This document shows, one piece after another, positions 1 through 64,000 of a stretch of DNA of 64,000 nt. The stretch is from Mobula hypostoma. Lineage: Eukaryota. Positions within the stretch are counted from its first letter, which is position 1. Each line of letters opens with the position of its first letter. The stretch spans positions 35,900,001 through 35,964,000 of the forward strand of contig NC_086108.1 of the NCBI RefSeq assembly GCF_963921235.1, in the 5' to 3' direction. The notes under the pieces are model-generated. The model had not been told where the DNA came from. It was given only the letters and a program-made list of their open reading frames with translations, and searched no databases. The position numbers and the translations under genes were made by a program.

Positions 1-800
1 ACTGTAATGTCATTATTTGGTGGCCTTTAGACAGCTCCCACCAGTGATTCTTTTTTCCCTTTACTATTCCTAATCTCTACCCAGATGTATTCAACATTCT
101 GCTCCTTAGATCTTATATCACCTCTCACTATCGCCCTGATCTCATCCTTAATTAAGAGCACTATCCCACCTCCCTTACTTTCCTGCCTATCCTTACGTAT
201 TACCTGATATCCTTGGATACTTAATTTCCAATCCTTTCCACCCTGCAACCATGTCTCTGTAATGGCCACGAAATCATACCTTTTATACTGATTTGTTCCA
301 CAAGTTCACCTACCTTGTTACGAATACTACGAGCATTCAGATAAAGTGCCCTTTTTCTTTTACCTTATCGGTACTTCTCCAATCTGTTGACCTCACCCTC
401 CCCCCCCGATATTTAGTATAAAGCACTATTCACAATGCTAGTTCTGCAATTCGCAGGATCAAGGCCCCATCTCGGTTCAGGTGGAGCCTGTCCCAGTGGA
501 ACAGCTCCCTCGTTCCCCAGTACAGCTGCCAATTTCCCATGAATTGAAACCCACTTCTCCCACACCAATTCTTCAGCCACACATTTAATACTCTAATCTT
601 TTTAACTCTATGCCAATTTGCATGTGGCTCAGATAGTAATCCAGATATTACCACTTCTTTTGTTTTGCTTTTTAATTTAATCCCCAGCTGCTCAAATTCT
701 CTCAGCAGAACCTCTTTCCTCATTCTACTTGTGACATTGATACCCACATGGACCACAACAACTGGATCTTTCCCCTCCCATTGCAAATTCCTCTCCAGGT
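1..800 (-). mobile_element. CR1-type LINE fragment: ORF1 esterase (SGNH-like) end and ORF2 APE endonuclease start
   Basis: 430..786 has VVVHVG...LHLN esterase motifs; 27..269 has ITETWL...RKDR...GGGIVLLIK endonuclease motifs. Runs off the window edge. Confidence 0.88.
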
Positions 801-1034
801 CAGATATTTTTTTCTTCTAGAACCTAAAGACAGATGGCAGAATTTTTAATTTATGTCTAAGATGGTTAGGGATGATGCCAGAAACCACTTCACTAATAGT
901 TATGAAAGTCTGGAAGATTATCTGCCAAAATCTGCTGAGAAAAGGTAAAAACTGAGATTGACAACTGTCTGTTCAGCAAAGGCTCAATGTTGATGCAATT
1001 ATAAAGAGAAGGTAGAGTTAAAATACAGATCATC

Positions 1035-1263
1035 TGAAGCACCTTCAATTACTCCAAAAGACTGAGGTTTGGTAAAATACTGAAAGGCTTTTATTCGCTG
1101 TACAATACGACCTCCACAGTGAGTGTCTGCCCCCGGACTGAGGGGGAGGGGCAAGGCGAACACCTTTATACAGGACTCTGTGGGAGGAGCCACAGGGTCA
1201 GTCAGCAGAGGGGTGTGTCCAGACAGGTAACCGAGTTACAACATATATACATGGTTTACCACA
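1035..1263 (-). repeat. 3' LTR of the Gypsy element
   Basis: Direct repeat of 4449-4677, preceded on the minus strand by the PPT aaaaaaaggaggggtgaa. Confidence 0.97.
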
Positions 1264-1281
1264 TTCACCCCTCCTTTTTTT
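1264..1281 (-). promoter_or_regulatory. Polypurine tract (plus-strand primer) of the Gypsy element
   Basis: Minus strand reads aaaaaaaggaggggtgaa immediately before the 3' LTR TG. Confidence 0.85.
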
Positions 1282-1332
1282 AAAAAGAGTCCCGCGGGGT
1301 GAAGTGACTGACAATATTTACGAGAAGTATAT

Positions 1333-4300
1333 TTACAGGTTAAGTCTATCAGGCGGTCGAGTCCGTCGCTGTGATCTACGTAGCACCGGCGGTGATTGCA
1401 CCGGCGATGGCGGTTGTGCTGGCTCCGGCCTGACTTCAGGTGCCAGCACGTTAGGCATCGGTAATCCCTCGTGCGTGTGCGTCGCGCCCGGTATGGGAGT
1501 GTCGTGTGGTGTCTGTATAGGGTTTGGGGTGCACGGTGTCTCGTAGGTACATACATTGGTGGGTACGGGGTCAATAGTCACCACGGAGTGTTCAGGGTAG
1601 GGGCCCGGAGCTCCTGCGGGCGCCAGGTCGCGGATGGAGACCGCGTCCTCGCACCCATCAGGTAAAACCACGTAGGCATACTGGGGGTTCGCATGAAGTA
1701 AGTGAATCCTCTTGACCATCGGGGAGTATTTATTGCTCCTCGCATGTTTCCGAAGCAGCACTGGCCCCGGGGACGTCAGCCAAGTTGGTAGGGTGAACCT
1801 TTTGCCGGCAAGATAGTGCCTCCAGTGCCTTATAGCTTCCACTGTGGCCTGGGCCTCTTTCTCTACCGCAGAGTGCCGAATTTCAGGGCCTTGAAGGGTA
1901 TGGGAGAAGAACGCCACTGGTCTTCCTGCCTGGTTGAGGGTAGCAGCCAGCGCAAAGTCGGAGGCGTCACTCCCTACTTGGAAGGGAATGGCCTCATCCA
2001 CCGCATCCATTGCTGCTTTGGCAATGTCCCCTTTTATGCGGTTGAAGGCCGCGTGGGCCTCGGCAGAGAGGGGGAATGTGGTGGACTTGACCAGGGGGCG
2101 GGCCTTGACTGCATAATTAGAGACCCATTGGGTGTAATATAAAAAGAAGCCCAGGCACCTTTTGAGGGCTCTGAGGGTGTTGGGAAGAGGGAGTTCCAAC
2201 AAGGGGTGCATACGGTCGGGGTCAGGGCCAATGACTCCATTCTCCACGACACACCCAAAGACAGCAAGTCGGGTGGTCCCAAATACACACTTGTCCTTGT
2301 TATAGGTGAGGTTGAAAGATTTGGCCGCTTGGAGAAATTTTTGGAGGTTGTTGTCGTGATCCTGCTGGTCGTGACCGCAGATGGTAATGTTATCCAGATA
2401 TGGGAACGTGGCCTTCAGTTGGCACTGGTCCATCATCTGGTCCATTGCCCTCTGGAAGACAGATACACCATTCGTGACACCAAAGGGGACGCGCAGGAAT
2501 TGTTAAAGCCGGCCGTCGGCCTCGAAGGCAGTGTAAGGGCGGTCCTCCCGACGGATGGGGAGCTGATGGTGAGCGGATTTTAGGTCTATGGTCGAGTACA
2601 CCTTGTACTGTGCTATCTGATTGACCATATCCGCGATGCGGGGTAGAGGGTACGCGTCGAGCTGTGTGAACCTATTGATGGTCTGGCTATAGTCCACGAC
2701 CATCCTATTCTTCTTCCCGTTCCGAACAACCACCACCTGGGCCCTCCAAGGACTTGTGCTTGCCTTAATGACCCCCTCCCTGAGCAGCCGCTGCACCTCC
2801 GACTTAATGAAAGCTCTGTCCCCCGCGCTGTACCTCCTGCTTTTAGTTGCCACAGGTTTACAGTCGGGGGTCAGGTTGGCGAACAGCGGTGGGGGAGGGA
2901 TCCTGAGGGTGGAGAGGTCGCAAGTGGTGTCAGTAGTGTGGCAGTTGGCATGATGTTGGGTGGGATGCGCAGGTCGGTGTGTGTGTGTGGTCAGTAGTGG
3001 GGTACGTGACATATCTCTACAAAACAGGGGATTTATGACAGTAATTGGCGGGAGGGGCCCATCATACTTCATTGTCACGCTCTTCAGGTGGCTCTGGAAG
3101 TCCAACCCCAACAGCACAGGGGCACACAGTTGAGGCAAGACCAGTAACTTAAAGTCCCAATATTCTGTGCCCTGCACCACTAGTGTCGCTACACAACCCC
3201 CCCGGATGTCTGTTGTATGCGACCTGGAGGCCATGGTGACCCTCCGACTTACCGGCCGTATCATGAGTCCACAATGCTGCACCGTGGCCGGGTGGATAAA
3301 ACTCTCCGTGCTGCCTGTGTCAAACAGGCAGTTTGTCCTGTGCCCCTCCACCAGGATGTCCATCACTGACCTTGTGAGCTGGTGGGGAGCGCTTTGGTCG
3401 AGGGTCACGGAAGCCAGGGTGGGGTCGCTGTCTTGGTCCGGCGCGGTGGGGTGGCCCGTGAGCACCCGTTGGTCGTAGGTGGTGGGAGGTGGCGCCGACC
3501 AAGATGGCCACGCCCATGTCTCGCACGTGGTGGTGGCGTGCAGGGAAGATGGCGGCCCCCATGTCTCGCACGTGGTGGTAGCGTGCAGGGAAGATGGCGG
3601 CCCCCATGTCTCGCACGTGGTGGCAGTGTGCAGGGAAGATGGCGACCCCCACGTCTCGCACGCGGCGCTGCTCGATCCCGCTTGCAGTTTTGACTTACAG
3701 ACCTTGGCGAAGTGGCCCTTCTTTCCGCAGCTGGAACAGGTAGCTTGTCGAGCCGCGCAGCGTTTCCGGGGGTGCTTCTCCAGTCTGCAGAAGTAGCACT
3801 TCGTGGACTCACGACTGGCTGCAGCCGAGGTCAATTCGCCGGCGGGTTGCGGGGACTGCGGCGCCCACGAGGCCATCGGGGGATCGCGTGCCTGGAGAAC
3901 CTCGGAGTTATGCAGAGTGGCCTCCAACGTATCAGCTAGCTCCATCGCCGAACTTAAGGTAAGATCGTTTTTTTCCAGCAGCCGCTGGCGCACGTACACT
4001 GACCTGGTCCCCGTGACGAAGGCGTCCCTCACTAGGAGTTCTGCATGCTGCGTCGCCGTCAGCTCCTGGCAATTGCAGGCCCGCACAAGTGTCTGTAGGG
4101 CCCGGACAAACTCAGCACTCGATTCCCCGGACCGTTGTTGCCGTGTCGCTAAACGGTGCTGAGCATAGACGCTGTTTATCGGCCACAGGTATTGTCTTTT
4201 GAGTGCGTTCATTGCGCCATCGTAGTTCGGCTGGTCTCTGATCAGCGAATAGACCCGTGGACTGACCCTGGAGAGTAGAACTCTGCACTTCGCTACGGGG

Positions 4301-4422
4301 TCGGTCGCTTTAATCTCCTCTAGATACGCTTCGAAGCAGGCCAGCCAGAGTTCGAAAGCGTTTCCAGCGTCAGGCATTTGCGGATTGAGGTCTAATTTGT
4401 CTGGTCTCAGAGCCTGTTCCAT
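1333..4422 (-). pseudogene. gag-pol polyprotein, disabled by one in-frame TAA (2503-2505) and loss of the integrase core
   Basis: ORFs 2503..4422 and 1333..2445 are in the same frame. Motifs: CCHC knuckles CYFCRLEKHPRKRC and CSSCGKKGHFAKVC; protease LFDTGS; RT (RMVVDY, STIDLKSAHHQ, PFG, YLDN); RNase H (SDASD, EKEAQA). No HHCC or DDE integrase motifs. Confidence 0.93.
3513..3662 (-). repeat. 45-bp coding tandem repeat (about 3.3 copies) between gag and protease
   Basis: Repeated peptide TCETWGPPSSLHATT in ORF 2503..4422. Confidence 0.9.
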
Positions 4423-4431
4423 GTTTTAAAA

Positions 4432-4447
4432 TGTACAGCGAATAAAA
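4432..4447 (-). promoter_or_regulatory. Non-tRNA primer-binding site complementary to the element's own LTR
   Basis: Minus strand TTTTATTCGCTGTACA begins 1 nt after the 5' LTR, has no TGG start, and is the exact reverse complement of LTR sequence TGTACAGCGAATAAAA (3' LTR, 1089-1104). Confidence 0.85.
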
Positions 4448-4448
4448 T

Positions 4449-4677
4449 TGAAGCACCTTCAATTACTCCAAAAGACTGAGGTTTGGTAAAATACTGAAAG
4501 GCTTTTATTTGCTGTAAAATACGACCTCCACAGTGAGTGTCTGCCCCCGGACTGAGGGGGAGGGGCAAGGCGAACACCTTTATACAGGACTCTGTGGGAG
4601 GAGCCACAGGGGCAGTCAGCAGAGGGGTGTGTCCAGACAGGTAACCGAGTTACACCATATATACATGGTTTACCACA
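4449..4677 (-). repeat. 5' LTR of the Gypsy element
   Basis: Direct repeat of 1035-1263 with 4 substitutions; TATAAA on the minus strand at 4579-4584; AATAAA near 4504-4509. Confidence 0.97.
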
Positions 4678-7499
4678 TCATCCTTGATGTATGGAAACAA
4701 CAGACAAGATACGTCTACCGTGTATCTGATGTCCTTATGTTCTGTGTTCTATATTCTATATTCTGTTGTAGCAACACATCTTCATGCATCCAAATAACTG
4801 CTCTTTACCCCAGAACTAAAGCAGTGGATGAAACCAGCAGCAAGTGGCCTTGTAGATATCCACAGAGGAGGCATTTACCACGATCAGGGTTAGCAAACCC
4901 ACAACTACTGGTCCCTTACGTTCTGACTGACAATGCACTGAGTTCAGGCCAGGAACAAATTCTGAGTGAAACACAATATTCGTACATGTTGACTAAGTCA
5001 TTGGACATGACATATAAGTGCAAAATTCTGGCAGAAATATTATTTCTGAGTTCTTTGCCACAGTGGGTTATTGACCCTGCTCTACCTTAACCATGACTGG
5101 CTTTAATACTGTACATCTGCAATACGCCATGTGAACCCATCCTATTTCCTATGGTATACCGTATCTGAAAAATGCAGGGAGTGCCGCAGTTAGGTGTTGA
5201 ATAGTACATTCTTTTGGATGCTTGCCAGTTATATTTAGTACGTGATGTTCAGTGAATATTAGAACTAGCACCCTTTCCATCTATCTGTCGCATTTTTTTG
5301 AATAAAGTAAGTTATTTTTGGCTTTTCTGAGTCATGTAGACTCTGATCAAGATCAAGTCATCTGTCAATATCTCTAAGCACGCAAACACTCTCACTGTTT
5401 TGGAGTTCAGCAGAACTAAGCCTCCCTAGCCAGTAGTTAAACTAGTTTAAAATGCTTTTCTTTTATTAAGTGCAATGGTGAACAATAGCCAGATCAGAAA
5501 TGCTGATCAAGTCAATTAGTTCCCAAAGAGAACTCTGATAGGCCAATCAGATGGTTCACTGCTACTCAGCGACAGAACACAAAAAAAATCATATGTACAA
5601 TTAAGAAACATTTAAAAATAGTAGAAATACTGGAGTCATGATGATCATGATGAAGTCTGCTGGAGAGAGACATTTATACACATGCTGCCTTCCATAATTC
5701 AGAGATTGAAGGATAAAATTGCAGGGTGACAAAACATGGCAGGAGCACTTGGAACTAGAAACTAATCCCTACCGGGAGAAAACAGCTTTATGTAGGAGCT
5801 AAATCAACAGTCAGAAAATCGTGTTTTCGTATTTAATTATTCTTAGAAATTTTGTTTTAACTAATTTGGCAAACTTTGTTTTCGCTTCCAAGCAAACTGC
5901 CCAGTTTCCATTACCGTTCTCTGATTTTTGTAAAAATTCCTCACCAAATATTTACAATACCTTTGTCATTCAGCTTCACCAGAAATGAGTGATGCACTCC
6001 CAGCTGTTATACCATACCACTCTCATCCTCTTCCCAACTGCCAGGGTATCTCCGCTGCAGAAGCATGGCAAGACGGTTCTGATTCTGAGCCACCACTTGG
6101 CCATTTTATCAATTCTCTAGTGGCAACTTTGTCAGATCACCAGCTATTGAAAAGACATATATACTCCCCAGTGTTACCTATGATTCACTTTCGAACACTT
6201 TTGCTTCTGAGGTACAAGGTTGTGGGTTCAAGTCCCCCTTCGGAGAAACAAACACAGACGTCCAAACTAATAGTCCAGTGATGGACAAGGGAGAACAGTG
6301 CTGTTGGAGAGTTAGTCTTTAGGCTGGCACATTAAACTGAGATTTGCTCAGGTGAATGGAAAATATTCTATGATAATTCTATCTGAAGAAGAGCAATAAA
6401 GCTCTCCTAGCAATTAAATGAGGGTACCTGTCCATTATTACATTACTGATATGGGAGTTAACTATAGCTGTGGGGAGCAGACTGTACTACTCGACAGTAA
6501 AATAATCTTTATACTACAGTCAGTAAAGCACTGTTGACAAGTTTTCTGGGATGACATCAGTGAAGCTACGGAAGTAAAAACCTTGCTTTTCTTTACAAAT
6601 GAACTTTGCGTTGAAAATATTTTATCAAACAACTTTCACAACAGGTCAGCTCCATTCAACCTCTCTACTCTTGCACTCCCACCAAAAGGGTTTGTAATCC
6701 CTAGGATTAATTTCCTTCAATCCCACTTCATTTAGTGTCCATTCACAATCGTCCTCTACTTGTTCAATTCAGTTTGTTCATGAGTCAGGCAAGTGTTCCT
6801 TCAAAGAAGTTCTCCCTGTCTGAGAAAAGATTGTAACTATGGGAATTGCTGTGTTCTGGCTATGATTGCCTTTGCATGGGATCCTTGGAAATGTCATTGT
6901 TGCTCGATCACTGCCAATTAGGTATAGGTTTGGAATCCGACTCTAGAGTCACATCAAAAGTAGAAAGGAAGCTGAAGCTCATGACAGCAGGAAGAAGCAA
7001 GCCCTCTCCACGGGATGGTAAAATGTCCTCAGGGCAGCAACTGAGGAAAGAAGTCCCAGTAATGGTGCCATGTTCAATCCAAACTGAAGTGAGTTTTTTT
7101 GATAAGGTACAGTCACTATGCATGCTCCGCCATTTCTGTTTCCATGATTTGGAGACCCTTTAATTTGGCAATACCATAAACAACTGACAAAAATATTAAA
7201 GATGAATGGACACATTTACTCAATATTAAAACTAGTGTATGGTTTTGCTAAATAAAAGTTTGGAACATTTATACCTTGACGGGTCATTGCTAAATATTTG
7301 ACTCTTGTTTTAATTTGTAATCTTTATAATTGTAATGATTAGCTTGGTAAGATGTAATCATTACATAAATCATGAATTCAGTGGTTGCCTTGGTTAGATG
7401 AAATATGCAACTAAAAATAACAGATGAAGTCTTTTCCTAAGGGGCTATTACCTGAAGAGTCTCATTAGGGACAAAACAAATCAAAATACTGCAGTTGTA

Positions 7500-7630
7500 A
7501 ACTCAAAAGATTCTGCATATGCTGGAAATCTTGAACAAACACACAAAGTGCTGGAGGAACTCAGCAGGTTAGGCAGCATCTATCAAGAAATAGTCAAAAT
7601 TTCAGTCCAAGACCCTTCATCAGGACTAGA
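7500..7630 (-). mobile_element. Penelope pLTR relic with decayed HHR core
   Basis: Homologous to 54898-55030; minus strand agtcctgatgaagggtcttggactgaaa. Confidence 0.7.
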
Positions 7631-7661
7631 GAAGGCTCATGGCCCAAAACTTTGAGTATTT

Positions 7662-8375
7662 AGACCATGACCATGAGACGTAGGAGCAGAATTAGGCCAT
7701 TCGTCTCAACAAATCTGCTCCATCATTTGATCTTGGCTGACCCATTTCCATCTCAACCCCATTCTCCTGCCTTCTCCCTGTAACCTTTCATGTCGTGACT
7801 CATCAAGGACCGATCAAGCTCTGCCTTAAGTACACCCAATGATCTGGCCTCCGCAGCCACTAATAGCAACAAATTCCACAGATTCACACCGTCCGGGTAA
7901 AACTATTACTCCTAATCTCCATTTTAAATGGGCATCCCTCTATTCTGAGGCTGTACCCTCTGGTCTTTGACTCATCAAAGGAAGCATCTATTCCAGTTAG
8001 GCCTTTCAACATTCAATGGGTTTCAATGAGATTGTACCCCTCCCCCCATTCTTCTTAGTTCCAGTGAGTACAGGTGCCGATCCATCAAACTCTCCTCATA
8101 TGATAAGCTTTTCATTCCCGGAATCATTTTTGTGAACCTCATTTGAACCCCGTCCAATGGCAGCACGTCCTTTCTTAGATAAGGGGTCTGAAACTTCTCT
8201 CAGTGCTCCATGTGAGGCCTCCCCAGTGCTTTATAAAGCCTCAGCATTGCATTTGTACTTTTATATTCTAGCTCTCTCAAAATAAATGCGAGCAATGCAC
8301 TTGCCTTCCCCGCCACCGACTCAACCTGCAAGTTAATCTTTAAGGAATCCTGCACAAGGACTACCAAGTCCTCCC
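7662..8375 (-). mobile_element. CR1 3' fragment
   Basis: LEYKSTNAMLRLYKALGRPH; 3' end homologous to 18210-18890. Confidence 0.85.
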
Positions 8376-8519
8376 ATCTAAGAATGTTGCAGTTACTGGA
8401 AATCTGAAATAGGTAACAGTAAATGCCGGAAACATTCAGCAGGCTGGGAAGCCTCTGTGGAGAAAGAAGCAAAGTTAAAGTTTAAATCAAAACCCCTTCA
8501 TCAGAAATAAGCAGCAGGC

Positions 8520-8955
8520 TTGCTCTATCATGGGTACCACCCTCCGTAGTATTCAAGATGTATTCAAGGAGCGGTGCCTTTGGAAAACGGCGTCCATCAT
8601 TAAGGATCCCCATCGCCCAGGACACGTCCTCTTCACACTGCTACCATCAGGAAGGATGTACAGAAAGCACACACTCAGTGATTCAGGAACAGCTTCTTCC
8701 CTCTGTCATCCAATTTCTTAATGGATATTGAAACCATGAACACTACCTCACTCATTTTTTTATTTCTGTTATTTTGGACTAATTATTTTAACTTAACTAT
8801 TTAATAGACATATATATATATATATATATATATATACTTAATGTAACTTCATTTTTTCACTATTTATTTATCATGTATTTTATTGTACTGCTTCTGTAAA
8901 GTTAACAAATTTCTCAACATATGCTGGTGATATTAAATCTGATTCTGATTCTGAA
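8520..8955 (+). mobile_element. Degenerate Rex1/Babar-like 3' fragment
   Basis: ASIIKDPHRPGHVLFTLLPSGR; (GATTCT)n tail; embedded (TA)n at 8810-8835. Confidence 0.75.
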
Positions 8956-8974
8956 TGGGTCATGATACAGAAAT

Positions 8975-9780
8975 GTCCCAGTCAGTCCTTCCAGATGAGG
9001 CAACACTTCACCTGTGAATCTTTTGGGGTTGCCTACTGTACCTGGTACTCTCAATACAGCCTCTTCTTCGTTGGAGAGACCTGACATATATTGGGGGACC
9101 GCTATGTTGAGCACTGCGCTCCATCCGTAACAAGCAGGATTTCCCAGTGGCCAACCATTTTTAAATCCTAATCCCCATTCCGACATGTTGGTCCATGGCC
9201 TTCTCTACTGCCACGATGAGGCCACTCTCAGGGTGGAGGAGCAACACTTCATATTCTGTCTAGGTAGCCTCCAATCTGATGGCACGAACATCAATATCTC
9301 AAACTTCAAGTAACTCTTCCCCCCACCCCCACTTCCATTCCCTACTCTGGTTTCTCTCTTACCTTTCTCTTGCCCTCCCCTGCCTATCACCTTGGCCTGG
9401 TGCCTCTCCTTCTTCCCTTTCTCCCATGGTCCACTCACCTCTCCTATCAGATTCCTTCTTCTTCAGCCCTTTATTTTTTCCACCTCCCAGCTTGGTACAT
9501 CATCTCCCCTCCCCCACACACCTAGCTTCACCTATCACCTTCTAGCTTGTACTTCTCCTCCTCCCCCCAACCACCTTCTTATTCTGACTTCTGCATTCCT
9601 TTCTATTCCTAATGAGGTGTCTTGGCCTGAAACATTGACTGTTCATTCATTTCCGTGGATGCTGCCTAACCTGCTGAGTTCCTCCAGCATGTTGTATGTT
9701 TTACACTGAAATGTCGAATCTATTTCTCTCCCCACAGATGCTGCCTGACCTGCGCAGATTTTCCAGCATTTTCTGTTCTT
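8975..9780 (+). mobile_element. Degenerate Penelope-like element 3' part: GIY-YIG endonuclease plus pLTR relics
   Basis: Reads PSQSFQMRQHFTCESFGVAYC...VGET*HILGDRYVEH; downstream sequence is homologous to 51986-52550; decayed HHR at ~9607-9641. Confidence 0.82.
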
Positions 9781-10323
9781 AATTCTAAAAGGTTCTTAAT
9801 TTTAATAAATCTTCCGCCATCCTGCAATGATAGAGCCGAGCTAATTTACATCTCCATTACCTGTTCTGAGCTCTTTGGTCATCTGGACTTATGTGACTGG
9901 TCATCCTTGGTATTATCCAGCCAGCATCCCACTGATCTCATTCGCCTTTGGGATAGAGGGTTTTTGGTGTCCTAGTGCCTGAATAACAAACACCTTACAG
10001 GCAGGTCGAACAGAAAAATCACGCAGCATTTTGGCCTTCATTGTAACAGAAACTCAGTATGAAACGGAATCAGAATCAGAATCAGGTTTATTATCGCTGA
10101 TATACTGTAAGTGTGAAATTAGTTGGTTTGTGGCAATACAGGGCAATACATAAATATGACTATAAGTTAGAAAACAAATGGCACAAAAATGAATAATGAA
10201 GGGATTGGAACAGGCATAGTGTTATTAAAAATAGGGAGGCTTTGTTGGAATTGCATAGTGTGCTAGCAAGCCCTCACCTGAAATGCCAATCACAGTTTTT
10301 GGCCCCTTACTGAAAAAAATTGA

Positions 10324-10480
10324 CCTAATGACAGGTCTTGACCTGAAACATCGACGCTTTATTCCTTTCAATAGATGCTGCCTGACCTGCTGAGTTCCCA
10401 TGTCTCATCCTGAAACGTCGATTCTTTACTCTTTTCCATTGATGCTACCTGATCTGCTGAATTCCTCCAGCATTTTGCAT
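10324..10480 (+). mobile_element. Two tandem Penelope pLTR relics
   Basis: ctgaaacatcgac...gatgctgcctgacctgctgagttcc occurs twice in tandem with divergence. Confidence 0.65.
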
Positions 10481-12039
10481 GCATTATTATGGATGGCATG
10501 GGTTTTAGGTGAACGGTAGAAGTTTTAGAGAGATTCAGAGAAAGCTTCTTTCTCCCAGAGGGTGAAAATGAGACCCATTTATGTCTAGTCCATTTCCTGC
10601 TATCTAGCCAATCTTCTATCTGCACTGTTATGTTGCTTGTTAAACTATGCACTCTTACTTTCGCACTAATTTTCCCAAAGAAGCAGGAATGTCCTTTTTT
10701 ATGTCTTCTTTATTCCTCACACTTATCACCACAGCATCTTGACATGGTCATTCTGCCTTCTGTTTGTGATCTGCGTATCCTCCTGCTCCACACAGTACAT
10801 TTTTGTTAATGTCTAATCTCAATTTTTATTGTCCTTCAAATACATTAGTCTCTGCAAAATCTATTTTAGATGTTACCATACTGTTTAATCAATGGTGAAT
10901 GGAGATCATTGAAATCCTAGCCATATAAAGCAACTCCTCTGCTAGTCAAACGTAATCTTTAGTGCACTATGCATTATACAGTACCGCTTAAATAAATCAG
11001 GGTGATAATTGCTAAACCACACTAAACATTCTATCAGCCATACACACAATACCTACATTAAAAAATAAGCACTTAGGAAATGTCAGGATCTCTAAAAATA
11101 CAGTGACATTTGCATATTTATCTATCACCCTACTGCTGATTTTCTGTTTTTAATAAACTCTGTCAGCACTGTTAGACATGTTCTTTATCTTTATTTATAC
11201 AGTGTGACAACTTACCCCGAGGCACCACACTTTCTTAAAGACATACATTATAAGCTCAGGTCAATCATCTGAGTTGCAACAATAGAGGCTGTGTTCTATA
11301 AATCTCACTGGAATTTGTCTCAGTGTATGCAGTCAATTCATTGCATCTAGTCATAATCTAAGGTCACATTTTTCTAATTGCAGGACCAGTTCCACAGAGC
11401 TTAATATTCTACTTCACTATAGCTTTACCAGATAATTCTCTTGGTATCCTCCCTAAATTGTCCTATAAATGGTGCATTCATTTTACTCTCCATTCTCAAT
11501 CGCTTTCCACTGTTCCTCAGGTATTTTTTTCCTACTTTATGAATTTTATTAAAATTCCTGCAATGTTCTCTCACTCACCTGCAATAACTGGGTATCTCGT
11601 GTTACCTGTGACAGAATACTACTCTCAAATCAGAAGAATGTGAGTTCATATCACTCTGCTGGACATGGAGCTGAACAAATCAGATGCCTCTGCTGTTTCT
11701 CTCAAGTACCAGCAGAAGGTCTCGTCGTTCAGGATTCAGGCCAGGGCAGACATTAGCAAACACTACCAGAAAGCTTCCACAACCTTGATACCCTCAGGCC
11801 AGGCAGCTGGCTCCCGGCTCCCCTGTGATGTTTCCTCCTACATCACAAAGGTTAAACAGCTACTGCAAGTCACCACTTGACTTAACTAAAAAGAGAATTG
11901 GTGAGTAAGCAAGAGAGAATAAGCTGCAGGGCGACATAGGAGTGGGGAATTGGATTGATGGGTTTATTCGGCTATGAGCCAGCATAGACCTTATTGGTCT
12001 TTCACTACATCATAAATAAATGTCACCAGTTTCACCTCG

Positions 12040-12315
12040 CACGGCAGCATAGTGATTAGCACAATGCTTTACAGTTCCAGCACCAGGGTTCAATTCCCAC
12101 AGCTGCCTGTAAGGAATTTGTACATTCTCCCTGTGTCTGAGTGGGTTTCCTCTTGGTGCTTTGGTTTCCTCCCACAGTCCAAAAGACGTACCAGTTGGTA
12201 GGTTAATTGGTCATTGTAAATTGTCCTGTGATTACACCCAGATTAAATTGGGGGTTACTGGCAGTGTAGCTCAAGGGATGGGAGTGCCTATTCTATGCTG
12301 TATCCCAATAAATAA
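12040..12315 (+). mobile_element. tRNA-derived SINE with V-SINE-like central domain
   Basis: A/B-box-like head (gggttcaattccc) and central gtgggtttcct...ggtttcctcccacagtccaaa; homologous copies elsewhere in the window. Confidence 0.8.
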
Positions 12316-12410
12316 ATGGATCACTTTCAGTCTCCATCTATTGTAGTTGCAATGGATCAATGGATAGAAGATGGAGGTACAAGCTGCCACCACGAGTTTT
12401 CTTCACAGTA

Positions 12411-12780
12411 TCATCATCATCGTTATGAGCCGTGTCATATGACGTGGGTGATCAAGGTCCTTGACTATGATTGTCCTTGGCAAATTCTACAGCAGTAGTT
12501 TGCCATTGCCTTCTTCTTGGCAGTGTCTTTTCATTACGAGTGACCCCAGCCATTATCAATACCCTTCAGAGATTATCAGCCCGGTATCAATGGTCACATA
12601 ACTAGGGGTTGTGATAATGCACCCAGTTGCTCATACGACCATCCACCACCTGCTCCCATGGCTTCAACTGACCCTGATTGGAGGGGGGTTGCTACACCTT
12701 GCCCAAGGGTGACCTGCTGGTAGGGAAGGAGCCCTTTACATTTCCTTTGATCGAGGTGTATGTCCACCCTGCCGCCCTTC
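12411..12780 (-). mobile_element. SINE/LINE fragment with an RTE-type 3' end
   Basis: Minus strand gaaggcaatggcaaactactgctg resembles RTE/BovB-type 3' ends; short (ATG)n tail. Confidence 0.45.
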
Positions 12781-13614
12781 TTTACAGAATATAAATACGA
12801 AAGAGGAAAGATAAGCTATTATGTCAACCAATTCAAAGACAGTGCAATCATTTGAAATTTGGATAGTTTTCATTGTGCTATTGGTGCAAATTTAACTGAG
12901 AATATTTAATAGTTAGCTGCTGATATTATCAAACATCAGCCCAGGCTATCCGCCTCAAGTATTTGCTGTATCCTTTGAGTAAGCATCTAACCAATGTGGT
13001 GTCTACAGTGATGGGTGGTGGAAGACAGATGAATTATCTGTCACACCACGTTGAGATGCATCATTACACCAGTGATAACTGCACCAAACTCAAGCATAAC
13101 AATTTACATATCTAAACACACCACACATGCAAGGGAAAAACACTAAATATTTTACAGGAATGAAGAGCTTGAACACCATGGGGGATTGACTGGATGCCAA
13201 GAGTGAGGAGAATGTTAAAGGCAGGAGACGGGAGATGAATTTGCCCTCCTGTAGGAATGTCTGTTGGGGTCCTCCTCTATGCTACATTAACAATTGCAAC
13301 CCTTGTTTTAGCAGTCTGTTATGTCTGTATTATTATTGAAATCTCGTAGATGTGATAATGTAGCAATTCAATTTGAGTGTTCCTGCAGTCAGCATTCAGG
13401 ACCAGTGACATCCCAGACCAAGAACAGGTCAATATATACATCACAGGAAACAGATAGCCTAATAAATAGCAATCTACCAGGATCAGACATGCACCAAGTT
13501 AACATAAGCCTAATAATAATAACAGTAAAGAAAATAGTGTCAACAAAGAATGACCAATCACCAGGGTAAGGGATCCCATCCCAGGATTAAAAAGGAATCA
13601 GTAGAGTGCATTGC

Positions 13615-14045
13615 AGATGATAGGTTAGAATTTTATTTCCTAGAATGTAGAAAATTGAGAGGAGATTTGATAGAGGTATACAAAATTATGAGGGGTAGAG
13701 ATAGAGTAAATGCAAGCAGGCCTTTTCCACTGAAGTTGGGTGAGACTACAACCAGAGGTCACAGGTTAAGGGTGAAAGATGAAATATTTAAGGGGAACAT
13801 GACAGCAAACTTCTTCACTCAGAGGATGGTGAGATTGCGGAATGAGATGTCAGCGCAGGTGGATGTGATTTCAATTTCAACATTGACGAGAAGTTTGGAT
13901 AGATACATTGATGGGAGAGGTATGGACGGCTACGGTCAGGTGCAGGTCGATGGGACTAGAAAGTTTCAATGGTTCAGCACAGGCTGGATGGGCTGAAGGG
14001 CTTGTTTATGTGCTGAAGTTTTCTACAACTCTATGACTCTATGCT
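13615..14045 (+). mobile_element. CR1 3' fragment
   Basis: LRGDLIEVYKIMRG...TRGH...FFTQR; (ctctatga) tail. Confidence 0.88.
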
Positions 14046-15293
14046 CTAATGTAAGAATTGTTCCTTCAGATTAGAAATTGACGCACATCATTCTGCTATT
14101 TAAGAAAGGAAAGAGGGGGAAATGGAAGCATTGACCAGTTATCCAGGTATCAGATTTTACTATAAAATTGTTGTTTGTCCTTAGGAATTCAGTGTGGATT
14201 TTTAACAGCAGGCAGGGGTAACGGTAAACCAATATGCAGCGGTAAGAAAATAGCTGACAGAATTATTGCAAAAGGGTTAAATTGGCAATCACACCAGTGA
14301 ACCAGTAAGAAATTTACTCTCTCCAACTATTGGCCATATTTCTCAAGCATGACTGAATGTTTTGAAGAGGTGACTAAAGAGGTCAATGGGGATCATTTAT
14401 CAAAGAGGTTGATCAAGTTATCTTGTTAGTCAAAACTGAATCTGAAGCCAATAGAATTCATGACAAATTATTGTCCTGGCTGGGAAACTGAGCAGAAGAA
14501 AGAAAGATGATAAGGATAAAGAACAATGACTCAATATGACAGAACGTGAATGGAGGAAATGGAGGAGTTTCTCAACACTTACAGTACATCTATTCACAAT
14601 GTTTATTAATAAGTGTGATGATGGAAAAGAAGGCCAATGATGAAAAAGTAGATGTTGGGATTATATGCAGTGCAGATGGAAGCAATAAATGTGTTAATAG
14701 ATTGCACAAATGCGTAAAATATATCACAGTTCTATTTAGGCAAATTTGGATTGCTACTTTAAATCAAAAATAGATGTTTTGCAGTCACACAGTACAAAAC
14801 CAGACCCATCGAGTTCATGCAACTATCAAGCACCCCTGTACACTACAAGACGCAAAATGCAGGAGGAAATTAGCAGGCCAGGCAGCATCTATGGAAAAAA
14901 GTACAGACGATGTTTCAGGCCGAGACCCTTCAGCAAGACATGTACCCTAACCGATTTTATTTTTTCCATACCCCAATCAACCACAACTCTAACATCACTA
15001 CCAACCCCAAGGCTGTACCACTAATCCACCACTTGCAGCATACTTGGATTCAATAGCAAGGAGAGATTACTAAACCTAGATTTGAATTCTCTGCAATTTA
15101 GAATGTCTAAAGGTGATTTAATAAAGGTTTAGCTATTTTATTTCACGGTGATATAAATGTAGAAAAGCAGTAATTTTGTATTTAGGGTGGTTCAGGTAAT
15201 TACTTCAAAGTAACGATGACTCCTTCAGACATGTGAACGATGTTCTGAGATATTATACAGCTGCGTTTTGTTGTTTCTTCTAGACAACAACCA

Positions 15294-16170
15294 TTAGTCA
15301 TAGTCATAGTCATAGTCATACTGTATTGATCCCAGGGGAAATTGGTTTTCATTACAGTTGCACCATAAATAATAAATAGAACCATAAATAGTTAAATAGT
15401 AATATGTAAATTATGCCAGTAAATTATGAAATAAGTCCAGGACCAGCCTATCGGCTCAGGGTGTCTGACCCTCCAAGGGAGGAGTTGTAAAGTTTGATGG
15501 CCACAGGCGGGAATGACTTCCTATGACGCTCTGTGCTGCATCTTGGAGGAATGAGTCTCTGGCTGAATGTACTCCTGTGCCTACCCAGTACATTATGTAG
15601 TGGATGGGAGACATTGACCAAGATGGCATGCAACTTAGACAGCATCCTCTTTTCAGACACCACCGTGAGAGAGTCCAGTTCCATCCCCACAACATCACTG
15701 GCCTTACGAATGAGTTTGTTGATTCTGTTGGTGTCTGCTACCCTCAGCCTGCTGCCCCAGCACACAACAGCAAACATGATAGCACTGGCCACCACAGACT
15801 CGTAGAACATCCTCAGCATTGTCCGGCAGATGTTAAAGGACCTCAGTCTCCTCAGGAAATAAAGACGGCTCTGACCCTTCTTGTAGACAGCCTCAGTGTT
15901 CTTAGACCAGTCCAGTTTATTGTCAATTCGTATCCCCAGGTATTTGTAATCCTCTACCATGTCCACACTGACCCCCTGGATGGAAACTGGGGTCACCGGT
16001 ATCTTAGCTCTCCTCAGGTCTACCACCAGCTCCTTAGTCTTTTTCACGTTAAGCTGCAGATAATTCTATTCACACCATGTGACAAAGTTTCCTACCGTAG
16101 CCCTGTACTCAGCCTCATCTCCCTTGCTGATGCATCCAACTATGGCAGAGTCATCTGAAAACTTCTGAAA
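15294..16170 (-). mobile_element. Young 5'-truncated Rex1/Babar-type non-LTR retrotransposon
   Basis: ORF 15448..16047 (KTKELVVD, YKYLG, QSRLYFLRRLRSF, CWG); upstream in-frame KFSDDSAIVG RT motif; (GACTAT)n 3' tail at 15295-15320. Confidence 0.88.
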
Positions 16171-16619
16171 ATGTCCTCCCAGATGTAATATATTGAGGAG
16201 AATTTTATTTTCCTATTTGTACATCAGGTGATAATCACTATGTTTCTTGTGGAGACTTAATTCGAGATTTCCCCTAGTGATAATCCTAATGTCCATATTA
16301 GGTCCGGCACATGTTTGGTTGGGATTTCTTGTGACTCAACTAGTTTTCCACGTTTGAAAAATTAAGTCTGATGTTGCAGTTTTTCAGAATCCAGAAGAAC
16401 GTAAACAATTTCAAACAATGGATAGAGGTATTGGTAGGGACCAGGGGATGGGGAAATGTCTGTTTGCCATAATTTGTTAGACTTCCTGTAGGGTTGTTGC
16501 TGTATAACAATGGTTGGGGAATGAAATACAACAGCATGGGCAGTCAGGAGCTGGCTTGAAGATTCCAATAAAGTATCATATTGCAACCTTCGGCTAGATA
16601 TCAACAAGTTAAGAATAAA

Positions 16620-17365
16620 TACTATCAGTCCTTATAGTAAGTCCAAGGTAGGACTTACACAGTGAATGGTAGTTCACTGAGGAGTGCAGTAGAACAAAGG
16701 GATATGGAAATATAGATCCATAATTCCTTGAAAACAGTGTCACAAACAGGTAGGGCCTTAAAGAGAGACTTTGGTACATTGGCCTTCATAAATTAAGAGT
16801 ATTGAGTGCAGGAATTGGGATGTTATGTTCAAGTTGTGTAAAATATTGCTGAGACCAAATTTGCAGAATTGTGTACAATTCTGATCACCTACCTACAGGA
16901 AGGATATCTGTCAGTCTGAAAGAGTACAGAGAAAATTTAAAACGATGTTTCTGGGATTTGAGGACCTAAGTAATAAGGAAATGTTGAATAGATTAGGACT
17001 TCATTCCTTGGAGCCTAGAGGAATAAGGGAAGATTTAAAAGAGGTATACAAAATTATGAGGAGTATAGACAGGGTAAATGCAATCAGGCTTTTTTTTTCG
17101 CTGAGGTTGGGTGAGACTACAATTAGAGATCATAGGCTAAGGGTGAAAGGTTAAAATTTAACGGGAAATCTGAGGAGACAAACTGCCAGTAGAAGTGATG
17201 TAGGTTTGATTGCAACATTTGAGAAACCTTTGGATAAGTACATGAATGGAAGATAATGAAGGGCTATGGTGCAGGTGCAGATCAATGGGACTAGGCAGAG
17301 TAACAGTTCAGCATGGACTAGATGAGCTGAGGGGCCTGTTTCTGTTCTGTAACACTCTATAGTTT
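16620..17365 (+). mobile_element. CR1 3' fragment
   Basis: ORF 16945..17154 (RLGLHSLE...DLKEVYKIM). Confidence 0.85.
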
Positions 17366-17477
17366 TATTGTCCATGCCAGCACATTGTGTTCAATAGAGG
17401 ACAGCAGAGACATTAACATCTGTAACACTGAGACTGATGATCCTTAGGTTCTGCTTGCAGTTTGGTCTTTGTTATCC

Positions 17478-17695
17478 TTGCTTTGTTATTCCTTTCCATG
17501 CCTTGTGGCAGAACAAGTGGCAACCTTGCCTTTTTATTTAGTATTTGCCTATTTTTTTTTTAGGAGGCTATGAGGCTAAATTGCTAGCTCAACCCTTAAC
17601 CAGCATGGACGAAAATGTGCAAGGAGCTGGCTGGATTCAAACCCAGGACCACTGGCCTCAAAGTCCAGTGCGCATGGCACTACACCACCAGCCAG
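17478..17695 (-). mobile_element. tRNA-derived SINE of a second family
   Basis: Minus-strand head tggtggtgtagtgccatgcgcactggactttgaggccagtggtcctgggtttgaatccagc with A- and B-box similarity. Confidence 0.55.
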
Positions 17696-18189
17696 TTTTG
17701 TTAATCTTAGTAGGTACAATTCTCTTTGGACAGAGTCACCAACATGCGATCCAGCCTGGCTCCACTGCGTGCGTGCGAAAGAGAGAGTGTGCATGGGTGG
17801 AACCGCGTCACACAGTGTCCCTGCAAAATTTTACCTTCAGGAAACGCCCTTCGCCATTGCTATTATGCTGAAACTCAGAAACTATTCTGTGGGTGTTTTG
17901 CATGTCTCTGACTGGGTGCACCTCTTAAACAGTATTTACATCAACGTGTGTGACGGATCCAACATCACTGAAGGGGGCTGTTTGCGTTGCCAGAAAAAGT
18001 TAATTCCATGTGATTTCATTTTCAGCGGATGTGTGTGCACATGTCTGAGCATTGGTGTGAGAGCTGAGCCTCAAGGCAAACACATAGTTGAGGATCTGGA
18101 ACAAACATTTTGTTCCCAGGTGGAGACGCACGCACCTATTTCTCAGCGTAGTTCCTAGTTGGTGTAGCGCTCTGTGGCAGATAGCCATT

Positions 18190-21100
18190 ATAGAAACATA
18201 GAAACATAGAAAATAGGTGCAGGAGTAGGCCATTCGGCCCTTCGAGCCTGCACCGCCATTTATTATGATCATGGCTGATCATCCAACTCAGAACCCCGCC
18301 CCAGCCTTCTCTCCATACCCCCTGACCCCCGTAGCCACAAGGGCCATATCTAACTCCCTCTTAAATATAGGCAATGAACTGGCCTCAACTGTTTCCTGTG
18401 GCAGAGAATTCCACAGATTCACCACTCTCTGTGTGAAGAAGTTTTTCCTAATCTCGGTCCTAAAAGGCTTCCCCTCTATCCTCAAACTGTGGCCCCTCGT
18501 TCTGGACTTCCCTAACATTGTGAACAATCTTCCTGCATCTAGCCTGTCCAATCCCTTTAGGATCTTATACGTTTCAATCAGATCCCCCCCTCAATCTTCT
18601 AAATTCCAACGAGTACAAGCCCAGTTCATCCAGTCTTTCTTCATATGAAAGTCCTGCCATCCCAGGAATCAATCTGGTGAACCTTCTTTGTACTCCCTCT
18701 AAGGCAAGGATGTCTTTCCTCAGATTAGGGGACCAAAACTGCACACAATACTCCAGGTGTGGTCTCACCAAGGCCTTGTACAACTGCAGTAGTACATCCC
18801 TGCTCCTGTACTCGAATCCTCTCGCTATAAATGCCAGCATACCATTCGCCTTTTTCACCGCCTGCTGTACCTGCATGCCCACTTTCAATGACACCCAGGT
18901 CTCGTTGCACCTCCCCTTTTCCTAATCGGCCACCATTCAGATAATAATCTGTTTTCCTATTTTTGCCACCAAAGTGGATAACTTCACATTTATCCACATT
19001 AAATTGCATCTGCCATGAATTTGCCCACTCACCCAAACTATCCAAGTCACCCTTCATCCTCTTAGCATCCTCCTCACAGCTAACACTGCCGCCCAGCTTC
19101 GTGTCATCCGCAAACTTGGAGATGCTGCATTTAATTCCCTCATCCAAGTCATTAATATATATTGTAAACAACTGGGGTCCCAGCACTGAGCCTTGCGGTA
19201 CCCCACTAGTCACTGCCTGCCATTCTGAAAAGGTCCCGTTTATTCCCACTCTTTGCTTCCTGTCTGCTAACCAATTCTCCACCCACACCAATACCTTACC
19301 CCCAATACCGTGCGCTTTAAGTTTGCACACTAATCTCCTGTGTGGGACCTTGTCAAAAGCCTTTTGAAAATCCAAATATACCACATCCACTGGTTCTCCC
19401 CTATCCACTCTACTAGTTACATCCTCAAAAAATTCTATGAGATTCGTCAGACATGATTTTCCTTTCACAAATCCATGCTGACTTCGTCCGATCATTTCAC
19501 CGCTTTCCAAATGTGCTGTTATCACATCCTTGATAACTGACTCCAGCTGTTTCCCCACCACCGACGTTAGGCTAACCGGTCTATAATTCCCCAGTTTCTC
19601 TCTCCCTCCTTTTTTAAAAAGTGGAGCTACATTAGCCACCCTCCAATCCTCAGGAACTAGTCCAGAATCTAACGAGTTTTGAAAAATTATCACTAATGCA
19701 TCCACTATTTCTTGGGCTACTTCCTTAAGCACTCTAGGATGCAGACCATCTGGCCCTGGGGATTTATCTGCCTTCAATCCCTTCAATTTACCTAACACCA
19801 CTTCCCTACTAACATGTATTTCGCTCAGTTCCTCCATCTCACTGGACCCTCTGTCCCCTACTATTTCTGGAAGATTATTTATGTCCTCCTTAATGAAGAC
19901 AGAACCAAAGTAATTATTCAATTGGTCTGCCATGTCCTTGCTCCCCATAATCAATTCACCTGTTTCTGTCTGCAGGGGACCTACATTTGTCTTTACCAGT
20001 CTTTTCCTTTTTACATATCTATAAAAGCTTTTACAGTCCGTTTTTATGTTCCCTGCCAGTTTTCTCTCATAATCTTTTTTCCCCTTCCTAATTAAGCCCT
20101 TTGTCCTCCTCTGCTGAACTCTGAATTTCTCCCAGTCCTCAGGTGAGCCACTTTCTCTGGCTAATTTGTATGCTTCTTCTTTGGAATTGATACTATCCCT
20201 AATTTCTCGTCAGCCACGGGTGCACTACCTTCCTTGATTTATTCTTTTGCCAAACTGGGATGAACAATTGTTGTAGTTCATCCATGCAACCTTTAAATGC
20301 TTGCCATTGCATATCCACCGTCAATCCTTTAAGTGTCATTTGCCAGTCTATCTTAGCTAATTCACGTCTCATACCTTCAAAGTTACCCCTCTTTAAGTTC
20401 AGAAACTTTGTTTCTGAATTAACTATGTCACTCTCCATCTTAATGAAGAATTCCACCATATTATGGTCACTCTTACCCAAGGGGCCTCTCACGACAAGAT
20501 CGCTAATTAACCCTTCCTCATTGCTCAAAACCCAGTCCAGAATAGCCTGCTCTCTAGTTGGTTCCTCGACATGTTGGTTTAAAAAACCATCCCGCATACA
20601 TTCCAAGAAATCCTCTTCCTCAGCACCTTTATCAATTTGGTTCACCCAATCTACATGTAGATTGAAGTCACCCATTATAACTGCTGTTCCTTTATTGCAC
20701 ACATTTCTAATTTCCTGTTTAATACCATCTCCGACCTCACTACTACTGTTAGGTGGCCTGTACACAACTCCCACCAGCGTCTTCTGCCCCTTAGTGTTAC
20801 GCAGCTCTACCCATATCGACTCCACATCTTCCCGGCTTATGTCCTTCCTTTCTGTTGCGTTAATCTCTTCTTTAACCAGCAACACCACCCCACCTCCCCT
20901 TCCTTCATGTCTATCCCTCCTGAATATTGAATATCCCTGAACGTTGAGCTCCCATCCCTGGTCACCCTGGAGCCATGTCTCTGTGATCCCAACTATATCA
21001 TAATCATTAATAACAATCTGCACTTTCAATTCATCCACCTTATTACGAATGCTCCTTGCATTGACACACAAAGCCTTCAGGCGCTCTTTTACAATTCTCT

Positions 21101-21513
21101 TAGCCCTTATACAATTATGTTGAAAAGTGGCCCTTTTAATGTCACTTTTACTTTTCTCCTTAGTACTTTTTGCTTCTCCCCTCACTTTACACCCCTCTGT
21201 CTCTCTGCACTGGTTCCCATCCCCCTGTTGTGAACTAACCTCCTCACGCCTAGCCTCTTTAATTTGGTTCCCACCCCCCAACCATTCTAGTTTAAAGTCA
21301 CCTCAGTAGCTCCCGCTAATCTCCCTGCTAGGATATTGGTCCCCCTAGGATTCAAGTGTAACCCGTCCTTTTTGTACAGGTCACGCCTGCGCCAAAAGAG
21401 GTCCCAATGATCCAAAAACTTGAATCCCTGCCCCCTGCTCCAATCCCTCAGCCACGCATTTATCCTCCACCTCATCGCATTCCTACTCTCACTATCGCGT
21501 GGCACAGGCAGTA
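18190..21513 (-). mobile_element. Young 5'-truncated CR1 LINE: ORF1 esterase C-terminus plus nearly full ORF2 (APE + RT) with frameshifts
   Basis: 21287..21505 (DGLHLN); 20199..21281 (CVNARS, ITETWL, GDFN, SDH); 18725..19954 (KSPGPDG, GVPQGSVLGP, KFADDTK); 18288..18894 C-terminal pieces; 3' tail (TTTCTATG)n at 18190-18212. Confidence 0.96.
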
Positions 21514-21659
21514 ATTATTGAAGCTTTAGTACAAGACTGGTCATCTAGGACGTTATTTTAAAAAGATAAATAGACAGAAATTATAAAGAACAAGATGGCA
21601 TTGTCTGTAAATTAGAGCCCAAGTTTTTCGGCAATAGTTACAAAATACTTTGACAAAGA

Positions 21660-22110
21660 AATTGGAATTTGAAAATAGCTATGCAGGTCGATGGCGTGGT
21701 AATGGAGGTATGTGACATGCTTGCCTTCGTTGGTCAGGGCATTGAGTACAAGTGTCAGGAAGTCATGTTGCAGCTATATAAAACTCTGATTAGGCTGCAC
21801 TTGGAGAATTTTGTGCAACTCTGGCCACCCCATTACAGGAAGGGTGTAGAGGCTTTGGAAAGGGTACAAAGTGGTTTACCAGGATGTTGCCTGGACTAAA
21901 CGGAATGTGTTACAAGGAGAGGTTGGACAAATTTGGACTGTTTCCTCTACAGCACTGGATACTCAGAGAAGATTTGATAGAAGCTTATGAAACTATGAGA
22001 GGAATAGATATAGTAGACAGACTTTTTTCCCAGAGTAAAGATGTCAAATGCTAGAGCATATTCATTTAAGGTGAGAAGGGGAAATTTGAAAGGTGCGGTA
22101 TAGAGCAATA
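21660..22110 (+). mobile_element. CR1 3' fragment
   Basis: GIEYKCQEVMLQLYKTLIRLHLE. Confidence 0.82.
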
Positions 22111-22479
22111 TCCATGTTTGACCCTGACCAGTGGAGGCCCTCACTGTTAGGTGCCTGGAACAGACTGCCATCTGTTTCACCTAGAGGAAATTGCCCAAAG
22201 GTACTGCAATCATAAGAAGAAGGATAAATTCAATCTTGCCAATTACTGCTCCATTTATCTATTCTAAACAACAACCATTTAATGGCAAATGCTATCAAAC
22301 AAAACTTGCTGATCAGTTTGAGTTCTCCCAAGATCACACTGCTTCTGAACCTGGGCCTCCATTCCTCTCTCTGTAACTGAATACTTACCTTGCCTCATAG
22401 AGAGACTACAGTCAGCGTGGATTGGTAATTGCATCTCCCTCTTGCTGATGACCAACACAAGATCACCTCAAGGATGGGT

Positions 22480-23327
22480 GCTTAGCCCTCTCTAAACTCA
22501 TGACTATGCAGCAAGGCACAGGTCAAACACCATCTATAAATTTGCCAATGACACAGTTGTTGTTAGCCAAATCTCAGGAGGTATACAGGAGAGAGATAGA
22601 CCGGCTGGTTGAGTAATGTCACAGCAACAACCTCGTACTCAATGTCAGCAACACCAAGGAATTGATTGTGGACTTCAGGAAGGGGAAGTTGGGCGAACAC
22701 ACGTCAGTCCTCATTGAGGGAGTCAGCAGTGGAAAGGGGGCTGTTTCAAGAACTTGGGCATCAACACCTCATAGAGTCTATGCCGAGCCTGTACATCAAT
22801 GCAGTCATGAAGGCGGCACGGCTGTGGCTATACTTCAAGTTTTCTGAGATTTGGTACGTCACCAAAGACTCTAGCAAATTTCTACTGGTGTATGCTCAAG
22901 CACGTTCTGATTGGTCAGATCTCAGCCTGGTATGGAGGCTCTAATATACAGGATTGAAAGAGGCTGCACAGGGCTGTAGGCACAGCCAGCTCCAACCCTC
23001 CCCATATCGAGGACATCTTCACAAGGTGGTGCCTCAAGAAGGCATTATCTATCATCAAGGAACTCAGCAGCCAGGTCATCACTACCATCTTCTCAGGACT
23101 ACCATCAGGGAAGAAGTGCAAGAGCCTGACAGCCCACGGTCCATGTTTTAGGGACAGCTTCTTCCCCTCCGCCATCAGATTTCTGAACGATCCGGGAACC
23201 CATGAACACTACCCTGCTATTCACCTTCTGCACTTTTTATTTATTAATTTATTTATGTGACAGTAAATTTTATGTCTTCCAATGTACTGCACTGCTGCCA
23301 CAAAACAACACATTTCATGACTTATGT
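22480..23327 (+). mobile_element. Degenerate Rex1/Babar-like fragment
   Basis: aaatttgccaatgacaca (KFAND); ctcaatgtcagcaacaccaaggaattgattgtggacttcagg (TKELIVDFR); PSG motif. Confidence 0.78.
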
Positions 23328-23566
23328 CTGTCATAGTGGGGGGCGTTGGGAATGGACCCAAAAGCAAGACACAGACAAGGAACAGGAACAGACAAAACTA
23401 AATGACGGGACAGGACGCAGACTAGGAGTGGGGACAGGAATGCAGACTAGGCTAGGGAAGCAGGACCAGGACGAGGGACTGGGTACAAGGAGCCTGGGCG
23501 TGGACTCCAAGCCAGAGACTAGACAAGGACCCAGAACCTGGGTCTTGACTCGGGCTCGGACCCCAA

Positions 23567-23715
23567 AACCAGGCGAAAACGTGACGAGGCTTGGGTTCTT
23601 GGAGACCAGGCGAAGACGTGGCAAGGTTCGAGTTCCTGGAGACCAGGCGAAGACATGACGAGGCTCGAGTTCCTGGAGACCAGGCGAAGACGTGACGAGG
23701 CTTGGGTGCTTGGAG
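23567..23715 (+). repeat. 37-bp minisatellite, about 4 copies
   Basis: ggagaccaggcgaagac recurs at 23601, 23638 and 23675. Confidence 0.9.
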
Positions 23716-23811
23716 GCTCAGGTTCTTGGAGACCAGACAAGGACATGGTGGGGCAAAGGTACTTCGAGGCAACTCCTGGGCAGGACACAGGACTCCATCC
23801 CATGGAGGCAA

Positions 23812-24091
23812 GGACAGGAAGGGACAGACCCACCCACAGGGTAACGGCAAACAGCCTGGTTTACCCGACAGAGGCACCGGACAGGAAGGGACATATCCAA
23901 CCGCAGGGTAACGGCAATCGGCCTGGCTTACCCGACGGAGGCACCGGACAGGAAGGGACATATCCAACCGCAGGGTAAAGGCAATCAGCCTGGCTTACCC
24001 GACAGAGGCAAGGGACAGGAAGGGACAGAACCAACCGCAGGGTAACGGCAATCGGCCTGGCTTACCCAACAGAGGCAGTGGACAGGAAGGG
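23812..24091 (+). repeat. 67-bp minisatellite, about 4.2 copies
   Basis: ggacaggaaggga recurs at 23812, 23879, 23946, 24013 and 24080. Confidence 0.92.
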
Positions 24092-26264
24092 AGCTAGGTC
24101 CGGGGTGGCTCCAAGACTCGAGGCAGCCGGTAACCTCGGTGGGCTATGGAACAGCCAAATCCATATCTCAATGACTGCACTAGCCTACTAAAACTGAATC
24201 AGGTAAATGACTCCAGCAATTGGGTCGTATCTAGAATAAATGGACAACTGCTGTAGTTATTGGAGGTCAGATACTTTAGCTCCAACACAGCAACATAGGA
24301 GCTACTCAGGGCAGCACTTCAACTGCAATAATTTTCAAATGCCTTAATAATGTCTTTCCTTTCATCACAAGGTCAGATGTTTAGTAGTAACTGGAATGAT
24401 TTCATTCAATTCCACTTGGAAATCCTTAGAAAACAAAGCAGTTGTGTCTGCATAAACACAACATTTGCGGTATTCAGGGCTCTGCTAAAAAGTGCAAAGA
24501 ATATTTGTGTAGCATAGATGACCACCTCCATCAAGGGAGAATCTCAGTATGAATTCCTGATATCCATTGACATTATTATCACAGGATTTCAGCGCAGGTC
24601 AGAAGCTGTGTCCTTGACTATGGTGTTTCACAGGCGATTGAAAGGTAGCCCTTGGGGAAATATGATGAAACATTCGCCAAGATGATTGCAGCTCCAGCAA
24701 CTTTCAAATAAGTTTTTGCATGGCTCAGGAAAAGTTGGCTTGAATGACACTCCAAACTTCCATCAGTGGTTTAGTATGGTCTCACTGAGTACCCCGAAGA
24801 AATGAGCTACACCAGCTCAGTAGGTCTTTTTCAGCAGCATCTTCCATCTGTGACCTCTTCTACTTTGCATAGGAAAGGGGAAGGCATAAAGAACACCATC
24901 AGAATCCAGGTTTAATTCAAGTCACGTACATGTATGGGTGGTCTTTTCATTCTATCTGTGTCAAACCCCTTGAGCACCCAGCTTAACAGCACAGTGGCAC
25001 CCTCCTTAGGGTCATTAAAGGATGACCTCTAAATGCCACTAATGAACCCTGTATTTTTTTAATTTGCATATTGGTAAATTAGAAAATTGGAAAATTGGTC
25101 TATTACAGACAAATGTATCGAGGCACAGTGAAAATCTTCATTTCCCCTGTCATTCATTCAGATCATTTCATTCCAGCCGTACATTGAGGTATTACGAGGG
25201 AAGGCAATGAAAGAATACAGAATCAAGTGGGACAACAGGGAAAGTGAAGTGCAGGCAGATAATATGGCACAAGGCCATAATAAGGTAGATTGTGAGTTTA
25301 AGAATCCACCCTATTGTACTACAGGACCATCAAATAGACTTACATATAACAGCTGGTTTTGAGTTTAATTGTACGTGCTTTCAGCCTTTTGTATCTTCTG
25401 CCCAGTGGGAAGGGGAAAAGAGAGAATAACCGGTCTATAATTATGCTTTCTGTTTTATGAAGGCAGCCAGAACTATAGAGGGGGGCCGTGATGGGGAAGC
25501 TGGTTTCTGTGATATGTTGAGATGTGTCCATATCTCTTTGTAGTGTCTTACGTTCTCGGGCGGAGAGGTTGTCATACCAAGCTGTGATACATCTGCATAG
25601 GATATTTTCTATGGTGTATCAATAAAAAACGTGAAATGACATGAAAATAGAAAGGAATTAATTGAACCCAAACTGGCTGAAAACTTGCCAGCAAGGGAGC
25701 ACCACGCATCTGCAGCACACACCTGAATAATAAAAATAGCTTCAGCACTTGACGGCAGGGATGGGTGGGAGAACAGAACTACAAATAAAAGACATTAAGA
25801 GAATTACCAGTTCACCAAACCTCCTTGATAACCTTGGCTTAGCTGGGAAGACTTTGACATTTAGAAACATTCAGAACCTTAAAAATTAATTTCAACTATT
25901 AAAAAAATGAACGTTTTATCTCAAAAGAAGAACAAAACAGTTAAAAGGCACCTAAAAAATGTAGCTAGTCACCATTTCAGTTTTACTCAGTTGCCTAGAC
26001 TCTGATCAGTGCATATGGTCAATTGTAAACTCCACATGAGCAAAATAGCAACCACCTCAGCACACCAGTCAATGATTTCCCATTACATGTACAGCTGTCT
26101 CAAATGCTAATGAACTTTTTGCAAAGCACTAGATACAACAGTCATCAGAAGACATAAAGAAGACTCTAAAATCAATTGACAGGGTCAGGTCAAGCAAAAC
26201 ACAATTAAATGCCCCCAACTGACAGCAATCAATCCCAAATCATTGACTGCATATCACTGTTCTG

Positions 26265-26560
26265 GGCGCCATGGTAGAATAGGAGTTGGGGCAACGCTGT
26301 TACAGCCCGAGGCGTTCTGGAGTTTGGAGTTCAATCCTGGTGCTGTTCTGTAAGGAGTCTCTGTACATCCTCCCTGTGGAATGATAGGGTTTCCCTTGGG
26401 TGCTCCAGTTTCCTCCCACAGTCCAATACATACCGAGTATGTTAGTTGGTCATTGTAAATACTTCCTTGATTAGGTTAGGGTTAATGGGGGTTGCAGGTT
26501 GCTGGGTGGCAAGGCTCAAAGGGCTGAAAGGGAAAACTCTGCACTGTATCACAAAATAAA
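26265..26560 (+). mobile_element. tRNA-derived V-SINE-like copy
   Basis: gagttcaatcc B-box; ctccagtttcctcccacagtccaa; ttggtcattgtaaat. Confidence 0.75.
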
Positions 26561-27830
26561 GAACATCCCTACCATTGGGCCATATACGTAACACCCCACA
26601 TCTTGTCACATTCCTTGATGGGTTTTACAGAGAACTGATCGTGTGGCATCAGGCATTGATCGTGTGGATGGTCAGAGGCTTTTCCCCAGGGCTGAAATGG
26701 CTAACACGAGAGGGCACAGTTTAAGGTGCTTGGAAGTAGGTCCAGAGGAGATGTCAGGGGTAAGTTTTTTTACACAGAGAGTGGTGAGTGTATGGAACAG
26801 GCTGCCAGCGATGGTGGTGGAGGCGAATACCATAGGGTCTTTTAAGAGAATCCTGGATAGGTACATGGAGCTTAGAAAAACAGAGGGCTAGGGGTAAGCA
26901 CTGTGGGCCCAAGGGCCTGTATCGTGCTGTAGGTTTTCTATATTTCTATGTTTCTATGTTTCTTAGCATCTGAGAAGGAACAGCACTTTAGGATCAATGG
27001 CCTACACTTTATCTTCATACGGGACAATACGTCTTTCCACAACTCACCTGCAGTAACAAACCTCTTTCAGGCTCATGTACAGGGGCCCATGGAGTTCCAT
27101 CTACCATGCTCCATGTTCCTTAATAATTTTGAGGAGTTCTTTTCCTCCTGTTAATGGACGGTCTGTGACAAGCATTCGCGCGACCAAATACTGACGGATG
27201 CTCTGACTGGGGCTTGTTGGATAATCATCATGTCAGACTGCCAGGGCTGGATTCGGCATCCCAGGAGGTATTTTTGCTCACTGTATTGCTAGGGATCACA
27301 TTCCATTTGATGTTGATGAAATGATGCTGCCCAGCATGAGGGGCAGAATAGATCAAAGGTGACCATTATTGTGCCGTATTTCTGTTATCTGAGATGTATG
27401 ATTTTTTTAACCCTGAAGATGAATTTTGTCTTTGACCTTCATGCAATGACAGACAGTAAGCTGCTGAGATTACCGTGAAGACTGTGTGTGTGTGTGCTTT
27501 CACTCTGCTTCTCATTCTGTTGGTCCTTACTCATGGTTGGACTGATAATCATTATATTTACAATAATGGACAAAATGTCCTGATCTCTGGCATCATAAGC
27601 AACAAATGTTATACCGTATGACTGTTCATGTTATGCCTCAGTGAGAAGGATAGTCTGTGTTTTGCCAGTGATTATCCAGTGATTGATTATACTGTATGTG
27701 TCAGTGATGTAATACTGTGTGCTACAGTTTTGATTGAATTATTCGCTTATGCTGCAAGTATTTATTTTTTGATGGGCTGAGTGTACTTTGCAGTGAAAAT
27801 GAGGAGTTTTCCAAAATGTGTTAGTCTTTT

Positions 27831-29072
27831 AGACCATAAGATATGAGCAGAATTAGGCCATTTGACCCATTGAGACTGCTTCACCATTTCATCATGGCTG
27901 ATCCATTTTCCCTCTCAAATCCATTCCCCTGCCCTCCCCCCTCTCCTGTATCCCTTCATGCCCTAAATAATCAGGGATCTATCAACCTCTGCCTTAAATA
28001 TATCCAATTACTTAGGCTCCACAGCTACCTTTGGCAACAAATTCCTCAGATTCACCATTCTCCAGCTAAAGAAATTCTTCCTCATCTCCATTCTAAAAAG
28101 ATGCCCCTCTATTCTGAGGCTGTGTCAGCACATCCTTTCAAAGATAAGGGCCCAAAACTGTTCACAATACTCCAGGTGAAGCCTCACCAGTACTTTATAA
28201 AGCCTCAACATTGCATCTTTGCTTTTATATTATAATCCTCTCGAAATGGATGCTAACATTACATTCGCCTTCCTCGCCAGATACTCAACCTGCAAATTAA
28301 CCTTTAGAGAATCTGCATGAGAACTCCCAAGTCTCCTTGCACCTCAGAGTTTTGAATTTTCTCTCCCTTTGACAAACATGTTTTTACTTCTTCTACCAAA
28401 GTGCATGACCGTTCACTTCCCGACACTGCATTCCATCTGCCACTTCTTTGCTCCTTCTCTATCTAAATCCTTCTGTAGCCTCTCTGCTTCCTCAAGGCTA
28501 CCTGCCCCACCACTTATATTCATTTTGTCTGCAAACTTGGCCACAAAACTATCAATTCCATCATGCAAATCATTAACATATAACATAAAAAGAAGTGATC
28601 TCAACATAGACCCTTGTAGAACACCACGAGTCACCAGCAGTCAACTAGAAAAGGCTCCCTTTATTCCCATTTGTTTCCTGCCAATCAGCCACTGCTTTAC
28701 CCATGCTAGTATCTTTTCTGTAATACCATGGCTTCTCATCTTATTAAGCAGCCTCATGTGCAGCACCTTGTCAAAGGCCTTCTGAAAACCCAAGTACACA
28801 ACATCCACCAATTCGCCATTGTTTATCCTGTTTGTTATTTCTTCAAATAATTCCAACAGATTTGTCAGGCAAGATTTTCCCTTAAGAAAACCATGTATAG
28901 CCTTTTTAATCATGTGCCTCCAAACCACATCCTTAACAATCAACTCCAACATCTTCCCGACCATTGAGGTCAGACCAACTGGCCTATAATTTCCTTTCTT
29001 CTGCCTCTCTCCCTTCTTGAAGAATGGAGTGACATTTGCAATTTTCCAGTCCTCTGGAACTATGCCAGAATG
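27831..29072 (-). mobile_element. CR1 fragment nested in the DD37E-like transposon
   Basis: ORFs 28641..29096 (VPEDWKIANV, GKSCLTNL) and 28413..28634 (KFAD). Confidence 0.9.
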
Positions 29073-32000
29073 AGTTGATTTTGTGGGCCATGCCAACTGT
29101 TTGAGAATGTGGCTACTGCTTGACCAGTGTGTTAAGCGACTGAGAAAAGCTGTAAAAATAATTATAAGTAATTAATATCTCACTTATGATGAGATGGCTT
29201 AACCTTCCTAGAATATTTGAGTGGTTAATGATAGAAAATTGCCACTATTTTGCCACACCATCACCAGTTAGCTTGCTACTCATGAGCAACTGACTACTCC
29301 TAAGTGTTAGTGGAGAATTAACAAAGCTGCAGACTGCGCTTTGGCTACTAAGGAAGCTGCCAATATCACTCCCCCTCATAAAAGTGTAAGACAAGCTATA
29401 TGAAAAGAAGAAAAAGAGAAAGGTCGGGAAAAGTTTAAATTATGATGAGATGAAATGGAGAAAAGAAATCAATCGGAAAGAAGTTTCCTCCACAAGAAAA
29501 ATTAAAGAATATATGCAGTGAGTTTTAGGAGTTGTAGACTTAGTTGTTTACAGGCTAAGTAAAATGAAATAGGGGAAGGAAAAGTTAAGTAGGCAAAGAG
29601 CAAACTGTGAAATGAAGATAAAGGAAACTGGAAAACTTGTTCTGTAGCAGTTAAAGTTTGAAAAAAGAGAAAGAAGAGAACAGGATGGAATAGAGAATTA
29701 GTAAATTAATAGAGATTAAGATGGATTAGTACATGAGTCAAAGAATGTGGGCAATGATTAGAATGTAAGGAAATATAATGTGAGAAAGGGAGATAAAGGT
29801 AAAGGCAAACTAGCAAGAGGAGTGAAAATCAAAGACGAAACAAGGAGAGCAGAGGAAAGGAACCTTGCAAAATAATCTTTAACTGAATCAGGAATCATTA
29901 AACTGTTAAGGCACACAAGGCCGTGACTTGATCCAATGAGTTCATATCAGCTTTTTAAACATTCCAAGCCTGACATTATTTTCTGTATGTTGATGTTAAT
30001 TGACAAAGAGATAGATGTAATTTCCTTCCTTCCTATGATTAACAGAACAAACTGCTGCTGATTAGAGATATATTAAAAAAATTGGGTAACAGTTCCTGAA
30101 TAAAGCCATGTGGCTTTACCGAGAGATTTTATTGGTTACCTGGTCTATGTGAGTGAGTGAATGTGTGTATCTGTGTGTGTAAATGAGTGTGCATATGTGT
30201 GTAATTGATAATGTGCGTATGTTTGTGGATCTATAAGTTTATTATTGCATTTGTGTGTGAGTTTATGTATCATGTGTAGCCACTTGTATATTGCATTCTT
30301 GTACTGGTGTGTTTGCATGCTTATGTTTGTGTGTATGCATTTTTCAATGTAGGTATGAGCAAATATATGTCTGCAGCAGAGCCTGTGGGAGGGTTTGGGT
30401 GGACATTTGGAGCTACATATGTGCTGTCTTTAATTATACATGAGCTGGTCAATGAGAGACTGAGACATCAGTATTTTCCAGGTCAGACATGGGATACCCT
30501 GTAGTGAATGACTTACTTACAGACTCACTAATATCTTTCCTCTGCTGACAAGGTAAAAGTTAGGAGTATCACGGATTACTGCTATTTACATGGTACAAGC
30601 TACAACATCATTCAAAGAGGTTCATCAGTATCTTGGCTAAATCAGCCAAGGTTACTGGATTAGTAACCAATCTACCATCACAGATACATCCAATAATACA
30701 CACACACCCTCCATAACTGCAGCTTGCAGAGATGTCTTGCAGAACTTTTCAACCACAAATCCCAATCTCCAACATCTACTAGGAGAATCCTAGAAGAATG
30801 TATAGATTCACCACTGCTTGGTATTTATTCTGCAAAGCAAGTATAATCATGACATGGAAACATGTTACTTTTACTTTAGCTGGATCTAAATCTGAGACCT
30901 CCGTACTCAGCAGCCATCTGGAAGTATCTTTACTAGAAAGATTATTGTCGCCCAGAAAGATGGCTCACTGCCTTCCCAAGGTCATTTAATAATGGGCAGA
31001 AAATGCTGGCCTTACCTATGATGTCCTTATTCTGTCAATAAATTTTAAAATATATTGCCACCTTGTATCAATGGAAAGTAAAATTTGGAAAGAGGGTTTC
31101 ATCAAGCTTACTTTACTGCTTTACATATTCGGTGCACCTGACAAAGGATAGACTTCTTTCCATGGTGACATTGACTGTGCCCTGTAATGCTTATGCTGTA
31201 CAATTCTGCTCTTTAGAAAGCCAGTAAAATACCCAAGGCCCTGAATATTTATTTCCATTTTTTTATAAAACTATAATAAATACATAGGATTCTTATTTCC
31301 TATTTTACTTTGAAAAGTTCTTAAATTAGGAGAGCAGACTTTATCAGTTAAGAAGATGCTGAGCTTGAGTCTATAAACAACCTTTTGTGAAATAGCCAGG
31401 TTATTTTGCTTTCTGAAATAGCATTATAACAAAGCAAGCATTTGACTAAAGAAAATGTCAAACATTTGTGTGCATGCTCTATTGCATTCAGCTGTAATTG
31501 GATGTGGAAAAAGAGCTGAGCCCTATTCACCTTAGTTTTCTCTCCTACATTAATGGTTCCATCATAACCAGCAGTATTTTCACGTTACAGAGTCAAAGAG
31601 TTATAAAGTCACACAGACCAAAAACAGACCCCTCAGTCCAATGGGGTCTACGCCAGCCAAGACACCCATACAAGCTAACTCCCTTTGCCAGAGTTTGGAC
31701 CATAGTCTTCAAAACCTTTCTATCCTTTACCTGTCCAACTGTCATTTAAAGGTTGTTATTGTATATCTTTATAAGATGGTTCCTCACTCTCCTATGGTCC
31801 AAGGAGTTAAAGTGCTAGCCTGTCCAAACTCTCCTCTATAATTCAGTCGCTTGCCCTGAAAAGAACCTTTAAATCTCTATTGCACTCTTTCCATTTTAAT
31901 AAGTTCTTTTCTACAACAGGATGAAAAAAACTGAATATTATTCTTCAAGTGCACCCTCAATAGTGTCCAACACGACTACATCTTGACATCCCAACTTTTA

Positions 32001-32161
32001 TGTTCATTTTAATCAGTCACCCCCCAGAACATATCATCATCTATTTCTCCTGTCCTTGCCCTTCTAGAAGGCAAGCTCTATAACCACAATCGACCCTACA
32101 TTATTTTGTCCATGTTTGACACTTGATTGTGAATAAAGAATGGAGCCATGCATCAACTACA

Positions 32162-32164
<3 letters not shown>

Positions 32165-32194
<30 letters not shown>
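32165..32194 (+). repeat. (CA)n microsatellite
   Basis: Read directly from the sequence. Confidence 0.95.
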
Positions 32195-32197
<3 letters not shown>

Positions 32198-35100
32198 TAT
32201 TTCCAGTGGCAGCATAAAAAAGTCATTGTATAAAATCTTTCCTAACATCAGGACCTCTCTAAACCACATAATTGCCATTGTGGCATCTCTGAAATTTAAT
32301 ACTTGTTGAAATATGGAAAATTCAGCAGGCAACCTGCATCCAGCCCTCACAAATAACAAGGTAACTGTCACATGATTGGTTTGTTATAGTGACATTAACT
32401 GAAGGGTAAAAATATTGACCAGGATATAGCAGAGAATTTCTGTTCTGTCTGACTTCAAAATAGCATCCTGAAATCCTTTACAGGCAGTCTAGAGGTTTAA
32501 TGTCTCATGCAAAACATGACATTTCTGAAAGTGGACACTTCCTCAGTACAGTTAGTACAATCAGTTCAGCTGGTCTCAGCCAAGATCATGTATTCAAGTC
32601 TCTCAAGAGGGACTTAAAGCCCACAAACTTTCAGTCAAACCCAAGATTGCCAATAGCGAAATCACTGACAAGGGATATTGAACAGAAGTGAGAATTATGG
32701 CTGGTTTTACTTTTTCTCAGCCCAGGAACTCAAAATAGAGGAGCAACTGAACTTGGAAACAATCCAGAATGCTTATCCCAGCCTCATATTTACCAAGTAA
32801 GGTGTATGTAGTGACTGGAACAAGCCTGTTGAATCTAGTTCTCATTTTTTGTCTCTGTTCTCAGATTGAACTAGCAATACAAAGCAGAAAGATTGCAGTT
32901 TGGTGTAGGTCTCCACACAATGAGTTTTTCAGAAAGAGTTAAAGCCAGAGGACAGACAGACAAGGACGGCCCAAACTGGAATGATGAGTTAAAACCTATG
33001 CATCTCCTAACAGCTGGCAGCGTTGACAGAAGATTTTCCTGAATATCTGACCATCTGAATGATGCTACACCAACCAGGAGGCATTTTTTAATAAGTAATG
33101 TGAATATTAGTTCCAAGACAGATAAAAGAGATTAGATTATCTGCTGAACACTGCCTAATGTTTGTGCAGTACTCAAAAATAGTCATGGACAATGGGGTGG
33201 AGGAGTCTCCAAGACCATCCCTATCTTTACTGATGGCTGTGTCCAGCAGGTGAATGCAAAAGAAAAGATTGAAGCCATGTTCAGCCAGAAATAATGAGTG
33301 TTTGATTCAACTTGGTTTCCCACGGAGGTCCCCGCTATCACAAAAGCCAGTTTCCAGGTGTAATTCTGACAGTATGCAGCCCAGAACAAGCAGTGCCCCA
33401 AGCTTTTCCACTTGCTCAGGAATATCCTGTCCACAAAAGGCAGATAAAATCTAATGCAACTAATTACCACTTATTCAATCACCTCCAGTCATCAGCAAGA
33501 TAGTGGAAACCATCATAGATAACGCTACCAACCTACTCTTCCTCACTCATAACCCACTCATAGATGCCTAGTTTGGGTTTATTCAGGATTTCTTAGTTCT
33601 TTATGCCATCACAGCCACAGTCCAAACAGGAATTCCAGAGGTGGTGTGAGGGTGATTATCCTTGACATCAAGGAACATGTATGGCTTCAAGCCATCCTGG
33701 TAAAACTAAAGTCAATAGGCATTTGTTCTTCTGCCATCAGGCAAACATCACAGGAGCATCAAAACTAAAACCACAAGGCTACTAAACAGCTTCCTTCCAC
33801 AGGCAGTCAGACTGCTAATAGCTGCTCTACCTGACTCTGTTTTGGACACTTTTAACTTGCACTGGACACTTATAACTTGATTTTAACTGACATGTGGCTG
33901 TTGTGTTTTACTATTTATTGTTATGTTTATTATTTAGTGTTGCATTTGTTATGATTGCACTGCTCCTGGGAAACGCTGTCTCATTCTGCCCTGCAGAGCT
34001 GATGTACTGTTAGAATGACAATTAAATTTTTTGAATCTTGAATCTTGAATCAAAGAGTACACATTCTGTGGATGGAATTTAATCCCACACAAAGGGAAAC
34101 GGTTGTGGGTATTGGATCCCAATAACAGAGTGTCATGATAGGAGTTCCTCGAGGTTTTGTCGTAAGCCCAGCCATCTTCAATTGCTTCATTAATGACCTT
34201 CCTTTCATCAGAAGGTCAGAGTCGGGATGCTCACTGGTGATTACACAACATTTAGTTACATTAGCAAGTTCCAGACAACATTCAGACTGAAAAATGACAA
34301 GTAACATACAGTTAGTGCCACAAAGGTGAAAAGCCATGATTATCTCCAACAAGAGAGTATCTGATCTAATTAATGAATGACATGACATTGCTGAGTATCC
34401 TGATATATCATAATATCCTGAAGGTCACTACTGTCCAGCCGCACAATTATCATGGTTACCAGACTGGTTACAAACTAGATATCCCAAGGCATGAATCACC
34501 TTTTGGCATCCTAAAGCCTTTCCACCATTTACAAGACACAAGTCAGAAGTGTGATTGAATGCTCTCCACTTGCCTAGCTGAGTACAGCTCCAACAATTCT
34601 CAAGAAACTAAACACCATACCGACCAAAGTAGCCCGCTTGATTAGGCCTCCATCAACCACTCTAACCATTCCTCTCCTCCACGACTGACCCATAGCAAAT
34701 GCAATGTATACCATCTACAAAATGTTACTTCTCCAGGCTACTCTGATAACACCTTTCAACCTTACGATCTCTACCATTCAGAAGGATTAGAGCAGATAGC
34801 ACAAGGAAACACCACCATCTGCAGGTTCCTCTCCTCATCGCAAACGTGACTTGAAAATTTATCATAGGCCCTTCTTTGTCACTGAATCTAAATCCTACAA
34901 ACTGCTATGCAACAGCACTGTGGGATTACCTTCACCAGCAGGCTATAGTGGCTCAGGTTGGAAGATCATCTCTGCTTCTTCAAGGGCACTTACAGATGTT
35001 GGCTTTCCTAGAGCTACCATTTTTATTATTGGCATAATCTGTCCTCTTTTGTACATTGGATGATTGTCATCTTTGTTATGTATATTTTTCATAAACTTGA

Positions 35101-35199
35101 TTGTATTTATTTATTTTCCTGTAAATGCCTGCATCAAAATGAATCTCGGGGTAGTTTATGGTGACATACATATGCTTCGATAATAAAATTACTTTGAAC

Positions 35200-35860
35200 T
35201 TTGATGTAGGTGCCAACGCCACAACTACACTCTCAGGCAGTGCAGTCCAGATTCCAATCACGCTTTGGATGAAAAAGTTCTTCCTTAGAACCACTTAAAC
35301 CTCTTACCCCCTACCCTGAACCTTGGGCCTCTCTGCAATAGGGAAAAGATTCTTAGCACCCATCCTATCTAATTCATCTTATATTCCTTCCCTTCTGCCT
35401 CTACCTCCTAAGCCCCAAGGAAAACAAGACCAACTAATCCATTGTCCCCCCCCCATAGTTGAAACTTTCCAACCATGACAACATCCTGATGAATCTCCTC
35501 TGCACTTCCGCAGAGCAGTCATATCCTTCCCATTGTGTGGCAGCCAGAACTGTACATTTTACCCTTGCTGTGGCCTAACCAATGTTTTATAACTTTATAA
35601 CATAACCTTCTTGTTCTTATATTCAGAATTCTGGATAAATAAGGTAAGTATTTCGTATGCCTACTTAACCAAATTATCAACCTGTGCTGACACCTTTCAA
35701 GGATCCTCATTCATTTGATCCTCAGTAATCCTGAGGGCTTTAACAATCATAATGTATGCTCTGCCCTTATTAGGCCTCAAAAATTGTGTCACCTCATACT
35801 TCTCAGGATTTAGTTCCATCTGCCATTGTGTTACCCATCCCACCAAATGGTCAACATCAT
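35200..35860 (-). mobile_element. Old CR1 3' fragment
   Basis: LRKNFFIQSVIGIWTALPESVV. Confidence 0.7.
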
Positions 35861-37699
35861 ACAGTTACCTAATACAATCTTCCTCATTATCATCTGTACC
35901 CACAAATGGCTCATGTTTTATTCTGGCTTGAATATGCACAGCAGTTGGGTTCTCTTTCAGGTTTTTGCCATTCATCAGACAACAGAATCTCTGCCAGTAC
36001 CGTGACTGGTGAGGAGTAGGGTTACCGGGAGGTAAATGCCATTTGCCTTGACTGGCAACTCCTACAACACCACTAGTGTAAAACTGTATAGGTCTCCACA
36101 ATTCCTTTGGGTTCATCAGCTGCCTGCTACATGGGCAACAGCTTGCTCTCCATATCATACTGGCCTGGCCTGCGTTTCACATAGACAGCTGGGACACAAC
36201 TTTTATGGTCAACCCTGACCATCAGAGTGCCTCACAGCGAGTACAGAAATACGTGAAGACAATGTAGATGAATGTGTGACTGAAGAACATTCAGTGCAGT
36301 AAAGAAGACATTAGATTCCTAGGACATTTGGACCAGTTCTAGGGAAGACAGCCTCTGGGCGAGCCATGTGGAATTCATCTCAGCGGTGTTGATAACAAGA
36401 CAGACACAAGAGGCTAGATGCTAGAATCTGGAGCAACGCACAAAATGCTGGAGAAAGTCAGTGGGTCAGGCAGCTTCTATGGATATCAATATCACTAGAA
36501 GGAAGCTCTTATAGTCTGTCAGGATGTGTTTGAATCAGATTGGCCAGGCAATGGAAACCCGAGCATGGAGTCAGAGGAAGATTGGCAAGGTTGGAATTAG
36601 AAAACCAAAACTGAATAAGCAAGAATTACTGAGAGATACAGCATGGAAACAGGAGCTTTGTCCCACCGAGACCACATTGACAATCAGCAACCCATTTGCA
36701 CTAATACCTGCATTTATCTAACTTCTTTATTTTTCACACATTCCCATCAGATCTCCCCAGATCCAACTGCTCAGCTAAACACTAGAGAGAATTTCAGCAG
36801 CCAATAGACCCAGCAGCCCTAATGTCTGTTTGAGCACCTGGAGGAGAGTCACAGAGAGAAGGTCTGGTCTCCACTGGGGGTCAGATCTCAGCTGCTGTGA
36901 GACAGTAGCACTACTAGCAGTGTCAGGGTGCGGCCCAAAGTCTTGAAAGCAAAGGAAAGGCTAGAAAATGGAGAGATATGGGTAACCCCAGGTAATTTCT
37001 AAGGTAAGGATATGTTCAGCACAGCTTTATGGGCAAAAGGGCCTGTATTGTGCTGTAGCTTTTCTATGCTCTATGTTCTATGTTCTAAAATAAACAACAA
37101 AGTTGGCCAATGTTCAATGCCATATCATTGTCATCAAAAAGTCAAATGAATAAAACAAATCAGCAGAAGGCTTAAATGTTTGCAAAAATATTATCATAGT
37201 TATGACTGAAAATGACTTCAAAGTGAAAGGAATGGCATTTCACTTCAGAGATTTCAGACTTGACTGGAAGAAAACAAAAGCATGGGGAAAGTAGAAAGGA
37301 GATTAGAGGAACAAAAAAAAAGGTCATGAAAGCAAATTAACGAACCAAATCAAGGAAAATTCATAAATACAAACAGATCAATGTTGGTTAAAAGAACAAT
37401 TGTAGCTGTAATTATGCTGGATCATGCAATCAGACTACTAAGGAACATAAAGACGGGTACCATTTGCTGGGTGTGTGTACCATACTTTCTCAACCAAGGG
37501 ATGATATGGTCTGACGGGTGCAAAGTAAGAAAGAAGGGCTATCAACAATCCTGATGCTATTCTGAGATTGAAGCGGTGTAAAAGAGTAATGACTTTTTTT
37601 TTCAGTGGGAGAACTTATTGGAAAACATGTTACAATCCTGCAAAGACGGGAGGCAGTTTTGGACTTAATTGCAGTGTGTAAATTTGGACAGGTAGAAAA

Positions 37700-38155
37700 T
37701 GTGGGAGACCTCCTCTCTATGGACTCTGTCTACAGCTCTAACTGCCTCAGTAAAGTAGCGAATGTAATCAATGACACCATCCCCCCCCCTCCACCCTGCC
37801 CACCTCAGACATTTTCTCTTCGCCTCCCTCCAATCAGGCAAAAGATAGTAAAGCCTGAAAGCACGTACCACCAAGGCTCATAGACAGTTGCTATCCCACT
37901 GTTTTTGAAATATTGAATGGTCCCTTTGTACGATAGATGAACTCCTGACCTCTCAATCTACTTCATTATTATCTTGCACCTGACTGTCCACCTGAACTGC
38001 ACTTTCTCTGTAACACTTTATTCTACATTCCGTTACTGTTTTCCCTTACACCACTTCAAAGCACTGGATGATCTGTATTGATCTAGATGGGTCACGTGCA
38101 AAACAAAGTTTTTCACTGTACCTTGGGTCATGTGACAATAGTAAACTAATTTACC
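37700..38155 (+). mobile_element. Degenerate Rex1/Babar-like 3' fragment
   Basis: Homologous to the 3' ends of the 8520 and 22480 copies (catgtgacaatagtaaac tail). Confidence 0.6.
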
Positions 38156-39374
38156 AGTTTTGATGTTACCAATCACAGTGACATTTATTGTTGATAAAGA
38201 ATATGGGAATTTTACAAACCTGAGATTTGGCTTGACTAAAGTCGGCTTGAAATATTCACTTCAAATTAAATCAGATTTGGCACACTGAGAAACCTTTGAA
38301 GAGACAATAAGGGAAAAATGTAACTATGTTCCCAAAGGAGAAGCAAATATGATGGTCCCATGGACTTCTTATGCATTCCCTCAGATTTCTGCCGGCTTGT
38401 TTCCACTCAGCTTCAGTGATTTCTCAGGTGACTGATGAGGCCAGGTGGGAACAACTGATTTTTCCTCTGTTAGGCACAGGAGCAGCCTAAGAGGAAAGGC
38501 GGGTGGGTAGTTTGTGAAGTTGTGTGCTCGCTTACACCAATTTTTTGTTGCAGTTCATGTCTCAAATGCTCCTTCTACATTCGGAGCAGTTATGTGTAAT
38601 GGATCACCAGGAGTTAGTCTGGATGCTGCCTTTATCACAAAGAAAATTTGAAAACATGATTTTTTTTTTCTACTATCCACCAGCTAATCTCTTTCTACAA
38701 CAGAACTTGGAACAGGGTCCTCATCTGCCTCTTCGTGAATTGTAGAGTGAATTTGAAAAAATTAAACAGTATGCCAGGTGGAAGACAGCATGCAGGTCCT
38801 CCCCAGCTTGCAAATGCCCAACTCATGTACAGCTCAAATGCCCAACTCAGGTTATGAACAGTTCACAGAAATGGAAACCAGCTGTAAGATAGGGAGGAGC
38901 TACATGTCAAAGTCAGACAGCTCAAATGTAGAGGGATGAAGGAAGTGCAGGAGTGAAGTAAAAAAGATGAGTTAATGAAAGGAGGTATTAATTACATCTT
39001 GATAGGTAAAGACAAGAGAGGTCTTAAGACATTTTATAAATGCACAACAAACAAGAGCACAACTAGAGAGCAGGATCAATTGGATACCAAATAGTTAACC
39101 CATGATTGAAGACTGACGGTGTGAGCGTGGTTTTAAATAAATGTTTGTATCTGTCTTCTCAAAAGCAGTGAATGATATCGATGTTGTTAAAATGAATAAG
39201 TGTAAAATATTGGTTGGAGTAAACACAGAGATAGATGGTTCATCAGAAAGATCACTGAAACTCCAACTCTAATATAAGAGTCCTGTCGTAGATGTTTGCT
39301 GATGATACTATAGCAGGACGTATCGTTGACAGTGAAGAAGAAAGCTATGGGTAGTAGGAAGTTAGCGACCAACA

Positions 39375-40200
39375 AAGTTCAAAGCTCAAAGTTCAAAATT
39401 TCAGAAGTTTAGCGTTCTCTTATTAGAGTGTACACTGTATGTGTCACCAAAAACAACCCTGAGATTCTTTTTCTTGAGTGCATATTCAGCAAATCTTTAG
39501 AATAGTAACTATGACAGGATCAATGAAAGATCAAGTAGAGCCTAGAAGACAACAGACTGTACAAATGCAATTATAAATAAATAGGGATAAATAACAAGTG
39601 CTTGAAATAACAAGATAAAGAGTCCTTGAAGTTGTGGGAACATCTCAATAGATGAGTGTAGTTATCCTCTTTTGTTCAAGAGCCTGATGGTTGAGGGGTA
39701 GTAACTGTCCTTGAAGCTGAGAGTGCAAGTCCTGAAGCTCCTGTACCCTCTACCTGATGGCACGAGTGAGAAACAAGCATTGCCTAGTTGGTGAGGATAT
39801 TTGATGATGGATGCTGCTTTCCTATTATAGCATTTCATGTAGATGTGCTCAATGGTTGGAAGGGCCTTACCCATGATGTACTGGGCCGAATCCACTACCT
39901 TTTGTAGGATTTTCTATTCAAAGGCATTTGTGTTTCCATACCAGGCCATGATACAGCCAGACAATACACTTTCCACTGCACATCTAAAGAAGTTTGTCAA
40001 AGTTTTTGAAGTCATACCGAATCTCCACAGACTCCTAAGGAAGTAGAGGCACTGTTGTGCTTTTTTTACAACTACATTTATATGATAGGTTCAGGACAGG
40101 TCCTCTGAGATGGTAACATGCCAGAACCTATAGTTACTGACCCTCTCTACCTCTGAACCTCCAATAAGGACTAGCTTATGGACTTCTGGGTTTGCTCTCC
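39375..40200 (-). mobile_element. Degenerate Rex1/Babar-like fragment
   Basis: ORF 39662..39895 (KAASIIK.P...FSLVPSGRGYRS...SFKDSYYPSTIRLLN). Confidence 0.78.
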
Positions 40201-40861
40201 TGAATCTATAATAGGCAGGAACAGAGAGGTACAAGGATTTACACTAGGAGGGTGAAAAAAGATAAAATAATTCATGATAAATTATTCGATGTTGAGTATT
40301 GTACAAGAACCAAATGACCTTAAGTGCATATCTGTAGACCTGGGGAAATCTAGATTATAGACAAATTATATGCAGATGCTGCTGGAGCGTGGCAACTCAT
40401 TGCAATCTGCTTTCTGCACATTCACTCATTACTCTTCGTATAAATATTTTACTCCTTTAAAGCTAATTTCTGTCTCTCAGAATACCTCAATGCACTGTGT
40501 AATGGTTTGATCTGCGTGAACACTCTGCAAGACAACTTTTCACTGCATCCCAGTGCATGTGACAATAATAAACCAATTCTAATTCCATTTACCAGACAGG
40601 GCACGGAATATAAGTGCAAGGGTGTGAGCAAGGATTGTATGAAACACCAGGAAGGAAACAGCTGGAGAGCGGTAGAGAGTCTTGGTTACATTACAGGGGA
40701 AAGACGGCAGCACCAGCAAAGGCATAGATGCAATTTACTAGGGTACTGAACAATTTCAGCAAAAAGGAAAGACTGGCAGCTCTAACCCAAATGACCTTTA
40801 ACAGTGGTACTGTTTCTATGGCTGTTAGCTCATGCGGATTGCTTCAGCACAAATAAAATAC

Positions 40862-41128
40862 TTATTTATTTATTTTTATTTCGAGGTGCAGCACAGTAAT
40901 AGGTCCTTCCAGCCCAATGAGCTCACACTGCCCAATTGCACCCAAGTGGCAAATTAACCTACCAACCGATATGTCTTTGGAATGTGGGAGGAAACCGGAG
41001 AACCCAGGGGAAACCCACCTGATCACAGGGAGAACGTCCAAACTCTTTAAGGATAATGGTGGGATTGAACCGAAGTCACTGGCACTGTAATAGTGTTACT
41101 CTAACTGCTACGCTACTGTGGTGTCCTA
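40862..41128 (-). mobile_element. tRNA-derived V-SINE-like copy
   Basis: Reverse complement of the 12040 family (gtgggaggaaaccggag; gggattgaacc) with a (TTTA)n tail. Confidence 0.78.
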
Positions 41129-43599
41129 AGGCATTAGAAGTTATAAATAAGAGCAGAATACATCAGCACAGTTATCAGGTTCATTATTATCAAGCTTCCA
41201 CACATTCATGAAAGAACACTGTATCACAAGATTATGAGTCTCATGGTACAAATTAAAAATATTCAATTAAAATATCACTTGAATACAGTTCTTTGCCTTA
41301 TTTGATAAGATTCCAATAACCTTGATGTATTAAAGATCAATATGGAAAGAAGTCATTGCTCACTGTAGCTTCATAAGGACATCATAACCTCAATAGTACT
41401 CATTAAATTCACTCGAGCTAGTGGGAATAAATTAGTATCATAGGAGGCAGATTCAATGACAGTTAAACATAGACAAATGAAGACACAAGAGACCACAGAT
41501 ATGGAGTAACAAATAAGAAGCCAAAGGAACTCAACTAGTCAGGCAGCATTTATGGAGGGAAATGAACGGTTGACATTTGAGGTCAAGACCCTTCATCTGG
41601 ACTCTCAGATAGTGATTTCTGAAATGTCAGAGCAACAGGAAAAATGGCACAGATTCAAAACTGTGAAGAGCTAAAGTTAGAATAGATGTGGAAAATATCC
41701 CATTGTACACCAGATGATCCACAGTTGGGAAGATCTGTTATACCCTGCTGACTTCAGATTAATTGAAAAAAAGGCCCAGCCAATTTAGAGGGAAGACGAT
41801 AAGCTTGGCATGTCGGAAATTGTTTTGACATAAGACACTACTGAAGAAGTGTAGGCATTGGATATTTTTTTGACAACAGTCTGGTGACGGCACTGAGTCT
41901 GCAAGCTAAGAGGCATGGTTAAAAATAATTCCTCTAAATAACAGTTCTTTCAAGACCTCCTTTGAATGCTGAAAAAAAATGCTGGTTTAAAATCGTCTGC
42001 CACAAAAATAAGCCCAAAATAATCTGTGAGAACTGGTTACAAAAAACATCCTCTCTTTTGCTTCCTTTTTTTAAAATCTCTTGAAGCTCAAAACACACAA
42101 ACTAAAATATGGATGACTTTCTTGAAGTGTCATAACATGCCAAAGCTCACCTAATCAAAAGCTGTTTCTGAAGAATATCAAACCCTTGGATGAAGGTAGT
42201 AGCCCCTTAAATAGTAAGTCACTTGGTAAAAGGATAGGAAGTTCTTTTCTCCCTTTTTTAATAGGGAAAAATGAAAGGCAAGGTTACTATGGTTTTAATT
42301 TTCCTTCAGTACCCTCATGTACGTTTAAGGGCAAATCTAAACTCAGAGGTAGCTGACAAAGTCAGGATATATTTTATCACAATATGCAGATCATCTACAA
42401 CTGTAGTTTTTGTTAATGATTCACACAGACATGCAAAATTAACAGAAGATAATAGGGATAGTGTTTAGGAATCTATGAGGTCCTGTGTATGTTATCAACA
42501 CAGTGATTATAATCTACTTTGTTATTTTAACTAGGTTGCTAATATATGATTTAATATTTCCATTAAATGGAAAGTAATGTTATACGGTTAAGTGCTCAAA
42601 CACTGATAGTGCACCTGGTAATTTGTAAACTGAGCTGACCAAAGCTAGACAGTATGATAGCATACACATTGCCCATAGAACTGCCAATGTTTTTTCAGAA
42701 AACTGAAAGGGATCTTTGCTGGAATTCAGATGTCCTGAACTTTCCATGTGTTTTTTTTTACTGACTATACTCAATGATGTGCCCTTTGTGAGAGAATCCT
42801 TTGCCACTGCACTCCACCCTAACATCAGGCGATTTACAGCTACCCTGCACGGCACTATGCATTTATGAGTACATACAGCCCAAAGCCCAGTGATTAAATA
42901 ATGCCCAGTATTGGGTTTATGAAGAAAAATCCTAGTGTTTAGCAACAATATGTGTACCAAGACTTTAAATCATTTAATGGTGATTAGTTCAGTGCCACGT
43001 CATCCAATATTAATGTAATCCAGATTACATCAAATTTGTGAATTGGCAAAATTGGACTGGTCATTTCCATTAGGGACACACACACCACTAAACATTTGGA
43101 AATGCTGAGTCCAAACTTCTATCATTCTGAAATGTGCACTAATGATGTAATTCGGCAAACAACATATAATTGAAACCTTTCTGGAATAAATTGAACATAA
43201 ATTGGATAGCATAGTGGAACATCTAGCAGATTTGGCATTTCAGATACCACTGTTTGAGAGTCCAAAGGAAGAGTCTAGACCTGAAGTGTTGACTGTTCAT
43301 TTCTCTCCATTGGCCACTGAAAGTTGTCCATAGTGAGAGAATCTGGGGAGTGCGTGTTGGGGAGCAGGCACTAGAAAATGAGGGGTTTAAGTGACAGGAG
43401 AAACTGAGTAGTGATGTTAAAGGGATGAATTGTGAGTCTGATAAAGAGGCAAAATTAGGGGCTGAAGATGAGGAGCTGAATGTCAAAAGTGAAATTAAGG
43501 GGAGCAAAATGTGGGAATGAATGTGAGGGGTGAATTGAGACAGAAGATAAGAGGTAGAAAATGAGGGTCTGAAAGTGAGTAGTTTTTAAAATTTACCAG

Positions 43600-43900
43600 A
43601 AGAAAGAACTGACTTTGAACTATCCTTCTAAGATGAGCAATTCATAGCACATTGATCTTGAAAACTGGCTCCAGATTGAGGACCTGAATGCCATGGGTTG
43701 GTGAGATATTTAAGCTGTGCATGCATGTCAAGTCAACAAAGACCATTCTTAGTGTACCTCCCAGTGAGAATGCTGGATGTGCAAAATTGCCTCTGCATTT
43801 TAGCTGTAAAGTTGTTCAGAGAAAAAAAGGTATCCTTAATGTTGAAGTTGTGCTTGAAATGTCTGCCTCCTGGTGGTGATTTTTGTTTCATTACAAATAA
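43600..43900 (+). repeat. Copy A of a duplicated non-coding module
   Basis: tcatagcacattgatcttgaaaactggctccaga...gaagttgtgcttgaaatgtctgcc.cctggtggtg is shared with 45990-46235. Confidence 0.9.
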
Positions 43901-44055
43901 AATGACGGCTACATTGAACAAGAGCACTTATTTTGCAGTTCATTTCTATTATCCAGTTCTGTTTTCATTATTTAGCAATTCAAAATTGAATATAACTCTT
44001 AAGTAAAATGCTGTAACAGCAATTTTTTGGTGTTCTTAATATTCACATGTGATGA

Positions 44056-45330
44056 CCATAGACATAGGAGCAGAAACAGGCCACTTGGCCCATCGAGTCT
44101 GCTCCACCATTTAATCATTACTGATCCTTTCTTTTTCCCTCCTTGGCCCCATCCCCCGGCCTTCCCTACCTTTTATACCATGTCCAATCAAGAACCTATC
44201 AAGCTCTACCTTAAATACACCCAATGACCTGACCTCCACAACTGCCTGTGGTAAAAAATTCCACAAATTCGCTACCCTCTGGCTAAACAAATTTCTCTGC
44301 ATCTGTTTTAAATGGACACCCCTCTATCCTGAGGTTGTGCCTCCTTGTCCTAGGCTCCCCCACCATGGGAAACACCCTTTCCACTTCTACACTGTCTAGG
44401 CCTTTCAATATTCGAAAGGCTTCAATGAGATCCCACCCCGCACCCACCCTTCTAAATTCAAATGAGTACAGACCCAGAGCCATCAAACATTCCTCGCATG
44501 ATAACCCTCTCATTTCTGGAATCATCCTTGTGAACATCTTCTGAACCCTCTCCAATGCCAGCATATCTTTTCTTAGATGAGGAGCCCAGAACTGTTCACA
44601 ATACTCAAGGCCTCAAAAGTGCCTTAAAGCCTCTGCATCCCATCCCTGATCTTATGTTCTGGGCCTCTTGAAATAAATGCTAACATTGCATTTGCCTTTC
44701 TCACCACTGACTCTCCCTGTAAGTTAATCTTCAGGGTGTTCTGCACAAGGACTCTCAAGTCCCATTGTATCTCAGATTTTTGGATTTTCTCCCCATTTAG
44801 AAAATAGACTGCACATTTATTTCTTCTACCAAGTGCATGACCATGCATTTTCCAACATTGTATTTCATTTGCCACTTTCTTGCCCATTCTTCACATCTGT
44901 CTAAGTCCTTCTGTTTCCTCAATACTACCTGCCCCTTCACCAATCTTCGTATCATCTGCAAACTTGGCAACAAAGCCATCTATTCCATCATCTAAATCAT
45001 TTATATACAGCATAAAAAGTGGTCCCAACTTTGACCCCTACGGAACACCACTAGTCACTGGCAGCCAACCAGAAAAGGATCCTTTTATTCCCACTCACTG
45101 CCTCCTACCAATCAACTAATGCTCTAACCATGTTAGTAACTTTCCTGTAATACCATGGGCTCTTAACTTAGTAATCAGCTTCAAGTGTGGCACCTTGTCA
45201 AAGGCAAAGTCCAAATATACAACATCCACCACATCCCCTTTATCTATCCTGCTTGTAATTTCCTCAAAGAATTCCAACAGGTTAATCAGGCAAGATTTTC
45301 CCATAAGGAAACCATGCCTTGTTCTATCTT
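44056..45330 (-). mobile_element. CR1 fragment
   Basis: ORFs 45116..45304, 44624..44887, 44283..44564 and 44111..44302 give consecutive RT and C-terminal pieces. Confidence 0.9.
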
Positions 45331-45939
45331 GTTCTATGACATAATCGCTAATACCCTTTCAGAGCATATGCAGGTAGCTAGTGACTTTGTCCTGAGGACA
45401 GGTGGTATTGGACATTCCTGGGACAACCTAGTCCTCCCAATATTAGACTAGACTAGGATTCCTGCCAGTTACATCAATTACTTACACTTAGATGTCCTGC
45501 GCTTTAATCTTCTGTGTCATGCCCTCTCCTCCAACACCCCTGATCATACGCCAATCCTTGACGTTGGCCTCAATACTCACTGCACCGCACTGAAAAGGTC
45601 AGTCACCCTCATGCTGAACAGGAGGGAATGAAAATGAAGGTCACAAATTAAGGGACAAGAATACAGGGCTGAACTTGAGAAGCTGAAAAGGGCTAACACT
45701 GAGGTTCTGAAAGTAAAGGTCTCAAACTGAGTTGCATTGTAAAACTAAGTGACAAAGTAAGGGGCTCAGACTGAGGGACAAATTGTGGGGCTATAAATGA
45801 GGGGTGAAATTGAGAGACCAAAAATGTGAGGCAAAATTGAGGGCTGGAGCTGAAAGTGAGGGTGTGAAACTGAGGACAGGAAATGAGAGGTGGAAAATGG
45901 AAGTCCAAAAGATAGCGTTTTTTAGAAGAATCGCACAGA

Positions 45940-46240
45940 AGAAAGTACTTTTATCATTCTACAATGAGCAACTCCAGACAGGGATGAAGCTCATAGCACA
46001 TTGATCTTGAAAACTGGCTCCAGAATAAGGACCTGAATGCCATGGGCTAGTGAGATATGTACGTTATGCATGCATGTCAACTCAACAAGACTTTTCTTAG
46101 CATACCTCTTAGCGAGAATACTGGACATGCAAAATAGCTTCTGCATTTTGGCTGAAAAAATTCAGAGAAAAAGTAAGTATCTAATGTAGAAGTTGTGCTT
46201 GAAATGTCTGCCACCTGGTGGTGCTTTTGTTTCCCTACAA
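45940..46240 (+). repeat. Copy B of the duplicated non-coding module
   Basis: Collinear with 43600-43900, with several identical blocks of 20-34 bp. Confidence 0.9.
46209..46221 (-). promoter_or_regulatory. Candidate CTCF binding site
   Basis: Minus strand CCACCAGGTGGCA fits the CTCF core CCASYAGRKGGC; the paralogous CCACCAGGAGGCA lies at 43864-43876. Confidence 0.55.
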
Positions 46241-47978
46241 AAATAATGCCTTCACCACTTTCAACACTATTGGTAGGATTTTTAATCAGTAGGCCCATTA
46301 AGTTGTTTTTCATCCAAACTTTTTTTTAAACTAAAAGTGAACTGAAATTCTTCAGCTGCTGTGTTGGAATTCGAAAGCATGTCTATGGAGTCATAACATC
46401 TGTGAAACTGCCTTTTCATGCCCTTCTTGTACAAGCAGGAAAGCAGCACTTGCTTCCTCATGGGTGCCTGAAACTGGAAACTGCACAATTCCTTTTTTCA
46501 GCTCTTCCTCACCTCAATAGGATACAAGGTTATTCAAACTCTTATAATACTTTACAATCCTGAATTAGTGATTTATTTTCAGAAGGTAAAATAAGTGTCT
46601 GAAAATAGCCTTTCACAGCTGTTTGGCCTTATATTGAATGCGCCCTCACGGGTAGTCCTTGCTATTTATATCTGTAATGAAAAACACTGGGAACACTCAG
46701 TAGGTCAGGTAGCATCAGTAAGGTAATAAAAATCAATTAGCTATTTACATTTCACTCTTCAGACACTACCTAACCTGCAGAATATTTCTTGCATTTTCTG
46801 CTTTACTTATAGATTTCCAGCATCTGCTGTATTTTCCTTGTAATGTTGTCAGTCCCTGCATTCCACAAATGCTTTGGATTTCAGTTGTATTTTCTACTAA
46901 ATATTAACTTGTAAATTAAGAAGAGTGGGCTACTTAGCCTCTCCAATTTCCTCCACTATTCAGTAATATAGTATGAAGCTGATTGTAACAACTCTACAGT
47001 CTACTCATAGGTAACCTTTCACCATCTTATCTAGAAGTCATCTTAATATTTTCATGCAACTCTCCCCTTAAAGGCATACATCTTGTATGCCTTTTAACGA
47101 TATAAAAATATTCAGTTTCCTCTGCTCTTTTAGAAATCCAAAGACATAACTTTCAGAGAGGTATTTTGCCTTTATCAACTTTAAATTATCAACTTCTTAC
47201 TTCTGAACTATGCCCACATCAACACTGTTAAATCCCCTAGGGATCTTTAGTATCAATCAAGTTCCCTCTGGATTTTAAACTCCAACAGATACAACTCTAA
47301 ACTATTCAATCTTTTCTCATAACTCTCCCCTTTAACATATATATCTTTTAAACCATCTCAATATCCTTCCTTAAGTAACACTACACAAATTGTCTCACTA
47401 TTGCCTCCCGTACCTGAAACTCAGGCTCCTTATATCTCAACTTCCTTAGCAATGATAATATTGTTAGCTTTTGAAATCAACTCCGTTGGCATTGTAGCCT
47501 TTTGGGAATTCTATAGATATATCAATTCATCTGTAAGTTCCTGGTCACACAACACAGAAAATTGCTGATTTTATCTGCTGACTAGTTATTTTTTATTATT
47601 AGTTTTTAAGTTATTCTTTTAATGTTGCCAACATAAGAGGAATAAAATTCCCATTTTCAGAAATCAATCTGGAACAAATAGTGTTTGTACTTCTGGGAAC
47701 AGAGAATACAAACAAGCCAAAAAGATAACTCTCATGGGCATTTAGCTGTCCATGGTAACCTGGTTATGTGTTCATGACATTTATTATTTACTTAGCTTCC
47801 AATTCTGAAAATGTCGAGTCACAATGCTTTGCTTAAAAGAAACACATGAAACTTAACTTCTACTACAATAACCAAAGTTTATTTTTTCTTGTCAGCACTG
47901 ACCTTTCAGAACAAACCTGCAATAATCTGTTAATTAAACTCAAAACAGGAAAGAGTAGCACGATTTTAAATAATAACT

Positions 47979-47995
47979 TTTATTTAGTATTTATT
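47979..47995 (-). terminator. UCHL5: Tandem AATAAA polyadenylation signals of UCHL5 (3' UTR about 350 nt)
   Basis: TTTATT on + at 47979-47984 and 47990-47995, followed on the minus strand by a U/GU-rich tract (tactctttcctgttttgagttt). Confidence 0.7.
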
Positions 47996-48321
47996 ACCTT
48001 TTCATGCATCTAATCAATTGCATTACTCAACACGACAAAAAGTGACTCTCTTGAAATCTAGGTTGTAAGGTGTTGGCAACACTGAAAAATTTGCACGGGA
48101 TTTTTTTCCAATCTCATTTATATTAAAACACAGTATGTAATGCATGCACACAATGCAGATGAGGAACAATTGAAAGACTTGTACGAGATGTATAATTTCA
48201 AATATAAGAGTGCTTTGCACTCCTTTAACAGTATATGGAAAGTTCACTGTTGTAGGGCAGAGTTCACTTCTTAAAACAGAATTATCAGCAGCAAACGGTC
48301 AAACATTATTGAGAAGAGGTT

Positions 48322-48366
48322 TCACTTGGCTTCTTGAGCTTTTTTAGCATTCTGTTTTTCTTTTGC
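48322..48366 (-). CDS. UCHL5: UCHL5 terminal coding exon AKEKQNAKKAQEAK-stop
   Basis: Acceptor tctcaatacag, then GCA AAA GAA AAA CAG AAT GCT AAA AAA GCT CAA GAA GCC AAG TGA; matches the known vertebrate C-terminus AKEKQNAKKAQETK. Confidence 0.95.
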   Translation of the reverse strand, partial: AKEKQNAKKAQEAK

Positions 48367-49380
48367 CTGTATTGAGAAACAAACGCAACATTGAATCATG
48401 AAACAAGCAACATGCACCATTTTATTTTTCTTCTTCCCAATATTCAATGTCTTTCTGTAACTCAGAAGAAAAAGCATACAAAGACTGCAGGAGTCGTCTC
48501 CTCTTCCAGTTACCCGCTCTTCAATATCTCACTACCTAAGACTGGAAATTTATAAATATACATAAAACTCACATAATGGTGATTTCACTGTGCTGCAAAA
48601 ATTCCCTTAGAGCACCAAAATATAATAGTAAGTCAAGTTGAGCTATAGAGTTTTCACACATATTCAAATGCAACCTGCATTTAGACTTGTGAAATTTATT
48701 TTTAAAATTGCACCATAATGTATGCTTACAGTCATGTACATAAAAGATGTACAAACAGACCTACAGACCTAAACAGCTGTTACCTTGCCATAGTGGCTGA
48801 AAGATTATGTGCAATACTCAATGTCAAAACAAAATCTTTGATCTGATCATATGTTGAGTGATTGGTGTGGCTCACACTCCACCATGATATCCTAATTTTG
48901 CCACTTATTTTAGATGATCTAATCTGAAGAGTGCACTTTCATAACTAAAATGTAGTTTTCATTTTCCAAGTTGATGGGTTGATTGAATCACTAGCTATAA
49001 AATCTTTCAACTTCACTTCTAATTTGCTTCTTGCCCACACCCCCACCCCAAACTAAGAATGTACAAGTGAGCAGTTACCAGACTTTCAACAGGCAGTCAA
49101 AAGTGAAACAGTATATGCAAGATGACTTGCTATTCTATCAACTTCCTGAGAGAACAAAAGATTCTTAATGCTTTGCAATTCCACAAATAACTTTTGTGAG
49201 GTGTGAATCTAATTGCACAATATGTGATCCCTGGGTAGAGCTTCCTTTATATTTCTAATACAATACATAGGCATGTTCAGTCTTCAGTCTTTATTTAAAC
49301 CAGACCAGTGGAACTGTGCGGCATTCTCTCCACAGCCAACAAAACTCAGCATATTTTCAGGTGAAGTCAATGTAACTTGC

Positions 49381-49479
49381 CTTCTCCACTAGTGGTATTA
49401 ACTGCTGGTGTTCTGCCAAAGTCTTTAACAGTTCCATGATGAAGGGCAAGTAGTTGTGTTTTCTTCTGACGTTTTCAAT
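49381..49479 (-). CDS. UCHL5: UCHL5 coding exon, 99 nt, [33 protein letters not shown] (ULD region)
   Basis: Manual translation gives the [15 protein letters not shown] motif of the UCHL5/BAP1 ULD domain. Acceptor tttttgcag; non-canonical donor AAG|gcaagt. Confidence 0.96.
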
Positions 49480-51442
49480 CTGCAAAAATAAATAAATAGA
49501 CAATTTGCGCCATTTTATTTATGAGATGCTGTAGTACTTATCAGGATGACTAGCCAAATTGGCTATAACTCGCAATCGTGAAATAGGGTGGAGCTTCAGT
49601 GAAATGCAGAAATATGCATATAAAGACCCAGGTAACAGACAGTTGAAATAGTGCAATTAAAGATTTTAATTTAGATTAATGAATGGGAGAAGCATAATAA
49701 TCCAAAAACAAACTTCATATATGCACTTAGGAACTGAATGAAATTAGTAAATGTAGCATTGAGTACCAAACTAGATTCAATCAAAAAGCAAATAAGTGAA
49801 AAAGTGTCCTCAAAGTGATTTAAAAACCAACATTTTACATTTCCTAAAGGCAACCTTCAAAGGATTGAGAAATAAATTGACAATTGTAAACTGGACTGAC
49901 AATGAATGATAAAACGTCAAAAACAAAATATCTTTTAATGATTTTTTTCTGGTTTAATAATTGAAGTTTTATTTTAAACTATACCTCTTTCTAACTACAA
50001 GAGAATATTCATATCAGTATAGGCTAATAAATCAATAAGGAAAAAATAGATGAGATTAGACAGATGTTACAAATGAATGTTGACAGCTATCAGATAATTA
50101 GTTATTTGAAGAAAATTGGAATTTATTGAACAGGAGTCATTGAATTCATTGTTGGTTGAATTACTTCAAGCAATTTTTCACTAGCCTGTTTCTAGCTACT
50201 TCAATATGTGAGCAGGGGTTGGAAAGAAAGAAGCTGGTCATCATCTTGACTACCAAGGATGACAGTTAGTTTTCTAACATCCATACACATTTTTGTTTCT
50301 GCCAAGGCCAAGGAAAAGTCTGGGATGACTGCAGAAAAACTTTCCTGGCCAGCCTCCATTCCATAAACAAGATTTCAGGGGGTCAGTGTGATTTATTATA
50401 TACCCCTAGCCAAAGAACAATTTGATTATAAAACACTTTATAATATCCTTGGGAAAATCAAATAGCTATCATCACAAATACCAGAAATGCCCACCTTGGA
50501 TCACCTCACCCAGAAACCAATGGATATGTAACGATTTGCCCAAAAGAAAAAACAACAGGCATGTTCTACTATTTTGGTTTAGTCACATTATAAGAGCTCC
50601 CATGCAGAAGATATTGAGATGCATTATACAATGAGTGGCCCACAGTTAAGCTGAACAGTAAACAGAATGAATTTCAATTGAAAGCAGGATTTGCAAAGAT
50701 ATCAAGTGGGCCAGGGAAAATAGTTCACTCTCATCTGGCATCTTCATGCAATAAGGCTCTTTCAAACAGCCATCATTCAACTTCCTTTTGTGTCCCACGC
50801 CACTAAAAGAAAACAGATGATTGATTCTTCATTCACTATCCCATAACCCTAGACCCTTAGTCTAGAGTTGCAAGATTATGGAGCAGTCATTTAAAGCCAA
50901 GTTGAGTAGAAACTTTTTCCCACACAAAGTGTGGTGAATTATGGAATTCTATATCTTGGAGGGTTATGGAAGCTGGATCTTTGGAAGTATTTAGAGGAGA
51001 CATACATTTTTGGAAAAATTAGGGAACCAAGGTCTATGGTACCAAGGCAGATCGGTCATGTTCATATTGAAATGGCAGAGCAAACATGAGTGGTCAAGTG
51101 GCCTTAATACTGCTTTTTGTTATACTGTATATTCAAAAACTTTGGAAGTTGAATCCTGGAACAAATTCAAAGGCTGAAAATTATTTTTAAATCAGCAATA
51201 GCATCAATGGTTACAGGAAGAGTATAGGGAGGTACGTCTTGAGGAAAAATGTATCAGTCACAATTTTACTGAATGTTGGTGCAAGCTCAAGAGGCTGAGT
51301 ACTCCTGTCTCTTATGAAAACAATTGATATATTATTTTAAAACGCAAACACCAGGAGTTCTGCAGATGCTGGAAATTCAAACAACACACATCAAAGTTGC
51401 CGGTGAATGCAGCAGGCCAGGCAGCATCTCTAGCAAGAGGTG

Positions 51443-51480
51443 CAGTCGACGTTTCAGGCCGAGACCCTTCCTCAGGACTA
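51443..51480 (-). ncRNA. Minimal type I hammerhead ribozyme motif (Penelope pLTR, left arm)
   Basis: Minus strand tagtc-CTGAGGA-agg gtctcgg cct-GAAA-C-GTC-gactg. Confidence 0.78.
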
Positions 51481-52448
51481 ACTGAAGGAAGAGTTAGAAA
51501 GAGATTGGAAAGTGGGAGAGGGAGGGGGAGATCCAAAAAGATAGAAGACAGGAGGGAGAGGGATAGAGCCGAGAGCTGGACAGGTGATTGGCAAAAGGGA
51601 TATGAGGGGATCATGGGACAGGAGGCCCAGGCAGAAGGAAAAGGGGGAGGGGGGGAGAAACCCAGAGGATGGGCAAGGGATATAGTGAAAGGGACAGAGG
51701 GAGGAAAAGGAGAGAGAGAGAGAAAGAATGTGTGTATATAAATAAATAACGGATGGGGTACGAGGGGGAGGTGGGGCATTAGCGCAAGTTTGAGAAGTCA
51801 ATGTTCATGCCATCAGGTTGGAGGCTACCCAGATGGAATACAAGGTATTGTTCCTCCAACCTGAGTGTGGCTTCATCTTTACGGCAGAGGAGGCCGTGGA
51901 TAGACATACTAGAATGGGAATGGGATGTGGAATTAAAATGTGTGGCCACTGGCCACGCTCTGTCCGCCAGAGAAAGAAGGATCTCCCAGTGGCCACACAT
52001 TTTAATTCCACGTCCCATTCCCATTCTGATATGTCTATCCACGGCCTCCTCTACTGTAAAGATGAAGCCACACTTAGGTTGGAGGAACACCAGTTTATAT
52101 TCCGTCTGGGTAGCCTCCAACCTGATGGCACGAACACTGACTTCTCAAACTTGCGCTAATGCCCCACCTCCCCCTCGTACCCCATCCGTTATTTATTTAT
52201 ATACACACATTCTTTCTCTCTCTCCTTTTTCTCCCTCTGTCCCTCTCACTATATCCCTTGCCCATCCTCTGGGTTTCCCCCCCGCCCCCCTTTCCTTCTC
52301 CCTGGGCCTCCTGTCCCATGATCCCCTCATATCCCTTTTGCCAATCAACTGTCCAGCTCTTGGCTCCATCCCTCCCCCTCCTGTCTTCTCCTATCATTTT
52401 GGATCTCCCCCTCCCACTTTCAAATCTCTTACTAGCTCTTCTTTCAGT

Positions 52449-52486
52449 TAGTCCTGACGAAGGGTCTTGGCCCGAAATGTCGACTG
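52449..52486 (+). ncRNA. Hammerhead ribozyme motif, slightly mutated (right arm)
   Basis: tagtc-CTGACGA-agggtcttggccc-GAAA-T-GTC-gactg; a C-to-T change breaks the ACGT palindrome. Confidence 0.65.
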
Positions 52487-52719
52487 TACCTCTTCCTAGG
52501 GATGCTGCCTGGCCTGCAGCATTCACCAGCAACTTTGATATGTGTTGCTTGATATATTATTTTGCTTTTTTTTTTGGCAGCTGAGCAGAAGTTCCAGTTA
52601 TTTCAATAGCAGGATAGCTGGTATGTCACCTAAATGAGGGTCTTAGAACAAAAATATGAAAATGTCTCTTTTGAGGTAGAGACTGCCATTATTCAAATCC
52701 ATAAAGCTTTCCAGTTTAA

Positions 52720-53750
52720 ATGGAACTTTTGAGGGGTTACCAGGAAGATCGATGAAGGAAGGGCAGTGGATGCGGTCTACGTCGATTTCAGCAAGGCCTT
52801 TGTCAAAGTCCTACATGGGAGGATGGTCACGTAGGTTCAGTTATTTGGCATTCAGGATGAAGTAATAAATTGGAGTTGACATTGGTTTCACAGGAAAAAG
52901 CCAGAGCGTGATAGTAGATGGTTGCCTCTATGATTGGAGCCTATGACTAGTGGTGCACCACAGAGGTCAGTGCTGGGTCCATTGTTGTTTGTCATCTATA
53001 TCAACAATTGGATGATAATGTGGTAAACTGGGCCAGTTGCTGGGTTTCAAGATGGGGTAGTAAATAGGATTGGACATTGGCTTCACGGCAGAAGCCAGAG
53101 TGTGGTCGTGGATGGTTATCTCTCTGATTGAAGGCTTGTGATTAGTGCTGTGCCACAGGGATTGCAGCTGGGCCAGTTGCTGTTTGTCATCTTTATCATC
53201 GATTTGGATGATAATGTGTTGAACTAGATCAGCAAATTTGCAGGATACACTAAGAGTGGGGGCGTAGTGGACAGCGAGGAAGACTATCAAAGGTCACAGC
53301 AGGATGTGGACAAGTTGGAAAAATGAGCTGAAGAATGGCAGATAGAATTTAATTCGGACAAGAATGAGCAGTTGCACTTTGGGAGGTCAAACCGGGATAG
53401 GGCTTACACTAAGAACTTTAGGGCACTGAGGAGTGCATTAGAACAGAGACCTGGGAATACAGATTCTTAATTCCTTGAAACTGGCATCACAGATAGATGG
53501 GTCATAGAGAGCTTTTGGCACATTGGCCTCCTTAAATCAAAGTACTGAGTACAGGATTTGGGATGTTATGTTAAAGTTGTATAAAACGGCGGTAAGGCCA
53601 ACCTTTGGAGTATTGTGTGCAGTTCTAATCACCTACCTACATGAAAGATATCAATAAGATTGAAAGAGTACAGAGAAAAGTTTTCAAGGATGTCACTGGG
53701 AATGGAGGACCTGAGTAACAGGGAAAGCTTTTCCCTGGAGCCTAGTATGA
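52720..53750 (+). mobile_element. CR1 fragment with internal duplication (UCHL5 intron)
   Basis: RT-like segments (gatttcagcaaggcctt; cagcaaatttgcag); ~180-bp block present twice. Confidence 0.82.
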
Positions 53751-53927
53751 ATTAAGTACGATTGTCCTCTTTTTTTTTTGTTCCCCACACACCCATCTCA
53801 CTGAGAGTTCCTTGCTTACATAAATCTTTAAAGTTTATAGCAGGCTATAACTATTCAAATTTTGATCAGCTTTACTGCATTAGACAAGTTATTAGCTATA
53901 TTTTCTTTTTGTTTTCCATAGACGCAC

Positions 53928-54041
53928 CTTGTACCGTTTCAATTTCTGATTTTCTTCTTCAATCAGCATCTGATACTTGGCTAATTCTGACTGAATAGAG
54001 CTTATGACACTGCTACTCTGATCTGTATCCATGGGTTCTTC
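53928..54041 (-). CDS. UCHL5: UCHL5 coding exon, 114 nt, EEPMDTDQSSSVISSIQSELAKYQMLIEEENQKLKRYK
   Basis: Contained in ORF 53892..54089; coiled-coil region of UCHL5. Acceptor tttgtgcag, donor AAG|gtgcgt; phase 0-0. Confidence 0.96.
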
Positions 54042-54334
54042 CTGCACAAAAATAAACAGAATGAATAACAGTTCCAAATGTATAACCATTTTTAAATCTT
54101 ATCATTTCTTCTACATATCATTCACTCAGTATTCAGACAAGGAGTACATTTTTAGATTAAGGAGGAAGTAGTGCTTCATCTTCTGAAAAGCATTAAGGAG
54201 GATAAGTCCCCTGAGCCAGATGACACATATCCCAGAAAGAAGTGAGAAGTTTGCTGGGGCTTCGATAAAGATCCTTGTGTCCTCAGTAGTAACGGACAAG
54301 CTCCCAGAGATTTGGAGAGTTGCAACAATTGCTC

Positions 54335-54605
54335 TTTATTTATTTATTTAGTGATACAGCACAGAGTTGCCCTTCGTGCCATGCTGCCCCAGCCACTCCC
54401 AGCAAACCCAAACCTAATCACGGGACAATTTACAATGACCAATTAACCTACCTGATATATCTTTGGACTGTGGGAGAAAACCAGAGCTCCTGGGGAAAGA
54501 CCATGCATTCCATGTGGCAAAAGTATAGACTCCTTACAGAAGACACCAGAACTGAACTTAAAAATGCCCTGAACTGTAACAGCATTATACTAACCGCTAC
54601 ACCCA
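54335..54605 (-). mobile_element. V-SINE-like copy nested in CR1
   Basis: atttacaatgaccaattaacctac...ctttggactgtgggagaaaacc and a (TTTA)n tail. Confidence 0.72.
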
Positions 54606-54897
54606 AGAAGTAGGGATAATTCAAATGATAATACATCACTGAGTCCACATCAGTGATAGGGAAACAACTGGAGATGACATTGAGGGATAGGATTTAATGC
54701 ACATCTGGAAAGACGTGACCTGCTTACAGACAGTCAGGACAGGACATGTCTTACAAACTTGACTGAGTTTTTTTTTGGAGGAGCTGACAAAGGAGCCTAA
54801 TGAGAGGTAGGCACTGCACTTTATTTATAGAGAGTTAGAAGGGCATTTGACAAGACACTTCATCTTAGATTCATTCAACAGAATAAGATGTATGGGA

Positions 54898-55114
54898 ACA
54901 ACAGGAATTCTGCAGATGCTGGAAATTCAAGCAACACACAACAAAGTTGCTGGTGAACGCGGCAGGCCAGGCAGCATCTCTAGGAAGAGGTACAGTCGAC
55001 GTTTCAGGCCGAGACCCTTCATCAGGACTGCTGACGAAGGGTCTCGGCCTGAAACGTCGACTGTATCTCTTCCTAGAGATGCTGACTGGCCTGCTGCATT
55101 CACCAGCAACTTTG
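54898..55114. mobile_element. 217-bp palindromic Penelope pLTR mini-insertion inside a CR1 fragment
   Basis: 84-bp inverted repeat (54942-55025 vs 55031-55114) with a 5-nt loop; 13-bp TSD AAGATGTATGGGA at 54885-54897 and 55115-55127. Confidence 0.92.
54993..55030 (-). ncRNA. Minimal type I hammerhead ribozyme motif (Penelope pLTR)
   Basis: Minus strand cagtc-CTGATGA-agg gtctcgg cct-GAAA-C-GTC-gactg: intact core, 5-bp stem I, 3-bp stem II, palindromic ACGT in place of stem III. Confidence 0.82.
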
Positions 55115-55620
55115 AAGATGTATGGGATCTAGGTTTAATTGCTAGTTTGGATTTTGCCATAGAAGACAGATAGTAGGGATGGAAGTCTATTCTGACTGGA
55201 GGTCCTTGACCAATGGTATTCTGCAAGATTTCATGCTGTGATCTCTGTGATATGCAGTACATCATTGATTTAATGAAAATGCAGATGGGTGGATTAGCAA
55301 CATGACATGAAGATTGGTGGAGTTGTGGACAGCGTAAAGGACCACCAAAGAATACAACAGAGCATAGATCAGTTACAGATATTGGCAGAAAAGTGGTAGA
55401 TGGTGTTTAATACAGGCAAGTGTGAGGTGTTGCATATGGGGAGTTCAAATGAAAGGAGAGAGAACACAGTTAATGATAAACCCCTTAATAGCACCAAGGT
55501 ACACAGGGATTTTGGGGGGGGTCCAAAGTCAACAGTTCACTGAAAATAGCTACGCAAGTGGAGAAGGGGGCAAAAAACAGGGTATCTGACATGTCTTCAT
55601 TGGTAGGGGTGTCGAGTATA

Positions 55621-56581
55621 CAGTATCTATTAAAAAGTATTCACCCCCACCACCCCCCCCCTTGGAAGTTGTCATGTTTTATTGTTTTACAACATTGAAT
55701 CACAGTGGATTTAATTTGGCTTTCTGGACACTAATCAACAGGAGAAAAAAAAAGACACTCTCATGTCAAAGTGAACACAGATCTCTACAAAGTGATCTAA
55801 ATTAATTACAAATATAAAACAATTGATTGCATAAGTATTCACCCTCTTTAATATGACACACCAAATCACCATTGGTGCAGAGAATTGGTTTTAGAAGTCA
55901 CATAATTAGTTAAGTGGAGATCTGATTTTGGAGACCTGTGTGCAGACGAAGTGTTTCAGTTGATTGTGGTAAAAATACACTTGTATCTGGAAGGTCCACT
56001 GCTGGTGAGTCAGTATCCTACCTACGAAAACAAACACTCCAAGCAACTCCACAAAAAGGTTATCGAGAAGCACAAGTCAGGAGATAGATACAAGAAAATT
56101 TCCAAGTCACTGAATATCCCTTGGAGTACAGTTAAGTCTATCATCAAGAAATGGGAAGAATATGGCACAGCTATAAATCTGCCTAGAGCAGACCTCAATC
56201 CAACTGAAAACTTGTGGCTTGACTTGAAAAGAGCTGTTCACTCACAATTCCCATGAAATTTGACAGAGCTTGAGCAGTTTTGTAAAGAAGAATGGGGAAA
56301 ATTTGCAGGGTCTAGATGAAGACCTATCCACACAGACTCAAAGCTGTAATTGCTGCCATCTACTAAATACTGATTTGAAGGAGGTGAATACTTATGCAAT
56401 CAATTATTTTGTGTTTTATATTCGTAATTAATTTAGCTCACTTTGTAGAGAACTGTTTTCACTTTGACACAAAAGTGTCTTCTTCTGTTGATCAATGTCA
56501 AAAAAAGCCAAATTAAATCCACTGTAAAACAATAAAACATGAAAACTCCTGGGGGAGGGCAAGTACTTTTTATAGGCACTG
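55621..56581 (+). mobile_element. Tc1-like DNA transposon (IR/DR type), internally deleted
   Basis: TA|CAGT...ACTG|TA ends; ~225-bp imperfect TIRs with inner and outer AAGTATTCACC direct repeats; ORF 55951..56256 has the paired-like HTH (KISKSLNIPWSTVKSIIKKW) fused to DLNPTENLW. Confidence 0.92.
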
Positions 56582-59226
56582 TAAGAGTAAGGTGGTCATA
56601 CTGCAGCCACATGAACCTTTAATCAGACTGCACATGGAGTACTGGGTGCAGAAGAGTTTTATTTGTGTTATTTCCAATTTCCCCTGGGATCAATAAAGTA
56701 TGACTACGACTATTTGCTGCTTGGATCAGAGGGCATTTTGTATAAGGAAAGGTTAGATACACGTGGGCTTAACTTTCTAGAGCAGAGGCAGACAGGAGAC
56801 CTGATGGAAGTTTTTAAAATTATGAGAGGCATACAGTACACAGGGAAGAAAGTCAGAATCCTTTCCCCATGATATAAATGTCAAACACCAGAGGACGTGC
56901 ATTTAAGAGTGGGTGGGGGTTGGGGAAGAGCAGCGACATGAAGGGAAAATTGCCTTCTTTTAAATGCAGAGAGTGGCAGGTACCTGGAATAGGTTATCCC
57001 GGATAGTAGAGGAAACAGGCAGTTTGACAGAGTTTATGAGGCTTTTAGAAAGACACACGAATATGAAGGGAATGGATGTTTGGCTGATACACAGGAGGAC
57101 GACGACATTTATTTTAAATGGGCATTCAGATTGGCACAATATTGTGCACTGAATGGTTTGCCCAGTGTTGCCATGTCTTACGTTAATGTCCTAAAAATTA
57201 AACAGCTGTAAATCCTGGAATCTGTGGAAGTGCATTACAATGAAATTTAATGTAAATTTAAATAATCTTAAAATTCAATCTACGTTGAGAAAAAAATCTA
57301 CCTAGCCGTAAATTTTAAATTACTCAGATTATTAAAAAATTAAATTAAACTTCAAGCACAAAAATGATTTTGAATCATTAGGTCATATGGGAGTTGGCAG
57401 GAATTTCTAGAAATTTTGAACATTTTAAGATTTATTTGATTTTCTAAAGTGCAACTTACAATTATTCCTGAAGCACTGGCTTTAATATATTAAATACAAA
57501 TGAATCTTCCCTGTAGGATCACTGCATTAACTAATGTATTGTGTTACAAGTTAGAGAATTCAGGATATATTATAATAGAATTTCAAGCCTTTTGAGATCC
57601 AAATCTAATTTGACAAAGTAAAAAGCACTGCAGGGTGTAATTGCTAAAGGAACTTTCTAAAAGCTAATTTTCACCTCAGCATCTCCATGTATTTCAGCCC
57701 TTCCTTTTTCCAAATATTGGAGTATTATAACCATCAACATTTATCTAAGCTAGCTAACATGGTGGTTGCATTCACTTTCAGCACAATACAGTTTTGATAA
57801 CTACACTTCCATTTTAATAATGATGGGTATGAATTTGCTTGAGAGAAAAAAAATGGAGGTGACTTTACCAAATGAGATAAAGGTAAAATTGTAAGTCAGT
57901 CAACAGCACAATTATAGTCCACTGGCTTCACAGAAACAGACCAGGTAAGTGTCATAATGTACGTATTCCTTTCATTGAAGGATGTGCCTTTTTATTGATT
58001 TTAGTTCTCCACGCATCTCCCCACAGAAGACTAACTCCACTTCCAATTAGTAAAATAACCTTGTGTGTGAGAATGACCATGTGTGTAAATCATCAGAAGA
58101 GTCCCAATGTCCATGGAATTACACACCAGCAAAAGCCAATGTCAAATGTGGCAAAGGTCCAGAGTAAATTGCAGAATGTAATTGTTCAATGAACTTTACA
58201 ACTAAGTTTCAATTTCACTTGGCTTCATCATTTGCTCTAACAGAAAGGATAGCCTCTGGTGATAAACAAAATTCTTCAAAGCAGTCATGATATAGCAAAT
58301 CCTATTCAAAAGGACAAAGAACTATACAATATACATAATAACAGCAGCAAGTTGTTTACATTGTTCATCCAGGAAAAAAACAGGTGGTGCATTAATATGT
58401 AAGATAACACTTTGTCCTTCAAAGTTTGGTGCATTAATAAAGAGGGGATAATATGGGTTCAATGCCCATCTTAATGAGGAACAATTATCATTAGAACTTT
58501 AGAAACAGGAAAAGACAACTATCACTAGCCAATGCAGGTTGAAACTACGGAGTAATCTCTGATTCACAAATGATTTTGTGTACAACTTTCCCTGATTACC
58601 AAGGGGATTGGATGCCCAAACAGTTCTGTGCTGCATGGAGATTTGTATAGTGGAATGTATAGTAATCCCTTAACTTTCATAGGGGATACATTCCAAAAAT
58701 GGCTGCAAATCAAAAAGATTCCAAATATCAAATCTAAAAGAAACACAATTTTTAGGTGCTTTATTGATGGCCACTAAGCTACCAGATGGTGAGAAAAACA
58801 AGTCAGACAATATGTTGTCTATAAAAGATACAATAAGTCAAAATGGTACTCCTTTCAACCATCTGAAATATACAAGCCGTTCATTGAATTACCATTATTG
58901 CGTGATGAAAGAGAGCAGGTGCTCAAAAAATACCTTTATTTCTTTCATTAAACTTGGAGAGTTTAGAAATTAAATATTCATTGAAAATACAGGAATGATT
59001 AATACATACCACTTACATAAAGCCAACGTGCTTTTTTGGTGAACTTAGTTCAAAATATACACGAGAGACCATTAGATTCACTGTAGAATCGGTTAGCTTT
59101 CCCATTTTATTTCCTGCAGGGTAGTTTTCAAAGCTCAAGTAATTAAATCAGATGAAAATATGAAGGAACTAGAAATAAAACGGCAACAAACACATTCACG
59201 GTTTTATACCAGTAAATAACTCTCAC

Positions 59227-59329
59227 CTCTGACAGCTGTCTTTGTAGATCCGTAATCTTTCTTTCATATATCATCTTCCTATCTGACACAATTGCCATAA
59301 GATTAAACCGTATCTCTCCCTCACTGTAC
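59227..59329 (-). CDS. UCHL5: UCHL5 coding exon, 103 nt, YSEGEIRFNLMAIVSDRKMIYERKITDLQRQLSE
   Basis: Contained in ORF 59143..59376; end of the UCH catalytic domain (EIRFNLMAIV). Acceptor tttttatctag, donor GAG|gtgaga. Confidence 0.97.
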
Positions 59330-59529
59330 CTAGATAAAAAAAGATGGCAGATTGAGATCAAGGCATCTAAAATCAAAGTTTAAGTTTAGTCTAATGAAAC
59401 AAAACGGAACACTGAATGCCCTTCTCCAACCTAGCAATAAAATTTTCAGCACCCTTCATGCCCATTACAAAGAGATTCAAAATCAATATCACACTTCTGA
59501 ACTGTACTAACTATTACTTTCTAAATTAA

Positions 59530-61465
59530 GACCATAGGACATAGGAGCAGAATTAAGTTATTCAGCCCAAAGATTCTGCTCTGCCATTCCATCATTGCTA
59601 ATTTATTTTCCCTCACAACCCTATTCTTCTGCCTTCTCCCCATAACCTTTGACATCCTGACTAATCAAGAACCTATCAACCTCTGCTTTAAATATACCAA
59701 ATGACTTGGCCTCCACAGGCACCTATGGCAATCAATTCCACAGATTCACCACCCTCTGGCTAAAGAAATTCCTCCTCATATCTGTTCCTTGCATTCTGAG
59801 GTTATGCCCCCGGTCCTAGACTCTTCCACTACTGGAAACATTCTCTCCACATCCACTCTGTCTGGGCCTAACAATGAGGTACCTCCCTCATTCTTCTAAA
59901 CTCCAGAGAATACATGCCCAGAGCCATCAAACACTCCTCATATGTTAAGACTTTCATTCTCAAGATCATTCCCATGAACCTCCTCCAGACCCTCTGCAAT
60001 GCAAACACATCCTTCCTTAGATAAGGGTCCCAAAACTGTTCGCAATTCTCCAACTGTGGTCTAACCAATGCCTTATAAAGCCTGAGCATTATATCCTTGC
60101 TTTGATATTCTAGTCCTCTCAAAGTGATTGCTAGCATTGCAGTTACCTTCCTTACTGCCAACCCAACCTTCAGACAATCTTTTGGGAATCCTGCACGAGG
60201 ACTCAAGTCCTTTTGCACCTCTGATTTCTAAATTCACTCAACATTTATAAAATAGTCTATCCTTTAATCTTTCTCCCAGAGTGCATGCCCATACATTTCC
60301 CTACGCTGTATTCCATCTGCCCATTCTCCTAACCTGTCCAAGTCCTTCCACAGACTGCTTCCTCAACACTACTTGCTCCTCCACCTACCTTTGTGTTGTC
60401 CGCAAAGCTATCAATTCATTCATCAAGAACACTGACATATACTGTGAAAAGAAGTGGTCACAACAACAACCCCTGCAGAATACCACTAGTCACTAGCATC
60501 AAACTAGAAAAGGCCCCCTTTATTCCCATTCTTTGCCTCCTGACAATCTTTTATCCATGTTAGTATCTTTCCTGCAATGGCATGGGCTCTTATCTTGTTT
60601 AGAGCCTGATGTGCAGCACCTTTGTCAAAGGCCTTCTGAAAATCCAAGTGACTCTCCTTTGTAAATCCTGTCTGTTATTTCCTCAAAAGAATTCCAACAG
60701 ATTTGTTGGTCAAGATTCCCCCTAAAGGAAACCATGCTGACTTCGGCCTATTTTATTATATGCCCCAAAACCTCATCCTTAGTAATGGACTCTAAATACC
60801 TTGCCAACCACTGAAGTCAAGGCTAACTGGCCTATAATTTCCTTTCTTCTGCCTCCCTCATTTCTGAAAGAGTGGAGTGATATTTGCAATTTTCCAGTCC
60901 TCCAGAACCATTCCAGAATGTAGTGATTCTTGAAAGATCACTACTAAAGCCTCCACAATTTCTTCAGCCTACTCCTTCAGAACTCTGGGGTGTAGTCCAT
61001 CTGGTCCAGGTGATTTATCTACCTTCAAAACTTCTGGCTTCACAAGTACCTCTCCTTAGTAACAGCAACTACAGCTACTTCTACCAGACACTTAAATTTC
61101 TGACATGCTGCTGGTGCCTTCCACAGTGAAGACTGACACAAAATACTTATTCAGTTTGTCTGTTGTTTCTTTGTTCCCCATTACTACCTCTCTAGCGTCA
61201 ATTTTCCAGTGATCCAATATCCACTCTCACCTCTCTTTTGTTTTTTAATCTGAAAAAAAATAGCTATCCTCTTTTATATTATTGGCTAACTTACCTTCAT
61301 ATTTCATTATTCCTCTCCTTATTTCTTTTTTAGTTGCCTTCAGTTGGATTTTAAAAGCATCTCAATCCTCTTGTTGTTGCTATACTGTATGCCTTCTCTT
61401 ATGTTATTACATTATATTTGACTTCCAAGACAGCTACAGTTGCCTCATCCTTTCTTTAGAACAGT
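59530..61465 (-). mobile_element. CR1 fragment (UCHL5 intron)
   Basis: ORF 59868..60218 (GLEYQSKDIMLRLYKALVRPQLE); collinear with 18200-20250. Confidence 0.9.
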
Positions 61466-62811
61466 GAGCAACATCGCCCCCTGGGGTGGCAGGAGTTTCT
61501 AAGAGGGCAATAAAGAGAAGGGGGCAAGGGAGTGGGTTTGCTCGGTAGCAAGTTGGTGCAGCTGAGAGACCAGAATTGAATTACTAATAAGCATTCAATC
61601 CTCAGTGCCCCATCATTGATTACAATGAATACTTAATCACCTCATCTCTTGCTAACCCACTGTTCTCCTAGACTTTGCTCAAAGCACATTAGAGCTGTTG
61701 AAAAGCAATACGACACTTCTGTATTTGGTACATCATGAGATCTGGACAGAAGAAACAGTGTTATTTCCAGGCCCAGCCTGCTCTTTATTGCCATTCACTA
61801 CTGTAGCACAGCCTTAGCTAGTATGGAATTTGGAATCTGGAACTCCAAATCTTTACCTTAAGATGCCTAGTCAAACCTGGCTGTATTTAATCTGATCAAA
61901 TATACACAAGAATCACATAAACATTACATAAATCCCATCTCTATTTAAGGACACTTTTCAAATAAAATCCTGTATTTTTAGATGAAATTGATCAGACATT
62001 CCAATTACAACTCATCATCTATAACAATACAATACTCACTTATTACAGCCCTAGTGAATCAAAGCCAGTATTGTACACGGTTCTTAAGACTAGGAGGTTT
62101 AGTTGCTAATATTCAAGAATCAACTCAGTTTCGCAAAAATAAAAATGTAAAAAGTTACAGATATCTTTGTCTTCAATAGATTTCAAAAATCCCAACTCTA
62201 GAAAAAAAGTCACTCAACTATCTCATCCACTCTATGCAACGTTCATGCATTATGTCAACAAATGCACCCAAAACATCACTTGTACATCGTTTTAGAGATG
62301 CACTAAATTGCATGTTTTCAGAAAGCTCAAATGAAGCTGTACATAGACAAACATTTCGCCAACCCCAGTTCTACTCCTCGAATGCTGCTCAACGTTGGAG
62401 AATGCTGAACACCCTTTATTCAAACAGATTACCTCATTATCATTACCAAAAGAACTGCAAAAAAAAAATAAAAAGCACAATGGGCTTGATTTTTCTCTAA
62501 CTAAATTCCGTTTTGCCAACTGAGTCAATACGCAATGAATGTTTAATACATATATAATTAGATGTTCTCACAACATTTTCCATCATACTTTGCATGTACC
62601 TACTCTATAAAAGTGAACATGGATGCCTTGAGCTAAATGGTCTCTTCCCATACCAAAATTTCAAGTTTACTGTTGCTATAGGCATCAACTAACATTCTGC
62701 TACAGCAGCAACATAATACATTACAAGATAAGGACAAACATAGGTTAACAAACTTCGAAGTAGCATACTTAACAAACATTGGTGCAGAATAAAGAACAAG
62801 AAAATACATAC

Positions 62812-62875
62812 TTCTGTATTCGCTTCTCTATGACTGGTCGGACTGCACTGACCCAGTCATCTTGATTACATGCAC
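62812..62875 (-). CDS. UCHL5: UCHL5 (UCH37) internal coding exon, 64 nt, (G)ACNQDDWVSAVRPVIEKRIQ(K)
   Basis: Minus-strand translation matches the vertebrate UCHL5 segment GACNQDDWISAVRPVIEKRIQK. Acceptor ttttctag, donor AA|gtatgt; the split codon AA+G = K joins the next exon in phase. Confidence 0.95.
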
Positions 62876-63616
62876 CTAGAAAAAGAAACCACAAATTGAC
62901 ACACACAAGTAAAGACATAATGATTATCAGTTATATTTGCCACAAGTATTGCTCACAGTAAGAAAACCATTCTGGTTACATTAATACTACAGCTCTAAAA
63001 TGGTAGACATATATCGCCCGTCTTTCTTTCTCTGTGAATATTACCCAAATCGATATCCGGCGTTTCCCTTTCATAATGTGAATACTGTCTACTTGACTTC
63101 TTTAAACAATCTTACATACACAAGGGAAGCCTTCTAACCTTGGCTCTCATTCACTTACATTAAGGTTCATATAATGTATATTTGTTCCTTATTCAATGAA
63201 ATCTCATTATTTGAAGATAAAATGCTACAATTGTACTCTTTTGGTATGGAAGCATATCTTTTGAACTCTCAAGCATTGCTATTTAGCTTTTGACAATAAA
63301 TCACTGCATCCCACATATTAAACGACACTAAAGCAAAATGTTATTAATTTAATCCCTGAATGGAAATCAAGCTTTCTTATTTTCACACATTAACACTGGA
63401 TTTCCTTATAGCTAAACTAAATACCTGAGTCAAAATCTGAAACATCTTGAATTTGTTTCCAAAATTGTAAGCTCAAATGATTATGATACTTTTCCAGTCG
63501 CTTATAAATCAAGTAAAACAACATAAGAAATCTGAAGCATTAGTGCAATATCACTAATGGGGAAAATATCGCAAAATGTTCAGATGTTACTTTTACCAGT
63601 ACAAAAATATCCTTGT

Positions 63617-64000
63617 TAGAACATAGAACAATACAGCATAGACCAGGCCATTCAGCCCAGAATGTTTTGACCTGCTTCAAGATCAATCTCATCCTTCCCT
63701 CCCCCATAGCTCCGCATTCTTCTTTCATCTGCTTGCCTATGTAAGAATCTTATACACCTCTATCAAGTCACCTCACATCCTCCTTCGCTCCAAAGAGTAA
63801 AGCTCCAGCTTGCTCAATCTTTCCTCACAAGATATTCCAGAATCCAGGTAACCATTTCTACACCCTCTCTAAAGCTTCCACATCCTTCCTATGAAGCAAA
63901 CAGAACTGAACACAATGTTCCAAGTGTGATCTAACCAGAGTTTTATAGACCTGCAGCAATACTTCATGGATCCTGAACTCAATCACCTGACTAATGAAGG
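63617..64000 (-). mobile_element. CR1 3' fragment, runs off the window
   Basis: tagaacatagaac tail and CR1-like 3' coding relic. Confidence 0.75.

Follow-up and report, generated by a model that had tools for sequence, protein, structure and literature searches.

The 64,000-nt stretch of Mobula hypostoma DNA analyzed here (the window) carries on its minus strand a 3.64-kb element that, judged by its organization, is a decayed copy of a Ty3/Gypsy LTR retrotransposon. Two 229-nt LTRs, both bounded by TG..CA and differing from each other at four positions, lie at 4449..4677 (5′ LTR) and 1035..1263 (3′ LTR), flanked by the target-site duplication GATGA (4678..4682, with its other copy at 1034-1030), and a polypurine tract at 1264..1281, directly before the 3′ LTR, provides an ordinary plus-strand primer. 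These features are those expected of the Ty3/Gypsy superfamily, as is the domain order PR-RT-RNase H-IN, which is present when the window frame is read together with longer copies; the nearest solved relative of the element's RT is that of Ty3 (E 1.6e-18). The frame at 1333..4422 runs from gag through protease and RT into RNase H and a remnant of IN, so that the coding capacity of this copy extends over Gag, protease, and RT and ends within RNase H. Its decay is seen in a stop codon inside RT (2505-2503) and in an internal deletion of ~860 nt near 1790, with which the end of RNase H and most of IN are gone. The linker between gag and protease (3501-3665) is made up of three to four tandem 45-nt repeats, whose number varies among copies. 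Elsewhere in the window, ordinary non-LTR endonuclease and reverse-transcriptase frames, which we take to be CR1-like, occupy 18725-21302 and 27-816.

At the 5′ end of the element, a single A (4448) separates the CA of the LTR from the primer-binding-site (PBS) position (16 nt, 4432..4447, read from 4447 to 4432), and the gag ATG follows 25 nt past the PBS start, a closeness shared by other families. The PBS is the exact complement of positions 160 to 175 of the LTR, as the preliminary description had noticed: all 16 bases match in the 3′ LTR copy of this segment (1089..1104) and 14 of 16 match in the 5′ LTR copy (4503..4518), where one of the two mismatches falls at a CpG. Among 3,000 shuffled leaders, none had an LTR complement longer than 12 nt. 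Folding of 4420-4560 recovered the ~87-nt hairpin that had been proposed, at −37.1 kcal/mol (z = −2.73, with 1 of 200 shuffles equally good) and with both U5 stems included. In this predicted fold, a second helix begins at the first base past the duplex, its 5′ arm (GCCT...) at 4493..4502 and its 3′ arm in U5 at 4455..4463. The paired segment holds the LTR's only AATAAA poly(A)-type hexamer (4509-4504 in the 5′ LTR), on which the preliminary description is silent. The distance to the segment from the end of the TATAAA at 4579..4584 measures 60 nt, in line with the earlier estimate. The corresponding AATAAA of the 3′ LTR segment (1095-1090) has no PBS downstream as a pairing partner.

The family is high-copy in the M. 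hypostoma assembly as far as sequence searches can tell, with 1,578 places found for the LTR-leader and 11,481 for the RT piece, both being first-look candidates and not copy numbers. Longer copies contain a single gag-PR-RT-RH-IN frame. Among 80 copies fetched by RT similarity, 67 cover the PBS-LTR region, and 63 of these keep at least 14 of the 16 Watson-Crick pairs. The copies form two subfamilies, A and B, whose LTRs are ~86% identical and in which both sides of the duplex have changed. Over 170 copies, pair 11 is A-T in 135, T-A in 30, and discordant in 5 (165 of 170 concordant), and pair 15 is G-C in 117, T-A in 32, G-T in 3, and mismatched in 18. The swap of pairs within this genome is probably the product of one or a few inherited events. 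At pair 16, 33 of the RT-selected copies have T-A and 31 a T-G wobble; repeated correction from the primer was considered as the cause of this A/G difference and rejected, since the variants are linked to gag variants and thus mark subfamilies.

Some further observations concern the copies themselves. The LTR of subfamily B has two AATAAA hexamers (seen in L053, L054, L055, L061, and L063). One of them takes the place of the TATAAA of subfamily A, ~82 nt upstream of the duplex end, and the PBS pairs with the downstream one only. One locus (L013, G000:C76:39358719-39362016) contains, within 3.3 kb, an LTR-plus-PBS unit and another one in opposite orientation to it, the second being without the usual gag start behind it. 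When the genome was searched by pattern for an additional family, 35 matches were returned, compared with 18 for a reversed control, and these look like chance; a divergent Gag query returned only matches of 42 to 48% identity, and the 25 loci examined were only more copies of the A-B series.

To place the window copy in a broader perspective, we turn to the wider clade. A metagenome scan found at least 541 relatives among at least 645 stretches, of which the best 80 of at least 541 were taken; no relatives in viral contigs were found by the scans. A Gag N-terminal profile matched in 47 of these best 80, and nine were set aside (four in which the match was not a true start, three in which it began late in the profile, and two at a contig end), leaving 38 that have a genuine gag start and sequence upstream of it. 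In 33 of these 38 relatives, PBS and LTR form at least 11 of 13 Watson-Crick pairs, compared with 6 to 9 of 13 in the seven scorable set-aside loci without a true 5′ end, which were put through the same search. The five relatives below this level are L103 (9), L111 (8), L131 (8, with an insertion inside the PBS), L136 (10), and L137 (10). L103 is a clade member by its RT and has a gag start with no clear duplex, which may reflect decay or a different priming site.

Covariation was then assessed over 25 families, that is, 23 representatives with distinct duplexes and the two ray subfamilies; L103 was left out, as were L111 and L131, which are damaged members of groups already represented. Over pairs 6 to 13, the PBS of a family forms on average 7.76 of 8 pairs with its own LTR and 3.96 with the LTR of another family, and only 22 of 600 cross-family pairings reach 7 of 8. 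In a permutation over these families, which are related and hence not independent events, the observed 194 pairs compare with 102.9 ± 6.6, and none of 100,000 permutations was as high. Over pairs 1 to 13 (n = 325), there are 310 Watson-Crick pairs, 4 G-U pairs, and 11 mismatches; each of pairs 5 to 12 occurs in two to four Watson-Crick forms across families, and pairs 12 to 16 also covary. Pair 16 is still formed in 19 of 25 families, whereas pair 17 is formed in only 5. Compensatory change, within the genome and across families alike, therefore bears out the proposed complementarity, and we regard the PBS-LTR pairing as confirmed, at the level of comparative sequence analysis, as a real, strongly conserved, and covarying feature.

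The surroundings of the duplex are partly shared. The loop between the LTR segment and the PBS measures 31 to 68 nt across families, and the mean pairing probability of the predicted 5′ hairpin is at least 0.7 in 22 of 25. At the duplex end, a consensus reads TTYAGY at −14 to −9 and WAAA at the end, followed by RCCT. A helix of at least 4 bp starting from the first base past the duplex is found in 20 of 25 families (shuffles: mean 8.1, maximum 15). The U5 self-pairing of the preliminary description thus holds for the clade as far as this short stem is concerned, whereas the long U5 stem is specific to the family. A canonical hexamer, AATAAA or ATTAAA, closes the duplex in 12 of 25 families, and most of the remaining ones have a near variant there; in L090 and L095, the canonical hexamer lies in U5, outside the duplex.

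The same covariation bears on whether a host RNA, be it a tRNA half or another small RNA, primes these elements with the LTR match being incidental. Because 25 families have different PBS sequences and each matches its own LTR, we consider a host primer highly improbable. As had been observed for the window copy, the PBS lacks the UGG start typical of a site for a tRNA, and none of the 25 families has TGG within 5 nt of the LTR end. The tRNA comparison, whose restriction to Lys and Cys (65 genes) leaves a host primer some room, gave a longest complement of 4 nt for the window PBS and of at most 7 nt in the 25 families. A search of 4300-4700 returned no Rfam match at E up to 1, and hence no known ribozyme or small RNA in that interval.

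Other Gypsy elements of the same genome serve as a comparison. A family with LTRs of ~610 nt and a GGGGGC-type primer site, presumably of the tRNA-Pro type, was taken as a negative control (eight loci: L183-L186, L191, L193, L194, and L199), and its LTR complement is only 5 to 8 nt long. In sushi-like chromoviruses (L169-L174 and L177), a complement of 10 to 11 nt is present in five of seven loci; it lies far upstream in the LTR, 172 to 230 nt from the LTR end, contains an initiator-like CCAGTT, and is without AATAAA. A further set of elements (L187-L190, L195-L197, L200, and L202) has the integrase upstream of RT, an order that we assume to be Gmr1-like.

In LTR elements, the primer of minus-strand synthesis anneals directly beside the 5′ LTR. 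Since the sequence found there in this clade is a family-specific complement of the LTR, we infer self-priming: the window element belongs to a high-copy family within an animal-wide Gypsy clade without a chromodomain, whose PBS pairs with its own LTR, and which quite likely uses its own RNA to prime minus-strand synthesis, once this RNA has been cut, as predicted, just past the last paired A. The 5′ end of the RNA would fold so that the R segment ending in WAAA (here the putative self-primer segment at 4503..4518) pairs with the PBS, and RT-RNase H would then, by analogy with Tf1, cut where the two helices meet, at WAAA|RCCT, which in the window copy places the predicted cut between 4503 and 4502. 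The freed 3′ end would be extended across the unpaired LTR end and U5, giving a short strong-stop DNA of 31 to 68 nt across families (55 nt here), which could jump to the 3′ end of the RNA via the stretch that separates the hexamer from the poly(A) site. A primer for such a PBS would have to end in a family-specific sequence followed by WAAA, and the sole evident source is the R region of the element. The small number of G-U pairs is also more in keeping with a primer from which the PBS is recopied than with a hairpin of purely structural function.

A helix that ends on a poly(A)-type hexamer could alternatively act only to hide the poly(A) signal of the 5′ LTR and so avert premature termination, with something else priming. 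Such a role would agree with the AATAAA or ATTAAA at the duplex end in nearly half of the families, with the near variants in most others, and with a PBS partner that is present at the 5′ end only. It has a known counterpart in the HIV-1 leader, where a poly(A)-signal hairpin covers the AAUAAA of the 5′ repeat, both of its arms lie in R/U5, and priming is by tRNA-Lys3; the helix over the hexamer is common to both, while in the present clade the second arm is the PBS, found only at the 5′ end. Masking as the only function would nevertheless leave no primer site beside the LTR, does not account for the constant spacing of one base or for the scarcity of G-U pairs, and is hard to reconcile with the 13 of 25 families that have no canonical hexamer in the duplex, or with the two that carry one outside it in U5. 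We therefore judge it to be distinctly unlikely as the whole explanation. As a side role next to self-priming, it is likely: in about half of the families, including this one, the helix would also cover the canonical hexamer of the 5′ LTR and leave that of the 3′ LTR free.

If the elements prime themselves, the length of the primer depends on where transcription starts, and the data point to two candidate sites. Of 137 copies of subfamily A, 117 have TATAAA at 82 nt and 128 have TCAGT at 51 nt upstream of the duplex end; in the window, this initiator-like TCAGT (4551..4555) is 31 nt below the TATA box and forms an alternative candidate start. By its sequence, this spacing favors a start near 4553, which would make the primer internal, a possibility raised in the preliminary description. 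Subfamily B keeps TATAAA in 1 of 33 copies and mostly has AATAAA there, and the metagenome relatives (best 80 of at least 541) have no common TATA. The other candidate start is the AGC at 4511..4513, at −11 to −9 from the duplex end, where an AGY occurs in 18 of 25 families (background, 0.025 per position). This motif, which resembles the initiator consensus, makes −11 a candidate start that would give an 11-nt primer as in Tf1. Against a start at −11 are the covariation of pairs 12 to 16 and the T that subfamily B has at this position.

Both the AGY at −11 and the covariation beyond it would be explained if the PBS paired instead with the 3′ LTR copy, which always includes −16 to −12, and if the 3′ end of the element's own or a co-packaged RNA, trimmed to the hexamer, acted as the primer. 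The end of the duplex at a poly(A)-type hexamer would suit this arrangement, as would the perfect match of the 3′ LTR here, even though the latter is most simply explained by decay of the 5′ LTR after insertion. However, the local 5′ hairpin is predicted to form readily in most families and would outcompete a distant partner, and we found no precedent for such priming in the literature consulted, so that we deem a primer from the 3′ copy unlikely.

For self-priming from the 5′ LTR, copies of mosaic structure offer a further hint about primer length. In copies whose LTR segment is of the A type but whose U5 and gag are mostly of the B type (such as L061, L069, L072, L074, L076, L080, L049, and L317, with L313 as an exception), the PBS base of pair 11 follows the LTR and that of pair 15 follows its linked neighbors. 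This pattern fits recopying of the PBS from a primer of 11 to 14 nt, but it would also result if a single lineage had evolved step by step under selection that was weaker at the outer pairs. A short primer, of 11 to ~16 nt, is most likely. Assembled contigs from eight RNA runs were uninformative, with no start site, poly(A) tail, or cut visible in them.

The position of the clade within Gypsy bears on how this priming may have arisen. The IN region of the window copy itself is too deleted to judge whether it once had a chromodomain, of which the preliminary description had seen no sign; scans of three longer genomic copies and of 12 relatives found neither a Chromo nor an SH3_Tf2-1 domain, and the sushi-like comparator L174 of the same genome carries both. 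The YLDN motif in RT that had also been pointed out is indeed common in the clade, but it is not diagnostic, as several members have YLDD. In the segments covering RT and RNase H, the element is 25 to 36% identical to sushi-like elements of the same genome and 39 to 64% identical to the metagenome relatives (best 80 of at least 541). An RT tree of 43 rows, rooted at its midpoint, calculated with a long-branch warning, and including same-genome sushi-like elements but no named reference elements, united all 29 clade rows at 100/100, with the 5 sushi-like rows and the 9 rows from two further Gypsy groups falling outside; L151, L169, and L170 had no usable RT piece. Within the scope of this tree without named references, the clade is not a member of Tf1/sushi, and the separation expected from the preliminary description is thereby upheld.

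Among named proteins, the closest are from Mobula hypostoma (94%), Hypanus sabinus, Scyliorhinus canicula, and Narcine bancroftii, followed by matches in cnidarians, Trichuris, and a damselfly, and then in Clonorchis, Trichinella, Spirometra, a spider, a butterfly, and a sea slug. Going by these protein matches, the clade is animal-wide, spanning rays and sharks, cnidarians, flatworms, nematodes, arthropods, and a mollusc. We take the Cigr-1 and Mag-related animal Gypsy clades as a lead for its name. Like Cigr-1 and Mag, the element is compact, with a single frame in ~4.4 kb, short LTRs, and a double zinc knuckle in Gag. Cigr-1 has been described as a clade found in Ciona and molluscs, in a paper whose main text mentions neither a PBS nor a primer (PMC6238403).

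The best-understood precedent is Tf1, in which the RNA's first 11 bases pair with the PBS and cleavage by RNase H falls between bases 11 and 12 (PMC7175516; PMC4600332). An LTR-complementary PBS beside the 5′ LTR is likewise found in Tf1/Tf2 of Schizosaccharomyces pombe, Tj1 of S. japonicus, and the Tf1/sushi chromoviruses, and self-priming in Tf1/sushi is described as including the plant Tcn1 clade. As in Tf1, a U5 helix flanks the duplex in the present clade, and a start at AGY would again give 11 nt. In contrast to Tf1/sushi, the clade is without chromodomain and SH3_Tf2-1, its RT stands apart in the tree, and its LTR segment, with a poly(A)-type hexamer at its end, is 31 to 68 nt away from the PBS. 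The RNA of Tf1 has been proposed to adopt a three-duplex "pretzel" (bioRxiv 10.1101/2022.12.06.519325). This structure is unsupported for the present clade, where the two PBS-adjacent duplexes are near shuffle level (6.04 compared to 5.53, and 4.76 compared to 4.40) and a different second helix is enriched. By all the sequence tests that we ran, the clade would nonetheless resemble Tf1 in its self-priming.

Predictions of self-priming extend beyond Tf1/sushi. For the Ty1/copia lineages TAR, Houba, and Osr-1, self-priming has been predicted from an LTR complement of at least 10 bp that starts 0 to 5 bp past the 5′ LTR, and the copia and Tcn1 predictions are taken to show that self-priming had more than one origin (PMC6317226). 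The present clade has a complement of this length and position; TAR, Houba, and Osr-1 belong to the copia superfamily and the Tcn1 clade to the chromoviruses, in plants, whereas here it is an animal Gypsy clade without a chromodomain. A different form of self-priming has been suggested for Skipper of Dictyostelium (PMC5006619), and our comparison also drew on text from PMC3601003, PMC11042837, PMC5341516, PMC5443660, and PMC5445492. No account of self-priming in an animal Gypsy clade without a chromodomain was found in the literature searched, which lies outside subscription journals and Repbase entries. To our knowledge, self-priming is proven only for the fission-yeast Tf1, while for the related chromoviruses and for a small number of copia lineages in plants it is a prediction.

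We speculate, as a tentative extension that we hold to be possible but not probable, that self-priming arose independently of Tf1/sushi in this animal-wide clade, and that one helix would both hide the 5′ poly(A) signal and, once cut behind the hexamer, serve as the primer; the homology available for the first strand transfer would then be set by how far the poly(A) site lies from the hexamer. The WAAA|RCCT junction offers an exact predicted cut site within a leader of less than 100 nt. Annotation tools that look for a tRNA site should miss or down-score elements of this kind, and self-primed elements should escape silencing by tRNA 3′ fragments. If the proposed priming is true, a large clade of animal retrotransposons without a chromodomain would represent another origin of tRNA-free priming.
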